A stretch of 64,000 nt of DNA from an uncultured Gemmatimonadaceae bacterium (GTDB lineage: Bacteria; Gemmatimonadota; Gemmatimonadetes; Gemmatimonadales; Gemmatimonadaceae), in NCBI GenBank assembly GCA_963790305.1, contig CAWBOC010000005.1:416001-480000 (forward strand). The letters run 5' to 3'. A program made the translations under genes and the position numbers. How positions within the stretch are numbered: position 1 is the stretch's first letter; every line of letters starts with the position of its first letter. Of this stretch, positions 1 to 64,000 are shown piece after piece. The notes beneath the pieces are model-generated. The model had not been told where the DNA came from. It did not search any database and saw only the letters and a list, made by a program, of their open reading frames with translations.

Positions 1-139
1 GGCGGACCTGCCGTTGGGTGAAGATGATCGTGCGGTTGGCGAGTCCGGACTCACGCTGCACCTGGATGATCATCGATCCAGCGTGCGGCGTGTAGATATT
101 GCCGTAGCCTTGGCTTCTGGGGTGGGTAGGGTCCGTCAT
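1..139 (-). CDS. Hypothetical protein, 5' part only (runs off window start)
   Basis: ATG at 139 overlaps the parB stop (ATGA). Open frame MTDPTHPRSQGYGNIYTPHAGSMIIQVQRESGLANRTIIFTQRQVR reaches the window edge. Confidence 0.6.
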   Translation of the reverse strand, partial: MTDPTHPRSQGYGNIYTPHAGSMIIQVQRESGLANRTIIFTQRQVR

Positions 140-1026
140 GTCGTGTCGCGTCGTGAGCCGAGGATAAGGTCGAGCACTCGTTCGAGATCTTCCGCTGAGT
201 AGAACGATATCGCGATACTGCCGCGATAGTCTCGCGACACTGTTATAGCGATGTCGGTCTGGAGGTGCTTCCGAAGCTGGTCTTCCAGACGCTGGATTTC
301 CGAGTAGCTCCGGTTCTGCGTCTTCACGATCGGGTGCCGCTTCTCGGGACGCGCGCGCCGGGCGCGCGCCTCGACGTCGCGGACGGACAGTCCTTTCGCG
401 ACGGCTTCACGCGCGATGTCGGTGATGGTGCGTTCATCCTCGAAGGCGAGAAGCGCACGGGCGTGGCCGAGGGTCAGCTCGCCCTGCTGTACTAGTCTTC
501 GCACGGCTGCGGGTAGCTGGAGAACGCGGAGGGTATTGGCGATGGTCGTGCGGTCCTTCCCGATGATCTCGGCCACGCGCTGTTGAGTCAGCCCGAATTC
601 CTCGATGAGCCGCTGGTACCCTTCTGCTTCCTCGACCGCGTTCAGGTCGGTGCGCTGCAGATTCTCGACAAGAGCGAGGGTGAGCAGCGTGCGATCGTCG
701 ATGTCGCGCACGACGACCGGAATGTCGGTCCATCCGAGCTGTGTCGCGGCGCGAAGGCGCCGTTCTCCGGCGATGAGCTCATAACCGCCGTCGGCGCCCG
801 GCCGAACGACGACAGGCTGCAGCAGGCCGTTGGCCTGAAGGCTCGCCTGAAGCTCGGCAAGGTCCTCGGGGCGGAATTCCTTTCGTGGCTGGTACGGGTT
901 GGCTCGGATCTGCGCGATTGGAACGTGCTGCACCGCCCGGCGTTCGGCGCTCGTGGGGGTGGTCGCGCTGCTGGTGATGAGGGCCTCGAGCCCGCGGCCG
1001 AGTCGGCGTGGCTTATCGACGGACAT
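136..1026 (-). CDS. parB: Chromosome partitioning protein ParB
   Basis: LGRGLEALI N-terminal motif, NPYQPR, IAGERRLRA box II, ENLQR, HTH GKDRTTIANTLR. Start trimmed to MSVDK. Confidence 0.97.
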   Translation of the reverse strand: MSVDKPRRLGRGLEALITSSATTPTSAERRAVQHVPIAQIRANPYQPRKEFRPEDLAELQASLQANGLLQPVVVRPGADGGYELIAGERRLRAATQLGWTDIPVVVRDIDDRTLLTLALVENLQRTDLNAVEEAEGYQRLIEEFGLTQQRVAEIIGKDRTTIANTLRVLQLPAAVRRLVQQGELTLGHARALLAFEDERTITDIAREAVAKGLSVRDVEARARRARPEKRHPIVKTQNRSYSEIQRLEDQLRKHLQTDIAITVSRDYRGSIAISFYSAEDLERVLDLILGSRRDTT

Positions 1027-1093
1027 GGGGGAGGGGCACGATGTGGATCCTCCGGCGTCCGTAAGCGGAGCAGGGTCCGCGGACGCTTTCGGG

Positions 1094-1921
1094 CTAGGTA
1101 CTGACGAGTGTCGGAACTGCGCCGTCACCCTCGCGCTCAGGGCCATCGCCCTCTCGCGCGGGTCGTTCGATGAGCTCCTTCGCGATCGACATATATGCTT
1201 GCGCGCCGATCGAGGCTACGTCGTACAGGAGAATCGGCTTCCCAAAGCTCGGGGCCTCCGCGAGTCGGACATTTCTCGGGACGACCGTTTGGAAGACCTT
1301 GGATCCGAAGTATTCGCGAGCATCAGCGGCCACCTGGCGTGAGAGGTTGAGGCGCGCGTCGTACATGGTGAGGACGACGCCCTCGATTGCCAGGTGCTCG
1401 TTGGGTCCGCGCTGCAGAAGGTGGACGGTATTGAGGAGCTGGGAGATTCCCTCGAGCGCGTAGTACTCGCACTGAAGCGGGATGAGGATCGTGTCCGCCG
1501 CGACGAGCATGTTCACCGTGATGAGGCCGAGCGAAGGCGGGCAGTCGATGAGGATGAAGTCGTAGTCGTCGCGAACGGGCTCGAGGGCTTCGCGCATGGC
1601 GAGCTCGCGGGAGCGATGGTCGACGAGCTCGATTTCGGCGCCCGCCAAGTCAGGGGTCGCGGGTGCGACGTCCAGATGCGTGAACTGAACGGCCTTGACG
1701 ACGACCTCTCCAATCCGCGCCGCGCCAATGAGGGCGTCGTACACGGTGAGGTTCATCTGCTCGCGCGTCACGCCGACGCCGCTCGTCGCATTGCCCTGGG
1801 GATCGCCGTCGAGGAGAAGTGTCTTCTTCTCCGCCGCGGCGAGGCTAGCGGCGAGATTGACGGCGGTGGTCGTCTTGCCTACCCCGCCCTTCTGGTTGGC
1901 GATTGCGATTACACGACCCAC
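1094..1921 (-). CDS. parA: Chromosome partitioning ATPase ParA/Soj
   Basis: Deviant Walker A NQKGGVGKTTT, DPQGNAT, IDCPPSLG, QCEYYALEG, RNVRLAEAPSFG. GTG start at 1921. Confidence 0.97.
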   Translation of the reverse strand: MGRVIAIANQKGGVGKTTTAVNLAASLAAAEKKTLLLDGDPQGNATSGVGVTREQMNLTVYDALIGAARIGEVVVKAVQFTHLDVAPATPDLAGAEIELVDHRSRELAMREALEPVRDDYDFILIDCPPSLGLITVNMLVAADTILIPLQCEYYALEGISQLLNTVHLLQRGPNEHLAIEGVVLTMYDARLNLSRQVAADAREYFGSKVFQTVVPRNVRLAEAPSFGKPILLYDVASIGAQAYMSIAKELIERPAREGDGPEREGDGAVPTLVST

Positions 1922-2022
1922 GCGAGTAGCCCCATTCGGCTCCAGGTTCGGTCGCGGAATATAACCATCGCGACCGTGAGGCAAGCGAGCGTTTGCGACC
2001 ACGCTCAAGGTAATCGTCGGGT

Positions 2023-2065
2023 TGTGTCACGTGGCACACTGCGTTGAGCGTGTCACGTGACACGC
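2023..2065. promoter_or_regulatory. Two parS-like 16-bp palindromes
   Basis: TGTGTCACGTGGCACA (2023-2038) and perfect GCGTGTCACGTGACACGC (2048-2065) upstream of parA. Both resemble the parS consensus TGTTTCACGTGAAACA. Confidence 0.65.
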
Positions 2066-2256
2066 GGGGTAAGGCCGCCGAGGAAACGGCCCCCCACCCA
2101 TGCCAAGCGCGCATTTTAAACAACACTATCACGTCATAATACGGCCATTATCACGTCCTATTAGCGCGCCATGAAGGCGTGAAGCCGCGCCCGAATTAGT
2201 AGCGTGTGCGTACTTAAATGAGAAAGCGACGGTTCGTGGCCAATGCCAGAGGCCAT

Positions 2257-2283
2257 AAAAAAGGGGCCCCATTGGGGCCCCTT
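2257..2283 (-). terminator. Intrinsic terminator after the SIMPL gene
   Basis: GGGGCCCC-ATT-GGGGCCCC hairpin next to A6 on plus (U-tract on minus). Confidence 0.8.
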
Positions 2284-2302
2284 CGCTCATCATCCCGCGC
2301 GC

Positions 2303-3043
2303 CTAACGGGCACCACCGGGAACGAACGCCCAGCGGCCGCCAACCCACACCGTGAGCGTCTGCTGACCGGGCTCGATCGGCGTCTGGGCCGCCCCGACAC
2401 CCGCGTCCATTCGCATGAGTCGCTCGGCGTACACAGGCCGCACCGGTGGTGACTGCGTGTTCAACTCGAGAAGCGCACCAAGCGATCCTCCAGCGGCCCG
2501 CGCCAGCGCGTCCGCGTCGGCGCGCGCCCGCGCGACCGCCTCCGCCAGCGCCGTGCGACGCGCGGCGTCGACGTTCGACGCGAAGAACTGGATCGTGTTC
2601 ACCATGTTGGCACCCGCGGCGAGCGCGGCGTCGATCACCGCGCCGACTTGATCGAGCTGGCGCACCTCGACACGCACCGTGTTGTTCGCGACGTAGCCGA
2701 TGACCCGTGGCGTTTGTGGTCCTTCACGCGGCGGCTCCCGGTTATCGTACTCGGGATAAAGGTTGTACTCGCTGGTGCCGATCTGTGCTGCGGGAATCCC
2801 GCGTGCCTTGATCGCGTCAATGACCGCGCGCGTCTTCCTGGCGTTATCGGCCCCAGCCTGCGCCGCCGTTGCGGCACGTGTCTGCACACCGATGAGCACG
2901 TGCGCGCGATCCGGAGTCACCCGCGCTTCACCGGTCGCCGAAGTGACGATATCCGGCCCCTGCGAGGCGGAGGAGGGTGAACCTTGCTGCGCGGCGACCG
3001 GCGTCGCGGCAGCAAGCAATGAAAACAGCACGAGACGACGCAT
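2303..3043 (-). CDS. SIMPL/DUF541 domain periplasmic protein
   Basis: Signal peptide MRRLVLFSLLAAATPVAA; GEARVTPDRA, GYVANNTVRV, IDAALAAGAN, PIEPGQQ motifs. Confidence 0.9.
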   Translation of the reverse strand: MRRLVLFSLLAAATPVAAQQGSPSSASQGPDIVTSATGEARVTPDRAHVLIGVQTRAATAAQAGADNARKTRAVIDAIKARGIPAAQIGTSEYNLYPEYDNREPPREGPQTPRVIGYVANNTVRVEVRQLDQVGAVIDAALAAGANMVNTIQFFASNVDAARRTALAEAVARARADADALARAAGGSLGALLELNTQSPPVRPVYAERLMRMDAGVGAAQTPIEPGQQTLTVWVGGRWAFVPGGAR

Positions 3044-3109
3044 GAGAGCTCCCTGGCGAAAATGGTTCACCAAGAATCTACACTGCTCGCGTCGTCGAGT
3101 GCCTTCAGG

Positions 3110-5020
3110 CTAGCGTCGTGTCAACCGCCGGCGCTTTCCTACCTCGAGAACCAGGTTCTGCAGGTCGCTCGGCGACACGCCTGGGATGCGCGATGCCTGT
3201 GCCAAGGTCAGTGGCCGAATGGCCGCGAGCTTTTGGCGTGCTTCAAATGAGAGCGACAGCATGTCGTCGTACGCGAGATCCGAATCGAGAGCGAAATCAC
3301 CCATACGGCGTAGCCGGTCCGCCTGATCGCGCTCGCGCGCGAAGTATCCCTCGTACTTGATCTCGAGATCGGCGGTGATCGCGGCGTCGTCAGGCAGATC
3401 GCGTCCGACGCCGGCCGCATCGAGCAGCGTCCGCAGCGATAGATCCTGCCGCTTCGCGAGCTCTACCACCTTCACGGAGTGCTGAATGGGTGCACTGCCG
3501 GCTGCGATGAGCACATCGTTGACGACATCAGGGCGCACACTCGTTTGTTCGGCGAGGTCACGCAGACGCTCCTCGGCCGCCAGCCGCTGCTCCACGACGC
3601 ACGCCTCCTCGTCGGTGAGCATTCCGAGTGAAATGGCGGTGGGGGCCAGTCGCCGGAGCGCATTGTCCTGCCGCACGGTCAGCCGAAACTCGGAGCGCAA
3701 TGTGAAGAGTCGGTACGGCTCATCGACGCCTCGCGTCACCAGATCATCGACGAGCACGCCGATATACGACGACTGCCGGCCGAGGATGAGGGGCGGACGC
3801 TGGAGGGAAAAGAGTGCGGCGTTGATGCCGCCAACGACTCCCTGTCCCGCCGCTTCCTCATATCCGGTCGTGCCATTGATCTGTCCAGCGAAGAACAAGC
3901 CAGGCAGGACCTTTACCTGAAGCGAGGCGTCGAGCTGCGTCGGCGGATAGTAGTCGTACTCGATCGCATACCCGGCACGCGTCATCAGGACGTTCTCGAG
4001 TCCGGGAACTGCGCGAAGGAACTCGAGCTGTACCTCGGGAGGAAGCGAAGTCGACAGACCATTGACGTAGAGCTCGTGCGTGTCGTGCCCTTCGGGCTCG
4101 AGGAATATCTGGTGCCGCTCGACGTCGGGAAACTTCACGATCTTGTCTTCGACCGACGGGCAGTAGCGCGGTCCGCGCGCACCGATCGCGCCGCCATACA
4201 TCGCCGACCGCTCCAGGTTCTCGCGGATGATTCGCTTGACCTCGGATCCGGCATAGGTGATCCAGCAGGGCAGCTGGCGCGGGTGAAGCGCGCGTTCCTC
4301 ATTCGTCCAGAAATGCGACCAGCGAAAGTCGAAGTCCTCGAGCTCGCTTTCCTGGCGCTGAAGATTCGAGTAATCGACGGAACGACCGTCGATACGCGGA
4401 GGCGTGCCCGTCTTGAATCGCGAGACGGTGAGACCCAGGCGCTCGAGCTGCTCCGCCAGGTGGGTCGCGGGGGCATCTCCGGCGCGCCCGCCCGGGATGG
4501 CGGTGCCCGTGCCGATGTGAATGCGACCGCGCAGAAACGTCCCGGTCGTAATGACGATCGCCTTCGCCCCGAACCGCCGGCCTTCCAGTGTCTCGACGCC
4601 GATGATGCGTCCGTTGACCTCGTCAATGAGCAGCCGTGCTACCGTGCCCTGAATCGTCGCCAGGCGGTCGTGTGATTCGAGCAAGGATCGCGCGGCGCGC
4701 CGATACAAACTGCGATCGCATTGAGCTCGAGGTGCCCACACGGCGGGCCCCTTGCTCCGATTGAGCATGCGGAACTGGATCATGGCGAGATCAGTCGCGC
4801 GCCCCATGATACCGCCAAGCGCGTCGACTTCGCGCGCAACGGTGCCCTTTGCGACGCCGCCAATGGCAGGGTTGCACGACATCTGACCGATCGTCTCGAG
4901 CGCGCTCGTGATGAGGCCGACGCGAGCACCAACGCGTGCTGCCGCCACCGCCGCCTCGGTACCGGCATGGCCGCCGCCGACGACCAGCACATCCAGTTCC
5001 ATTTCGGGAGCTCGCGACAT
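3110..5020 (-). CDS. mnmG: tRNA uridine 5-carboxymethylaminomethyl modification enzyme MnmG/GidA
   Basis: VVGGGHAGTEAA, MSCNPAIGG, FKTGTPPR, GPRYCPSVEDK, AGQINGTTGYEEAA. Confidence 0.98.
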   Translation of the reverse strand: MSRAPEMELDVLVVGGGHAGTEAAVAAARVGARVGLITSALETIGQMSCNPAIGGVAKGTVAREVDALGGIMGRATDLAMIQFRMLNRSKGPAVWAPRAQCDRSLYRRAARSLLESHDRLATIQGTVARLLIDEVNGRIIGVETLEGRRFGAKAIVITTGTFLRGRIHIGTGTAIPGGRAGDAPATHLAEQLERLGLTVSRFKTGTPPRIDGRSVDYSNLQRQESELEDFDFRWSHFWTNEERALHPRQLPCWITYAGSEVKRIIRENLERSAMYGGAIGARGPRYCPSVEDKIVKFPDVERHQIFLEPEGHDTHELYVNGLSTSLPPEVQLEFLRAVPGLENVLMTRAGYAIEYDYYPPTQLDASLQVKVLPGLFFAGQINGTTGYEEAAGQGVVGGINAALFSLQRPPLILGRQSSYIGVLVDDLVTRGVDEPYRLFTLRSEFRLTVRQDNALRRLAPTAISLGMLTDEEACVVEQRLAAEERLRDLAEQTSVRPDVVNDVLIAAGSAPIQHSVKVVELAKRQDLSLRTLLDAAGVGRDLPDDAAITADLEIKYEGYFARERDQADRLRRMGDFALDSDLAYDDMLSLSFEARQKLAAIRPLTLAQASRIPGVSPSDLQNLVLEVGKRRRLTRR

Positions 5021-5127
5021 GGTGAGAAAATAGCTCATTGGGGCGCGGAATGCGGAATGCGCAGTTGCGGCCGTCGGGCTGCTCTGCTCACCATTCGCTT
5101 TCAGCCACAGACCGCGTTGGGGTCACG

Positions 5128-5418
5128 ATGCCACTGTCGATTCCGTTCGCCGTTCCGACCATCCTCATTCGCAAAAGCGCGTTCGAGCGCACAGGGCTCA
5201 CGCGTCAGGCCATTGATGAGCGTCTCAATCTCACGCCTGACGAGTTCCGCATCGAAGGAGATCTCATCGCGATCGGGCCGATACCTGGCGAGGAAGAGCT
5301 CACGACCTTTGTCGAAGAGCTGGAACGGGTAGGCCTCGTGTACTACGAGGATTTCTTCGACCTCAGCGGGAACTGGCCCGAATGGCTGAAGGTGTTCGTT
5401 CGGGCCGATAGCGCATAG
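5128..5418 (+). CDS. Small hypothetical protein
   Basis: Compact globular-looking frame ending YYEDFFDLSGNWPEWL; fills the gap after mnmG. Confidence 0.7.
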   Translation: MPLSIPFAVPTILIRKSAFERTGLTRQAIDERLNLTPDEFRIEGDLIAIGPIPGEEELTTFVEELERVGLVYYEDFFDLSGNWPEWLKVFVRADSA

Positions 5419-5425
5419 CGCGCGC

Positions 5426-5698
5426 TTAGTGCCGACGGCTCACCGGTTCTGCAGATCGAGTCACGGGTGTGGCGGGGGTCACCGATCCATGGCGGTGCAG
5501 ACCTTCCCAGTTACAGCGCATGCACCAGCTCGTGCGAAACCACGGCATGAGCGTATTCCAGCCACGGGACTGAACGCGCAGCGTGACGTCGTCACAAATG
5601 GGACAACGATCGCCATCCGGAAGGATGAAGAGGAACACGATCGTGGCCACGACGATGCGCAGCACGAAGAACGCGACGAGAACAACGGCAAAGACCAC
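5426..5698 (-). CDS. Small membrane protein with Zn-ribbon (CPIC...CMRC)
   Basis: Hydrophobic N-terminus followed by two CxxC pairs. Confidence 0.7.
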   Translation of the reverse strand: MVFAVVLVAFFVLRIVVATIVFLFILPDGDRCPICDDVTLRVQSRGWNTLMPWFRTSWCMRCNWEGLHRHGSVTPATPVTRSAEPVSRRH

Positions 5699-5764
5699 GG
5701 CACCACACCCAGTATCAGACTGTAGGCCTTGCTCGAAGATCGAGCGCCGCGAGAACCGTACCGT

Positions 5765-6301
5765 TCAGGGAAGCTCGAGCTGACGCTCGATGGTGCTCCA
5801 CCGCTCGACCCACGCAATGCCGTCCTCTATCCGCTCGATCACGATCTCGGTGCCGATGTCAATGGGTTGTCCATCGAGACTGAGTGCGCGTGCGCGGTGC
5901 CAGGCTCCCTCGACCTGGTAGCTGATCTCGCCAGGGGTACCGTTGCCGATGAGCTGCGTCACCTTCCCAACGAATCCCTGGAAGACATATCGCTCGTCCT
6001 CGGTGTCGCGTCTGGCGGCCGGCACCGCCCAGCCGGCGATCATGGCGACGGCCAATCCCCATCCCGCGAGACCTGCCGCGAGGGCGATAGCCGAGATAGC
6101 CAGAGCACTGAGTGTCGTGTAGCGAGCGAGCGGGTAGCCCACCGCGCCCATGACCGTCACAAAGGCGCCGACGGTAGCGAGGTTGAACAACGACCGAGCG
6201 GTGCGCGGCGGGCTGTCCTTCTGAATGCCGATCAGCATCGCGATCACGCCGAGGACCAGCCCGACGAGAAACAGAACCGCATACGCGAACCGGAGCGTCA
6301 T
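5765..6301 (-). CDS. NfeD-like membrane protein
   Basis: Three hydrophobic helices plus a C-terminal OB-fold-like segment (GKVTQLI..GEISYQ..ARALSLDGQPIDIGTEIVIERIEDGIAWV). Confidence 0.75.
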   Translation of the reverse strand: MTLRFAYAVLFLVGLVLGVIAMLIGIQKDSPPRTARSLFNLATVGAFVTVMGAVGYPLARYTTLSALAISAIALAAGLAGWGLAVAMIAGWAVPAARRDTEDERYVFQGFVGKVTQLIGNGTPGEISYQVEGAWHRARALSLDGQPIDIGTEIVIERIEDGIAWVERWSTIERQLELP

Positions 6302-6310
6302 AATTCTCGA

Positions 6311-7204
6311 TCAGGCGCCTTCGAGATATCGCCGGAACCACGCGAGCGTCGCGGGCCATGCACGGCGCGTCGCCTCGAGATTCGCACCGGACGGCGCCTC
6401 TTGCTGCCGCAGGAAGCCATGTCCGGCGCCGGGAAAGATCTGCGCCTGATACGTCTTGCCCATCACCCTCATGGCGGAGTCGGTTGGCGCGATGGTGGCG
6501 TTGACCCGGGCGTCGTTTTCCCCGTAGAGGCCCAGAACCGGCGCCCGGACGGGCGTTAGGCGACCTGGTTCGGGAGCTGCGCCGTAGTAGGCGACTCCCG
6601 CCCCCAGCGTTGGCGAATGGACGGCGTGATTGAACACCACCGAGCCTCCCCAGCAGAAACCGACGATCCCATATCGCGACACCGCAGCGGGGAGGGCCAT
6701 TCCCCAACGAGCCGTCGCATCAATCCGCCTCTGTATCTGATCGGCATCGAGCCGGCGAATGAGTGCACGGGCGGAATCGACGGGAAGGCTATCGGGATGA
6801 AATACGCCGGTGTATCCGGTCAGGAAATCCGGAGCCACGGCAATGAAACCATCGGCCGCGAGCTGATCGGCGACGCCGCGAATCCAGGTGCTGAGACCGA
6901 AGATCTCGTGCACGACGATGACCACCGGCGCATTCGTGCGGCGCTCAGGGTAGACCACCCAGACGCGAACGCTGTCGTCATTGCCGACTCGGACCATGGC
7001 CCACTCTGCATGCCTGGTCGATGCGGCAAGACGCGTGGTGACATTGGTGGCCCCGGCTGGCAGCCCCGCCGCGGAAGGCTGAGGTGCTGGGGTTGATGCG
7101 ACTGCCTGCGCCGGGTGAGCGGCATGATCCTCGGCCGGCACGATCGATGAGCGCACACAACCCACGAGTGGCACCGCGAGTGTGATCAGGCGGAGAGCGC
7201 GCAT
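6311..7204 (-). CDS. Dienelactone hydrolase family lipoprotein
   Basis: HEIFGL, GFCWGG nucleophile motif, ENDARV, GAGHGF; lipobox LVGC. Confidence 0.92.
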   Translation of the reverse strand: MRALRLITLAVPLVGCVRSSIVPAEDHAAHPAQAVASTPAPQPSAAGLPAGATNVTTRLAASTRHAEWAMVRVGNDDSVRVWVVYPERRTNAPVVIVVHEIFGLSTWIRGVADQLAADGFIAVAPDFLTGYTGVFHPDSLPVDSARALIRRLDADQIQRRIDATARWGMALPAAVSRYGIVGFCWGGSVVFNHAVHSPTLGAGVAYYGAAPEPGRLTPVRAPVLGLYGENDARVNATIAPTDSAMRVMGKTYQAQIFPGAGHGFLRQQEAPSGANLEATRRAWPATLAWFRRYLEGA

Positions 7205-7212
7205 TGAAAACC

Positions 7213-7992
7213 TCAGCGGATGACGAGATCGAAGCGCAGGGGATTGGGCACCTCGTACGTGAAGTGCCACCACTCCTTTTCGTAGTTCTTGAAGCCTTCA
7301 GCCTCCATGAGGAGCACGAGAAGCCGCCGGTTGGAAGCTGCCTCACCGGTTGCGTTCGCCGTATGAGAGGCGGAGGAAAACGTATCGAACGGCGTGCCCA
7401 TGTCGAGCTCCTGGCCATCGCCGCCGATGAGCGTCAGATCGACGGCGAGTCCCAGATTATGTTGGCTGCGAGTCGCGATGTACCCATCCCGAAGCAGCGC
7501 TTGCTGCCCAGTGCGCTGCGCCCATTCGACCATCGCGAGCGTTGCACGCACCGGGCGATACCCGTCGAACACTTTCAACGCCATTCCTTCGTTCCGCGCG
7601 CGCCTTTGGACGCGTGCGAGCGCGGCCGCCGCCTCACGGCGAAGGAGTGCGCGATGCGACTCGTAGCCCGGAAGGGGTGCGCCGGTGAAATTGTTTGCCG
7701 TCGCGTACTTGGCATCCACCATGAAGGTAGGCTCGACCAGACGGATATCGATGAGGTGAGTGCGAGCGGCAGAATCGCTCGCGACGTCGACCTGCGGAGT
7801 GTTCACCGCCGGAGTGGTGACCGGCGGAGTGGTGACCGGCGCGGGGTTCGCCGCCGGAGTCTTGCGCGGCGGATTGCTGACCGGCGGCGAGCTTACCGGC
7901 GGTATATCTGGCTCGTAGCCGGGAGGCGGCTGGACGCACGAGGTGGCGACCGCGAGCGCGACGCCGAGCGAAAGAATCTGGAAGGTTCTCAC
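7213..7992 (-). CDS. ddpX: D-alanyl-D-alanine dipeptidase (M15D, VanX/DdpX family) lipoprotein
   Basis: KYATANNFTG, VFDGYRP, SQHNLGLAVDLT, DMGTPFD, EWWHF; Pro/Thr-rich linker after lipobox. Confidence 0.9.
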   Translation of the reverse strand: MRTFQILSLGVALAVATSCVQPPPGYEPDIPPVSSPPVSNPPRKTPAANPAPVTTPPVTTPAVNTPQVDVASDSAARTHLIDIRLVEPTFMVDAKYATANNFTGAPLPGYESHRALLRREAAAALARVQRRARNEGMALKVFDGYRPVRATLAMVEWAQRTGQQALLRDGYIATRSQHNLGLAVDLTLIGGDGQELDMGTPFDTFSSASHTANATGEAASNRRLLVLLMEAEGFKNYEKEWWHFTYEVPNPLRFDLVIR

Positions 7993-8037
7993 GGGCAGAA
8001 AGGTATCGTGTGCACCGAAGTTGCGCACCGCGGCGTC

Positions 8038-8745
8038 ATGCCGGCTTCACCGCACCGACCACGCATATTCCTGATCTCCCCGGCGACCGCACATGGTCCT
8101 CGAGCGATGCTGCTTCGAAGGCCAGGCTCCGGCTCGGGACTGGCCCGGCGTCTTCGCGAGGAGGGTGTGCCGCTGGGAGACGTGTTCAGCTTCCTGAGTG
8201 GCCTCTACTTTCGAGGGAAGCTCGAGTACGCTCGCGCCTTCGCGCGAGCGCCCGACGTGCACGATGGAATTCACGTCATCACGATGACGGACGGGCTGGT
8301 CTCTCCCGACGCTCGAATCTTCGCCGGGGATCTGGAGCGCTATGCGCGGTGTGCCGATGGAACGGCCGCCGCGGTTGCCGTGCTCGAGCAGACGGCGGTG
8401 AGGTTGTCGGACCGCCTTGGCTCCGAGACGGAGGTCGTGCTCCTCGGCTCCGTGAGCACTGGCAAGTACACCGACCTGCTTGCGCCCATCTTCCGCGATC
8501 GTCTGCTCTTTCCGCGGGATGTGCTGCACATCGGACAGCTGGCCCGGGGTGCGCTCCTCCTTCGCCATGCCCGCGAGCGCCATGAGCTCGACTACATCCC
8601 GGTGAGCGAGATCGTTCGCACCGGCCGCCGCGTGTCGATCAAGGACACTTCGCGTCCGCCACCGGTTGAAGGTGCGATGACAGAAACTCCATCACGCGCC
8701 ACTCGGCCCAGTACAGAGGACGCCAGGGCAGACTCCCCGCAATGA
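8038..8745 (+). CDS. Hypothetical protein
   Basis: 3' part of the long plus ORF reads as a real protein (RIFLISPA, FSFLSGLYFRGKLEYA, VLLGSVSTGKY). Its 5' part is antisense to ddpX. Confidence 0.75.
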   Translation: MPASPHRPRIFLISPATAHGPRAMLLRRPGSGSGLARRLREEGVPLGDVFSFLSGLYFRGKLEYARAFARAPDVHDGIHVITMTDGLVSPDARIFAGDLERYARCADGTAAAVAVLEQTAVRLSDRLGSETEVVLLGSVSTGKYTDLLAPIFRDRLLFPRDVLHIGQLARGALLLRHARERHELDYIPVSEIVRTGRRVSIKDTSRPPPVEGAMTETPSRATRPSTEDARADSPQ

Positions 8746-9643
8746 AGCCAACGTGACCGCCCCGTTCGGGAAATTCGCAGTGCAGCGCATCGTTTGATTG
8801 CGCGGCTGCGCGCACTTCGTCGAGCACCTCGGGCGGAAGGAAGGGATCGTCAACGGCACTCACGAGAAGCGTGGGCACGCGTATGCGGTCGAGCCAACCG
8901 AGCGAGCTGGACCGCGTGTAGTAGTCGGTGGCATCGCGAAACCCATGGACGGGCGCGGTGACGGCGTTGTCGAAGTCCCACATGGACCGCAGGGTACCGA
9001 GGTCGACTTCGGGAACGATATCCGGGAAGCGCTGTCGTTTTTCTGCGGCCTTCCGCACCAGCGAGCGAAGGAAATGGCGCTCATAGACACGCGCGAATCC
9101 GCGATTGATGTATCGCGACCCGCGCGCGAGGTCGTACGGCACCGAAACCGCGGCGGCGGCGCGCACCGCCGGCGGTACGTCAGAGCCGCGCTCACCCAGC
9201 CATTTGAGCAGGACGTTGCCGCCGAGTGAAAACCCGGCGAGGACGATCGGCGCGTCGGGAGCCTCACTCGTCAGGCGGCGTATGGCAAAATCGAGATCGG
9301 TGGTCTCGCCCGAGTGATAGAACCGCCGCGTCCGGTTCATCTCTCCGCCGCAGGTACGGAACACGAGCGCGGCGGCGGACCAGCCTCGTTCGTGTGCGCG
9401 TGCAAGCAAGCCACGCGCATAGTGGGAGTTGGGAGATCCCTCGAGCCCGTGCAGCAGAACCAGGAGCGGACACGCGGGTGGTCCCTGTACCCGGTGAATG
9501 ACGAGCACGTCATCGTCAGGGGTCGGCCACCGTTCGACAGTGGTAGAGACGCGAGGGCGCCGGCGAACGAACTTTCCCCAGAGGGTGCGAAGATGGCGTC
9601 CGGGAACGAACCAGGCCGGGCGGTATGGTAGGACCCTCGTCAT
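8639..9643 (-). CDS. Alpha/beta hydrolase, YheT family
   Basis: LHGLEGS, YHSGETTDL, GFSLGGN, DDPF, GGHVGF catalytic motifs. Confidence 0.92.
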   Translation of the reverse strand: MTRVLPYRPAWFVPGRHLRTLWGKFVRRRPRVSTTVERWPTPDDDVLVIHRVQGPPACPLLVLLHGLEGSPNSHYARGLLARAHERGWSAAALVFRTCGGEMNRTRRFYHSGETTDLDFAIRRLTSEAPDAPIVLAGFSLGGNVLLKWLGERGSDVPPAVRAAAAVSVPYDLARGSRYINRGFARVYERHFLRSLVRKAAEKRQRFPDIVPEVDLGTLRSMWDFDNAVTAPVHGFRDATDYYTRSSSLGWLDRIRVPTLLVSAVDDPFLPPEVLDEVRAAAQSNDALHCEFPERGGHVGFIAGSLPWRPLYWAEWRVMEFLSSHLQPVADAKCP

Positions 9644-9786
9644 GCGAGAATGATAACGCTCACCGGGACGCCATTTGACATGCGCGGCGTGCCTGCCGAG
9701 CTTTCAATTCCTCTCACAGTTCCACTGAGATGCCTGGGGGCGACCGTTCGGGCCGCCCCCTTTGGACGCCCGGGAGTCTCCTCGCA

Positions 9787-11343
9787 TTGTCCAGCTCCAA
9801 TCCTCGCTTTGACGTGATCGTGATCGGCAGCGGCTTCGGTGGCGCCATGGCGGCGCATGCACCGGTGCTGGCTGGCGCACGCGTTCTCATGCTCGAGCGT
9901 GGCGGCTGGGTAGAGCGTGGTCCGCACAACTGGGAGCCTCAGGGCGCGATGGAGCTCACGCCGTTCTACTCGAAGGAGACGCCGGTCCGCGTGCACCAGG
10001 GACGGAGGTCATCGACGATTGGGCTGTACAACTGCGTGGGTGGGCAATCGGTCTTCAGTGGCGCGGTGGCGCTTCGCTTCCGTGAGCACGATTTCATGCC
10101 TGACCCCGATGTCCTTGGGGCATCCGAGGCCCAGTGGCCGTTCGCCTATCAGGACCTCGAGCCGTACTACGCGCGTGCCGAGCGTTTGCTTGATGTGGCG
10201 GGCGAAAGCGGCGTCGATCCGACGGAGCCTCCGCGCACCGCGCCCTATCCACATGAGCCGGCCAGGCTCTCGGGGACCTCGGGCGTCATCGCGCAGGCGG
10301 CGCGCGACCTTGGCCTGCATCCCTTTCGCCTTCCGCTGGCGATCAACTACCAGAACGGCTCGGCGCGACACGCGTGCCACGCGTGTACGACGTGCGATGC
10401 CTTCGCCTGCGCCGTCGAAGCGAAGAATGACGTGGCGACGGCTATCATCCCCGCGCTCGTACGAGCAGGGATGGAGCTGCGGCCGCGCACCGTCGTGACG
10501 AGACTGGTGTTGGAGGGCGACCGCATCGCCGGCGTCGACTGCATCGATCGCGACAGTGGTCGTGCGTGGCGAGCGCACGGGAATGTCGTCGTGCTGGCAG
10601 CCGGCGTTCTCGCGACGCCGCACCTGCTCCTCTGCTCGGAGCTGGAGCGGGCGAATCCCGCTGGGCACGCCGTCGGTCGCTATCTCATGCGACATTGCAA
10701 TGGACTCGTGTACGGATTCTTCCGCTATCCGCCGAACCCCGCGCGCGAGTTTCACAAGCAGATCGGCATCCACGATTTTTACTTTGGTCATCGCGACATC
10801 TCCGCCCCGCGCGGGAAGCTCGGTTGCATTCAGCAGGTCATGGCGCCGCCGATCGGACTCATCCAGGCCCGGGTACCGGCGCTGCTGGGACGGGTGCTCT
10901 CCCTGGGCGTGGATCATGTGACCGGACTGCTGGCGATCGCCGAAGACACACCTCAGCTCACCAATGGCCTAACAGTTGACTGGACACAACGCGATGCGTA
11001 TGGGCTACCGCTTCCGGTCGTAAGGCACGACTACACGCCACGCGACCTGCTCGCGCGCCGAGCGCTGCTGCGACAAGCCAAGCGCGTGTTGCGGCGCGCT
11101 GGAGCCCGGCTCTTCTATGTGCACAGCATCGAGACCTTTTCGCACGCGGTAGGCACGGTGCGCATGGGCACCGATCCCGCAACGTCTCCGCTCGATGAGA
11201 TCGGCCGATATCGAGGCGTCCGGAATCTGTGGGTGACCGACGGTAGTGTGATGCCGACTTCTGCGGCAGTGAATCCCAGCCTCACGATCTCAGCGATCGC
11301 ATTACGGTCCGGCGAAGCCATCGTGCGCGAGCTCGCGGCGTGA
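9787..11343 (+). CDS. GMC family FAD oxidoreductase
   Basis: IGSGFGG FAD motif, LERG, Cys cluster CHACTTCDAFAC, HAVGTVRMG, NPSLTI. TTG start after GGGAG is tentative (ORF opens at 9730). Confidence 0.9.
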   Translation: MSSSNPRFDVIVIGSGFGGAMAAHAPVLAGARVLMLERGGWVERGPHNWEPQGAMELTPFYSKETPVRVHQGRRSSTIGLYNCVGGQSVFSGAVALRFREHDFMPDPDVLGASEAQWPFAYQDLEPYYARAERLLDVAGESGVDPTEPPRTAPYPHEPARLSGTSGVIAQAARDLGLHPFRLPLAINYQNGSARHACHACTTCDAFACAVEAKNDVATAIIPALVRAGMELRPRTVVTRLVLEGDRIAGVDCIDRDSGRAWRAHGNVVVLAAGVLATPHLLLCSELERANPAGHAVGRYLMRHCNGLVYGFFRYPPNPAREFHKQIGIHDFYFGHRDISAPRGKLGCIQQVMAPPIGLIQARVPALLGRVLSLGVDHVTGLLAIAEDTPQLTNGLTVDWTQRDAYGLPLPVVRHDYTPRDLLARRALLRQAKRVLRRAGARLFYVHSIETFSHAVGTVRMGTDPATSPLDEIGRYRGVRNLWVTDGSVMPTSAAVNPSLTISAIALRSGEAIVRELAA

Positions 11344-12347
11344 CCGGAAAGACCGACCCGCTCGGTATCGCCTTCCTGGGATGCGGCGCGGTGACACGCG
11401 CGCATACACGTACGCTGCGGGCGATCGATGCCAACGTGCGGCTGTACTATGCGAGCCGCGAGCTCACGAGAGCAACCGAGATGAGCTCGCAGTGCAACGG
11501 GGCAGGAGCCTTCGGTGCCTACGAGGCGGCGCTCGAAGAGCCAGCGGTTGACGCGGTGCTCATCGCGACGCCTCCGGCGTTCCACCTGGAGTGGACATTA
11601 CGTGCCCTGGCGGCGGGCAAGCACGTCATCGTCGAAAAGCCGCCGTTCCCCCAGGCGGCGGATTTCGCCGCGGTGGAGAGGGCCGCACGCGCCGCGTCTC
11701 GGCAAGTGATGGTGGCTGAGAACTACTTCTATAAACCGGTGCTGCGGGCGCTGCGCGCGATGGTGCGCGAGGGAACGATCGGTGAGCCACGGTTCCTCGA
11801 CATCAAGGCGCTCAAGACTCAGCGGACGCAGAACTGGCGCGATGATGCGGCCCTCGCCAAGGGTGGGGCGCTCTACGAGGGAGGGATTCACTGGATCGAC
11901 TTCCTCGCCAACGTCGGGCTCGACGTCGTTTCCGTGCACGGCTTCCGGCCCGGTGCAGGCGCCGGCCTGGACCGCGAGATGCTGGTCGTGGCTCGTTATG
12001 CACAAGGGGCGGTCGGCGTGTTGTTCTTCTCGTGGAACACGCCCTCGCTCTTCAAGGGTGTGCGCCTGTCGCGCATCTTCGGAACGGAGGGCTCGATCAC
12101 CTTCGAGTCGAACGGCCTGTTCGTCCTTGCTCTCGGCAAACGGCCACGACTGCGGTTTCCCGGAGTGCGTGACCTCACGGGTACCCGTGCCATGTTCCGC
12201 GACTTTCTGGGCGCCCTGCGCGACGGACGCGCCCCCGAGTTCACGCTCGCGCTCGCGCGCCGCGATCTCGAGCTGGTCGAGGCGGCGTACCGCACCGCTG
12301 ATCAGCACACCTCACGACCGTCTCTCACCAGTTCACAAGGATCCTGA
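11340..12347 (+). CDS. Gfo/Idh/MocA family oxidoreductase
   Basis: GCGAV Rossmann motif, ATPPAFH, GKHVIVEKP, GGALYEGGIHWID; GTGA coupling to the GMC gene. Confidence 0.92.
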   Translation: MTGKTDPLGIAFLGCGAVTRAHTRTLRAIDANVRLYYASRELTRATEMSSQCNGAGAFGAYEAALEEPAVDAVLIATPPAFHLEWTLRALAAGKHVIVEKPPFPQAADFAAVERAARAASRQVMVAENYFYKPVLRALRAMVREGTIGEPRFLDIKALKTQRTQNWRDDAALAKGGALYEGGIHWIDFLANVGLDVVSVHGFRPGAGAGLDREMLVVARYAQGAVGVLFFSWNTPSLFKGVRLSRIFGTEGSITFESNGLFVLALGKRPRLRFPGVRDLTGTRAMFRDFLGALRDGRAPEFTLALARRDLELVEAAYRTADQHTSRPSLTSSQGS

Positions 12348-12351
12348 CCGG

Positions 12352-13176
12352 ATGGGCACCGCGCTCGCACTTTCGATAGGGCTCCTCGCCGGAGCGCACA
12401 CGTCCACGTGGGGGATGTTCAAGGACGCGCCGCACGAGGGATTCACGTACGCCAAATACGTGCGCTCGATTCTTCTCGCCGCGGTGGTCGCGGTCGTCAC
12501 CCATCGCGTCACCGCGCTCGACCTCACGAACTGGTCGCACGCGGTGGTGTTTTTCGGGATGGTGTACGTGATCGAGCGCGCGATCACGGAGTTCTGGAAG
12601 ACGTTTCTCCGGGTGGAGGATCAGTCGAAGTACTTCATCCCGATGCAGTTCCACGTGAAGGGCACCGTCGTACACGACCGGAAGGTGCAGCTGCTCGCCG
12701 GCGCTGGGTGGCTCGCCGCCGTGTTGCTCATCGTCTACGGCATCACGTGGGCGCAGCGGAACGTCAGCCTGCCGACGTGGCTGGTGATCGTCGCCATCGG
12801 CGGGATTGGAGGCTGGATCTCGGCGTTCGGCGGCGCCTGGAAGGATGCCCCAATCGAGGGATTTGAAACCTTCAAATTCTTTCGGAGCCCAGGGATCGCA
12901 GCGTTCTTCGCGCTTCTGCTCGCGTGCTTCACCGACAACTGGCTGTATCTGGCGCTGGCCGCCGAGGGGTATACGGTCGCGTCCATCGAGACCTACAAGA
13001 CCTTCTTCCATCCGAACAAGCCTCGCGGGAAGTGGGCGGGCAAGCCCATGCCGTACAATGACATGCTGAAGAAGCAATGGAAGTTCGTGCCGATTTACAT
13101 TCTCGTCTGGATCTTCATCATTGCCGGCTTCGTTCTGGGCTACGCGGGCCCGCATCGCGGGTTGCTGTGTCGGTAG
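12352..13176 (+). CDS. Polytopic membrane protein with two-fold internal repeat, unknown function
   Basis: About 8 hydrophobic segments; KDAPxEGF and ExxKTF motifs each occur twice. Confidence 0.8.
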   Translation: MGTALALSIGLLAGAHTSTWGMFKDAPHEGFTYAKYVRSILLAAVVAVVTHRVTALDLTNWSHAVVFFGMVYVIERAITEFWKTFLRVEDQSKYFIPMQFHVKGTVVHDRKVQLLAGAGWLAAVLLIVYGITWAQRNVSLPTWLVIVAIGGIGGWISAFGGAWKDAPIEGFETFKFFRSPGIAAFFALLLACFTDNWLYLALAAEGYTVASIETYKTFFHPNKPRGKWAGKPMPYNDMLKKQWKFVPIYILVWIFIIAGFVLGYAGPHRGLLCR

Positions 13177-13182
13177 GGGCGC

Positions 13183-13533
13183 ATGACGTTCTCGGTGCAG
13201 ATCTTTGGCACGCGGAAGAGCTCCGACACACGAAAGGCGCAGCGTTTCTTCGCTGAGCGACGGATTCAGGTGCACTTCGTCGATCTGATGGAGCGTGCGG
13301 CGTCGCTGGGGGAGCTACGTCGTTTCGCGCAGAAGTTCGGGGTGCGCGCCCTGATCGATCCGGAGGCCAAGCGGTACCGCGAGCTGGGTCTCAGCGCCGC
13401 CGCGCGTTCCGACGAGCGATGGCTCGACCTGCTCGTCGACGAGCCGCTGCTCCTTCGAATGCCGCTCGTCAGACATGGCAATCAGCTGACGGTGGGCCTC
13501 GCCGAAGCGGAGTGGCGCGCGTGGACCGCGTGA
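13183..13533 (+). CDS. ArsC/Spx family protein
   Basis: DTRKAQRFFAER, ASLGELRRF, EPLLLRMPLVR..LTVG; no N-terminal CxxC. Confidence 0.85.
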   Translation: MTFSVQIFGTRKSSDTRKAQRFFAERRIQVHFVDLMERAASLGELRRFAQKFGVRALIDPEAKRYRELGLSAAARSDERWLDLLVDEPLLLRMPLVRHGNQLTVGLAEAEWRAWTA

Positions 13534-13543
13534 TCGCTCGCCC

Positions 13544-15496
<1,953 letters not shown>

Positions 15497-15497
15497 C

Positions 15498-16988
15498 TCA
15501 GAGCAGCCGCGATCCCAACACGAATACCGCGAGCACGACGACGAGCACCGCCACGACGTCGAGGAGCAGGCCTGCTCGGACCATCTGACGGACCGTGATC
15601 TTGCCTGACCCGAACACGATGATGTTCGGGGCTGTCGCCGTCGGAAGCGCGAAGCCAGCAGACGCCACCAGCGTGGTGAGCAGCATCAGCGTAACACGCG
15701 GCTGTCCGACGGCGTCGGCGAGCGACGCGACAATGGGCATGGCCATCGCGGCCACCGTCGTATTCGAGGCAAGCTCGGTGAGCAGCAGGATGATCGCCGC
15801 GACGCCGAAAAAAATGCCGATCGTCGGCCACCCCGCGAAACCGGTCATGAGGTTTCCGAGCCAGGCTGCAACACCCTGCGCTTCCATCGCCGTCGCGAAC
15901 GAGAAGCCGCCGCCGTAGATCAGCAATACCTCCCATGGAATTCCACGCGCTTCGTTCCAGGTGAGGACCGGGTGCCGTTTTCCGTCCGGCGCACGTGCGG
16001 CGATGATGAACATCGCGAGCGCTCCGATCAATCCGACGGAGGCATCCGTCAGCCGCGGTATGAGATCCGTCAGGCCGGGAACACGCACGACACCCAAATC
16101 CTTCGGCTCGCGGATCACCCATGCGACAGCGGTGGCGGCGAAAATCGTCAGGGCGGCACGTTCGGCGCCCTTGAGGGGTCCGAGGGCCTCGCGCTTGAGT
16201 CGCAACTCCTCGCGTGCCGCATCGGTGAAGGTCACGCGCCCTGGAAACAACGCCATGAGCAGCAGCCAGCAGAGGGGGAGCAGTATCGCGACCACCGGAA
16301 GGCCGATCGCCATGAAGCTGACGAAATCGACCTCCGCGCCGGCCAGCTCCCGCGCCGCTCCCGCAAAGATGAGATTCGGTGGCGTGCCGATGAGCGTTCC
16401 CATTCCGCCGATCGACGCGGCGTACGCGATCCCGAGCATGAGCGCCGTTCGCAGATTGTCGGCATCCTTCGATGCGCCAAACAGGGCGCCAACCGCCAGC
16501 GCGATCGGGTACATCATCGCCGTCGTCGCGGTGTTCGAGATCCAGAGCGATATGAAGGCGGTAGCGAGCATGACGCCGAACACGACCCGCCGCCCACCGG
16601 ATGTGCCCACCGTTCCGACGATCGTGTAGGCAACGCGCGCATGCGCATTCCACCGTTCGAGCGCCGCGGCGAGCATGAACCCGGCGAGAAACAGGAAGAT
16701 GAACTCGTTCGCGTACGGCGTGGCTGCCTCACGAGGCGTCGCGACTCCGAGTACAGGGAAGAGCACGAGCGGGAGGAGCGCCGTCGCGCCGAGCGGAATC
16801 GGGCCGGTCAGCCACCAGACCGTCATCCACGCGGCCACGCCCAGGACGCGAGCGCCCGCGGGGGTGAGTTCCGCGGGCGCGAGCCAGGTGATGGCGAGGA
16901 AAATGAGCGGCCCGGCGGCGAGGGCGACGAGCCGGGCAACGCCTGGCGTGTCGAGGAGAGCCTCGGACTCCCGGCGCTCAGCGGCCAC
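15498..16988 (-). CDS. DASS/SLC13 family anion:sodium symporter
   Basis: ISNTAT and ASNTTV SNT motifs, GTLIGTPPN, ATAPNIIVFGSG; many TM helices. Confidence 0.92.
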   Translation of the reverse strand: MAAERRESEALLDTPGVARLVALAAGPLIFLAITWLAPAELTPAGARVLGVAAWMTVWWLTGPIPLGATALLPLVLFPVLGVATPREAATPYANEFIFLFLAGFMLAAALERWNAHARVAYTIVGTVGTSGGRRVVFGVMLATAFISLWISNTATTAMMYPIALAVGALFGASKDADNLRTALMLGIAYAASIGGMGTLIGTPPNLIFAGAARELAGAEVDFVSFMAIGLPVVAILLPLCWLLLMALFPGRVTFTDAAREELRLKREALGPLKGAERAALTIFAATAVAWVIREPKDLGVVRVPGLTDLIPRLTDASVGLIGALAMFIIAARAPDGKRHPVLTWNEARGIPWEVLLIYGGGFSFATAMEAQGVAAWLGNLMTGFAGWPTIGIFFGVAAIILLLTELASNTTVAAMAMPIVASLADAVGQPRVTLMLLTTLVASAGFALPTATAPNIIVFGSGKITVRQMVRAGLLLDVVAVLVVVLAVFVLGSRLL

Positions 16989-17002
16989 GCGTGCCGCGGG
17001 GA

Positions 17003-17791
17003 CTACGCGATGATGCTGCTGGCCTCACGCTCGCGGCGATGATCGCGCGCGGCCGTCGTGAACGCCTCGAAGAGTCGCCGCGTGAGCGGATCCTTGTCGA
17101 GAAGAACCTCTGGATGCCACTGCACCGCGAGGAGGAACTGATCACCACGGAGCTCGATTGCCTCGATGAGCCCATCCGGGGCAGTCGCTGACACGACGAA
17201 GCCTTTGGCCAGGTCGCGAATGCCCTGGTGGTGCATGCTGTTCACCTGACGCTCGCCTGAGCCCACGATCTCGGCCAGGTGCGTGCCTTCGCGGACGGTC
17301 ACGGAGTGCGCGAGATGATCTCGCGCGTAGCCGTCGCGGAATGGGAAGTAGTCGTGCTTAATGGACGTCGGCCGCTGCGACGCGAGATCCTGCCAGAGCG
17401 TTCCACCACCGGCGAGATTGACGAGCTGCAGGCCGCGACAGACGCCGAGTACGGGCTTGCGATCCCGCAACGCCCATTCGGTGAGAATCAGCTCGACGCG
17501 GTCGCGCGCCGAATCGGATCGGTCGCAGTTCGGGTGGCGGTGCTCGCCATACATGGCCGGGTCGATGTCCGCTCCGCCGGGCAGAAAGACTCCATCGAGC
17601 TCGTCGTAAATACCGCGCAACGTGTCGGTGTCGTCCGGGAGGAGCGGAATCATCCACGGGATTCCGCCCGTGCCCGTGAGCGCCTGGATGTAGCGCTGGC
17701 TCATGGCCCACGACGGCGGAAAATCAGCTGGAATCCCCCCAAAGCTCTGCAAGCCCTGCGTGGGGATCCCGATTATGGGGCGTTTTGACAT
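17003..17791 (-). CDS. Gamma-glutamyl-gamma-aminobutyrate hydrolase-like (peptidase C26, PuuD family)
   Basis: PGGADIDP, GVCRGLQ nucleophile Cys, VNSMHHQG, VQWHPE. Confidence 0.93.
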   Translation of the reverse strand: MSKRPIIGIPTQGLQSFGGIPADFPPSWAMSQRYIQALTGTGGIPWMIPLLPDDTDTLRGIYDELDGVFLPGGADIDPAMYGEHRHPNCDRSDSARDRVELILTEWALRDRKPVLGVCRGLQLVNLAGGGTLWQDLASQRPTSIKHDYFPFRDGYARDHLAHSVTVREGTHLAEIVGSGERQVNSMHHQGIRDLAKGFVVSATAPDGLIEAIELRGDQFLLAVQWHPEVLLDKDPLTRRLFEAFTTAARDHRREREASSIIA

Positions 17792-17843
17792 GGGAAACGG
17801 ATAAGGACTGCGCTCGGTGAGCCGCGGTAAAGATACCCCACCG

Positions 17844-19076
17844 CTAGGCAGGAAGCTCGCCAGTCACGTCTGACGCGCGAGCTGCGCCGAGGTCAAACCC
17901 ACGGACGTCACCCAGGCCATCGCCGCGACCCTCCGCGGGCACATTCGCCTGACGCTCGCTAGGCGACGCGGTTCGTACGCCCTCCTCAGTCTCGCGGATG
18001 AGCTGATCGACCACCGCCTGGAAGTTCCCCGTACGCTGATACGTGGCGAGTTGACGGTCGGCGCTCGTCCCTTCGTCGAGAATCCGGAAAGCGTACTCGA
18101 CCTCCTTCCGGCTTCCCAGGTCATCGACCACGTCATCGATGAACCACTCGATCATCTCCCGGATGAGCGCCCGCGCTGGAAGGTCGAGCTGCTTGCCGAA
18201 ATCGATGAGCTTTCCATCGAGACCGAACCGGGCTGCCCGCCACTTGTTCTCTTCAATGAGCGTCTGCGGGTAGACGCGGAACGTCATGTTGTCGCGGCGG
18301 AGCTTCCAGAGCTTGGCCACGACGGCCTGGAGGATCGCGGCGATGCACACGGCCTCATCGACGCGGGTGCACACATCGCAAACGCGGAACTCGAGCGTCG
18401 GGAACTTGTGATGCGGTCGCACGTCCCACCAAATCTTCGAGCCGTCAGGGATGCTGTTCGTCTTCACGAGTGACTCGAGCAGCGACTGGTAGCTCGCGTA
18501 CGAGTCCATGACCGGCGGCACACCCGTCCGGGGGAAGTTCTTGAAGACGACGCTGCGATACGACTTCAACCCGGTGTTGCGTCCCATCCAGAAGGGGGAG
18601 CTCGTCGAGAGGCAGAGGACGTGCGGGAGCAGGTAGCGCGACACGTTCATCGTGTCGATCAGGAAATCACGATCCTCGATGCCGATGTGGACATGCGTGC
18701 CAAAAATGAGAAGCTGCTGGGCCAGGTCGGCGAGGTCCTGCTTGACACCGATGTAACGCTCGAGCGGCGTGATCTCCTGCGTAATCCAGGAGGAGAAGGG
18801 GTGCGTCCCGGCGGCGACGATGCGCAGGTCCTTTCGTGCCGCGAGATCCATGACGATGCGGCGCAAGCGGACGAGCTCACTGCGCGCCTCGGCGGGCGTC
18901 CGGCAGACTTTCGTGCCGATCTCGACCATCGACTGGTGCAGCTCGGGCTTCACCTCCTCGAGGACGAGGTGGTCCCCCTCGAGAATCTCGGTGATGTAGG
19001 AGCGCAGCTCCCGCGTCCGCGGGTCGATGATCTGGTACTCTTCCTCGATGCCTAACGTCAGAGAGGGAGGTTGCAT
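17844..19076 (-). CDS. Carboxylate-amine ligase (YbdK/GCS2 family)
   Basis: [52 protein letters not shown]. Confidence 0.95.
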
Positions 19077-19090
19077 ATGGGCTCAGGGTG

Positions 19091-20485
19091 CTAGCGCTTC
19101 TCCACGAGCATGGTCGGTACCGACGATCCGCCCCCCGCCGTCACGTTGAGCAGCGCGGCCGTGGAGAGGCGAGTGAGGCAACCGTCGACGTACTGGCCGT
19201 ACACGACGTACGGTGCGGTATCCAGCATGCGGTCCGCCACGATGAGCCGCCCGTCTACCACGCTGGGATATGGCTCGCTCGGCAGCGATACCCGCTCCTG
19301 CACGATGTATGGCTCCCGCAGGGCGGTGCGCAATGCCTCGGCCCACGCGGCATCGTTTACCTCCCACCCGAGAACGATTCCCTTCCCTCCGTATTCGTCA
19401 TTGGGCTTGAGGACGAGCTGATCCTTGTGCTCGGCGATGAACTCCACGAGGTCGACGGCGGTGTCGTCGTGCGTCGTGCGCCGCTCCTCGACGACCCGGG
19501 TCCACGGGACATTCGCCGCGATCACCTCGCGTTCCTGCGGTGTGAAGAGCGCTGCGTTGCGCTCGTCGGTGAGCACGGCCAAACTCGCCTTCTTGTGAAG
19601 GATCTTGCAGGCGAACGGATTCACCATGCAGACGGCGCGCTCACGCACCGCACGGACGACCGCATGGTCAATTCCGCCGCGCTCGACGAGCTCGCTGATG
19701 AGCACCCGCTTGTAAATGAGATCGACGGGCGCGCCATCGAACGTCAGCTTGCCACCGCGGAACTCGGCGTTCCGCGGGTCGACGACGACGCAGGGGATGC
19801 CCTGGCGCTCCGCGTACTCCTGAAACAGCGTGAACTCTCGACGCGTCGGCACATCGAGCCAGTCGAGGACCGCAATGCGAGGTGCGGCGCGCGTGCCCGA
19901 CCACGCCTCATAGGCGTCGAGGAGGGCGTGCAGCACGTTGTGACGTGCGGGGATGGGTCGGACGTCCCAACGCTTCACAAACTCTCGCATCGCCGGAAGC
20001 GCGTAGAACACCTCGGTCAGAACGTCGTTGAACGACGGGCCGGCCGGGGTCTCGGCGTTGTACTCGGTGAAGCGGAGCCCGTCGTCTCCAGCGAAAAAGG
20101 CATCCAGTCGCGACACCGGGCTCGGCCAGGGAAACCCAGGGTCGTCGAGGACGAACTCTTCCTCCCACGGCGTCAGGCGGAACTGCGCGCGTACCGTGCG
20201 GTCAGCGATGGCAGCTGCGTGAGCGCGCCCGAATGCGCCCATGAGCGCCCCGGCTCGTCGCTGAAGAAGCCGATACTGGGCCGGCGCCATGAAGCGCGGC
20301 CGCAGCACGGTGCATAACGGGCGGGCGCCGAAGAGGAGATCACGCCGGCGAATCTGCTCGTCGAGCACCGCCTGCGAGTCCGCGGCGACATCAGCGGTGA
20401 GGACGTCGTGATAGGCCTCGACGGCATCCCGCACGGGATCGGCGACCACGGCGGCGGCCGGCCGCGGAGCCGTTCCCGCCGTCAT
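19091..20485 (-). CDS. Circularly permuted ATP-grasp (glutathionylspermidine synthase-like) ligase
   Basis: SRLDAF..EYNAETPAG near the N-terminus, VDLIYKR, LVLKPNDEYGGKGI, YIVQE, LNVTAGGG at the C-terminus. Confidence 0.85.
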   Translation of the reverse strand: MTAGTAPRPAAAVVADPVRDAVEAYHDVLTADVAADSQAVLDEQIRRRDLLFGARPLCTVLRPRFMAPAQYRLLQRRAGALMGAFGRAHAAAIADRTVRAQFRLTPWEEEFVLDDPGFPWPSPVSRLDAFFAGDDGLRFTEYNAETPAGPSFNDVLTEVFYALPAMREFVKRWDVRPIPARHNVLHALLDAYEAWSGTRAAPRIAVLDWLDVPTRREFTLFQEYAERQGIPCVVVDPRNAEFRGGKLTFDGAPVDLIYKRVLISELVERGGIDHAVVRAVRERAVCMVNPFACKILHKKASLAVLTDERNAALFTPQEREVIAANVPWTRVVEERRTTHDDTAVDLVEFIAEHKDQLVLKPNDEYGGKGIVLGWEVNDAAWAEALRTALREPYIVQERVSLPSEPYPSVVDGRLIVADRMLDTAPYVVYGQYVDGCLTRLSTAALLNVTAGGGSSVPTMLVEKR

Positions 20486-21540
20486 GACGACTCCCGCGAC
20501 GGATGGGTGGGTCGCTTCTTCGAGGGCGCGGGAGTCAAGGCAGGGCTCACGGCGGGGCGAGCGGCAGCGCGGGGGATGTCCACCTCCCTGTCCGGATGGG
20601 CGATGGCGTCCAGCTCACGCCGCCCGAGCAGGAACTCGCCCCGACGAGGCTCACGCGCGGGGTGCGTCGTCTTGGCCAGCCGAATCGCAAGGTCGGCCAT
20701 TCTCGATACCGCCCACTCGAAGTAGTGCGGCGTGAGCGAATACACGTCCATGTCCGGCGCCGGATTCATGAAATCGATCGCGTACGGCACGCCGTCGCGC
20801 ACCGCCCACTCCATCGAGTTCATGTCGTAGCCAAGTGCCCTCACGAGCGTGAGTGAGTCATCGACGATGCGTTTGCCGAGCTCCGGTGAGAGATGCTCGT
20901 GCTCCACGAGATATTTGCGCTCACGCGGATCGTACTTCATCGGCAGCACATCGCGCTGACCGATCACCAGACAGCGGACGAAGTGTTCCCACTCGATGAA
21001 CTCCTGCACGATCATCGTGAGGCGGCCGGACTGGTTGTAGCTCTGCAGAAGCTCGTCCACCGTCCGGCACACGTAGACGTCGCGCCATCCCCCACCATGG
21101 GCATCCTTGAGGATGCAGGGCATGCCGACGTAGTCGACGATGGCCTTCCAGTCGAGCGGGTATTGCAGGTTGCGGAGACTCTCGTCGTGGATGATTCCCG
21201 GAATGTATTCCTTGTTGGGCAGCGCCACCGTTCGAGGGCTGGCGACGCCGAGCTTCGTGGCGAGTGCCGCCCCGAAGAGCTTGTCGTCCGCCGACCACAT
21301 GAACGGGTTGTTGACGACCGTCGCTCCCTGAAGGGCGGCGTACTTGAGGTACGTCCGGTAGTACGGGACCTCGTGCGAGATACGGTCGATGATGACGGAG
21401 TACGGCACGGGGTCATCCATACACGTGCCGCCCAGCGTCACGAACTCAGCCTCGACGCCCACGTCGCGGCGCCGAATCTCGTCGATGAAGGCCGGCGGGA
21501 AGGACCATTCGCGGCCAACGAGGAGGCCAATCTTTGTCAT
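20482..21540 (-). CDS. RimK-like ATP-grasp protein
   Basis: IIDRISH, VVNNPFMWSADDK, ILKDAHGGGW, IVQEFI, AIDFMNPAPD. Confidence 0.85.
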   Translation of the reverse strand: MTKIGLLVGREWSFPPAFIDEIRRRDVGVEAEFVTLGGTCMDDPVPYSVIIDRISHEVPYYRTYLKYAALQGATVVNNPFMWSADDKLFGAALATKLGVASPRTVALPNKEYIPGIIHDESLRNLQYPLDWKAIVDYVGMPCILKDAHGGGWRDVYVCRTVDELLQSYNQSGRLTMIVQEFIEWEHFVRCLVIGQRDVLPMKYDPRERKYLVEHEHLSPELGKRIVDDSLTLVRALGYDMNSMEWAVRDGVPYAIDFMNPAPDMDVYSLTPHYFEWAVSRMADLAIRLAKTTHPAREPRRGEFLLGRRELDAIAHPDREVDIPRAAARPAVSPALTPAPSKKRPTHPSRESS

Positions 21541-21594
21541 AGCGAGTACCCCGTTAGAGCTAGCTACGGAACTGCGAGCAGCTCGCAGTCGGCT

Positions 21595-22314
21595 TTAGTC
21601 GTGCCCGCTGATGTACTTGGTCACCATGTGGTGCCAGTACGGCCAGTCGTGCGCCCATCCATCCCAGATTCGCAGCGCATGCCAAATGTCCTTCGAGGAC
21701 AGCACGCGCGAGAGCCACTCGTTGTTGGCGCGCATGGGGTCGTCGCGCCCGATGGCAATGATTATGTCGATTCGGCGCAGCGCCGCCAGACGTGCCGGGT
21801 CGTGTTCGTTCTGGAGGAAGTCGGTCGGACAATTGAAATAGATCGCCTCGTTCGACCACCCGTCCGTTTGCTCCTTGATGTCGTACATCCCGCTCATACC
21901 CAGCACGCGTCCCACGAGCGTCGGGTGGCGAAAGGCGAAATTCGCGGCGTGGTACGCTCCGAAGCTCGCTCCCGTGGTAATGAGAAACGGATTCGGGTTC
22001 CGGTGCGCGGACAGGGGGAGTACCTCGTTGATGAGATAGTGCTCGAAGTCGAGGTGCCGCCGGGCCCGGTCTGCCGGATGCCGGTGCCTGGAGTACCAGC
22101 TCTCGTCGTCGACGCTGTCGACGCACCACAGCTGCAGCCATCCGCGCTCCAGCGGCTCGGCCAGCGCGCCGATCATGCCACGGTCCTCCCACTCGTAGAA
22201 GCGGCCCATCGATGTGGGGAACACGAGCGCGCGTGCCCCGCCGTGACCGAACTGGAGAAGCTCCATGTCTCGGCCAAGCGATGGGCTATGCCAGCGGTGG
22301 TGTTCGCGATGCAT
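21595..22314 (-). CDS. Putative esterase (alpha/beta hydrolase)
   Basis: WHSPSLGRDM, FPTSMG, GASFGAYHA nucleophile elbow, AHDWPYW. Confidence 0.88.
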   Translation of the reverse strand: MHREHHRWHSPSLGRDMELLQFGHGGARALVFPTSMGRFYEWEDRGMIGALAEPLERGWLQLWCVDSVDDESWYSRHRHPADRARRHLDFEHYLINEVLPLSAHRNPNPFLITTGASFGAYHAANFAFRHPTLVGRVLGMSGMYDIKEQTDGWSNEAIYFNCPTDFLQNEHDPARLAALRRIDIIIAIGRDDPMRANNEWLSRVLSSKDIWHALRIWDGWAHDWPYWHHMVTKYISGHD

Positions 22315-22339
22315 GCTGTTCTTGGGGAAACGGGGACAC

Positions 22340-23143
22340 TCAGCCGCGCACCGGAAACAGGAAGCGCAACACCCCCTCGACTCTGGTCGCCCACGACTGC
22401 TCGTTGTGCGCGCCACCCTCCGCCTCCAGGTAGGCGAGGTCCTGCCCTTCGACCCAACCCTTCCGAACGAGCGCATCGCGCAGCATGCGGGCGTCTCGCG
22501 CGACATCCTCCCCTTCGCCGGTCCCCGAGTCGAGCCAGATCCGGAGGGGTGGCTTGGACGTGAGCGCCTCGACGTCCTTCACAATCGCGCGATCGTTCCA
22601 CCACACCGAGGGGGACAGCACAGCCAGTCGATTGAAGACCGTAGCGAAGCGCAGCCCGAGGTGCAGCGTGAGGAGCCCGCCGAGCGAGGAGCCGCCAAGT
22701 CCGGTGTTCGAGGCGCTGCGGAGGGTGCGATACCGCCGATCGATGAAGGGCTTGATCTCCTGCACCAACATTCGCGCGTACCCGTCACCCTTGCCGCCCA
22801 TGTTCTTCTTCGGATCGCGCGTGGGTGTGTACTCGTCGATACGGCCGTGCCCTGCGTGGTATATGCCGACGATGATGATGGGCTCGATGGCCCCGGATTC
22901 GATCAACCGCTGCGCCGTCTCATCCACTGACCACTCCTGGCCCGTTGAGGACGTCGCGCGGTCAAACACGTTCTGGCCATCCTGCAGGTAGAGCACGGGG
23001 TAACGCCGTACGGTATCAGCGCGATATCCCGGGGGCCGGTATACGATCAGCGTGTGCTCGCTCGGAAGAAAACGCGAGCGAAACCGGGGGTGGCGCCCGA
23101 AATCCCCTGTGAGCGTGTGCTCCGGGGGATTCTGTGCATCCAC
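22340..23143 (-). CDS. Putative esterase (alpha/beta hydrolase)
   Basis: YPVLYLQDGQNVFD, GSSLGG, SPSVWW, DSGTGEG, HNEQSWA. GTG start tentative. Confidence 0.9.
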   Translation of the reverse strand: MDAQNPPEHTLTGDFGRHPRFRSRFLPSEHTLIVYRPPGYRADTVRRYPVLYLQDGQNVFDRATSSTGQEWSVDETAQRLIESGAIEPIIIVGIYHAGHGRIDEYTPTRDPKKNMGGKGDGYARMLVQEIKPFIDRRYRTLRSASNTGLGGSSLGGLLTLHLGLRFATVFNRLAVLSPSVWWNDRAIVKDVEALTSKPPLRIWLDSGTGEGEDVARDARMLRDALVRKGWVEGQDLAYLEAEGGAHNEQSWATRVEGVLRFLFPVRG

Positions 23144-23186
23144 GCTCTCGGGTTCCGTCTCCTCAGCGCGCGCGAGTGCGCGTTCG

Positions 23187-24137
23187 TCAGAACTCGCCAA
23201 TGAATCCGATCTCCGGTTCAATGCTCTGGTCGAAGCGCTCGCGAACAGCCTTCTGTGCCACACCGATCAGCTCGCGCACGTCACGCGCTGTGGCGCGTCC
23301 AAGGTTGACGATGATGTTCGCGTGAATGTGCGAGATCTGCGCGTCGCCGACGCGGTGCCCTTTGAGCCCGCACTGATCAATGAGACGACCCGCTCCCACC
23401 CCCTCGATCTTCTTGAAGATCGATCCAGCGCTGGGGTGGAACTGCAGCCAGGGATGCTTGCCCCCGCGCCAGCTCAGATTCTCCTGGAGGACCCGGTGCA
23501 TCACGGATTCGTCCCCAGGCTCGAGCTTGAAGGTCACGGCGAGCGCGACGTCGTTCCGGTGATGCAGGATGCTCGTATCGTAGCCGAATTGCATGTAATC
23601 CTTCGTGACCGTCTCGCGCTCGCCGTCGTGCGTGAGCAGCTCGCACGATTCGAAGATCTCTTCAATGAACATGGTGCGCTCGCGCGCTGGCGCCGGCGAG
23701 AGAAAGTGCAAGTTCTGCCACACGGCGCCCCCGACGGTGCTGGGGATCCCGACGTAGTGCTCGAGGCCGGATAGCCCGCGGCGAACCGCTTCGGGGATGA
23801 TATCGGCAACGATCGCGCCGCTCTCGGCGCGGAGCCGTCCGTCGTCGTCGAACGCGAAATGACGCGCGCGGTTGTGGATCACCAATCCCCGAAATCCCTT
23901 GTCGCCGACCAGGACGTTGGCGCCCAGTCCGAGGATGAAGTGCGGGACGCCGGCCTCGCGCGCCGCGAGGATCCCTCGGGCGAGCTCGTCAGCGGTGTAC
24001 GCGGCGTACAAGAGATCGGCGGGACCGCCGATCCGAAATGTCGTCAGAGGTCCCAGCGGAACGTCCCGCTCGAGATGGTCGGGATCGAGGCGAGCGACGA
24101 GCGCGTCCGTCGCGCTACGTCTTCCAGTCTTCGTCAT
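23187..24137 (-). CDS. murB: UDP-N-acetylenolpyruvoylglucosamine reductase
   Basis: TTFRIGGPAD, LGLGANVLV.D.G, GIPSTVGGA, PSAGSIFK, HANIIVNLG, IEPEI. Confidence 0.93.
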   Translation of the reverse strand: MTKTGRRSATDALVARLDPDHLERDVPLGPLTTFRIGGPADLLYAAYTADELARGILAAREAGVPHFILGLGANVLVGDKGFRGLVIHNRARHFAFDDDGRLRAESGAIVADIIPEAVRRGLSGLEHYVGIPSTVGGAVWQNLHFLSPAPARERTMFIEEIFESCELLTHDGERETVTKDYMQFGYDTSILHHRNDVALAVTFKLEPGDESVMHRVLQENLSWRGGKHPWLQFHPSAGSIFKKIEGVGAGRLIDQCGLKGHRVGDAQISHIHANIIVNLGRATARDVRELIGVAQKAVRERFDQSIEPEIGFIGEF

Positions 24138-24186
24138 GGGAAGGAAAGGAAACCGGGATGGCCCACCATCGCCAGCCGAGCGATCG

Positions 24187-24732
24187 TCATTCGCTGGCGG
24201 TTTTGGCTCCAAGCGCGCGCTCGAGCTCGCGCAGCAACGTCGTGTCGTTGGCACGCACCGGGCCAACGTGGCGCCACCGGAGCACTCCGTCGCGGTCGAT
24301 CAGGAAGGTGGCGGGCACTCCAATGGCGAGAAAGGTCGACTGCACCCGCTCGTCGGGGTCGAGCCACAGCGGATACGTCATCTGGAAGTCCTGGGCGAAT
24401 TCCCGAATCGTCTCTTCCTCGCCACGGGCGTCCACGCTCACACCGATCAGCTCGAGACCTCGCCCCGCATAACGCTCGTGAAGCGCCTGAAGGATGGGAA
24501 TCTCCGCTCGGCACGGATGACACCAGGTGGCCCACACGTTCAGCAGCACGACCCGGCCGCGCGCCTGGTCCAGCGCTACCGAGTCTCCAGCGAGCGAGAC
24601 GGCCCGATAGGCGGGCGCAGGTTGGCCAATCTCGGGACGGCGACCTCGTCGGTTGTCATCCTGCGTGCACGCAATGGCCACCGTGAGCGTCACCGCGGTG
24701 ACCGCGAGGGGGAGCGCGCGGACAGCCATCAC
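24187..24732 (-). CDS. TlpA/ResA family thiol:disulfide oxidoreductase, lipoprotein-like
   Basis: LNVWATWCHPCRAEIP, GVPATFLIDRDG; coupled to the upstream gene (GTGA). Confidence 0.92.
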   Translation of the reverse strand: MMAVRALPLAVTAVTLTVAIACTQDDNRRGRRPEIGQPAPAYRAVSLAGDSVALDQARGRVVLLNVWATWCHPCRAEIPILQALHERYAGRGLELIGVSVDARGEEETIREFAQDFQMTYPLWLDPDERVQSTFLAIGVPATFLIDRDGVLRWRHVGPVRANDTTLLRELERALGAKTASE

Positions 24733-25961
24733 CGTTGGCCGTCGAGGCGCGTGCGGGCCACGCGAATCCGTGACGGCGTGCCGGTCTCGGTCCATGCGAC
24801 GATGAGATCGCCTTCCCGCGCCACCATGCGTGGAAAGCCGCTGGCGCGCGCGCCCGTCGTCCGTGCGATGAGCGTCGAGGGACCTCGGGCGCCGTTGGCG
24901 CTCACCCGCCTGACGCGAACGTCTGCCTGCTGCTCGGTTGTGAACTCCATCCAGCTCACGATGGCGCCGCCTCGATCGTCCAGCTCCACGTCCACACGGC
25001 CGACTGGGCTGCCGTCATCGATGCGAACAGGCGGGTCAAAGCTGACGCCGGCGTCGGTCGACGTCGCGAGATAGACGCGCGCAGTATCCCGGGCATTGGT
25101 GAACCACGCCACCGCAACGCGTTCATCGGCAGCGGCGATCGCCGGTCCGTTGACCGGACAGGCATCGATGTTCCACTTGTCCGCGTGCACCGGTATCCCG
25201 CGACTCCACCCCGAATCCGACCACCGGGCGACGCTGATGTCGCGAATCTCGCCGTCCAGACGGTCGCGATAGACGACGATGGGTCCCGACGACGCGACCG
25301 CCAGGGAAGTCTGACAGCAATCGCACACGCGCTCATCGAGGATGCGTTCGGATCCTGGGTCCCCAGCCGGCCCCATGGCGGTCATGAGGAGCATCATGTT
25401 GGCGCTTTGACCCTTCTCCGCTCGCGCGAAGTTCCGTCCGTCGAGCCAGATCGCGCCTAACGAATCGCGGAAGGGAAACAGCGAGACGAACCCGTGCTCG
25501 GTCGGCGTGCCGTCACGGTGGGGCACGACCGGCGCGCTCCACGTTTCGCCGCCGTCCGTGGACTGCGAAATACGCACATCGTACGCATATCGTGCGCTTC
25601 CGCTTCGCTGCAGCCAATGCGCGGCCAGCCTGCGTTCCGAGAGCGGGACGAGCGATGGGAAATCCGCCCAGTTCACGAAGAAGTCCGTTCGTCGGGCGAT
25701 CGTCCGTGGCGCCGACCACGCACCGTTCTCGAGCGTCGAGAAGCGTAGCGCGTGCCCTGAATCCCCGGCCGGCTCGAGCCACGAGAGGTATACGCGACCG
25801 TCGGGGCCGGCAGAGAGATTCGGCTCGCCGCTGCCGCTCGCGGCCGGCGAGGCGAGCGTGTCGATCGGTCCGACCGTGATCGCGTCGCTTTCAATGCCGG
25901 TGCAGCCAAGAACCAGCGTCAACAGCAGACTTGGTGTGCGCACGATCGGCCTGCGGTGCAT
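24729..25961 (-). CDS. BNR/Asp-box repeat (sialidase-like fold) exported protein
   Basis: Asp-boxes STDGGETWS and STDAGVSF; FVNWADFP, VCDCCQT, IDACPVNGP; lipobox-like VLGC; GAGGAG SD. Confidence 0.85.
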   Translation of the reverse strand: MHRRPIVRTPSLLLTLVLGCTGIESDAITVGPIDTLASPAASGSGEPNLSAGPDGRVYLSWLEPAGDSGHALRFSTLENGAWSAPRTIARRTDFFVNWADFPSLVPLSERRLAAHWLQRSGSARYAYDVRISQSTDGGETWSAPVVPHRDGTPTEHGFVSLFPFRDSLGAIWLDGRNFARAEKGQSANMMLLMTAMGPAGDPGSERILDERVCDCCQTSLAVASSGPIVVYRDRLDGEIRDISVARWSDSGWSRGIPVHADKWNIDACPVNGPAIAAADERVAVAWFTNARDTARVYLATSTDAGVSFDPPVRIDDGSPVGRVDVELDDRGGAIVSWMEFTTEQQADVRVRRVSANGARGPSTLIARTTGARASGFPRMVAREGDLIVAWTETGTPSRIRVARTRLDGQR

Positions 25962-26182
25962 GTCGAAGCTCCTCGGTGTGGGCGCGTGCGGCCCAGGGCG
26001 TGACAGTGTAGCACACGCGGTTGCCCCTGTCAGGAACGGGTCGTAAATCAAAGCCGTCGCCGTACGAGGCATGTCGTTCACACGCGAATCAATGCGCTTG
26101 GGCGCGCCGCACTTCTCTGCTCTTTACATATGCGACAGCTTGGCACGCTGCTCGTGCCGTGAACCTCCAGATTGGAGACTGC

Positions 26183-26821
26183 ATGCATACCGTCGCTTTA
26201 GCGAGCGTCGTTCTCGCCGTGGCCCTTTCGGCGTGTGGAGGCGGGGGTGGGGGAACGCAGCCACCACCGCCGCAGGCGGTGTTCACCTCCCTGGCAATCG
26301 CTCCAACCAATCCCGACCTCGTGGTCCGCGACACGGTTCAGATGAGCGCGACCCCGCGCGACCAGAACGGTGCGCCAATGTCGGGATTGGGGGCCGCGAC
26401 ATTCACGCGAGTGGGAGCTGGGACGGCTGCGTCCGTGTCGCCGACCGGGCGCGTAATCGGTGAGCAACCGGGGTCCGCTCAGATTCAAGCCTCGCTGACC
26501 TCGGGTGGCACCACACTCACCGCCTCGACAAACGCGACGGTTAGCGCCCTGAGCGCTACCGCCAGTGTGACGGCGAGCGGTGTGGGATCGGCCTTCAGCC
26601 CTGACACCGTCAAGATCGCGGAGAACGGCACCGTGACGTGGAGCTTCCCCGGTCCGGAGACGCATAACGTCACCTTCGATGGAGGGCCTCCCGCTGGTGG
26701 AAACATCCCCGATCGCAACACTGGGAATGAAGCGCGCACGTTCACAAGCGCCGGCCGTTTTTCGTATCGCTGCACGCGCCACGCGGGAATGAACGGGGCT
26801 GTCATCGTGCGCACCCCGTAA
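26183..26821 (+). CDS. Lipoprotein with Ig-like domain and C-terminal cupredoxin domain
   Basis: Lipobox LSAC; Ig-like repeat; type-1 Cu ligands HNVTF...YRCTRHAGM. Confidence 0.85.
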   Translation: MHTVALASVVLAVALSACGGGGGGTQPPPPQAVFTSLAIAPTNPDLVVRDTVQMSATPRDQNGAPMSGLGAATFTRVGAGTAASVSPTGRVIGEQPGSAQIQASLTSGGTTLTASTNATVSALSATASVTASGVGSAFSPDTVKIAENGTVTWSFPGPETHNVTFDGGPPAGGNIPDRNTGNEARTFTSAGRFSYRCTRHAGMNGAVIVRTP

Positions 26822-26887
26822 GGTTCAAGGGCAGGCCAGGCTCGACGGGCACGCGCCATGCGCGTGCCCGTTTGCCATCCGGACCGC

Positions 26888-26905
26888 TTGTGAATAAGTT
26901 CACGA
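26888..26905. promoter_or_regulatory. CRP/FNR-type (or Rex-type) palindromic operator
   Basis: TTGTGAATAAGTTCACGA: TGTGA-N6-TCACG, also one mismatch from TTGTGAA-N4-TTCACAA. Candidate -10 TAGACT at 26946-26951. Confidence 0.7.
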
Positions 26906-26975
26906 GGTCCGCGGGACTCGCGGAATCACGAGGCGATTTCTTCGTTAGACTAGCACGACTTGGAGGCTTCTCGGT

Positions 26976-27470
26976 ATGCGGTTCTACGCTTTGACAGCGG
27001 CGAGCATCCTCGTCCTCGGCGCATGCGCCGGCGGCGACACGGCGAACGAAAGCACGACCGACACGGCCGCGACGACGGCCACCCCGACTCCGCCGGCGGG
27101 CGGAGGCCAGACTACGACGGGAGCAGCGATCACCGGCACCACGCACGAAGTTCGGATGCTCCTCGATGGACAAACCTACAAGTTCGATCCGGCCAATCTG
27201 ACCATTAAGCAGGGCGATGGGGTGAAGTGGGTCATGGTCTCCGGGGGTCCACATAACGTGGCCTTCGACCCGGCCAAAGTTCCGGATGACGTGGAGTCGG
27301 TGCTCTCGGCGAACATGCCGAACCAGCAGATGCCCCTCTCCAGCCCCTTCATGATGCAGCCAACCGAGTCGTACACGATTTCGTTCGCGGGTGTGAAGCC
27401 GGGCACCTACGACTACGTGTGCACGCCACACGTCATGATGGGAATGACCGGCAAGATCACGGTGCAGTGA
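26976..27470 (+). CDS. Plastocyanin/halocyanin-like blue copper lipoprotein
   Basis: Lipobox LGAC, Thr-rich linker, PHNVAFD...YDYVCTPHVMMGMTGKITVQ; GGAGG SD. Confidence 0.93.
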   Translation: MRFYALTAASILVLGACAGGDTANESTTDTAATTATPTPPAGGGQTTTGAAITGTTHEVRMLLDGQTYKFDPANLTIKQGDGVKWVMVSGGPHNVAFDPAKVPDDVESVLSANMPNQQMPLSSPFMMQPTESYTISFAGVKPGTYDYVCTPHVMMGMTGKITVQ

Positions 27471-27497
27471 TCCAGGTCCGAATCGCAAAAGTTCTTT

Positions 27498-27531
27498 CGA
27501 GGGGAGCCAAGTGGCTCCCCTCGTTGATTTT
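27498..27531 (+). terminator. Intrinsic terminator
   Basis: CGAGGGGAGCCA-AG-TGGCTCCCCTCG followed by TTGATTTT. Confidence 0.75.
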
Positions 27532-27620
27532 GCGCCGCAAAATGAGGCTGGGGAAGGCCGATCCGACTGTAACGGCAACGTTCCTGCAATGATCAGGGCC
27601 AGACGCAGCATGGAGTCGGC

Positions 27621-28103
27621 ATGATCGAGACGTGGACGGATTTGCTGGATTTCGTGTGGTGGGTGATGACGGGCCGTGAAGACCGGCCGCGTTTTCGCAT
27701 GAGTCTCCGACCCTCCCGCTCGGCGCTCGCGGCCGTCGGCTGGGCGTGGATGAGCGCGCTCGTGCTCCTCTCCGCGTTCATCTTCACCGGTGACGTGAAC
27801 AATCCGGTACCCACCTGGGTGTTCGCAGTGATGGGAGCGATCGCGCTGTTATGGGCGCCGACCCAATACGCGTTGTTCGCGAACGCACAGCGGTTCCGCC
27901 GCTTCGCCGTCATTGCACTGGTGATTGGCGCTCCGGTGTGGGTTCTTCCGGTTCCTCCCGACGTCGCGCTCTCAGGAGTGCATCGCTTCGCGCTGTGGGC
28001 GCTCTTCGGAATAGCTACTGCGCTCGCGGCCCCACTCCTTGCACTACCCCTGCGGATGCTGCGTCCGAGTCCATCCCCGGCGCGTCACTCGATTAGCGAC
28101 TGA
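27621..28103 (+). CDS. Hypothetical membrane protein
   Basis: Four hydrophobic helices; GGAG upstream of the ATG. Confidence 0.6.
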   Translation: MIETWTDLLDFVWWVMTGREDRPRFRMSLRPSRSALAAVGWAWMSALVLLSAFIFTGDVNNPVPTWVFAVMGAIALLWAPTQYALFANAQRFRRFAVIALVIGAPVWVLPVPPDVALSGVHRFALWALFGIATALAAPLLALPLRMLRPSPSPARHSISD

Positions 28104-28132
28104 GCACGCGGCGCCGCTCATGCGGCGCCCGC

Positions 28133-28399
28133 GTGCCGCGTGACGCACGCTTCGTGGAGCTCTGGCTCGGCGTCGTTACCTTCGTGGCCGGAAGCGTCCT
28201 GTGGCGCGTCGCGAGCCGAGAGCGAGCAATCGTGGCGCCGTGGCTCCCGCGCCTGGGTCTCGGAATCGCCGTGCTCGGCCTGGGCACACTTGCCATTACG
28301 CTGGAAGGCGTCGTCTGGAACTTCGTGTCCATCATCGCGAGCCTCATCGCGATCGGCGTGATCGTCTCCGTCATTCTGGAGATTCTGCGACGTCGATGA
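28133..28399 (+). CDS. Small hypothetical membrane protein
   Basis: Three hydrophobic helices, basic C-terminus. Confidence 0.6.
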   Translation: MPRDARFVELWLGVVTFVAGSVLWRVASRERAIVAPWLPRLGLGIAVLGLGTLAITLEGVVWNFVSIIASLIAIGVIVSVILEILRRR

Positions 28400-28484
28400 G
28401 CGTCGCGGAGCCTTGCCGACGCGGGCTCCGCGGCCGATACTCGCCCACGGTGTCATCCCTTGTCTTCGACATGAGCGTCGCGTA

Positions 28485-30347
28485 ATGGAGGGGTCGGAGT
28501 CTCCGCTCACGTCAGGCGAACGGGGTCCCGACGACCGCCCCGGCGAATCGTTAGGTCCCGACGTCGCCGACCCGGTCGGACTGCTGCTCGCCGAACCGGT
28601 TCCTCCCGCGTCGGTGGGGACGTGGCTCGGTCGACGCGCGCGGAACGCGGCTCGCCGCACGGCGCTGCTCGGCACCGCCGGAGGGCTCGTGTTCGTGGCG
28701 ATGCTGGTAACGCTCATCGTCATTCCCCACCGAGCCCGGCGCGCCGCGGCGGCGATCATGCCCCGTGCCGGCGAGCGGCCGGACACCGCTCGCCTGATGG
28801 CCGCCGACGCGGGCGCAGCGCAGGACCTCGCACGTACCGAAGCGGCCCTCGCCAACGCGCGGGCTCGCGCCGCGCGACGAGCCCTCCCGCCGCCGCCGGA
28901 CACGCTTCCTACCGCGGTTCGCCTGCGACGCGACTCGCTTCAGGGGGCAATCGCGCGACTCACCACGGTGCTCGAACGAGCCGAGGCGGCACCGCTGTTC
29001 GCGTCGTACCGGGCGTTAGGCACCACGCCCGAGCTCCAGGGCGAGCCGCGCGTTACGGCACTGCTCGACTCGCTCGCCGAGATCGAGCGTCAGCGTGATG
29101 CGTTTGGCGCGACCGGCGGCGTCGATCCCTTGTTCGTTGCACTCACCTCGCGCGCCGGCGAGCTCGGTCGCGCCCTGCATCAGATCGGCGCGACCCGGCG
29201 AACCGCCCTCCGAGAGGAGGTCGAGCGACTGCGACCATCGCCGCGGCCTGTGGTGACGCTCCCTCCAGTCGACACGATGCCGGCAGCCTACGCGCGCGAC
29301 TCGGCTCGTGGGGCGGTCGCGCGTGCCCGTGCGGCGCTGGCCAGCGCTCGTGACCGCAACCGTCAGCTCGATGCGCGTCAGCGTCGAGCTCGAGAAATCT
29401 CGGCCATCGCGGCGTCCCCGCCGGCGATGCTCGCGGCCTCGCTCATCTTCGGCCTCGCGGCTGGATTCGCGATCGCATTGATGGCCGAACTCCGAAGTCC
29501 GCGCGTAGCCGACACGAAGGAAGCCGAGCGGTTGGTCGCGCTTCCGGTGATTGGACGTGTGGGTCCGACCGAGCGAGTGCCCGAACGTTCGCGCCGCCGC
29601 GCCGATCGGGAGGTGGCGCCTGTCATCGACCAGGCCACGGACACGTATCGCCAGCTCTACCTCTCGCTGGCCGATGCCGCCACGAACCTCCCCCTCATCG
29701 CGATCACCGGTGACGAACCGTCCGTGGTCGCCACAATGGCCATCAACCTCGCGGTGGCGGCATCACACCAGGCGCGACATGCGCTCGTCATCGACGCGGA
29801 CGTCACCGTGCATTCCGTCTCCGCGGCGCTCCACATCCCGCCAGCTCCCGGAGCGACGGAGTCCCTCACGGGGGAAGTGGAGTGGCCCGAAGTCATCATT
29901 CACGCGGTCGTGGGCCGGGACCGCACGATCGATGTGATCCCCGCTGGCCGGCGGCGCACGCCGAATGAAGTTGCCGCACGCACCCTTCGTGAAGCGGTGG
30001 CGCACCTCGCACGGCGGTACGATACGGTCGTCGTGAGCGCGCCATGGCTGCGGGAGGTTCCGCTCGAGGAAACGATATCGGCGTCGAGGGACATTGTGAT
30101 CGTCGCGCGAACCGGGCGCACGACCGCCGTCGGGCTCAAGCGCCTCGTGGCCGCGATCGGTCAAGCTGGCGGCACCGTGCGCGGCGTCGTGGTCTGGGAA
30201 GCTGCGGACCCCGCCATTCCGTTCCTCTCCGAAGTCCCGGAGCGAACGTCGCTCCTCCCACGCTATGCCTCGATGCGTCGCGGAGATAACCAGCCCGAGA
30301 CCGACGCGAACGAACGCCGGCAAGACGCGGTGACCGGCCAAGATTAA
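28485..30347 (+). CDS. Wzc/GumC-like polysaccharide co-polymerase with degenerate tyrosine-kinase domain
   Basis: TM - coiled-coil region - TM - CpsD/CapB-like domain (YRQLY, AINLA, LVIDAD, IDVIPAG, YDTVVV, VARTGRT, GVVVW). Confidence 0.7.
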   Translation: MEGSESPLTSGERGPDDRPGESLGPDVADPVGLLLAEPVPPASVGTWLGRRARNAARRTALLGTAGGLVFVAMLVTLIVIPHRARRAAAAIMPRAGERPDTARLMAADAGAAQDLARTEAALANARARAARRALPPPPDTLPTAVRLRRDSLQGAIARLTTVLERAEAAPLFASYRALGTTPELQGEPRVTALLDSLAEIERQRDAFGATGGVDPLFVALTSRAGELGRALHQIGATRRTALREEVERLRPSPRPVVTLPPVDTMPAAYARDSARGAVARARAALASARDRNRQLDARQRRAREISAIAASPPAMLAASLIFGLAAGFAIALMAELRSPRVADTKEAERLVALPVIGRVGPTERVPERSRRRADREVAPVIDQATDTYRQLYLSLADAATNLPLIAITGDEPSVVATMAINLAVAASHQARHALVIDADVTVHSVSAALHIPPAPGATESLTGEVEWPEVIIHAVVGRDRTIDVIPAGRRRTPNEVAARTLREAVAHLARRYDTVVVSAPWLREVPLEETISASRDIVIVARTGRTTAVGLKRLVAAIGQAGGTVRGVVVWEAADPAIPFLSEVPERTSLLPRYASMRRGDNQPETDANERRQDAVTGQD

Positions 30348-30395
30348 GGTCGTCCCATGAGTGACGGGATCATTGGTCGATGCTAATGATCCGAA

Positions 30396-31631
30396 TTGCC
30401 CGTCCACGGCTACGGACACTCTTCGAGGCGAACCTTGCGCGCGACGCTGCCGCTCGGGCTGGTTTGGCTGATCGCGGGGCTCACGGCGTGTACCGAAGCC
30501 CCAACAGGCGTCTCGGCTCCGGCGACTCCTATGGGGCCCGCGCCGACGGGCGTCGTCATGCTGCAGGGCACGGTCGATCTGGACCGCGGCACGCTCGAGT
30601 TCGCGCCGATCGCGCCAAGTGCGCTCTCTGGATTCGCGCCAGCGATCTACGGCGATCAGAACGTCAACATCCGTCTCTACAACTCTCCCGTGGTGCTCGA
30701 CAGCAGCACGAGCACGTGGCGCTGGACGGCGAATGTCGGCGCTCGGAACCTGCGACCGCATCCCATCGGCGATGAGGAGATCTCGGCAGCACCGCTCGAT
30801 ACGATCGGACTGTACGTCTTCTTCGTGCAGGAGCCGGTCGCTGGCCAACCATGCAGTGGCTGCTTCGCTCGCATCGCGAATTTCCAGGGCACGATGAGCT
30901 TCGACGCTCCCCAACGAAAATATTTCCATTGGCCGGAGCGACTCGGCGAAATGGGCTCGCCGCTCGGGGACACCACTCGCGCCCGGCGCACGTGGACGTT
31001 CGAGACGAGTGCTGGTGTGCGCTCGTTCTCGTTCACGGTGCTGGTCTCCGCCGCGTGGCCGGCGCCTTACGAGACCCGGTGGCGGGTCGAATACACCGCC
31101 GACGCGTTGCCCGCGAACTCGGCGCCGGGGTGGAAGTTCGCGGGAAGCGGCGGAAATGCGAGCGTGAGCGGCGGAAGTCTGCTGCTTCGCGGACGGTTTT
31201 CCGGCCTCTTTTACCGGCGAGACCCCATCGCACCCACGCAGAACGCCTACGTCCATAGCGTCGTGCGTTTCAGCGGAGGGGGCTCCCGACCCGAGATAGG
31301 GCTCCTGCTCAGCGACCGCGTAAAGCTCATTGGCCTTGGCGTCGCGAACGGACTCGTCGGACTCATCTCGAGCGCAGGGACCTTCCTGCCCGGCACGACC
31401 TCCTCGCTGGGAAACGGAGCGCATGAGCTGCAGCTGCGAAAGTATGCAGCGGACAGCGCCGTCTACTTCGTGGACGGCACACGGCGTGGGGCGATGTCGT
31501 ATTCGAATCTCTCGGACGACACGTTCACGCCGGCATCGTCGTCGGTTTCGTTTGGCGGACTTCCCACGACCGACGGCAGCAACTCGACGTGGGAAACCCT
31601 CATCTACGAGATTGGCGTGGCGTCTCCGTAG
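30396..31631 (+). CDS. Beta-rich lipoprotein, unknown function
   Basis: Signal peptide ending LTAC; beta-strand-rich, Trp/Tyr-rich; one CSGC pair. Confidence 0.75.
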   Translation: MPVHGYGHSSRRTLRATLPLGLVWLIAGLTACTEAPTGVSAPATPMGPAPTGVVMLQGTVDLDRGTLEFAPIAPSALSGFAPAIYGDQNVNIRLYNSPVVLDSSTSTWRWTANVGARNLRPHPIGDEEISAAPLDTIGLYVFFVQEPVAGQPCSGCFARIANFQGTMSFDAPQRKYFHWPERLGEMGSPLGDTTRARRTWTFETSAGVRSFSFTVLVSAAWPAPYETRWRVEYTADALPANSAPGWKFAGSGGNASVSGGSLLLRGRFSGLFYRRDPIAPTQNAYVHSVVRFSGGGSRPEIGLLLSDRVKLIGLGVANGLVGLISSAGTFLPGTTSSLGNGAHELQLRKYAADSAVYFVDGTRRGAMSYSNLSDDTFTPASSSVSFGGLPTTDGSNSTWETLIYEIGVASP

Positions 31632-31738
31632 CGGTCGTCACTTACTTCGCGCGACTTTCGTCGTCCTTCCTGCGCTGCGCTCCTGTCCTCCGGGGCCGTT
31701 CCACCCGCACCTTCGTCAGGTTCTCCCCCATCGGCTTC

Positions 31739-32008
31739 ATGCGCTACAGCATCTCTCCCGACGCGGCATTTGCCGCAGTCGAAGATGGCGCCGTCGTGCT
31801 TCACATGGGCACGAAACGCTACTATTCGCTCAACGAGACGGGCACCTTCGTGTGGCACCGGCTCGAGGACGGAATCGCGCGCGCCGAGATCGTGGCGCAA
31901 GTCGTCGATGCGTACGACGTGGGGATCGCGGAAGCGGAAATGGCTGTCGCGCGGCTACTGGATGAGCTCGTGCAGGAGAGCCTGATTCGCATCACGGCGC
32001 CGGCGTGA
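31739..32008 (+). CDS. PqqD-family RiPP recognition element (lasso B1-like)
   Basis: DGAVVLHMGTKRYYSLNETGTFVWHRL...YDV...LLDELVQESLI. Confidence 0.92.
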   Translation: MRYSISPDAAFAAVEDGAVVLHMGTKRYYSLNETGTFVWHRLEDGIARAEIVAQVVDAYDVGIAEAEMAVARLLDELVQESLIRITAPA

Positions 32009-32388
32009 TCGAGCGCGCGATGGCGGCGGCAGCCACGATCGTGGTGCCGGTGGCACTCCGCACGCTGCCCTTCCGAACGACGCTGGCGATCTGCGACGCA
32101 TGGCCGAGGACGCCGGGTGCGCGCGCCAGCGCCCCGGCACTCGCCCGCCGAGTGGATCGGTGGCTGGCGCGCGGCCCTTTTCTGTGGCGCTCCACGTGCC
32201 TTACGAGGACCATGGTGCTCTACACCATGCTCCGGCAACATGGCTACCGGCCTCGCGTGCACATCGGGGCGGCCGGCACGGCAGGCCATTTCCGCGCCCA
32301 CGCCTGGATATCGTTAGGTGGGGTGCCACTGGCCGAGTTCGAGAGGTCTCCCGACGTGTACGGCGAACTACTCGTGCACGATGCGTAG
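32005..32388 (+). CDS. Lasso peptide B2-like transglutaminase-fold peptidase
   Basis: STCLTRTMVL...VHIG...AHAWI Cys/His motifs; GTGA coupling to the RRE gene. Confidence 0.88.
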   Translation: MIERAMAAAATIVVPVALRTLPFRTTLAICDAWPRTPGARASAPALARRVDRWLARGPFLWRSTCLTRTMVLYTMLRQHGYRPRVHIGAAGTAGHFRAHAWISLGGVPLAEFERSPDVYGELLVHDA

Positions 32389-33403
32389 CGGCGCTCCGTA
32401 TGACCTCATGGTGGCCGTGCTTGCCGGCGAGACGCCGGCAGCCTGCGTGGTCGACCGCGCGTTCGCCGCGTCGCCCGGCTTCTGGAAGCGCGCCCTGGCG
32501 CTCGAGGCGTGTGCCGTTCAGTTCGATCGCGCGCTTCGCGCGTCCGGCCTGGCGGACATGGCACCTGCACCGTTGCGTCAGCTACTGCGCGACGCCACCG
32601 CACGAGCCGTGAGACACACTTTCCCGCTGCCCGGCCAAATGGCTGAGCTGGCGGACGCGGCGCGCGAGTTAGGCATCCGGATCATGATACTCAAGGGCGC
32701 GGCGCGACTTCTGGATGCAGGGGTGTCGGGAGCGCGCTCCATGTCGGACATCGACGTGCTCGCAGCTCCGGCTGACGCCGCGCGTTTGCACCATGTCCTG
32801 CGACACCGTTGGGGCTACGAGCCCATGTCGGCTTCCCCGGAGCACCACCTGCCGACACTGATGCGCGCCGGTGCGCTCCCGATTGAGGTTCACATCCAGT
32901 TGGGGCCTCGTCGCACCAGGCTCGACGCGAGAATCTGGCGCGACGCGCGTACTGTGATGGGAACCGATTTCATGGTGCCCTCGGCGACGGCCGCCTTGTT
33001 GCACGCGGTGGAGCATGGGGCACTCGTTCACTGGGCGGTGCGCTATCGGCTGCGTGATCTCCTCGATGTCGCGGAGGCGTGGAGTGGGGACGTCGATCGC
33101 GAGGAGGTCGCCCGCTACCTCGACCGCCACCCGCAGCGCGTTGCGCTTTCGACAATGCTCGGGGGAGCGCGCCGGTTCGCGGCAGGCATTCCCATTGGCC
33201 GCCACTTGGCGTGGCGTACCGTGCGCCGGGTGGCGCGCGCTCGGCACCTGGTCGCGGCCTACGTCACGGATGGGGCGTACGCAACGTCGTTATGCATCGC
33301 GGGCGGCGTGCTGGCCGAGGCATCGCCCCGGGCGCTGCTTCGCCCGGCCCAGCTCGCGATCTTTGGCGTCAAGCAGGCACGCGTTGCCCCGGCGCCGTCA
33401 TGA
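32381..33403 (+). CDS. Nucleotidyltransferase family protein (NTP_transf_5-like)
   Basis: MILKGAA, RSMSDIDVL, IEVHIQL, LRDLLDV. Confidence 0.85.
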   Translation: MRSGAPYDLMVAVLAGETPAACVVDRAFAASPGFWKRALALEACAVQFDRALRASGLADMAPAPLRQLLRDATARAVRHTFPLPGQMAELADAARELGIRIMILKGAARLLDAGVSGARSMSDIDVLAAPADAARLHHVLRHRWGYEPMSASPEHHLPTLMRAGALPIEVHIQLGPRRTRLDARIWRDARTVMGTDFMVPSATAALLHAVEHGALVHWAVRYRLRDLLDVAEAWSGDVDREEVARYLDRHPQRVALSTMLGGARRFAAGIPIGRHLAWRTVRRVARARHLVAAYVTDGAYATSLCIAGGVLAEASPRALLRPAQLAIFGVKQARVAPAPS

Positions 33404-33499
33404 GAAGGACATCCTGCGCCGCGTAACGGTTGGCTGCTGCGAAAGTGCGCGAAAATCAGTATCGTTAAGCGCACCGCCACGCCTCCTCGAGACCAGCGC

Positions 33500-34135
33500 A
33501 TGACCATCGGCTACTCCGATCGCATCAATCACGCACTCGCGTACGCCACGAAGCATCACGACCAGCAGGTCCGGCGAGGCACACGGTCTCCCTACCTGAC
33601 CCGTCACGCGAACGTCGCGGTCATCCTCGCACGCTACGGTGGGGACGAGGATACGGTGGTCGCCGGCATCCTGCATGACGTCGTCGGCAATGGCGCGCGG
33701 GCGGGAGTGACGCGCGAGTCACTGATCGGCCGCGTGGGCGAAAAATTCGGCGGGGATGCGCTCGATCTGGCGCTCGCCGTGTCGGAACGGCGGGTTGATG
33801 AGGACGGAGTCGAGCTGTCCGCGGACGAGCGTCGCGAGGACCTGCTCGAACGTCTCGCCAACGCACCGGAGCGTGCACGCTGGGTGGTGGCGGCCGATAC
33901 ACTCCACGAAGCAGGAACGCTCCTCGCCGAGCTGCGACGCACCGAGTTTCCCGAGTCTGTGTGGGGTCGCGGACCCCGCGATCAGGGGCTGGAATGGCTC
34001 CGGAGGGTCTACGACCGGCTTACCGAAGTCGGCTTTTCGGCGCCGATCATGACTGAGCTGCGGGCCCTGGTCGAAGAGCTCGACCGCCACTGGCGCGCGG
34101 TGGCGCAGGCGCCAGCCGGGGGGAAACAGGGCTAG
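33500..34135 (+). CDS. HD-domain protein, RelA/SpoT hydrolase (Mesh1/SAH)-like, degenerate
   Basis: [44 protein letters not shown]. Confidence 0.8.
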
Positions 34136-35379
34136 GCTGGGGTCCCCGCGCGGTCGGTGGCGTTCGGCGCCGGGTATCGTGTCGCGACGTAGCTCTCCAG
34201 AATCACCAGGAACTCTTCGACGATCCGGTCCCCGCGCAACGTCGTGACCAGCTTGCCGTCGACGTAGACCGGCGCCTTCGGTTCCTCGAACGTGCCAGGG
34301 AGCGAGATGCCAATGTTGGCGTGCTTGCTTTCCCCGGGCCCATTCACGACGCATCCCATCACGGCGACCTTCATCTCCTCGACCCCCGGGCGAACCTGTC
34401 GCCACTGGGGCATCCGCTCCCGCAAATAGACCTGAATGTCTTCGGCCATCTGCTGAAAGAAGGTGGACGTCGTTCGTCCGCATCCGGGGCACGCGGTCAC
34501 CTGAGGCGTGAAGTGCTGCAACTGCAACGACTGGAGGATCTGCTGGGCGACGAGAACCTCCTCAGTGCGATCTCCGTTTGGCCGCGGAGTCAGCGAGACA
34601 CGAATGGTGTCGCCAATCCCTTCGGCGAGAAGCATTGAAAGGCCGGCCGTGGTGGCGACGATGCCTTTCACGCCGAGCCCGGCCTCGGTGAGACCCAGGT
34701 GGAGCGGGTAGTCACAGCGGAGCGCGAGACGACGGTAGACGGCAACGAGGTCAGGGACGCCGGACACCTTCGCCGACAGGATGATACGGTCATGTCCCAG
34801 CCCGGTTTGCTCGGCGAGCTCGGCCGAGCGCAGCGCGCTCTCGAGCATCGCCTCGATGTAGACGTCCTTGGCGTCCAGCGGCTCGGCTCGCAAGGCGTTG
34901 GCGTCCATCAGCTGGGTCAGGAGATCCTGGTCCAGGGACCCCCAGTTCACACCGATGCGGACCGGCTTTCCGTGATCGATGGCCACCTGCACGATCGTTC
35001 GGAAGTGCTCGTCCCGGCGCTTGCCCCCGACGTTACCGGGGTTTATCCGGTACTTGTCGAGGGCCCGGGCACACGCCGGAAAGCGGGTGAGCAGAAGGTG
35101 ACCGTTGTAATGAAAATCCCCAATGACGGGCGCGTCGGATCCCTCCCCCCGGATGCGGTCGACAATCTCTGGGACGGCGGCGGCGGCCTCGTCGTTATTG
35201 ACCGTAATCCTGACGAGCCGGGAGCCCGCTCGGGCCAGCTCGAGGATCTGCCCCGCGGTGGAGGCCGCGTCCGCCGTGTCGGTGTTCGTCATCGACTGCA
35301 CGACCACGGGGTGTGAAGACCCGATGGCCACGTTGCCGACGTGGGTGGTGACGGTCTGTCTGCGAGGGGCGAAAGACAC
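34132..35379 (-). CDS. ispG: HMBPP synthase IspG
   Basis: [49 protein letters not shown]. Confidence 0.97.
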
Positions 35380-35456
35380 TAGTGTAGTGAGTCGAGATTC
35401 CGAGGCGCGGGGAGCGCGCGCTCGAGGAAAACTACTCTTCCCTCGTACCCCGAACC

Positions 35457-35912
35457 ATGGCCAATGACATCGAGCAGCCGCCGCGAGGCTACAACACGGA
35501 AGACGTGAAGGCGGTGGCGGAACCGGAGCCTCCCCCGCCCACGCGTCGTCGCTCCCGGTGGAAGCTGTTTGTGGTGGCGCTCGTTCTTGTCCCGCTCCTG
35601 GCTTTCGCACTGTGGACGTGGGTCGCGCTCACTTGGTCCTACTCTGACGGATACCGGCCGGGGTTTGTCCAAAAAATCTCGCGCAAGGGATGGCTGTGCA
35701 AAACGTGGGAGGGAGAGCTGGCGCAGTCCGCCGTGCCTGGGTCCATGCCCAGTGTGTTCCACTTCAGCGTTCGTGACGATTCCGTTGCCCGGCAGATCGA
35801 CGCCCTCTCCGGAAAGCGGGTGTCGCTGCACTACGAGGAGCACCGCGGCATCCCGACCTCCTGTTTTGGCGAGACCAACTACTTCGTAACGGGCGTTCGC
35901 GTGCTCGACTAG
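35457..35912 (+). CDS. Hypothetical single-TM protein
   Basis: TM helix then [40 protein letters not shown]. Confidence 0.8.
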
Positions 35913-35965
35913 CTGGACAGCATGAAGCTTGCACTGCTGTCCGGTCCTAAACGGAGGTGGACGCA

Positions 35966-36487
35966 ATGGACAGAGGCATGGATTTCCTGCGCAGCCAGAT
36001 CAACAACGCGGTCATGCAGCATCAGACTTTCCTCGAGTCGCTCGTGGATCATGAGCGCGAGGCGAAGGATGCACGATTCCGCGACCTGTGCAGCCGACAT
36101 ATCCCAATGATGCGTGAGCATCAGCGGATGCTCGAGCAGTATCAGCAACAGCTCGGCGCCCAGTCCGGCGTCGGGAAGAAGATGCTCGGAAAGGCGCTCG
36201 GTATCGCCAAGGACCTGGCCGACGTCGCGCGCGAGAGCGACTTCCTGCGCCTCGTGCAGGACATCGTCATGGCGCGTCAGTCGGAGGACACGTTCAAGAC
36301 GTTCCGTGAGGCGGGCAGGGAGCTCGGCAACGAACAGCTCCGGCAGATTGGCGACACGGGCGAGCGTCACCACGACGAGTACGTGAAGGAAGCGAACCGT
36401 CTCTGCGCGCAGCTGTTCGTCGAGCACGTGCGCGGCGAGGGCGCGGTCGCGGCGACGGCGGAGACCCGAACGACTCCCGGCGTCTGA
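35966..36487 (+). CDS. Ferritin-like four-helix protein
   Basis: All-helical, Glu/His-rich (EHQRMLE, ERHHDEY); GGAGG SD before ATG 35966. Confidence 0.7.
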   Translation: MDRGMDFLRSQINNAVMQHQTFLESLVDHEREAKDARFRDLCSRHIPMMREHQRMLEQYQQQLGAQSGVGKKMLGKALGIAKDLADVARESDFLRLVQDIVMARQSEDTFKTFREAGRELGNEQLRQIGDTGERHHDEYVKEANRLCAQLFVEHVRGEGAVAATAETRTTPGV

Positions 36488-36512
36488 CCCCTTGTGCCTG
36501 GGTGGGCAGGTA

Positions 36513-36540
36513 TTGCCCAACGTGCGAAACTTGATATATT
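36513..36540 (+). promoter_or_regulatory. Putative sigma70 promoter upstream of csp
   Basis: TTGCCC-16 nt-TATATT with extended TG. Confidence 0.55.
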
Positions 36541-36565
36541 CGGGTCCGGCGACACCCGAATAGAC

Positions 36566-36598
36566 GACCCGGGCGACATTCGCCCGGGTCTTTTATTT
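36566..36598 (+). terminator. Terminator-like hairpin in the csp upstream region
   Basis: GACCCGGGCGA-CAT-TCGCCCGGGTC followed by TTTTATTT. Confidence 0.7.
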
Positions 36599-36694
36599 GG
36601 TTCGCTGCCTAACGCGGGGGGTCTTGGGGTCCCGCACGTCACACATTTGTCAGGGCGGCACAGTCCGTCCGACAAAACATCTCAGGAGCAGGGC

Positions 36695-36907
36695 ATGCGT
36701 ACGACCGGCAAGGTGAAGTGGTTCAACGACGCGAAGGGGTTCGGATTCATCACCCCGGACAACGGCCAGAAGGACTGTTTCGTGCACTTCAGCGCGATCG
36801 AGGGAAAGGGCTTCAAGTCGCTCGCTGAAGGCGACGCCGTTGAGTTCGACATCGTCGAGGGGCAGAAGGGGCCCGCGGCGGAGAAGGTGAGGAAGATTGG
36901 CGCCTGA
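36695..36907 (+). CDS. csp: Cold-shock protein (CspA family)
   Basis: [40 protein letters not shown]. Confidence 0.97.
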
Positions 36908-36930
36908 CGCGTCGCACCGCGCCGCCAGGG

Positions 36931-36957
36931 ACGGGGCACCCAGTGGGTGCCCCGTTT
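36931..36957 (+). terminator. Terminator after csp
   Basis: ACGGGGCACCC-AGT-GGGTGCCCCGT then TT. Confidence 0.7.
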
Positions 36958-37077
36958 GGCATCTGGAGGGCCTGACCTAACGGTGACTCTTCTGGGGATT
37001 GCGGTGGTCCTCGTCATGCCCAATACTAGGGCAACATCTCGAAGCGTTGCGGTTCGCAGTGGCAGCAGGAGGCCCCC

Positions 37078-37752
37078 ATGTATCGCTCGTCGCTCGTGCT
37101 CGTAGTCACCGTGGTCGCGCTCGCCGGATGCGCTACCATGGGACGGCAGGTCGAAACGGACTCCGGTGACCTGGCGACGGACCTCGAACAGGCGCGACAA
37201 GACACCGTTCGGGCGCGGGCGGCGTACGACACGGTGATCGGACAGCGCCGAGCGGTCAATGCGCGCACCGTCGCGTTCGAGGACAGCCTCAGGCGTGCGC
37301 GTGAGGCGGCACTGGCCGCCGCGGCAGCGGCACGTGATTCCGCGCAGCGAGTGGCCGCCGCCACCGTCACCACGCCCGAGCCCGGCGGTGGTGAGCGAGC
37401 GCTGTCGGACGCCGAGGTCCGCGTCATGTCACAGCAGCTCTACTTCTCGACGAACAGCGCGCACCTCACGAACGCGGCGCGCGCGCTGTTACGCGAGAAG
37501 GCGGCCATCCTGGCTCGCAACCCTGCCCTCACCCTTACCCTCACCGGCCACGCCGACGCTCGGGGCGCAGCCGACTACAACCAGCGACTGAGCGAGCGAC
37601 GAGCGGCGGCGGTGCAGCGCTTCCTCGTCGAGCTCGGGATCGAGGCCCAGCGTCTCACCAGCGAAGGTCGAGGCGAAGAGGCACCGGCGATCGAAGGATC
37701 TGGCGAGCGGGTATGGCAGCGTAATCGGCGGGTCGAGTTCATGATCTCCTGA
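37078..37752 (+). CDS. OmpA/Pal-family peptidoglycan-binding lipoprotein
   Basis: Lipobox LAGC; YFSTNSA, GHADARG..YNQRLSERRA, NRRVEF. Confidence 0.92.
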   Translation: MYRSSLVLVVTVVALAGCATMGRQVETDSGDLATDLEQARQDTVRARAAYDTVIGQRRAVNARTVAFEDSLRRAREAALAAAAAARDSAQRVAAATVTTPEPGGGERALSDAEVRVMSQQLYFSTNSAHLTNAARALLREKAAILARNPALTLTLTGHADARGAADYNQRLSERRAAAVQRFLVELGIEAQRLTSEGRGEEAPAIEGSGERVWQRNRRVEFMIS

Positions 37753-38046
37753 CCGACGTCACCCCTGTCATGACGGGCGTGGTCGCTTGCGACCGCGCCC
37801 GTTTTGCATCCGGGCATTGGAGATGATCCGGGCCGCACGCATCCGCTGACGTCTTTCTGACGGATTTCGACATCGTGCCGGGGTCGCGCACAGAGTCTCG
37901 TGGCGCAGCTGGCACGGGACTTCAAAGCGGTGACTGGACAGAACCGCACGAGGCGCGGCTCACGACGGTGGAGCGATGGAGCCGCCGCGTGACCCCAATG
38001 GCGCGCGTCGCCATCACACTCCATTGAACCATACATGGAGGTTCAC

Positions 38047-38238
38047 ATGCAACCGATCACATCGCTCGGCGTTGCCGAGCTGACGCAGGATGAGCTGGTG
38101 GCGGTCGCGGGCGGAAGTGACGCGTGTTGGTGCAGCGGCCTCGCGAGCAAGCTGGGCTACGCAATCGGCTACGCACTCGGCGAGCTGGTCGACGCGCTGG
38201 TGAGCCCAGAGGATAACAACTCCTTCCTGGGCAAGTAG
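38047..38238 (+). CDS. Double-glycine leader peptide precursor 1 (bacteriocin-like)
   Basis: Leader ...LGVAELTQDELVAVAGG then 40-aa core SDACWC...FLGK; GGAGG SD before ATG 38047 (alternative start 38035). Confidence 0.88.
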   Translation: MQPITSLGVAELTQDELVAVAGGSDACWCSGLASKLGYAIGYALGELVDALVSPEDNNSFLGK

Positions 38239-38289
38239 CCGGATCGAGGATGCACCATCACAAACTTCCCACCTGCGAGGAACACCACC

Positions 38290-38490
38290 ATGCTCGATAC
38301 CCACATGCTTGCCGTCGACGGCGAGCACATCACCCTGCTCGATGAGCAGACACTGGCCTCCATCGTTGGAGGCGATGGCATCAGGGATTGGCTGGCCAAG
38401 AAAGTCGGAGAGCTGCTCTTCGACTGCCTGGCCGGAAGTCTCGACACGATCATTTCCGCCGCTGAAGAAGGGTATGGCGACGCGCGCTGA
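38290..38490 (+). CDS. Double-glycine leader peptide precursor 2 (bacteriocin-like)
   Basis: Leader ...ITLLDEQTLASIVGG then 38-aa core DGIRDW...GYGDAR; GAGG SD. Confidence 0.85.
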   Translation: MLDTHMLAVDGEHITLLDEQTLASIVGGDGIRDWLAKKVGELLFDCLAGSLDTIISAAEEGYGDAR

Positions 38491-38498
38491 AGCCCGCG

Positions 38499-38541
38499 CG
38501 CACCGTGTCCGGCGCGCCAGGCGCGCGCCGGACCGGGTGCG
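38499..38541 (+). other. GC-rich stem-loop after the precursor genes
   Basis: CGCACC..TCCGGCGCGC pairs with GCGCGCCGGA..GGTGCG; no U-tract. Confidence 0.6.
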
Positions 38542-38571
38542 TACCCCCGTGGCGGCAGGCGAGCGCTCTGA

Positions 38572-39441
38572 ATGGCACGGCGGCTTCGGAGAGGAGGGCG
38601 AGTCCGGTCGCTCCTGAGTGCCGTGTTCTCCATTGCGTGGACCTATGCGTGGATGGTTCCTGTCGTCGCCGCGCTCAAGATGGATGCGGTTGAGGCGATC
38701 GCGGTCCTGGTGGGCACAGTCGCTCTCTTCGTTGGCCTCTGCGTCATTCGCCCACTGAGAGCAAACCCGCGGGCCGCGGCGCTTCTCCGCTTGCGCTCCT
38801 GTCGTGTCTACCTCCCGGCGTTGACGCTTGCGACCGCCATGAAGCTGCTTCTCATGCTTTCCACGCTTGCCCTACACGAGCAACTCGCCGCGCGTCGCCT
38901 GTTGCCGAAAATGCCGGATGACGGGGACGTCATTACGGCCGAGCTCCTGGCGCAGCCGTTAGGTCAGGTCGCGCTATTCCTCGGAATCGTGGTGATGGCT
39001 CCATTGATCGAGGAGTTTGGCTTCCGCGGTCGTGTGCAGCACACCCTCGAGCACGCATTCGGCGTGGTTCCGGCCATCGCGGCGAGCGCTGTGCTGTTCA
39101 GCGCGCTTCATGGAAGGATCAATGCGGCGCACCATCTTGCCTTCGGCGTCTTCGCTGGATGGGTGGTGTGGCGAACCGGGTCCATCTGGTCGGCCGTGTA
39201 CATGCACGCGCTCAACAACGCCGCCGCCCAGCTCCTGCTGCACCTCACGACCATCTCGGCTGCTGACTGGAGCGACAAAACCGCCGGGCTCGGGCCGTAC
39301 GCGATCGTCGCCGCGCTCGTCGGCCTCAGCGGGCTGGTCGCCGCGGGCGCCCGCATCCACCGCACAGCTCGAGCAGAAGGGCGCGGCGGCCACAACGGGA
39401 GAACCCGGTCGGCGCGAATGGCGGTTTCGCCGGTGGCGTGA
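38572..39441 (+). CDS. CPBP/Abi (type II CAAX) intramembrane metalloprotease, putative immunity protein
   Basis: EEFGFRG, FSALH, HALNN motifs in a polytopic membrane protein. Confidence 0.9.
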   Translation: MARRLRRGGRVRSLLSAVFSIAWTYAWMVPVVAALKMDAVEAIAVLVGTVALFVGLCVIRPLRANPRAAALLRLRSCRVYLPALTLATAMKLLLMLSTLALHEQLAARRLLPKMPDDGDVITAELLAQPLGQVALFLGIVVMAPLIEEFGFRGRVQHTLEHAFGVVPAIAASAVLFSALHGRINAAHHLAFGVFAGWVVWRTGSIWSAVYMHALNNAAAQLLLHLTTISAADWSDKTAGLGPYAIVAALVGLSGLVAAGARIHRTARAEGRGGHNGRTRSARMAVSPVA

Positions 39442-39444
39442 GCC

Positions 39445-40635
39445 GTGAGCCGTGAGGCAATGGTTCCCGCTCCGCTCGTCGAGGATTGCGTCGAGGTTCA
39501 CCTCGCGCGACATGCCCCGACTGGTCGCGCGCTGTACCTGACGATCCTGGCGACGACAACCGCCGCGGCCATGGCCATGCCCATCGTACAGGTGCCGGTG
39601 ACGGTGCAGGCCAACGGCGTGATCCGTCCGGTCATTGAGCGCCAGGATGCCCGGGTCGCAGAAAGCGGCATCGTTCACATCGTATACGCGCGCGACGGCG
39701 ACAGGGTTCGGGCCGGCGACACCCTGATCGCGCTCAATGCCCGCACCGTCAGGATTCGCCTCGCCGCGTCCGATGCAATCGCGCACGCGCGGGAAACCGA
39801 GCTCGCTGATCTCGAGCAGCTCCTCAATGCGGGAGATTCACTCGTCTCGTGGCAGAGCCTCGCGACGCCGCACCGCCGACAGCAGTCTCGTGAGCATGCG
39901 GCGATCATGACGGAGCTCGAGGCTCGAGCGAGGGCGGAGGGCCGGGAAGCCGACCGCTTGCGTACACTCCTGGTCGGGGGCTTCGTCGCGCCCGAGCAGC
40001 TCGAGAGACAGGATGCGGCTCGCCGCACCGCACAGGCAGCGGTGCGCGAGCACGTCGAGCGGATGCGGTCGAACTGGTCTGACGCACGCGCCCGAATCGC
40101 CAATGATCTCCGCCGCCTCGACAGCGAGCGCGCCAATGCGGGAGAAGCGCTCGCGCGGCGTGTCGTAATCGCCCCGGTCGATGGAACGCTCGAAATGGCT
40201 GCCTCTCTCTCGCCAGGGAGCGTGCTGCAGCAGGGCGAGCGCGTCGCCACCATCTCGCCGAACACCGATCTGGTTGGCGAAGCGCTACTGACGGCGCGCG
40301 ACATTGCGCTCGTGCGACGCGGGACTCCAGTGCGCCTCATGATCGACGCACTCAACTACCGTGACTGGGGCGTGGTGGACGCGACGGTGATCGATGTCGC
40401 CGACGACGCGTCTCTGAGCGCCGAGCAGCCTGTGTTTCGGGTGCGCTGCCAGCTTTCGCGCCATGACTTGCGCCTTCGCGACGGACACCGCGTCGCCCTG
40501 GGCAAGGGACTCACATTTCGCGCGCGATTCGTCATCGCCGAGCGCTCATTGTTACAGCTGCTGTTCGATGATGTCGATGACTGGCTGAATCCAGCGCGGG
40601 GCCGGCCGGTCCCGGCGGCAACCGTTAGGCTGTGA
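39445..40635 (+). CDS. HlyD-family membrane fusion protein
   Basis: TM, ANGVIRP, GDRVRAGDTL lipoyl half, coiled coil, IAPVDG, IDALNYRDWG, GLTFRARF. Confidence 0.92.
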   Translation: MSREAMVPAPLVEDCVEVHLARHAPTGRALYLTILATTTAAAMAMPIVQVPVTVQANGVIRPVIERQDARVAESGIVHIVYARDGDRVRAGDTLIALNARTVRIRLAASDAIAHARETELADLEQLLNAGDSLVSWQSLATPHRRQQSREHAAIMTELEARARAEGREADRLRTLLVGGFVAPEQLERQDAARRTAQAAVREHVERMRSNWSDARARIANDLRRLDSERANAGEALARRVVIAPVDGTLEMAASLSPGSVLQQGERVATISPNTDLVGEALLTARDIALVRRGTPVRLMIDALNYRDWGVVDATVIDVADDASLSAEQPVFRVRCQLSRHDLRLRDGHRVALGKGLTFRARFVIAERSLLQLLFDDVDDWLNPARGRPVPAATVRL

Positions 40636-42800
40636 GGCTGCGCCGATCGGTTCCGCCGGTGCGCCAGCGCGACAGCTCTGACTGCGGCGCCGCCTGTCTC
40701 GTGAGCATTGCCGGATGGTATCGGCTGCGTCTCCCGATCGCGCGCGTACGACAGCTCACACATACCGACCGGCGTGGGACCACGGCGCTCGGCCTCGTGG
40801 AAGCCGCGACGAGACTGGGGTTCCAGGCCAAGGGCGTACGCGCGACACGAGAGGCGCTCGGGGCACTTCCGCTCCCGGCGATCGCCCACGTGACCCGCGG
40901 TCACCTGCAGCATTGGGTGGTCCTCTCGCGTCTCGAGGCGAGGCATATGGAGATCATGGACCCGGCCTCGGGAGCACGCGAGCGCGTCAGTCGGGAGTCC
41001 TTCGAGCGTGAATGGTCGGGAGCGATGGTGCTGCTCGCGCCTGCGAGTCGATTCGCTGCCGGGGACCAGCGAACCTCGATCGTTCGCCGCTTTATCGCTC
41101 TCATCGCGCCGCATCGAGCCATCCTCACCATGGCCCTCGTGGGCGCAGTGATCCACACCGCGCTCGGGCTGACGACGACCGTCTACGTGCAGCAGTTGGT
41201 GGATCACGTTCTCGTCGACGGCAATCGAAACCTGCTCAACCTGATGAGCGTCGCCGTGCTGACCCTGATTGCCGCGCAGACGCTCGTGGGCGGCATGAAG
41301 GGTCTCCTTGTTCTCCATATCGGCCAGCGGATCGACGCGACGCTCATCCTTGGATATTACAGACACCTGTTGAGCCTGCCGCAGCGTTTTTTCGACACAA
41401 TGCGGATTGGAGAGATCACCTCTCGCGTCGGCGATGCGGTCAGGATTCGCGCGCTCATCAACGACATTGCCGTCGAGCTCATCGTCAGCACGCTGGTGAT
41501 CGCGCTGTCACTCGTCCTGCTATTCCTGTACAGCGCGACGCTCGGTCTGCTGGTTCTGGGAACCTTTCCGATCTACGTTGCCATTTGGGCGCTGGCGAAC
41601 ACGCGGAACCGACACGCGTCGCGCGCGCTCATGGAGCGGAGCGCGGAGCTCCAGTCACAGATCGTGGAGTCGGTCTCCATGATCGGAACGATCAAGCGCT
41701 TTGGGCTGGAGACGGACATGGAGCTGCGCACGGAGGTTCGCTTCGTCCGACTTCTCCGGGCCGTGTTCCGGTCGGCGGGAACCGCTCTCATGACAAGCAC
41801 AGCGACCGGCGCGGTGTCACGGCTGGCAGTCGTCGCCGTGCTCTGGACAGGGTCAGTCCTCGTGATCGAGCGCCGGCTAACACCCGGCGAGCTCATGTCT
41901 TCCTATGCGCTGCTCGGATACCTGACCGGTCCACTACTGACGTTGATCACCGCAAACCGAAGCATTCAGAATGCGCTCATCGCCGCGGATCGCCTGTTCG
42001 AGATCCTTGACCTGGAACAGGATCGCGTCACCGCGCATGCAACGATGGATGTGACCATCGGTGGCGACATCGACTTCGAGCACGTGAGCTTCCGCTACGG
42101 GGCGCGCGCACCGGCGCTCCGAAATGTGACACTACGATTTCGTCGTGGTGCCATCACGGCGGTCGTCGGCGACAGTGGTTCCGGGAAGAGCACGATCGCC
42201 GCACTCGCGCAGCGCGTGTATGTGGCGGACGACGGCCGCGTTCGCATCGGGGGCATCGACGTTCGACACCTGAGCAGCGAATCGATACGCGCGCTGGTCT
42301 GTACGGTGCCACAGCGCATCGATCTCCTCGCGGGGTCGATTGTCGAGAACATTGCCCTTGGTGATTCAGAGCCCGACATGAGACGCGTCCTCGAGGCAGC
42401 GCGGGCCGCAGGAATCGTCGACATGATCGATCGCCTTCCGGCGGGAGTCGACACCGAGCTGGGCGAAAATGGCGCCACGCTGTCAGGGGGCGAGCGTCAG
42501 CGCCTCGCGATCGCGCGCGCTCTGTACCGGGATTCGGAGATTCTCATTCTCGACGAGGCGACATCATCGCTCGATGGCCCGTCGGTGCAGCGGGTTCGTC
42601 AGCTCACCGAGGAGCGTCGCGCTCGCGGGCGGACGGTGATCGTGATCGCGCACAGCCCCGATCTCGTGATCGGCGCGGATCACATCGTCGTCATGCGAGA
42701 CGGGATCGTCGTCGAGGAGGGGACGCACGCCGACCTCATCAGCCGGCGTGGCGCCTATCATGCGTTATGGGAAGGCCGAAGCCTTGGGCGTGTGGCGTAA
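40632..42800 (+). CDS. Peptidase C39-containing ABC transporter (PCAT)
   Basis: QRDSSDCGAAC, HWVV, MDPA catalytic residues; TM domain; GDSGSGKST, LSGGERQR, ILILDE, IAH. Confidence 0.96.
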   Translation: MRLRRSVPPVRQRDSSDCGAACLVSIAGWYRLRLPIARVRQLTHTDRRGTTALGLVEAATRLGFQAKGVRATREALGALPLPAIAHVTRGHLQHWVVLSRLEARHMEIMDPASGARERVSRESFEREWSGAMVLLAPASRFAAGDQRTSIVRRFIALIAPHRAILTMALVGAVIHTALGLTTTVYVQQLVDHVLVDGNRNLLNLMSVAVLTLIAAQTLVGGMKGLLVLHIGQRIDATLILGYYRHLLSLPQRFFDTMRIGEITSRVGDAVRIRALINDIAVELIVSTLVIALSLVLLFLYSATLGLLVLGTFPIYVAIWALANTRNRHASRALMERSAELQSQIVESVSMIGTIKRFGLETDMELRTEVRFVRLLRAVFRSAGTALMTSTATGAVSRLAVVAVLWTGSVLVIERRLTPGELMSSYALLGYLTGPLLTLITANRSIQNALIAADRLFEILDLEQDRVTAHATMDVTIGGDIDFEHVSFRYGARAPALRNVTLRFRRGAITAVVGDSGSGKSTIAALAQRVYVADDGRVRIGGIDVRHLSSESIRALVCTVPQRIDLLAGSIVENIALGDSEPDMRRVLEAARAAGIVDMIDRLPAGVDTELGENGATLSGGERQRLAIARALYRDSEILILDEATSSLDGPSVQRVRQLTEERRARGRTVIVIAHSPDLVIGADHIVVMRDGIVVEEGTHADLISRRGAYHALWEGRSLGRVA

Positions 42801-42808
42801 CACCCGCG

Positions 42809-44296
42809 TCAGGGCGTTACCAACCTCAATTCGTTCCCGCGTGTGCTGTCCCACTTCTCGGTGAGCGACGCACGGGCGGCGTCGATTTGCGATCGAACGG
42901 CTCCCGGCCCCGTCCCCCCTTCCGCCTCCCGTCGCTCGACCGATCGCAGCGCCGACAGGGCGTCGAACACATCGCGCTCGAACTCCGAATGCGCCGACGC
43001 GAAGGACTCGAAGGGGAGCGTGTTCAGCTCGCAACGCTTCTCTTCTGCTTCGCGCACCAGCTTCCCGACCGCGGCATGCGCCTCGCGGAACGAGGCGCCC
43101 TTCTCCACGAGATAGTCCGCGAGATCGGTTGCCATCATCGAGCTCCCCAGCGCCGACTTCATTCGCTCCGGGCGAAACGCCAGCTCGGCGAGTGTTCCGG
43201 TGACTGCCGGAAGCACCAGCAGCATGGTGTCGACCGCATCGAACAAGGCTCGCTTGTCGTCCTGCAAATCCTTGTTGTAGCCGGTGGGCAGGCCTTTGAT
43301 GGTGCCGAGAAGGGCGACCAGATCCCCCAGCAGTCGCGCACCCGAGCCGCGCGCGATCTCCAGCGCATCCGGATTGCGCTTCTGCGGCATCATGCTCGAT
43401 CCGGTGGTGAACGAGTCGCCGAACTGCACGAACCCGAACTCGCTGGACCCGAACAGGATGAGATCTTCGGCCAGGCGCGACAGGTGGGTGGCGAGCATCG
43501 TCGTCGCGAACAGAAGCTCCGCAACGAAGTCACGATCGCTCACCGCATCGATGCTGTTCCGCGACAGGCCGGCGAACCCGAGGCTTCCCTGAAGCAGCAC
43601 GCGGGAAATCGGGAATGCGCAGCCCGCGATGGCGCCAGAGCCTAACGGCAGGACGCCAGCGGCGCGCGATGCGCCCTCGATTCGGGCGCGGTCGCGATCG
43701 AGCGGCCAAAAGTGCGAGAGCATCCAATGGGAAGCGAGCACTGGCTGTGCGCGCTGCAAGTGCGTGTACGACGGCATGAGCGTCGCACCCAGCTCGACCG
43801 CCCGGTCGAGCATCGTACGCTGCAGGGCACGCACGGCCGCGTCCAGCGTCGTACACGCCTCCATCGCCCACAGGCGCGTGGCGGTCGCCACCTGATCGTT
43901 GCGCGACCGCCCGGTATGAAGCTTGGACGCGATGTCCCCGATCTCTTCGTGCAGAAGGCGATCGATGAGCGTGTGCACGTCCTCGTCGGACGCGATCGGA
44001 GACTCGCCGGCGCCGAGGCGTTCGGCGACAGCGTCGAGTCCGTGCTCGATGGCCGTACTCTCTTCCAGGGTGAGGACGCCTGCATGCCAGAGCGCCACCG
44101 CCCAGGCCTTGGAAAGCTTCACGTCGAACGGCCAGAGACGGAGATCGGTCCCGATCGACCGGTTCAGAGCATCGAGCTCCGGTGCCGGGCCGGTCGCGAA
44201 GCGGCCACCCCACAACCGATGTGTGCCGCGGGCGGTGCGCTGCGCGGCTGTGTCGTCCGCGCCGGTATCGGGCTCGACTACGAGGTTGGGAATCAT
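42809..44296 (-). CDS. argH: Argininosuccinate lyase
   Basis: LWGGRF, LHTGRSRNDQ, YTHLQRAQP, GSSMMPQKRNPD, YNKDLQ. Confidence 0.98.
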   Translation of the reverse strand: MIPNLVVEPDTGADDTAAQRTARGTHRLWGGRFATGPAPELDALNRSIGTDLRLWPFDVKLSKAWAVALWHAGVLTLEESTAIEHGLDAVAERLGAGESPIASDEDVHTLIDRLLHEEIGDIASKLHTGRSRNDQVATATRLWAMEACTTLDAAVRALQRTMLDRAVELGATLMPSYTHLQRAQPVLASHWMLSHFWPLDRDRARIEGASRAAGVLPLGSGAIAGCAFPISRVLLQGSLGFAGLSRNSIDAVSDRDFVAELLFATTMLATHLSRLAEDLILFGSSEFGFVQFGDSFTTGSSMMPQKRNPDALEIARGSGARLLGDLVALLGTIKGLPTGYNKDLQDDKRALFDAVDTMLLVLPAVTGTLAELAFRPERMKSALGSSMMATDLADYLVEKGASFREAHAAVGKLVREAEEKRCELNTLPFESFASAHSEFERDVFDALSALRSVERREAEGGTGPGAVRSQIDAARASLTEKWDSTRGNELRLVTP

Positions 44297-44303
44297 CTCA
44301 GCC

Positions 44304-45566
44304 TCACGCGATCGCGAGAGAGGGTTCAGGCTCCGCTTCCTGCTTCTCCGTGGACTCCTCGACTGCGTCGCGAGCTTCGGCGTCCTTGAGCGCGCGGACA
44401 CGCGCGGGAAGGGCGAACAGGCGAATGAAGCCGCCCGCGTCTGCCTGTTCGTACACGTCGTCCTCGCCGAACGTCACGAAGCGCTCGTCATAGAGCGCGT
44501 GGTCACTCGCGCGACCAGCGATGATCACATTGCCCTTGTAGAGGCGCAGTGTGACGGTCCCGGTCACGCGTTCCTGCGTCACCGATACGAACGCATCATA
44601 GGCTTCGCGCTCGGTGGTCCACCACCGCCCCTCATAGACGAGGTCGGCGTATCGTGGCGCGATGAGATCCTTGGCGGCAAGCGTTCGGCGATCGAGGACC
44701 AGCTGCTCGAGCTCCGAATGCGCCGCGTAGAGGAGCGTCCCGCCAGGCGTCTCGTAAATACCGCGAGACTTCATGCCGACCAGTCGATCCTCCACGAGGT
44801 CAATGCGTCCAACGCCATGACGGCCGCCGATCGTGTTGAGCGTTGACACCAGCGTCACGGGATCCAGGCGCTCGCCATTCACCGCGACCGGGGTTCCGCG
44901 CTCGAACTCTATCGTTACGTCCTCGTGCTCATCAGGCGCCTCGGCCGGCGAGGTACTGAGCATGAACAGATCGTCGGGCGGAACGGCCGAAGGATCCTCG
45001 AGCATCCCGCCCTCGTGCGAGATGTGCCACAGGTTACTGTCACGCGAGTAGATCTTCTGCGCGGTGGCCGCGACCGGGATGTTGCGCTTCGCGGCATACG
45101 CGAGCGCATCCTCGCGGCTCCGAATATCCCAGACGCGCCATGGCGCGATGACCGGAAGCTCGGGGGCGAACGTCGCGTAGGTGAGCTCGAAGCGCACCTG
45201 GTCATTCCCCTTGCCGGTGCATCCATGTGCGAGCGCATCTGCCCCGATGGCCTTGGCAACCTCGCACTGGCGGCGCGCGATCAACGGGCGCGCGATGGAC
45301 GTGCCGAGGAGGTATTTCCGTCCGTAGATGGCCCCGGCGCGAAGCATGGGCCACAGGAAGTCCTCGACGAACTCCTGTCGAAGATCCTCCACGTAGCACT
45401 CGTCGGCGCCGGAGGCGAGCGCCTTGGCGCGGACGCCTTCGAGCTCGTTCCCCTGGCCGATGTCGGCCGCGACGCAAACGACCCGGGCCTCGTAATGCTC
45501 CTTGAGCCAGGGAACGATGATCGACGTGTCGAGTCCGCCGGAGTAGGCGAGGACGATAGTGCGCAT
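44304..45566 (-). CDS. argG: Argininosuccinate synthase
   Basis: [37 protein letters not shown]. Confidence 0.98.
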
Positions 45567-45577
45567 TGGCAGCCCCA

Positions 45578-45632
45578 ATTGAGAGAATATGCAGTGCGGA
45601 TGCATAATCTCTCGTTTACGCCCGATTGTCAA
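45578..45632 (-). promoter_or_regulatory. argG promoter with tandem ARG boxes
   Basis: 18-bp boxes 45578-45595 (ATTGAGAGAATATGCAGT) and 45599-45616 (GATGCATAATCTCTCGTT), 3 bp apart. Minus-strand TTGACA (45632-45627), 17 nt, GATTAT. Confidence 0.75.
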
Positions 45633-45676
45633 GTGAAAGGGTCACCTTCCGCGAGGCCCCTGGCGGAGGCAGTCGG

Positions 45677-46138
45677 CTACCGCCCCGCCAACGTTCGGAT
45701 TCGCCGAACCAGGCGCTCGCGGGCGGCTGTCGAGCGGCAGATCAGCAGGATGGTGTCGTCACCGGCGAGCGTGCCGAGGATGTCCGGCCACGCCTCGGCG
45801 TCGATGGCGCGTGCGATCGGCTGAGCGCCGCCCGGGACGGTGCGGATCACGACCATCTCGCCGACGCCGTCGACGGTGTTGAACAGCGGTGGAAGGACCG
45901 CCTCGAGGACCGGGTTTCCATCACTGGCGGAGGCGCCGCCCGCGGCCAGGGTGTAGCGCGCGCCCTCGGGCGTCGATACCCTCGCAACCCCGAGCTCCCG
46001 CAGGTCTCGAGAGAGCGTTGCCTGCGTCACATCCCATCCGCGCTGCCGGAGCATCTTGCGGAGCTCCTCCTGACTGCCGACCTCACGTGCCTCGATGAGC
46101 TCGCGGATGGTCGCCTGGCGCACGCGCTTGTTGGCCAT
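45677..46138 (-). CDS. argR: Arginine repressor
   Basis: SQEEL, VTQATLSRDLRELG, RTVPGGAQ, GTLAGDDTILLI. Confidence 0.97.
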   Translation of the reverse strand: MANKRVRQATIRELIEAREVGSQEELRKMLRQRGWDVTQATLSRDLRELGVARVSTPEGARYTLAAGGASASDGNPVLEAVLPPLFNTVDGVGEMVVIRTVPGGAQPIARAIDAEAWPDILGTLAGDDTILLICRSTAARERLVRRIRTLAGR

Positions 46139-46222
46139 GCCGATAAAGTGGTGGCTCCGTGGCGGTGGGTCGAGGGTCACCGGCGACATCGCGCATCTTT
46201 TTCAGGAAGCGTCCCGAAGGTC

Positions 46223-46274
46223 TTGACCACGCCGTCTTGCATGTATATTCATTCCCTGTGCATAAACTTCCCGT
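46223..46274 (+). promoter_or_regulatory. argC promoter with tandem ARG boxes
   Basis: Boxes CTTGCATGTATATTCATT (46236-46253) and TGTGCATAAACTTCCCGT (46257-46274), 3 bp apart; TTGACC at 46223, TATATT at 46244. Confidence 0.75.
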
Positions 46275-47337
46275 TGGGGTGCTCGGCGCGTCTGGCTATG
46301 CCGGCCGTGAGCTGTGCGCCCTCATCGCGCAACACCCCGCGCTCGACCTCCATTTCGCGACCGCCAACGAGCGAAAGGGAGAACGTGCGCGCCTGGGTGG
46401 CCAGGAGGTGCGATTCGTCGCGCACGATGATGCGCATCTGGAAAAGTGCGCTCTGGTTTTCAGCGCGTTGCCGCACGGTGCGTCGGCTCCCTGGGTTCGA
46501 CGCGCCCGAGAGGCGGGAGCCAAGGTGGTCGATCTCTCTGCCGATCTGAGACCCGGGTCGACCACGAAGGAAGGCGCACGGGGAGTCACGAATGTGGTGG
46601 CTGCATCCGCGCACGGGGCAGCTGCGGAGGGACGTGCTCCGGGCGTTGCGACAGCCGCGCATCCGCAGGTATTGGCGGGGGCATCGTCGACCGTTCCGTA
46701 CGGTCTCACCGAGCTCAATAGGGCCGCCATCACCACGGCCGACCTCGTCGCCAATCCGGGGTGTTATCCCACGGCGATCCTGATCGCCCTCGCCCCGCTT
46801 GCCGAACGACAGCTCATCGCTCCGGGCGCCACGGTGACTGCGAGTGCCGCCAGCGGAGTCACCGGGGCGGGCTTCACTCCGCGCGCCGATCTTCTTTTCG
46901 GTGAGGTGACGGAAGACTTCCGTCCGTACGCGGCGGGGAACGAGCATCGTCACCTCCCCGAGATGACGGCAACGCTCGCGCGATGGGGCGCGGATTGCGA
47001 TCTGATCTTTGCGCCGCATCTGCTTCCAGTGGCACGCGGCATTCTTGCCACATTGTCGATCCCGCTCACCGCGCCCTTGCCCACGCCGAACTCGCTGTGG
47101 CGTGAGCGATTTGCCGGGGAACCGTTCATCGAGATCGCCGATGAGCTTCCTGCCTTGCGAGATGTGGTGCGGCGCAACGTCGTTCGCATCTGCGCGACCA
47201 CCACCGCAAACGTCCGCACACCAACGCTCGTGGTTTACGCGGCGATCGATAATCTGGTGAAAGGCGCGGCTGGCCAGGCGCTGCAGAACGCGAACCTCAT
47301 GCTCGGCCTTCCCGAGCAGCAAGGACTGCCCTCGTGA
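46258..47337 (+). CDS. argC: N-acetyl-gamma-glutamyl-phosphate reductase
   Basis: VGVLGASGYAG, ALPHG, DLSADLR, VANPGCYPT, SGVTGAG, HRHLPE, IDNLVKGAAGQA. Confidence 0.96.
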   Translation: MHKLPVGVLGASGYAGRELCALIAQHPALDLHFATANERKGERARLGGQEVRFVAHDDAHLEKCALVFSALPHGASAPWVRRAREAGAKVVDLSADLRPGSTTKEGARGVTNVVAASAHGAAAEGRAPGVATAAHPQVLAGASSTVPYGLTELNRAAITTADLVANPGCYPTAILIALAPLAERQLIAPGATVTASAASGVTGAGFTPRADLLFGEVTEDFRPYAAGNEHRHLPEMTATLARWGADCDLIFAPHLLPVARGILATLSIPLTAPLPTPNSLWRERFAGEPFIEIADELPALRDVVRRNVVRICATTTANVRTPTLVVYAAIDNLVKGAAGQALQNANLMLGLPEQQGLPS

Positions 47338-48119
47338 TCCGCCTGGTGAAGATCGGTGGGCGCGCGCAGCAGTCGGCCTCGCTCATCCCTGCCCTCGCCT
47401 CGGCGTGGCGCGCCACTCCTGGCGCGCTCGTCGTCGTGCACGGCGGCGGCGACGAAGTGACGGCACTCCAGCGCACGCTGGGACGCGATCCTCAGTTCGT
47501 CGATGGACGCCGGGTAACGACCGATGACGACATCGCGATCCTCCGCATGACCCTGTCCGGGGTCGTCAACAAGCGGCTCGTGGCCGCGCTTGTCGCGGAC
47601 GGAATTCCGGCAGTCGGCATCTCAGGCGAGGATGCGGCGGTATTGTCGGCTGAGCCTATCAATGCGGCGACCATGGGTCGCGCGGGAGAGCCCGCGCATG
47701 CGAACGTGCACCTCGTGCGGCATCTCCTCCAGGGCGGGTTCCTGCCGGTGATCTCACCTCTCGCCCGAGACGCACGCTCGGATTCCGGCGACGCGCTCAA
47801 CGTCAACGGGGACGATGCGGCGGCTGCCATCGCAGGAGCGCTGGGGGTTGGGGAGCTGCTCTTCATCGCCGACGTGCCCGGAGTCCTCGAGGGCGGCAAC
47901 GTCATTCCTACGCTCGATTCCGAGCGCAGGCGCGCACTCATCGCCGCTGGCACCGTCACTGCCGGGATGATTGCGAAGCTCGAGGCCTCGCATCGTGCAC
48001 TCGCGGCTGGAGTGCCCCAGGTGCGCATTGGCGATCTCGACGCGATCGCGGACGCTGGCCGGGGAACTCGAATCGTGACCGCGTCCGTGCCGCAGACCTT
48101 CACTTCGGTACTCGCATGA
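47334..48119 (+). CDS. argB: Acetylglutamate kinase
   Basis: VKIGG, VHGGG, GRRVT, LNVNGD, GMIAKL. Confidence 0.95.
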   Translation: MIRLVKIGGRAQQSASLIPALASAWRATPGALVVVHGGGDEVTALQRTLGRDPQFVDGRRVTTDDDIAILRMTLSGVVNKRLVAALVADGIPAVGISGEDAAVLSAEPINAATMGRAGEPAHANVHLVRHLLQGGFLPVISPLARDARSDSGDALNVNGDDAAAAIAGALGVGELLFIADVPGVLEGGNVIPTLDSERRRALIAAGTVTAGMIAKLEASHRALAAGVPQVRIGDLDAIADAGRGTRIVTASVPQTFTSVLA

Positions 48120-49309
48120 CCGCTACCGTTCAACTCGCGGCCCCGCCGCACGAGGAAGCCTTGCTCCCCGTCTATCGCCGAGTCCCGCTCGAGATTGTGC
48201 GCGGCGAAGGGGTATACGTCTATGACCCCGATGGGCGTGCCTATCTTGATTTCGTCAGCGGCATCGCCGTCAACGCACTCGGGTATGGCGACGACGGCAT
48301 TCGCGCCGCCATCGAAAGCGCCCTCTCGTCAGGCGTGCTGCACGCGTCGAACCTGTATCACACGGCGCCGGCGCGCGCGCTGGCCACGGCTCTCGCGGAG
48401 CGGTCCTTCGCCGCGAAAGTCTTTTTCTGCAACTCGGGGGCGGAAGCCAACGAGGGTGCGTTCAAGTTCGCGCGGCGCTGGGCGCTCAGCCACGGCGGCC
48501 CAGGGAAGCACGAGATCCTCGCCCTTCGGGGCAGCTTTCACGGCCGCCTCTTCGCATTGCTTGCGGCGACGGATCGACCGTCGTACCGCGCACCGTTCCG
48601 TCCGCTCGCTGGCGGCGTCGGGATCGTCGAGCGGGATGTGAGCGCTCTCGACATCGCGCTCAATTCCGAGACGGTGGCCGCGCTGATCGTCGAGCCGGTG
48701 CAAGGCGAGGGTGGTGTGCGCGTGCTGGACGGCGATTTCATGCGCGCGGTGCGTGAGATGACGCAGACGCGCGGGATCGCGCTCATTCTCGATGAAGTGC
48801 AGTGCGGGCTCGGCCGGACCGGCCACCTGTTCGCCTACGAGCGGTACGGTGTCGAGCCGGATCTCCTTACGCTCGCGAAACCATTGGCTGGAGGACTGCC
48901 GATGGGCGCGGTGCTGCTCAACGAGCAAATCGCGTCAGCCGTTCGGCCCGGTGATCACGCGACGACCTTCGGCGGCGGACCACTGGTCGCGAGCGTCGCG
49001 CTGCACGTGCTCGAGCGCGTGAGCAACGCCGCTTTCCTCGCTGGTGTGCGCGAGCGCGGTCTGTGGCTCGGGCAGCAGCTCCGTGCACTTGCCACCCGCA
49101 CCAGCCGGGTGCGCGCGGTGCGGGGAGTCGGATACATGTGGGGTGTCGATGTGACCGTGCCTGCATCCGAGCTCGTCACCGCGGCGCTCGAGGAGGGTCT
49201 GCTGGTGTGCACGGCAGGCGAGCATACCGTGCGCCTATTGCCGCCGTTGATCGCCACGCGGGACGAATTGGCCCACGGGCTGGGGGTGCTCGAGCGGATT
49301 CTCTCCTAG
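48116..49309 (+). CDS. argD: Acetylornithine aminotransferase
   Basis: SGIAVNALG, NSGAEANE, SFHGR, EPVQGEGG, DEVQCGLGRTG, LAKPLAGG, TTFGG. Confidence 0.95.
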   Translation: MTATVQLAAPPHEEALLPVYRRVPLEIVRGEGVYVYDPDGRAYLDFVSGIAVNALGYGDDGIRAAIESALSSGVLHASNLYHTAPARALATALAERSFAAKVFFCNSGAEANEGAFKFARRWALSHGGPGKHEILALRGSFHGRLFALLAATDRPSYRAPFRPLAGGVGIVERDVSALDIALNSETVAALIVEPVQGEGGVRVLDGDFMRAVREMTQTRGIALILDEVQCGLGRTGHLFAYERYGVEPDLLTLAKPLAGGLPMGAVLLNEQIASAVRPGDHATTFGGGPLVASVALHVLERVSNAAFLAGVRERGLWLGQQLRALATRTSRVRAVRGVGYMWGVDVTVPASELVTAALEEGLLVCTAGEHTVRLLPPLIATRDELAHGLGVLERILS

Positions 49310-49349
49310 CCTGGCGACTGGCCGCGCGGCCGTGACGCCGCGTACCGCG

Positions 49350-49378
49350 TTGAAATCGCGACCGGGTGTATCTATGTT
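49350..49378 (+). promoter_or_regulatory. Putative sigma70 promoter
   Basis: TTGAAA-17 nt-TATGTT; AAGGAG SD before ATG 49463. Confidence 0.65.
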
Positions 49379-49462
49379 GTCGCGCAGCCGGTGTGTGTTC
49401 GGGTCGATGAGGACCAAAGACGCCCCGGTGTGCAGGAATCCCAACGCCTAAGGAGAGTGTCC

Positions 49463-50017
49463 ATGAAGCGCGTCGTTTCGTTGTTTGCCGCCGTCGCCAT
49501 GACCGTTGTCATGGGTGCGAGCGCCGCCGAAGCGCAGAGTCCGATTCGGTTTGGCCTTGCGGGCGGGCTGACACTGCCGCAGTCCGATCTCGGAGACGTG
49601 TTCGAGAGCGGTTTCCATGGTCAGGTAATGCTCGGCTTCGGCATGATGGCCTTGCCGGTCAAGCTGCGCGCGGACCTGACGTATCACAGCCTTGGTATCG
49701 AAGGCGACGGCGGTATCGGCTTCGATGACGACGATGATCTGCGCGTGATCAGCGGTGCGCTCAACGCCATCGTCGGCATGGGTGGCATTGGAGTGAAGCC
49801 GTACCTCACGGGTGGTGTCGGTCTCTACAACTCGAAGTTCGGTGACTTTGACGCCGAGAATGACTTCGGTCTCAATGGTGGTGTGGGCCTCGAGTTCAGT
49901 CTGACCGGTATGAGCACGTTCCTCGAAGTCCGCTACATCAAGGTCTTCGTTGGCGATGATGACGGCGAGGACATCAGCGCCGCGATCGTGCCGATCACGT
50001 TCGGGATCATGTTCTAA
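49463..50017 (+). CDS. Small outer-membrane beta-barrel protein
   Basis: Signal peptide AEA-Q, alternating amphipathic strands, KPYLTGGVG, C-terminal Phe. Confidence 0.85.
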   Translation: MKRVVSLFAAVAMTVVMGASAAEAQSPIRFGLAGGLTLPQSDLGDVFESGFHGQVMLGFGMMALPVKLRADLTYHSLGIEGDGGIGFDDDDDLRVISGALNAIVGMGGIGVKPYLTGGVGLYNSKFGDFDAENDFGLNGGVGLEFSLTGMSTFLEVRYIKVFVGDDDGEDISAAIVPITFGIMF

Positions 50018-50112
50018 AGCGGCTGCGAACTGCGAGCTGCGAACGAAAGGCTCTCGGGAAGCTAGATTTCCCGGGGGCCTTTTGTTTCGCAGCTCCCCAG
50101 TTCGCAGCCGCT
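50018..50112. repeat. Long imperfect inverted repeat built partly from CTGCGA(A/G) heptamers, terminator-like
   Basis: AGCGGCTGCGAACTG...CAGTTCGCAGCCGCT outer arms; AAAGGC..CGGGAA/TTTCCCG..GCCTTT inner stem. Confidence 0.75.
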
Positions 50113-50281
50113 ATTTGTCTCTCGCCTTGGACGAACCCGCGTCCATTCCGGATGGCACCCGTATCGCCGCGGGGGGCGAACGCGTCTATAAGTGACGGTG
50201 ACACAACGAAGTAGCGAACGCTCTCGGGCGGCATCTGCCGTGCGTCGAAGCGTCATCGACCTCATCCGCGGAAGCGACACC

Positions 50282-51460
50282 ATGCGGCCGATACTCTCGT
50301 CACGCGCAGTCCTCATTTTCGCTCTGTCTTCGGTCTTCCCGGTCACCGGGATCGCGCAGTCACGTCACGCGATCGCGTTCCACCTGGGGCGCAACGATGC
50401 GCTTCCGACGGAGGCTACCCTCGGGGGGCTCTCGTACACGTCATGGGCGGGGATGCTCGGCGTGCGCGGAAGTGGAGCGATGTCTCTGGGCCGCGTCGAC
50501 CGTACGCCGAACAACGAAGATGGGACAACGAAAATCACCGCATGGACCGCTGACGCGGATGTCATGCTCTCGCCGTTCCGAATTCTCCCCCCCATCGTCA
50601 CCCTCGGCTTCCGTCCGTTTGCTCTGGCGGGTATCGGCGGTCATGGAGCTCGTTATCCAACCGGAGACCGGGCGTCGGTGGCGACTGTGAGCTACGGCTG
50701 GGGAGTGGCGTGGAATTTCTCTCGTGCGCTTTCGATCGAGTCGACAGCGCGCCGGAGGACACTCCTCCTGAAGGACGACATCGACCTCCCGGCCGGCTTC
50801 GCGAACGACTGGGAGTATCGTGTCGGGATCGGCATCGAATTCGGCGGCCGCCGTCAGCCGGATCGTCCAGCCCGTCGGCGTCGCGACCCGGTCCGAGAGG
50901 ACCGTCATGAGCGCGACGACGCTCGTATCGAGGATCGCCGTCCGCCCGTACTGGCCAAGCCGGGGCGGATGCCGGCAGCGTCGGCCAGCGCAGCCAGCCT
51001 GATTCGCACCGCCAACCGGTACGAAGGCATTCGATACTCGTACGGCGGCGCCAGCCCGACGAAGGGGTTCGACTGCTCCGGGTTCGTGCAGTACGTCTTC
51101 GCACGTCACGGAATCGATCTCCCGAGGACGGCTCGTCAGATCGCCGAAGTTGGCGAGCCGGTGTCGATGAACCGGGATGAGTTGCGTGAGGGGGACCTGC
51201 TCTTTTTCGCCGGCAATGGAACTCGCATCGACCACGTCGCCATTTACCTGGGAGACGACCGCATCATTCACTCGACCGCCAGCGGCGGTGGCGTTCGCGA
51301 GGAAAGTCTGACGTCGGCGCGAGGTGAATGGTTCGACCGGCGCATGGTCGCGGCGCGACGTATCGTCGAGGGTGGCCGGCCTCTGGTACGCCCGAGCGAC
51401 GTGGATCAGGAGCCGGATTCACTGGATCCGCCCGACAAGGCGCCGCCCCCGGCGCGTTAG
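50282..51460 (+). CDS. Beta-barrel-like N-terminal domain fused to NlpC/P60 (C40) peptidase
   Basis: Signal peptide; barrel-like strands ending YRVGIGIEF; charged linker; YSYGG..GFDCSGFV, GDLLFF, HVAIY, IIHS. Confidence 0.85.
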   Translation: MRPILSSRAVLIFALSSVFPVTGIAQSRHAIAFHLGRNDALPTEATLGGLSYTSWAGMLGVRGSGAMSLGRVDRTPNNEDGTTKITAWTADADVMLSPFRILPPIVTLGFRPFALAGIGGHGARYPTGDRASVATVSYGWGVAWNFSRALSIESTARRRTLLLKDDIDLPAGFANDWEYRVGIGIEFGGRRQPDRPARRRRDPVREDRHERDDARIEDRRPPVLAKPGRMPAASASAASLIRTANRYEGIRYSYGGASPTKGFDCSGFVQYVFARHGIDLPRTARQIAEVGEPVSMNRDELREGDLLFFAGNGTRIDHVAIYLGDDRIIHSTASGGGVREESLTSARGEWFDRRMVAARRIVEGGRPLVRPSDVDQEPDSLDPPDKAPPPAR

Positions 51461-51523
51461 GGCGCCTCGAAACGCGATGCGCGGATGCCACGTACGGAGC
51501 ACCGCCGACTTTTCCAGGATCTC

Positions 51524-52259
51524 ATGATGCGACACACATTCATTGCTCGTTTGGTGGGCGCGCTGGTGGCGGGTGCCGTGCTCACGGCCTCGCCCGTTCA
51601 GGCGCAGTACAGGGACGTCGATGAACCCCGAGGTCCCAGCCGGGCATTCGCCGGCGTCCATCTCGATGGTGGCCCAGCCGTTAGGCGAGTTCGACGACTA
51701 CATCGACTGGGGCGGCGGCATCGGCGGCGAGTTTCTGTACGCCTTCGACAGCCAGGGTGCCGTCGGGCTCCGGGCCAATCTTGGAATCATGATCTACGGG
51801 CACGAGACGAAGCGCGTACCCCTGAGCGAGACGCTCGGCCGCATTCGCGTCGATGTCAGCACCAGCAACAACATCTTCGTGTTCGGCGTCGGCCCGCAGG
51901 TGATGCTGCCCAGTGGCGCCGTTCGCCCGTATCTGAACGGCACGGTGGGGCTCTCGTATTTCTTCACGCGCTCCTCGGTCGAGGGAAGCGCCGATCTCGA
52001 GCCGTTCGCGAGCTCGACGAACTTCGATGACGCGACGTTCGCGTGGGCAGCCGGCGGAGGATTGTACATCCCGCTTCGCAAGGGACGGAAGAATCCGTTG
52101 TCGCTCGACATTGGTGCGCAGTATCACGCCAATGGGGAAGCGCGCTACCTGCGTGAAGGGAGCATTCAGGAAGACGGGACAGGCGACATCTTCTTCGATC
52201 CGATTCGCAGCCAGACCAACTTGATCACCTATCGCCTCGGGATCACGGTGGGGCTGTAA
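51524..52259 (+). pseudogene. Outer-membrane beta-barrel protein with +1 frameshift near 51665 (error or pseudogene)
   Basis: Signal peptide in the 51485 frame, barrel (RPYLNGTVG...YRLGITVGL) in the 51543 frame. Removing one base in CTCG (51662-51665) joins them. Confidence 0.75.
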
Positions 52260-52326
52260 GCGCTGCGAACCGCGAACTGCGAGCGCCGCCTTTCGGGATC
52301 TGACAGCGGCGGTAGAATTGAGTCTC

Positions 52327-54115
52327 ATGACTCTCCGCCACCTTCCGCTCGCATTCGCCGCCCCGCTCCTGATCGCGTGCGCGCGCACCGCCGCCGTTCC
52401 CGCACCATCCACGACCGCCTCGAGCGACACCGCCGAGGCGCGTCGTGTTTTCGAGGGCAACATCAGCGCCATTCATCAGCGCGATCGGGCGCGGTACCTC
52501 TCCTACTACCTCGCATTCTGATCGTCTGGCGCGCACCGGTCCAGGCGGCCTCGAGCTCGGCTTCGACGGCTGGTCCGCTCGGCGTGATTCGACCTGGCCC
52601 GACACGCTCGTCGCGCGCGACCTGAGACTCGTGCCCGTCGCGCCTGGTGTCGTGTACGGTACCTATCACTACCGAGTGACGCAGTCCGGTGTGACGAGTG
52701 AGGGCGTGTCGGAGCGCGTGTTCGTCCGCACGCCACAGGGGTGGAGAATTGCGGTGAGCACGGCGTTCGGGCTGCCGGCAAACGCCGCGCCTCCGCCGGT
52801 CGCCCTCGTTGGCGGAACCCTCGTCAATCCAGGAGCGTCACCGGTCGCCAACGCCACGGTGGTGGTCGTGGGCGGGCGGATCGTGTGTGCGGGCCCGGCA
52901 TCGGCGTGCGCTCCGCCCCCAACCGCTGAAGTCGTCCGCGTCGATGGCGCTTTCATCGCTCCAGGTCTGATCGACGCGCACGTCCACTATTCACAGACCG
53001 GATGGGTCGACGGCAGGCCCGATGCGATCGATCTCCGCGCCGAGTTCCCCTATGACTCCGTCAACTCGGCCATGCGGATGGAGAAGAGCCGCTTCGACCG
53101 AGCCTATCTCTGCTCGGGGATCACATCCGTCTTCGACGTCGGCGGATATCCGTGGACGATCCCACTCATGCAGGCCAACGAGCGTGCGCTCGACGCACCG
53201 CGCGTCGTCGCCGCGGGTCCGTTGCTCGCTACGGTGGACCACTGGTTGAATACGCCGACCATGCGGCAGTTCGTCCACATGGCGAGCGATTCGGCGACAC
53301 GTCGCGCGGTGCGCGAGAATGCGTACTTCGGGTCGCGCGCGATCAAGGTGTGGTACCTTCAGCCGAGCGACTCGCTCCGCCCGGTAATGCGCGCGCGACT
53401 GGAGCTCGCGGGAGAAGAAGCCCGGCGCGCCAAATTGCCCTTCATCGTGCACGCCACGCAGCTCGCGCGCGCGAAGGAGGCAATCCGTGCCGGGGCAAAC
53501 GTGCTCGTGCACTCCGTGGCGCCGGAGGCGATCGACGATGAGTTCATCGCGCTGGCGAAGGAGCGCGGCACGATCGTGATTCCGACGCTGACGGTCTACG
53601 AGGGCTATGCCGACGTGTTCGCGGGCCGCTCGCCGGCCGCCCGCTACCCACTCGACTGCGTCGACCGCAGCACGCGCGCGAAGCTCGAGAGGGTACTGCC
53701 GGAAGCGCAGCGCGCGCCGGGGCTGGAAGGGCTGGTGCGCCGTGGCCGGGCCGATTCGCTGTACGCCGCGATCGCGCGAAACGTGCGCCGGATGCGCGAC
53801 GCCGGCGTGCCGATCGCGGTCGGTACGGACGCCGGGAATCCTGGGACGGCGCACGGTCCGAGTCTCTATCGCGAGATGGAAGCACTGCAGTCGGCGGGGA
53901 TGTCGGCCGCGGAGGTGCTCGCGTCGACGACCATCGTTGCCGCTCGCGCCATGGGGCGCGCGTCGGACGTTGGGACGATCGAAGCGGGCAAGCTCGCCGA
54001 CCTGATCGTCCTCGACGCGGACCCGCTCGCGGACATCGCCAACGCACGACGCGTCCGTCTCGTCATGAAGGGCGGCGCCCTCTACGGACGAAACGAGCTT
54101 CTGCCGCGCCGCTGA
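52327..54115 (+). pseudogene. Amidohydrolase lipoprotein with N-terminal NTF2/SnoaL-like domain, +1 frameshift near 52513 (error or pseudogene)
   Basis: Lipobox LIAC in the 52318 frame; PGLIDAHVH, IKVW, VHA, VHS, GTDAGN, GKLADL in the 52445 frame. One-base removal gives SYYL-HSDRL. Confidence 0.8.
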
Positions 54116-54134
54116 TCAGCGACGCGGCAGAAGC
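54097..54134. terminator. Near-perfect 38-bp palindrome between convergent genes
   Basis: GCTTCTGCCGCG-C-CGCTGATCAGCG-A-CGCGGCAGAAGC, centred on the TGA stop. Confidence 0.6.
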
Positions 54135-54142
54135 GGTACTGC

Positions 54143-54415
54143 CTAACGGGATGAGCGCTTGCGAGATGAGCGCTTGCGACCGCCTGAGGCACGCTTGCGA
54201 CCGCCGCTCTTGCGGCGCGGGACCTTGGCGCCCTTCTTCCGCGCTTCGGAGAGGCCGATCGCGATCGCCTGCTTGCGGCTCTTGACGCGACCGCCCTTTC
54301 CACCGGGCCCGCTGCGCAATGTTCCCTTCTTGCGGCGTCGCATCGCGCTTTCGACGCGCTTGGTTGCGGCGCGACCATACTTGCGCCGTCCTCCAGACTT
54401 CTTTCTCGCGGCCAT
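54143..54415 (-). CDS. Small highly basic protein (DUF6496-like)
   Basis: KGTLRSG...VKSRKQAIAIGLSEARKKGAKVP; GGAG SD; 15-bp tandem repeat at 54150-54179 in the tail. Confidence 0.85.
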   Translation of the reverse strand: MAARKKSGGRRKYGRAATKRVESAMRRRKKGTLRSGPGGKGGRVKSRKQAIAIGLSEARKKGAKVPRRKSGGRKRASGGRKRSSRKRSSR

Positions 54416-54538
54416 GGGATCTCCAGTGAGTTACGACTGTCTCCGGGGTCGGTGCAATCGCCGCGCCGCACGTGAGTGCGGGCAAGAGGCAGCTCACATC
54501 AACGTGACGCGCGGGATGCCGCGCGCTAACTTCGTGGC

Positions 54539-56143
54539 ATGAATCATCTCCTTCGTCTCCACATCGCCGCCCTCGCTTTCCTGTGTGCGGTGCCGCTCTC
54601 CGCGCAACGTCGGCCGGTCGCAGGTGCGCCGCGTCCGTTGCCGGATCCCGCACGCGCTCCAACGCTGGTCGTGTTTCTCACCGTCGATCAGCTCCGGCCA
54701 GACTACTTCGAGCGCTGGCGCACGCAGCTCACCGGCGGACTCGGGCGACTCGCGCGCGGCGGAGCGTTCTACACCAACGCCTTTCAGGACCACGCGCTCA
54801 CCGAGACCGCACCCGGTCACGCCGCCACGATGTCCGGACGGTTTCCACGTCGCACGGGCATCGTACGCAACTCGGCGGGCGTACAGGATCCGCAGCAGCC
54901 GTTGATTGGTGCCCGCGGAGCGGGAGCATCGCCTTTTCGCTTTCGTGGCACCACGCTGACGGATTGGCTGCGCACGAAGAATCCTCGTTCGCGTGCGCTC
55001 TCGGTATCCGGCAAGGATCGCGGTGCCATTCTTCCGATTGGCCGTGACGCACAGCAGGTGTTCTGGTACGCATCGCCGGGTTTGTTCACGACGAGCACCT
55101 ATTACGCGGACACGCTGCCCGATTGGATCCGTCGCTTCAACGAGCGGCGGCTTCCCGACTCTTTGATGGTGAGGCCGTGGACACTGCTCATGGCCGACAG
55201 CGCCTATGCCGAGCCGGACAGCGTCGCCGACGAGGCCAACGCGCGCGATTTCCGGTTTCCGCACGTGGCCGCGAACGATCCTGACTGGGGACTTCCCGCC
55301 ACGCCGTTCTACGATGAGCTCACACTCGGAGTGGCGCTCGAGGGTCTGCGTGCGCTCGAGCTCGGGGCCGGACCTCAGACCGACATTCTCGCGATCTCCC
55401 TGTCTGCCACCGATTACATTGGACACAAGTATGGGCCGGACTCGCGCGAGATCCATGACCAGATCCTCCGGCTCGATCGCGCCCTCGGTGCGTTTCTCGA
55501 TACGTTGTTTACCCTCCGTGACTCGACGAAGGTGATCATCGCGCTCACGGCCGATCACGGCGTGGCGTCGTTTCCGGAAGTGCACACGCGGCGCACTGGA
55601 GAAGAGGCGTTTCACGTCGACGTCGCGCCGGTGGTGTCTCGTGTTCGCGCGCAGATGGCCGCGCGCGGCGGCGACAGCACGGCGCTGCAGTTCGACGCGG
55701 GGATGATTTTCCTCGATCGTCGGGCGATGACGCGTGCACGCATCAACTCGGACTCACTCCTCCGCGCCCTCGCCCGCACGCTCGCCGCGCTTCCCGGAGT
55801 CGCGCGAGTAAACCGGCCGAGTGACCTCGGTATGCGAGACACGACGACCGATGCCTCCGCGCGGCGCTGGCTCCACACGATCGCGCCTGATGTTCCCGTG
55901 GAACTCGTCGTGACGCTGCGCCCGTACAGCGTGTGGAACACGACGCCACGGTACGCCGAACACGGTTCGCCAAACGATTACGACGCGCACGTCCCCGTGA
56001 TCCTGTACGGACCGCCCTTTTCACCAGGGCGTCGTACGCGGCCGGCGCGCGTGGTCGATATTGCGCCGACGCTCGCGTGGGCGACATCGACGGTGCCGCT
56101 CGAGCCGCTGGATGGGCGCGTGCTTTGGGACGCGCTCCGGTAG
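54539..56143 (+). CDS. Alkaline phosphatase superfamily protein (PafA/NPP-like)
   Basis: TVDQLRPDY, TETAPGHAT (Thr nucleophile), SGKDRGAI, TDYIGHKYGP, TADHG, HGSP..YDAHVP. Confidence 0.93.
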   Translation: MNHLLRLHIAALAFLCAVPLSAQRRPVAGAPRPLPDPARAPTLVVFLTVDQLRPDYFERWRTQLTGGLGRLARGGAFYTNAFQDHALTETAPGHAATMSGRFPRRTGIVRNSAGVQDPQQPLIGARGAGASPFRFRGTTLTDWLRTKNPRSRALSVSGKDRGAILPIGRDAQQVFWYASPGLFTTSTYYADTLPDWIRRFNERRLPDSLMVRPWTLLMADSAYAEPDSVADEANARDFRFPHVAANDPDWGLPATPFYDELTLGVALEGLRALELGAGPQTDILAISLSATDYIGHKYGPDSREIHDQILRLDRALGAFLDTLFTLRDSTKVIIALTADHGVASFPEVHTRRTGEEAFHVDVAPVVSRVRAQMAARGGDSTALQFDAGMIFLDRRAMTRARINSDSLLRALARTLAALPGVARVNRPSDLGMRDTTTDASARRWLHTIAPDVPVELVVTLRPYSVWNTTPRYAEHGSPNDYDAHVPVILYGPPFSPGRRTRPARVVDIAPTLAWATSTVPLEPLDGRVLWDALR

Positions 56144-56151
56144 AGCGCCAA

Positions 56152-56778
56152 ATGGCCGAGGGTCGCCGACGGGACGCGCGTCGCAACGGGATCGTCGCGC
56201 TACACCGCGCGCTCGATGAAGCGCGCTTCGGACGCGAGCGGACGCTGAACCTGCGTGCAACCCTCCCCCGGCCCAAGGAAGCCGAAGTCCGCTGCGAGGC
56301 GTGGCTGCGTGAGCGTCAGGTGGCCAAGTCGGACGAGCTGCTCGTGATCACCGGACGCGGGATCAACAGCTGGGACGGGGAATCGGTCGTGCGCGAAGCG
56401 ATCGTACGGCTCCTGGGCTCGCTGCGCCGACGCGGCGTCGTCGACGCATGGCACGAGCACACGCCCGGGTCATTCGTCGTGACCGTTGCGCCGCTTCGCG
56501 CGCTTCGTGAGTCGCCCCGTCGCTCCGGCGAGCGTCGGAGAATCACGACCGATCCTGTCGCGCTCCGTGGCATCGCGCCTTCGACGCGCGCCCGCCTGCG
56601 GGAGCTCGCGCAGCTCGCACTCGAGCAGCTCGGCATTCGGGACACCAATGCGTTCCTCGAGGATGAGATGGTTGCGCAGTTCTCGATGCTGGCGCGCGGG
56701 GTTCCGGAGGGACCCGATCGCGAGCAACGGCTCCGCGCCGCGATCGAGCGGACCATTGACGACTACATAGCGCGCTGA
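56152..56778 (+). CDS. Smr/MutS2-like domain protein
   Basis: TLNLR, LLVITGRGINS, PGSFVV. Confidence 0.75.
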   Translation: MAEGRRRDARRNGIVALHRALDEARFGRERTLNLRATLPRPKEAEVRCEAWLRERQVAKSDELLVITGRGINSWDGESVVREAIVRLLGSLRRRGVVDAWHEHTPGSFVVTVAPLRALRESPRRSGERRRITTDPVALRGIAPSTRARLRELAQLALEQLGIRDTNAFLEDEMVAQFSMLARGVPEGPDREQRLRAAIERTIDDYIAR

Positions 56779-56873
56779 CGCGCGGCGGCGTACTCTTCCC
56801 GGGCTCGAGCGTCCGCGATGTCGCGGACCTGTTGCCATCCTCCCGGCGTTGCGCCCTGAGCTTCTTCGGAAAA

Positions 56874-57473
56874 ATGCCTTTCTTCGAGAATGGGCGCGAC
56901 GAGAGCGCCGGGCGCGACCGTGGCGAGCCCCCTGAGCAGGCTCCCGCGGTACCCACCGCTCGATCACCCTACGATGTGCTCCTCGGGCTGATCGATGAGG
57001 TTATCGGTGAGTGGCGGACCCTGGTAATGCGAGAGCCGTGGGCGAAGCTCCCTGGATCGCGCCTCGTCGACTCATTTCCAGACATCCTGCCCAAGATGCT
57101 TCGTCTCGCGCGCTCGGGCGCGACGCACATCGACGATGGGTTACGCGACCTGATCGCCAATGCGCACGGACACTTTCGTCGCCTCGATGGCGTGCCGCTC
57201 ACGTCCGTGACTGAAGAGTGGGCCCATCTCAAGCGGGCGTGCCGCTGCGTGCTGGACACGCACGGGATTAGCAATGGTGACGCCGACCGCGCCATGGAGC
57301 GTCTCGACATCCTCGTCGACGACGCGGTGGGGTATACGCTGCGAGGCTATTATCGTCCCGAGCTCGATTCACTCCGGGGGCGCGGTCTGGAGCGGCGCGA
57401 AGGCGCCGACCGGCGCGAGATCTCCGATCGACGCAGAGGGACTCAGGATCGGCGCGATCGTGGCGAGAGCTGA
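56874..57473 (+). CDS. Helical hypothetical protein (RsbRD-N-like) with C-terminal [DE]RR repeats
   Basis: W..LV, AHGHFRRLDG, EEWAHLK, LRGYY; tail ERR/DRR x4. Confidence 0.7.
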   Translation: MPFFENGRDESAGRDRGEPPEQAPAVPTARSPYDVLLGLIDEVIGEWRTLVMREPWAKLPGSRLVDSFPDILPKMLRLARSGATHIDDGLRDLIANAHGHFRRLDGVPLTSVTEEWAHLKRACRCVLDTHGISNGDADRAMERLDILVDDAVGYTLRGYYRPELDSLRGRGLERREGADRREISDRRRGTQDRRDRGES

Positions 57474-59598
57474 GCGGGTCGCCTGGCGAGAACGCGTCGC
57501 CGGATACGTCGCAGTCGCCGCCGCCCTCATCCTTGTCGCTCCCGGCGCGCGGGCGCAGGACATGGTCGGCTACAGTGCGCGCACGACGGCGGCTCAGCGC
57601 GCGCTCGAGCGTAGCGTCGCGCGAAGACCGGACGCAGCGCGTGCGATGGCCCACTCACGTGCGCTCTCCGCGCGCAGCCACATCGCCGGGACTCCCGCGC
57701 AGGCGATCACCCGCGACTACGTGATCGATCGCATGCGTGAGTGGGGTCTCGAGATCGAGACGCGTGAGTATCAGGTCTGGATGCCCCATTCTACCGAAGC
57801 GCGCGTGTGGCGGGTGTCGCCTGATACACTGGAGCTCGTGCTCGCCGAGGGGCCGATCCCCGGCGACTCCGTCACCATGGAGTCGGGTCAGATCGTCATG
57901 GCGAACGGGTACTCCGGTGCGGGCGACGTCTCGGGGGAGGTCGTCTACGTCAATTATGGATTGATCGAGGACTACGCGCGCCTGGATTCGTTAGGTGTGT
58001 CCGTGAAGGGGAAAGTCGCCATCGCGCGCTACGGACGGTCGTTTCGCGGCATCAAAGCGCGCGAAGCGGAGCGCAACGGCGCCGCCGCGCTGCTCCTCTA
58101 CAGCGATCCGGCCGACGACGGTTTCGTGCGAGGCGACGCCTACCCCGAGGGTCCAATGCGTCCGGCCACGGGCGTCCAGCGCGGCAGCGTGATGAACGGC
58201 ACTGGAGACCCCACCACGCCAGGGTGGGCGAGCGTGCGTGGCGCGCGGCGTCTCCCGCTCGATTCCGCGCGCGTCCCGCGAATCCCCGTGATTCCGCTGT
58301 CGTGGAGCAATGCGGCCGAGCTGCTCCGCGACATTCGCGGGACCGTGATTCCGCAGGAATGGCAGGGCGGACTTCCGTTTCGCTACCACGTTGGACCCGG
58401 GCCGGTGCGCGCTCGCGTCGTCGTGAGGCTCGACACTGCGGCCAACGCCATCAAGTCCATTTGGAACACATACGGCACGATCCGCGGAACGACCTATCCC
58501 AACCAACTCGTCGTGCTCGGCGCGCATCGGGACTCCTGGGGGCCGGGAGCGGTCGACAATGTGAGCGGGACGGTCAGCATTCTCGAGGCCGCACGGGCGA
58601 TCGCCGAGGAAGCGCGTGCGGGCCGTCGGCCGAAGCGGACCATTGTGTTCGCGACCTGGGACGCCGAGGAGTGGGGACTCATCGGGTCGACCGAGTATGT
58701 CGAGGACGATTCGGCGCGCCTCACGAGTGGCGCGGTGGCGTACCTCAATCAGGATGTCGCGGTCGGCGGACCGAGCTTTGGAAGCGGTGGGTCGCCCTCA
58801 CTGCGTGCTGTGCTGCGCGACGTCGCCAAGGGCATCGACGACCCCTCCGGGCGTGGCACCATCTACACAGCGTGGCGCGCGGCAGCTGCGGTTGCCGATA
58901 CGGTGGAGCCGGCCATGGGAGATCCCGGCGGCGGATCGGACTTCGCGGGGTTCTACAACCACCTCGGGATTCCGCATCTCGACTGGGGATTCGGCGGGCC
59001 GGGAGGCGTGTATCACTCGGCGTACGATACGTTCGAATGGATGTCGCGGTTCGGCGATCCGGGTTTCCGCCGTCACGCCGCGGCCGCCCAGGTGGGCGCG
59101 ACGCTCGCGTTTCGGCTGGCGAATGCGGATGTGCTGCCTTACGACTACGCCGAGTTCGCGCGAACGATGCGGGCGCACGTGCCGGCGTTGGAGCGTGCGG
59201 TGCGAGAGCGCGGCTGGGAGATATCCGTCGATACGTTGGCGCGGGCGATCGAGGGCATGCATCGAGCTGCCGTCGAGCTAGCGCGGGTGCGCGATGCCGC
59301 GCTGGCCAAGTCCTCGCTCCCGCGGCGCACTACCGAGCGCGCAAACGAGGCGCTGCTGCGCGTAGAGCGCGTGCTCACGCGCCCTGAGGGGCTGCGAACA
59401 CGGCCCTGGTTTCGCGGGCTCATCTACGCGGCCGACGAGAACAACGGCTACTCGACAATGGTCCTCCCCTCGGTGAACGAGGCCATTCGCGCCAGCGATC
59501 GGCCGCTTGCCGTCCGAGAGGTGGCCGACCTGGCCGGGCGTTTCGCGGCGGCAACTCGCGCCCTCGACGAGGCAGCCGCGGCCCTTCGGGGTCGGTGA
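57460..59598 (+). CDS. M28 family peptidase (glutamate carboxypeptidase II/transferrin-receptor-like, PA domain)
   Basis: YVNYG..EDY, IARYG, LYSDPADDG, VQRGSV, GAHRDSW, VDNVSG, WDAEEWG, GSDF, YHSAYD. Confidence 0.94.
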   Translation: MARAERVAWRERVAGYVAVAAALILVAPGARAQDMVGYSARTTAAQRALERSVARRPDAARAMAHSRALSARSHIAGTPAQAITRDYVIDRMREWGLEIETREYQVWMPHSTEARVWRVSPDTLELVLAEGPIPGDSVTMESGQIVMANGYSGAGDVSGEVVYVNYGLIEDYARLDSLGVSVKGKVAIARYGRSFRGIKAREAERNGAAALLLYSDPADDGFVRGDAYPEGPMRPATGVQRGSVMNGTGDPTTPGWASVRGARRLPLDSARVPRIPVIPLSWSNAAELLRDIRGTVIPQEWQGGLPFRYHVGPGPVRARVVVRLDTAANAIKSIWNTYGTIRGTTYPNQLVVLGAHRDSWGPGAVDNVSGTVSILEAARAIAEEARAGRRPKRTIVFATWDAEEWGLIGSTEYVEDDSARLTSGAVAYLNQDVAVGGPSFGSGGSPSLRAVLRDVAKGIDDPSGRGTIYTAWRAAAAVADTVEPAMGDPGGGSDFAGFYNHLGIPHLDWGFGGPGGVYHSAYDTFEWMSRFGDPGFRRHAAAAQVGATLAFRLANADVLPYDYAEFARTMRAHVPALERAVRERGWEISVDTLARAIEGMHRAAVELARVRDAALAKSSLPRRTTERANEALLRVERVLTRPEGLRTRPWFRGLIYAADENNGYSTMVLPSVNEAIRASDRPLAVREVADLAGRFAAATRALDEAAAALRGR

Positions 59599-59654
59599 GC
59601 GCAACCCGAGTCACCGTGCCGGGTATGATCACTGAACGATTTCTCGAGGTTCGA

Positions 59655-60098
59655 ATGCGGACGACGATCGTGTTGCTGGCCATCGCCGTGCTCGCGGTCG
59701 CGGTCCTGGGGGCCTGCCGCGCGGAAGACGATGAAACGCCCGATAGCGCCGCCGCCGACACCGTCTCCGCGAATGACACGGTGCCGAGCGGCGACACCGT
59801 CGCGGCGCACAGCGCCTCCCTGGCAACGTCGCCGCGTCAGCGCCCACCGCGTTCGATACCAACCATTCGCCGCGCCGGAGATACCGTGACCGATTCGACG
59901 CTCCCCCCAGACGACTCGATCCGCGCCATGCGCCCGGAGATGCCGAAAGTCACCCCGGAAAAGCGGCCGCGCACCTGGCGCGGCTTCAAGCTTCCGGAGG
60001 AAATGCCGGTCCGTCCGCCGGTGGAGACGCTCCAGCAGGTGGAGCGCCTGCCTGATTCCGTGACGAAGGGCGATTCGACGAAACCGCTGTTGCCCTGA
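59655..60098 (+). CDS. Hypothetical low-complexity lipoprotein
   Basis: Lipobox LGAC; GAGG SD; disordered Pro/Thr/Asp-rich body. Confidence 0.65.
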   Translation: MRTTIVLLAIAVLAVAVLGACRAEDDETPDSAAADTVSANDTVPSGDTVAAHSASLATSPRQRPPRSIPTIRRAGDTVTDSTLPPDDSIRAMRPEMPKVTPEKRPRTWRGFKLPEEMPVRPPVETLQQVERLPDSVTKGDSTKPLLP

Positions 60099-60101
60099 CC
60101 G

Positions 60102-61004
60102 TTAGGCGGTGTCGCTCTTCTCGAGCCGGGCGAGCGCGACGGAGCCTAACACGATCGCCGTCGCCGTCGCTTCGCGCACGCCGAAGCGCTCGTTGAGGAT
60201 CAACGCGCCGACGATCACCGCCACGATGGGATTCACATACCCGTAGAGCGAGACCTTCGCCACCGGCAAGTGCTGGAGCGCGTACACGAACGCGACGTAT
60301 CCCAGCAGCGATCCGAACACGAGCAGGTAGAGGAACGCCTCCCACCCGCGCCGGTCCGGGCTCAGGTGGGCCCACTCGCCGAAGAGCGTGCCGATCAGAA
60401 GCATCACGATGCCGCCGGCCAGCATCTGTAGACCCGCGGCCAACAGCGGTGGAACGATCGCACGGCGACTCACGACGTACACGGATCCCGCCGCCCACGA
60501 GATCGACCCGAGCTGCAGCATCACGACGCCCCAGAGAAACTCCCGATTGGCGGGCCGCGGGCTCGCGAGCTCCGGCCACACGAGCACGACGACGCCGGCG
60601 AGTCCTGCGAGCAAGCCGAACCAGTTCAGTGGAGCAAGGCGGTGACCGCGCGGCGTGAGCGCGCTGATGACAACGGTCCAGATCGGCATCGTACTGACCA
60701 TGACCGCCGTAATTCCGCTCGGCACATGCCGCTCGGCGAGAATGACCGCCGCATTTCCTCCGACCAGCAAGAGGGTCCCGGCGATCGCCGTCTCCCGCAG
60801 CAACCGGGCGTCGCGAGGAACCCGGACACCGCGCAATCGCATCGCGAGAATCACGATCGTCCCGGCGGCGGCGAAGCGAAGCCCTCCGAAAAGAAAAGGC
60901 TCCCACGTCGTGACCGCCACGCGGATGGCGAGGTAGGTCGTGCCCCACAGGACGCACACCGCGCCCCACGCGGCCCACGCGAGCCGCCGTTCACGCGACG
61001 TCAG
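60102..61004 (-). CDS. EamA/DMT family transporter
   Basis: LWGTTYLAIR, LRFAAAG, VPSGITA, YLLVFGSLLGY, YVNPIVAV..LNE. TM1 extends upstream of GTG 60959, so a CTG start at 61004 is proposed. Confidence 0.9.
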   Translation of the reverse strand: MTSRERRLAWAAWGAVCVLWGTTYLAIRVAVTTWEPFLFGGLRFAAAGTIVILAMRLRGVRVPRDARLLRETAIAGTLLLVGGNAAVILAERHVPSGITAVMVSTMPIWTVVISALTPRGHRLAPLNWFGLLAGLAGVVVLVWPELASPRPANREFLWGVVMLQLGSISWAAGSVYVVSRRAIVPPLLAAGLQMLAGGIVMLLIGTLFGEWAHLSPDRRGWEAFLYLLVFGSLLGYVAFVYALQHLPVAKVSLYGYVNPIVAVIVGALILNERFGVREATATAIVLGSVALARLEKSDTA

Positions 61005-62908
61005 CGGTCGGGCGGAGTGGGAGCGGGCTCGAGAGAGCGCTCGATCGTGTCGAGTCGCGCGCGCCGGTGCTCGAGCTCTCGACGAATCGCTTCACGCTCG
61101 ACGGAATCAGCGGCCCGCCGCGACGCCTCGCGCGCCAGCGCCACGGAATCGGCGCGCGCTCGACGAACGGGCGAACGTCGACGCGTACGCGCGACGGGAT
61201 AGCGGGCGTTTCTCGACGGCACGACGGCCGCGACGCGCAATGACTCCTGCAGCGGTGCGCGGTCAGGCGGAGGTGTCGCTTCACGCGCCGCCGCGGTATC
61301 TGTGAGGAGTGTTTGAGGCGCCACACCGCTGTCGGGCAACGGGAACGTCAACGGAGGAAGACTGTCGAGCACCGCCGGAGCCGGGGCGGCGATGCCTGAC
61401 GACTCGGTCGTAACACGCCCGTCTTCACCGCGCAGGGTGACGAACGCGACGAACGCGACAGCTACCGTCGCCGCGGTCACGATCGCGGCGCGCGCGTGAT
61501 CAGATGCCGGCGGCGGCGGTACCGGACGCAACTCCTCAGCGGGGATCGGGACGACGACCGAACGAGGGGTTGGCCGTGGCGAAGGAGGCGCCGGTTCCTG
61601 CACCGCCGTTTCCACCGCAGCTACCTGCCCCTCGGCCGGTGGCGCGACGACCGGTTCCGACGCAGCGGTCGCGACCACCGGCGCTATCGAAGGTGTCTCG
61701 GCCGCCTGTCTCTCGTTCGCGGGCGGGTCTTCGACAACCGGCTCAGCGACGCGCGTGACCGGCGGGGTCACGGTGGCGCCGCCCTCCGGCGGAGTGCGAC
61801 GTCGCGCTGCGTAGGCGCGCGGAAGCACCTGACCGCCCTCGGTGCGCGCGAGCGGGACTGTTTGCGCAGCGCGCGCCACCACTGGTGCCGCCGCCTTTCG
61901 ACGGCGGGCTTCCTCCTCGGCAGCCGCGACGGTGTCCACAGGGACTGGCAGGAGTGGTGGCAGCGGTGGGGAAGGTGCGGGCGGTGGTGCGGGCGGTGGC
62001 TCGGGCAGTCGCTCCGGCGGCCGCTCGTCAGGCGGTGGCGGGGCGATGCTCACGGCCGGCTCGACGTCGCGCACCTCGCGCGGTCGCGTGGAAATCACCG
62101 GCAGGGCGCGGTCCACGTCGACCGCGACGTTGGGATCGATTACATCACTCCCTGCGCGTGGCGGCTCGAGCGCGACGACCGAGGGACGCGCCGCCTCCGG
62201 AGCAACTCCGGGACGTGCACCTGCGCAGTGACAGCCAAGCGAAGGTGCCACGTCGAAAAGCACGCGATCCCTGAAGAGCAGGCGCTGCGCGAGCTCGGTC
62301 TTCCAGTCATCGGTGATGATCTCTTCGAGCGCATGCGCATTGGCTTCGCTCACGAGCATGTCCGATGTAGGCGCCCCCCCTGGGACGGAGCGGTATCGGC
62401 GACGGTCCGGTGGGAGCACGGACTCGAAGACCTCCGGCTGCGCGTGCAGGTCGATGTCCAGCTGCGTCAGCACGCCGAAGAATTGCATCGGCGTCAGACG
62501 CGCGTCGATCGCGGGGTCGTGCGCACCCGGACACGCCCCGACGTACGTAATGCGGACGCGGTTGTAGCCGTAGAGGGCGCGAAGGTACCGCGCGCACGCG
62601 ACGGGCGGTGCCACGAGTGGTACGAGAAAGCGAGCCAGGTCGGACCCGACTTCCAGCAGCGCATCGCTCACATGCGGACATGCGCAGAAGATGGCCGGGT
62701 CATCGCCACGTGCGGCAACCCGCCGCATGCATGCTGTGGCGAGCAGCTCGTCCCCCCATGTCACGGGATAGACGGCAGCATAGCCAGCAGCCTGGCACGC
62801 GTGTGCGAGTTGCACGGGCGTTGCCGGCCGCGCCGCGAGCAACGCATCGACGCCAAGGATGGCGACCGATGGCAGTGGCGCGCCCGACGTATTCGAAGCG
62901 GGCGACAT
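61001..62908 (-). CDS. Membrane-anchored protein with degenerate [FeFe]-hydrogenase/Nar1-like N-terminal domain and Pro-rich linker
   Basis: VYPVTWGDEL, PAIFCACPHV, VAPPVACARYLR, ITYVGACPG, GCHCAG; Pro-rich stretch; one TM (AAIVTAATVAVAFVAFV). Confidence 0.6.
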   Translation of the reverse strand: MSPASNTSGAPLPSVAILGVDALLAARPATPVQLAHACQAAGYAAVYPVTWGDELLATACMRRVAARGDDPAIFCACPHVSDALLEVGSDLARFLVPLVAPPVACARYLRALYGYNRVRITYVGACPGAHDPAIDARLTPMQFFGVLTQLDIDLHAQPEVFESVLPPDRRRYRSVPGGAPTSDMLVSEANAHALEEIITDDWKTELAQRLLFRDRVLFDVAPSLGCHCAGARPGVAPEAARPSVVALEPPRAGSDVIDPNVAVDVDRALPVISTRPREVRDVEPAVSIAPPPPDERPPERLPEPPPAPPPAPSPPLPPLLPVPVDTVAAAEEEARRRKAAAPVVARAAQTVPLARTEGGQVLPRAYAARRRTPPEGGATVTPPVTRVAEPVVEDPPANERQAAETPSIAPVVATAASEPVVAPPAEGQVAAVETAVQEPAPPSPRPTPRSVVVPIPAEELRPVPPPPASDHARAAIVTAATVAVAFVAFVTLRGEDGRVTTESSGIAAPAPAVLDSLPPLTFPLPDSGVAPQTLLTDTAAAREATPPPDRAPLQESLRVAAVVPSRNARYPVARTRRRSPVRRARADSVALAREASRRAADSVEREAIRRELEHRRARLDTIERSLEPAPTPPDR

Positions 62909-63064
62909 CGTGGGTTTGTGTCCCGGGGGGAGACACCCCAATAGAAGCGAATATCGGGCTCCTGTCCAGCGCGGCCCATTCATTGCTGAAGTGCAACACG
63001 TGGGTGCGCGGTGCTCTGCCCGCGACACGATTCACCTCAAGCGCAGTCGTCTGCAGGTCGTGAC

Positions 63065-63799
63065 GTGACAGCCGTAGCCGTAACGAGGATCGCGCGACTC
63101 TCGCGCGACGACCGAGATGCACTCGCGGCCTTCGGGGCGCGAGCGACCTGGCCGAGTGGATTCGCGGTGTACGAGCGTGGAACCCCGGCCGATGGAATTT
63201 TCATCGTCCTCCGCGGACAAATCGTGCTGCGGAATCGGCTCGGCGCCGGACGCAGCTTCGTGCCGTGGATCGCCACTGCCGGAGAGACGTTCGGCGGCGA
63301 AGGCCTCGTGCACGGTGGTCGCTACGTGAGCGACGCGCGGGCCGAGGAGGAAAGCGAGACGCTGCACCTGACCACGTCGCGCGTGAGCGCGCTGATGCGG
63401 GAGCAGCCAGCCGCGGCGCTCGCTCTCGTCCGGCAGATCATGGCCGAGAGATCCGAGCTTCTGGAGCGATTCGGCGAGCACGCGACGCTGACGGTCGAAC
63501 AGAGGCTCATCGCGGCGCTGCTGCGACTGGCCCAGAGCCGGACGCCTGGTGACGGCGCGGCCACATCGGCGGTGTTGCCACGGCGCCTGCTCGGAGAGCT
63601 CGTGGGCGCTACGCGCGAATCGATATCCCTGGTGCTGGGCAGGCTCACTGCCGACGGGCTGGTTCAGCGTGAAGGCAACGGCCTGATCATCACCGATCTC
63701 GAGGGGCTCGCCCGGCGTTTCGAGCAGTCTGGGCGCGGGGGAGTGAGTGCCATCGACGTCCATGACGACCGTCCCTCACTGCATACCTCCGTCGGGTAG
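63065..63799 (+). CDS. Crp/Fnr family transcriptional regulator
   Basis: VYERG..DGIFIVLRG, GETFGGE, VEQRL, LGELVGATRESISLVL HTH. Confidence 0.9.
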   Translation: MTAVAVTRIARLSRDDRDALAAFGARATWPSGFAVYERGTPADGIFIVLRGQIVLRNRLGAGRSFVPWIATAGETFGGEGLVHGGRYVSDARAEEESETLHLTTSRVSALMREQPAAALALVRQIMAERSELLERFGEHATLTVEQRLIAALLRLAQSRTPGDGAATSAVLPRRLLGELVGATRESISLVLGRLTADGLVQREGNGLIITDLEGLARRFEQSGRGGVSAIDVHDDRPSLHTSVG

Positions 63800-63905
63800 G
63801 CGCTTTCGCCGGAGGACCTGATCGCTCGACGCGCCGCTGCGGACCACCACAGCGGCGCGTTACTATTCCGGCGATGGCACCCCCGACACCGCATCGCTCC
63901 GCGGC

Positions 63906-64000
63906 GTGACGACCACGATCGTCGCGCTCGTCCTCATCATCGCGGCGTTCGCGGTGGCGCGCAGCGCACGCGCATGGTGGGTCGCACGCGGTGTCGCGCT
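63906..64000 (+). CDS. Hypothetical protein, 5' part only
   Basis: GTG-initiated open frame MTTTIVALVLIIAAFAVARSARAWW running off the window end. Confidence 0.45.
   Translation, partial: MTTTIVALVLIIAAFAVARSARAWWVARGVA

Follow-up and report, generated by a model that had tools for sequence, protein, structure and literature searches.

A genus-wide gene cluster of two double-glycine peptide precursors, a CPBP protease and a dedicated exporter in uncultured Gemmatimonadaceae

The closest described counterparts of the locus analysed here are the class IIb bacteriocins of Gram-positive bacteria, such as plantaricin EF/JK and lactococcin G, whose peptides are cationic and are encoded by two different, adjacent precursor genes in one operon. 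According to the account in PMC2850506, class IIb leaders are of the double-glycine type and 15–30 residues long, export is carried out by a dedicated ABC transporter and GxxxG motifs occur in all the characterised members. A second counterpart is found in the class IIa microcins of the MccV type, in which a pre-microcin and an immunity protein are accompanied by the PCAT CvaB and the MFP CvaA, with TolC supplied in trans (PMC10233263). Class II microcins, reported to be widespread in Gram-negative bacteria (PMC12219008), have 5–10 kDa and usually a neutral or anionic charge, and the class IIa product is unmodified save for possible disulfides (PMC10233263). Double-glycine peptide exporters are common, and to that extent the present locus is a further example of a common kind and no surprise. 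What it does is join two designs, since the microcins on record consist of one peptide and the two-peptide bacteriocins on record come from Gram-positive producers; the term 'two-peptide' is not used in PMC10233263 or PMC12219008, and 'CPBP' is absent from the latter.

The window, a stretch of 64,000 nucleotides from an uncultured member of the Gemmatimonadaceae, a soil lineage of which very few members are in culture, carries at positions 38047–42800 of the + strand five genes in the order pepA, pepB, CPBP, HlyD and PCAT. ORF coordinates and profile matches placed every element of the cluster where the sequence-only reading had put it, and examination of the genes in the window bore out its statement that the cluster lacks both a modifying enzyme and an outer-membrane factor gene. 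The genes are closely packed: pepA and pepB are 51 nt apart, a gap of 3 nt lies between the CPBP stop and HlyD, and the end of HlyD and the start of PCAT share 4 nt. The neighbours are also as first described. The upstream gene (37078–37752) belongs to the OmpA family (1.9e-19), and 8 bp separate the PCAT stop (42800) from the end of argH (ORF end 42809, minus strand). Further genes on the ompA side are GcpE, two family-less ORFs and CSD, and argH is followed by argG and argR on the other.

The two tandem small ORFs, each claimed to have an SD and a leader ending in GG, turned out to encode precursors of 63 and 66 aa. The pepA gene (38047..38238, + strand) runs from the ATG at 38047 to the stop at 38238, with the SD GGAGG at 38037–38041, 5 nt 5′ of the ATG; its product consists of a 23-aa double-glycine leader, MQPITSLGVAELTQDELVAVAGG, and a 40-aa core of 4136 Da and pI 4.10 (anionic) that contains two invariant cysteines, the motif CWC, a GxxxGxxxG stretch and a conserved SPEDxNSFLGK tail. 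The ATG at 38035, which would give a 67-aa reading, was rejected as the start because it is absent from two relatives. The pepB gene (38290..38490, + strand; ATG 38290, stop 38490, SD GAGGA at 38277–38281) encodes a 28-aa double-glycine leader ending in LLDEQTLASIVGG and a 38-aa core of 4070 Da and pI 4.24, also anionic, with one invariant Cys and a conserved AAEEGYxDAR tail. In both leaders hydrophobic residues stand at −4, −7 and −12 before the GG, and in both cores the C-terminal tail is nearly invariant and predicted to be disordered. The predicted structures contain a 26-residue helix in pepA and a 32-residue helix in pepB, the latter at a low pLDDT of 57. GxxxG is present in 58/58 pepA family members; in pepB the strict motif occurs in 21 of 107 and is missing from the window copy, and a small-xxx-small-xxx-small pattern is found in all 107.

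That these ORFs are more than chance is indicated by their intact frames in 8/8 other species of the genus, by core dN/dS values of 0.15 for pepA and 0.31 for pepB, which denote purifying selection, and by the size of the two families, which number 81 and 111 clusters among public proteins. Both families are clade-restricted and without a characterised relative. The expectation that annotation pipelines would miss the precursors was mistaken: both peptides already have entries at NCBI, where they are called 'hypothetical protein', and at JGI, where two family members bear the label 'natural product precursor'. The system is probably uncharacterised, as first supposed. The profile and sequence searches proposed for both cores reached no family cut-off, and no characterised bacteriocin matched pepA in an exhaustive HMMER search or pepB in a word-indexed search. 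The nearest profile is PF10439 (Bacteriocin_IIc), with 19.2 bits (E 0.0012) for pepA and 13.2 bits for pepB, both below the gathering threshold of 27.1 bits; 27 of the 58 pepA members match it at E<=0.01, all of them sub-threshold, with a best E of 5.9e-5.

The three larger genes were confirmed by Pfam/TIGRFAM matches and motifs as the intact, co-directional CPBP, HlyD and C39 transporter genes that had been recognised 3′ of the precursors. PCAT (40632..42800, + strand; 722 aa) combines C39, TMD and NBD, matching Peptidase_C39 PF03412 (2.3e-33, 115.3 bits, cut-off 22), ABC_membrane PF00664 (6.8e-44, 151 bits) and ABC_tran PF00005 (3.5e-26, 92.9 bits). The C39 catalytic Cys lies in QRDSSDCG at residue 12, and the NBD has Walker A at 513, the LSGG signature at 617, Walker B at 637 and the H-loop at 672. 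The protein aligns over its full length with the solved PCAT1 of Clostridium thermocellum (4ry2, 7e-148) and with ComA (5.7e-114), including the Q...DCG, H and D segments of the catalytic domain. PCAT1 and ComA, which work in envelopes that are monoderm or atypical, are not known to use an HlyD adaptor; here, in contrast, the gene for the adaptor is translationally coupled to that for the transporter. HlyD (39445..40635, + strand) is a membrane-fusion (periplasmic adaptor) protein of 396 aa with an N-terminal anchor (HlyD_3, 7e-14; TIGR01843, 1.2e-39). PCAT is the sole C39 gene in the genome, genes for GG-leader substrates lie 2.1–2.6 kb 5′ of it in the same direction, and it presumably cleaves pepA and pepB after the GG during export. 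The description of the cluster as complete holds for precursors, CPBP, HlyD and PCAT but not for the outer-membrane factor, which must come from elsewhere in the genome, where 14 OEP domain matches, in about seven OEP/TolC-family genes, were found.

The CPBP gene (38572..39441, + strand) encodes an Abi/Rce1-like intramembrane protease of 289 aa (PF02517, 6.8e-19, 68.4 bits, cut-off 22.4) with about six hydrophobic segments in a TM scan. Its three catalytic motifs are intact, with EEFGFR at residue 147, FSALH at 176 and HALNN at 212, and EExxxR, FxxxH and HxxxN are invariant in 10/10 orthologues. Its assignment as the immunity gene is favoured by linkage to the peptides, but immunity is just one of three roles reported for proteases of this type, the others being processing and reception (PMC9298176). 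CAAX/Abi proteases are reported to confer bacteriocin immunity (Kjos 2010, as cited in PMC9298176), whereas SilX is reported to have shown no immunity role (PMC9298176).

The distribution of the locus changes its evolutionary status. The cluster had been taken for an accessory insertion, which is tenable at genus depth but not at strain level, since the five genes are present in 8/8 other species of the genus sampled. The csp-ompA...argH-argG frame is visible in seven of these eight; in the remaining one, G003, the contig ends 5′ of pepA, so that the frame is out of view. The proposed synteny comparison of the ompA-argH interval thus yielded a frame seen in most of the sampled species of the genus and a short csp-argH gap in other genera, four of which have csp 0.6–1.3 kb from argH and no cluster between them. 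Among 392 genomes from the family's other genera, pepA was found in one. This genome, G114, keeps a pepA-like gene, a pepB-like gene and CPBP together, with HlyD and a PCAT 55% identical to the present one on another contig, an arrangement which indicates that CPBP is tied to the peptides rather than to export. Wherever either peptide occurs the other is found too and the order is kept (10/10 genomes, including the distant G114 module).

Taken at the level of sequence, the odds are about even that the five genes form an operon for a two-peptide antibacterial that is left unmodified and is of the same type as class IIb bacteriocins or class IIa microcins, with CPBP serving self-protection and export adapted to a diderm envelope. 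The canonical GG leaders, the intact PCAT, HlyD and CPBP, the tight junctions and the genus-wide conservation support this reading, as do the strict co-occurrence of the peptides, purifying selection, the GxxxG and helix of pepA, the sub-threshold likeness to PF10439 and a charge of the kind usual for microcins. It shares with class IIb loci the two different adjacent precursor genes, leaders of a length (23 and 28 aa) within the described range, a dedicated ABC transporter, cores that are predicted to be helical and, in pepA, GxxxG; Abi immunity genes of class IIb loci likewise adjoin the structural genes (PMC9298176). It differs in that the producer is diderm, as its OmpA, OEP and HlyD genes show, in having the HlyD adaptor within the operon, in the anionic cores (pI about 4.1–4.2), in the rarity of strict GxxxG in pepB, in reaching no family cut-off and in being fixed in the genus instead of strain-variable. 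With class IIa microcins it has in common a five-part Gram-negative layout with the GG signal, the association of PCAT and MFP and an outer-membrane factor encoded elsewhere, as well as the charge and a predicted lack of modification, possible disulfides apart; unlike them it has two peptides instead of one, cores of about 4.1 kDa as against 5–10 kDa (PMC10233263), a chromosomal and genus-wide location and, as candidate immunity protein, a catalytically intact protease in place of a small membrane protein of <=216 aa (PMC12219008). The proposal of an unmodified two-component system stands as far as architecture and the lack of a modifying enzyme go, but the peptides, anionic and with invariant cysteines, are atypical for it. 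The antibacterial reading is also weakened by fixation in 8/8 species at one chromosomal place with constrained, not diversifying, cores, unlike many strain-variable bacteriocin loci, by the small core mass, by the scarcity of GxxxG in pepB, by the unreached Bacteriocin_IIc cut-off and by the alternative roles of CPBP as processing enzyme or receptor.

If the antibacterial reading is correct, cleavage by the C39 domain would fall behind G23 in pepA and G28 in pepB, and the ABC transporter would carry cores of 40 and 38 residues through the inner membrane, with HlyD linking it to a TolC-family channel whose gene lies elsewhere. Once secreted, the two peptides, which would be helical, anionic and cysteine-bearing, may act jointly against competitors, at a membrane or a receptor, and the CPBP protease may shield the producer. 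Should the peptides prove active, the locus would provide a first microcin-like toxin made of two peptides, a case in which to test the role of CPBP proteases beside such peptides and a new candidate for a cis-regulatory RNA; if it is merely another bacteriocin locus, its value lies in a clean annotated example and a corrected evolutionary status.

Genus-wide fixation and constrained cores would suit a housekeeping extracellular function, and the peptides could be signals, a pheromone or kin-communication pair that CPBP matures or senses. A CAAX protease, SilX, has been linked to the processing of a quorum-sensing peptide, SilCR (PMC9298176). The near-invariant tails, predicted to be disordered, resemble recognition epitopes, and the structured leader RNA, private to this locus, suggests regulated production. 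This explanation is nonetheless improbable, given that the profile matches of the flanks revealed neither a histidine kinase nor a response regulator nor any further kind of receptor gene within or next to the cluster, that none was seen in the ORF list beside the G114 module and that signalling has no need for two different peptides. A further point against it is that cores 38–40 residues long, having GxxxG and a helix of membrane length, are more usual among pore-forming bacteriocins than among pheromones. Much the same low likelihood attaches to a bolder idea, that of an extracellular heterodimer kept vertically throughout the genus, in which the anionic helical peptides are joined via their invariant cysteines (2+1), with CPBP maturing or sensing them and an SD-masking RNA leader gating their synthesis, and which is not a strain-variable weapon. 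Such a heterodimer would bring a novel function in peptide signalling or at the envelope; it would also be the first two-peptide double-glycine system to be described from its phylum, a diderm one of which hardly any members are cultured.

The pairing itself may be questioned, as pepA and pepB might be independent one-peptide bacteriocins, or a bacteriocin and its inducer, which share an exporter and form no obligate pair. PCAT loci frequently hold several unrelated GG peptides; pepA and pepB have no relatedness by profile comparison (hhalign probability 4.8%) and pepB mostly lacks GxxxG. The strict co-occurrence in fixed order, the presence of just one candidate immunity gene and the invariant cysteine counts of pepA and pepB (2+1 in the genus, 1+1 in G114), which would fit an intermolecular bond, make independence rather unlikely; G001 and G006 have variant forms of both peptides whose types change in step, a pattern that shared descent could explain too. 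Least probable is a modified product, either a RiPP or a further trimmed peptide, with enzymes encoded elsewhere or CPBP removing a conserved terminal segment: the invariant CWC and single-Cys motifs, the JGI label, the invariant CPBP catalytic motifs, the processing of SagA by CAAX proteases (PMC9298176) and a weak match to TIGR04149 (rSAM-modified RiPP, E 0.032) speak for it, but that match covers the leader only and is far below the cut-off, no modifying enzyme is present within the five-gene cluster of 9 genus genomes or beside the G114 module, and leader removal is already supplied by PCAT.

Three RNA elements accompany the genes. A hairpin followed by a T run (37772..37803, + strand) lies 3′ of the OmpA-family gene, with 15 pairs, five of them compensatory across 9 species; this terminator-like element appears to separate that gene from the peptide operon, and under the antibacterial reading a single transcript would start 3′ of it. 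Among RNA runs, none was found to contain the locus. The region 37822..38040 (+ strand) is a candidate 5′ UTR that, by conservation and covariation, forms a structured leader RNA. Its alignment has a mean column identity of 74% over 9 species, and compensatory changes affect 18 of 51 pairs, compared with 9.7+-1.8 in shuffles (0/500) and 2–5 in slid controls. At the gathering score no Rfam family matched the leader region, the sole hit being tpke11 (E 0.92) over the ompA terminator, and a covariance model of the leader finds a single site in the genome, 5′ of pepA. In the last helix an invariant CUCC (38019–38022) pairs with GGAG of the pepA SD (38037–40); the leader is thus predicted to mask the pepA ribosome-binding site, and it could gate translation in this manner. 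The third element, a GC-rich hairpin with no T run (38499..38541, + strand), follows the pepB stop directly and is the largest element of a 101-nt segment (38480–38580) that folds at −61.4 kcal/mol (z −2.0). It probably serves for attenuation or transcript stabilisation at the boundary between the precursor genes and those downstream, and it might keep the precursor message above the transporter message. The hairpin is kept in seven of eight aligned species, G006 being the one that differs, and in the seven folded species it has 19 pairs, five of them compensatory.

Two tandem precursor genes with double-glycine (GG) leaders, each preceded by a Shine-Dalgarno (SD) sequence, open a five-gene cluster at 38047–42800 on the forward strand, as the sequence-only reading had described. 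The first gene, pepA, starts at ATG 38047 behind the SD GGAGG (38037–38041) and encodes 63 aa, comprising the leader MQPITSLGVAELTQDELVAVAGG and a 40-residue core. An in-frame ATG lies upstream at 38035; because the alignment shows it to be missing from two relatives, the start was placed at 38047. The second, pepB, starts at ATG 38290 behind the SD GAGGA (38277–38281) and encodes 66 aa, with a 28-residue leader ending in LLDEQTLASIVGG and a 38-residue core. Both leaders carry hydrophobic residues at −4, −7 and −12. The precursors are followed on the same strand by a CPBP/Rce1-like protease (38572–39441; PF02517, 6.8e-19), an HlyD-family adaptor identified by its family match (39445–40635) and a C39 ABC transporter, or PCAT (40632–42800; C39 2.3e-33, ABC_membrane 6.8e-44, ABC_tran 3.5e-26). 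The CPBP and HlyD genes are separated by 3 nt and the HlyD and PCAT genes overlap by 4 nt. The catalytic and nucleotide-binding motifs of the cluster proteins are present as a full set, and PCAT aligns end to end with the solved PCAT1 (4ry2; 7e-148) across the Q...DCG, His and Asp segments, so that the motifs, earlier said to be intact, are indeed so. Neither in the cluster nor beside it was a gene found for a kinase, a regulator, a modifying enzyme or an outer-membrane factor, in agreement with the earlier statement on modifying enzymes and TolC, and the convergent argH ORF ends 8 bp from the PCAT stop, also as first described.

The two peptides belong to separate families. Against 5.8 billion proteins, word-indexed searches with their profiles retrieved 81 clusters (pepA) and 111 clusters (pepB); every one had E≤3.6e-9, and neither search produced twilight matches. 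Members are named 'hypothetical protein' in public records and, in two cases, 'natural product precursor'. Annotation pipelines therefore do call these genes, contrary to the earlier expectation that they would tend to miss them. The pepA alignment comprised 58 rows (the window and 57 of the 80 other matches, 23 being dropped for longer N-termini or truncation) and that of pepB 107 rows, with five dropped on the same grounds. All pepA cores (58/58) contain exactly two Cys, as CWC, together with GxxxG, and have a median net charge of −3; all pepB cores (107/107) contain exactly one Cys and have a median net charge of −5, a strict GxxxG being found in 21 of them. The window cores measure 4136 Da with a pI of 4.10 (pepA) and 4070 Da with a pI of 4.24 (pepB). 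Their tails are conserved, as SPEDxNSFLGK with six invariant positions in pepA and as AAEEGYxDAR in pepB. AlphaFold2 runs on the alignments yielded modest models (pLDDT 64 for pepA and 57 for pepB), in which each peptide is predicted to have a short helix in the leader and a single long one in the core, the latter spanning residues 27–52 in pepA and 31–62 in pepB. Paralogy of pepA and pepB was considered and rejected, as no relatedness was detectable (hhalign 4.8%).

Comparison with known peptides gave no match to a characterised bacteriocin, either in an exhaustive HMMER search with pepA or in word-indexed and Pfam searches with both peptides, in line with the label 'probably uncharacterised' given earlier. 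The exhaustive search with the pepA profile over 1.84 billion representatives returned seven matches, of which three represent the family itself, two are repeat proteins and two are remote GG peptides. The repeat proteins (P0193 and P0194) were discarded as relatives, the match being confined to a CWCSS-like stretch. The remote GG peptides, P0195 (Bacteroidia MAG) and P0196, have a LGYAIG(Y/W)...G..VDA-like stretch in common with pepA at E about 3e-4, and on this resemblance the three may form a wider, thinly populated peptide superfamily. A search of 401 genomes for a relative of P0195 in Bacteroidia produced one marginal match, which was rejected as it lies antisense to a dehydrogenase-like ORF. 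Pfam Bacteriocin_IIc scores 19.2 bits against the window pepA, below the threshold of 27.1, and reaches E≤0.01 in 27 of the 58 pepA members, where the match spans the leader into the GxxxG region; against the Pfam families, pepB gave nothing beyond a leader-only trace. Leads from the ESM Atlas (0.88 for pepA, 0.91 for pepB) point to unnamed or generic GG-peptide clusters.

The cluster also carries RNA elements. A hairpin with a T run and compensatory changes follows the OmpA gene (37772–37803, + strand), and the peptide genes are therefore likely to be a separate transcription unit. Between this hairpin and pepA lies a structured leader RNA of about 220 nt (37822–38040, + strand), which shows a common fold with covariation and a column identity of 74% across nine species. 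Compensatory changes occur in 18 of its 51 pairs, against 9.7±1.8 in column shuffles (none of 500 reaching 18) and 2–5 in slid controls, a count that is favoured because the alignment used for counting also supplied the structure. In the predicted fold, the final helix forms between the GGAG of the pepA SD and an invariant CUCC and would mask the SD; being invariant, this helix is one on which covariation says nothing. Rfam returned nothing at the gathering score for the leader, the sole match being tpke11 (E 0.92), which lies on the ompA terminator. When a covariance model was built from the 3′ 163 nt of the leader, it matched once in the genome, at the pepA leader. A second, GC-rich hairpin without a T run was found by folding and alignment 3′ of the pepB stop (38499–38541, + strand); it is kept in seven of the eight species aligned (G006, of the same genus, differs), and in the seven folded 5 of 19 pairs are compensatory. 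The promoter/terminator scan detected no promoter-like site on the + strand in 37600–43000. For positions 37800–39600 no RNA runs were listed; 20 DNA runs were, none with more than 0.20 of the words sampled.

The five genes occur in the same order in all eight other species of the genus in the genome collection. Synteny between ompA and argH, a comparison proposed in the sequence-only reading, was examined in these relatives, and a frame of csp (cold-shock protein gene)–ompA...argH–argG was visible in seven of the eight; two contig ends split the cluster in one genome (G001) and in another (G003) a contig end cuts off the region upstream of pepA. Relative to the window, sequence identity is 67–92% for pepA, 42–80% for pepB, 45–71% for CPBP, 59–77% for HlyD, 66–81% for PCAT, 83–91% for OmpA and 84–92% for argH. 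Across 401 genomes of the family Gemmatimonadaceae, the pepA profile matched ten (the window's own, the eight of the genus and one of three from another genus) and none of the remaining 391, or 2 of 77 genera; these tallies include one unpublished genome without a match, G015. In four other genera csp lies 0.6–1.3 kb from the argH end and the cluster is absent between them (L038, L042, L043 and L049). From the genus-wide presence and these short gaps it follows that the OmpA gene and the five-gene cluster fill a variable csp–argH gap. Their distribution suggests that they were acquired at the origin of the genus and kept since, and that they are not a strain-level accessory island. The 'accessory insertion' suggested earlier between ompA and argH thus holds at genus depth, other genera being without the cluster, and fails as a strain-level island, since eight of eight species carry it.

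A distant module bears on which genes stay together. The 77% complete genome G114, from a different genus of the family, has three adjoining genes (L058 4089–5544): one pepA-like (59 aa) and one pepB-like (70 aa), each with a single Cys in its product, and a CPBP gene that retains every motif. No exporter genes lie beside them. A PCAT 55% identical and an HlyD 39% identical to those of the window lie on a different contig without peptide genes (L061 4606–8111), and the leader covariance model had no match in either locus. As judged from this linkage, the unit that stays together is the peptides plus CPBP. This links the CPBP with the peptides and not with export. All 10 of the 10 orthologues share its EExxxR, FxxxH and HxxxN motifs without variation, and selection therefore acts on the catalytic site. 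A CPBP scan of the species-representative genome collection kept 80 loci, namely the eight genus orthologues and 72 weak relatives from many phyla with at most 45% identity over the catalytic core. The peptide–CPBP module was not seen beside these 72 nearest relatives in other phyla; six regex matches for GG-leader ORFs near them were inspected and none was credible. Three roles are described in the literature for such proteases beside bacteriocins: immunity, processing and receptor (PMC9298176); immunity is reported by Kjos 2010, as cited there.

The genome has one C39 gene and single copies of pepA and pepB. Elsewhere it has 14 OEP-domain (TolC-family outer-membrane factor) matches, corresponding to about seven TolC-family genes, which make a partner in the outer membrane available in trans; microcin systems likewise have theirs supplied in trans (PMC10233263). 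From gene content, motifs, conservation and RNA covariation, all of them observations, we infer a mechanism in which the leader RNA would gate translation and the post-pepB hairpin would shift message abundance towards the precursors relative to the transporter. The C39 domain would cut after G23 (pepA) and G28 (pepB) during export, HlyD would connect the transporter to a TolC-family channel, the two helical peptides would act jointly on a target cell, and CPBP would protect the producer. We give an even chance to this mechanism as a whole, that of an exported two-peptide toxin with CPBP protection. Against a toxin stand its fixation across the genus and purifying selection, the Nei–Gojobori dN/dS being 0.15 for the pepA core, 0.31 for the pepB core and 0.36 and 0.375 for the leaders (28 pairs from eight genus genomes; G003 was omitted because lengths differed by one codon, and G114 because of its distance). 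The cores are also small and anionic, and GxxxG is weak in pepB. Next comes a signalling pair, which we consider unlikely; the cluster has neither a kinase nor a regulator beside it. That pepA and pepB act as two independent peptides is slightly less probable again; the weak GxxxG of pepB speaks for it, and the adjacency of the two genes even in G114 speaks against it. Least probable is a product further modified or trimmed by CPBP; in its favour, processing is one of the roles described for such proteases, and against it, no modifying enzyme lies in or beside the cluster.

The two-peptide toxin reading can be set beside known systems. The gene arrangement and leaders are like those of class IIb two-peptide bacteriocins (PMC2850506), but the GxxxG typical of that class, carried by 58/58 pepA members, has its strict form in only 21/107 pepB members. 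With class IIa microcins the cluster shares the logic of export through a membrane-fusion protein of the HlyD type plus TolC (PMC10233263), whereas it differs from the definition of that class in peptide number, peptide size and immunity-protein type. By analogy, it may be regarded as a class IIb-like two-peptide locus fitted with class IIa microcin export logic. No published description of the pepA or pepB families or of a two-peptide microcin was found in the literature searched; supplementary files might list similar loci. The term 'two-peptide' has 0 occurrences in PMC12219008 and in PMC10233263.

Checked by Pfam, the flanks are GcpE, two ORFs that match no family, the cold-shock protein and OmpA upstream, and argH, argG and argR downstream. 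The argH ORF as listed (42809–44401, − strand; 530 aa, GTG start) shares 98 nt with the end of argG. The argH of other genera aligns only from about residue 47–60 of this ORF, and the true start is therefore probably further downstream. In other genera a small ORF (about 130–195 aa) with a conserved KW(L/I/V)DN..SH stretch lies between csp and argH, sometimes accompanied by a second, signal-peptide-bearing ORF resembling an outer-membrane beta-barrel (gap contents: L038 300–1366, L042 3043–3450, L043 990–1439 and L049 226–1406). The two upstream ORFs between GcpE and csp (35457–35912 and 35957–36487, + strand) are without any Pfam family, and the first has a clear homologue beside csp in another genus (L042 3893–4390).
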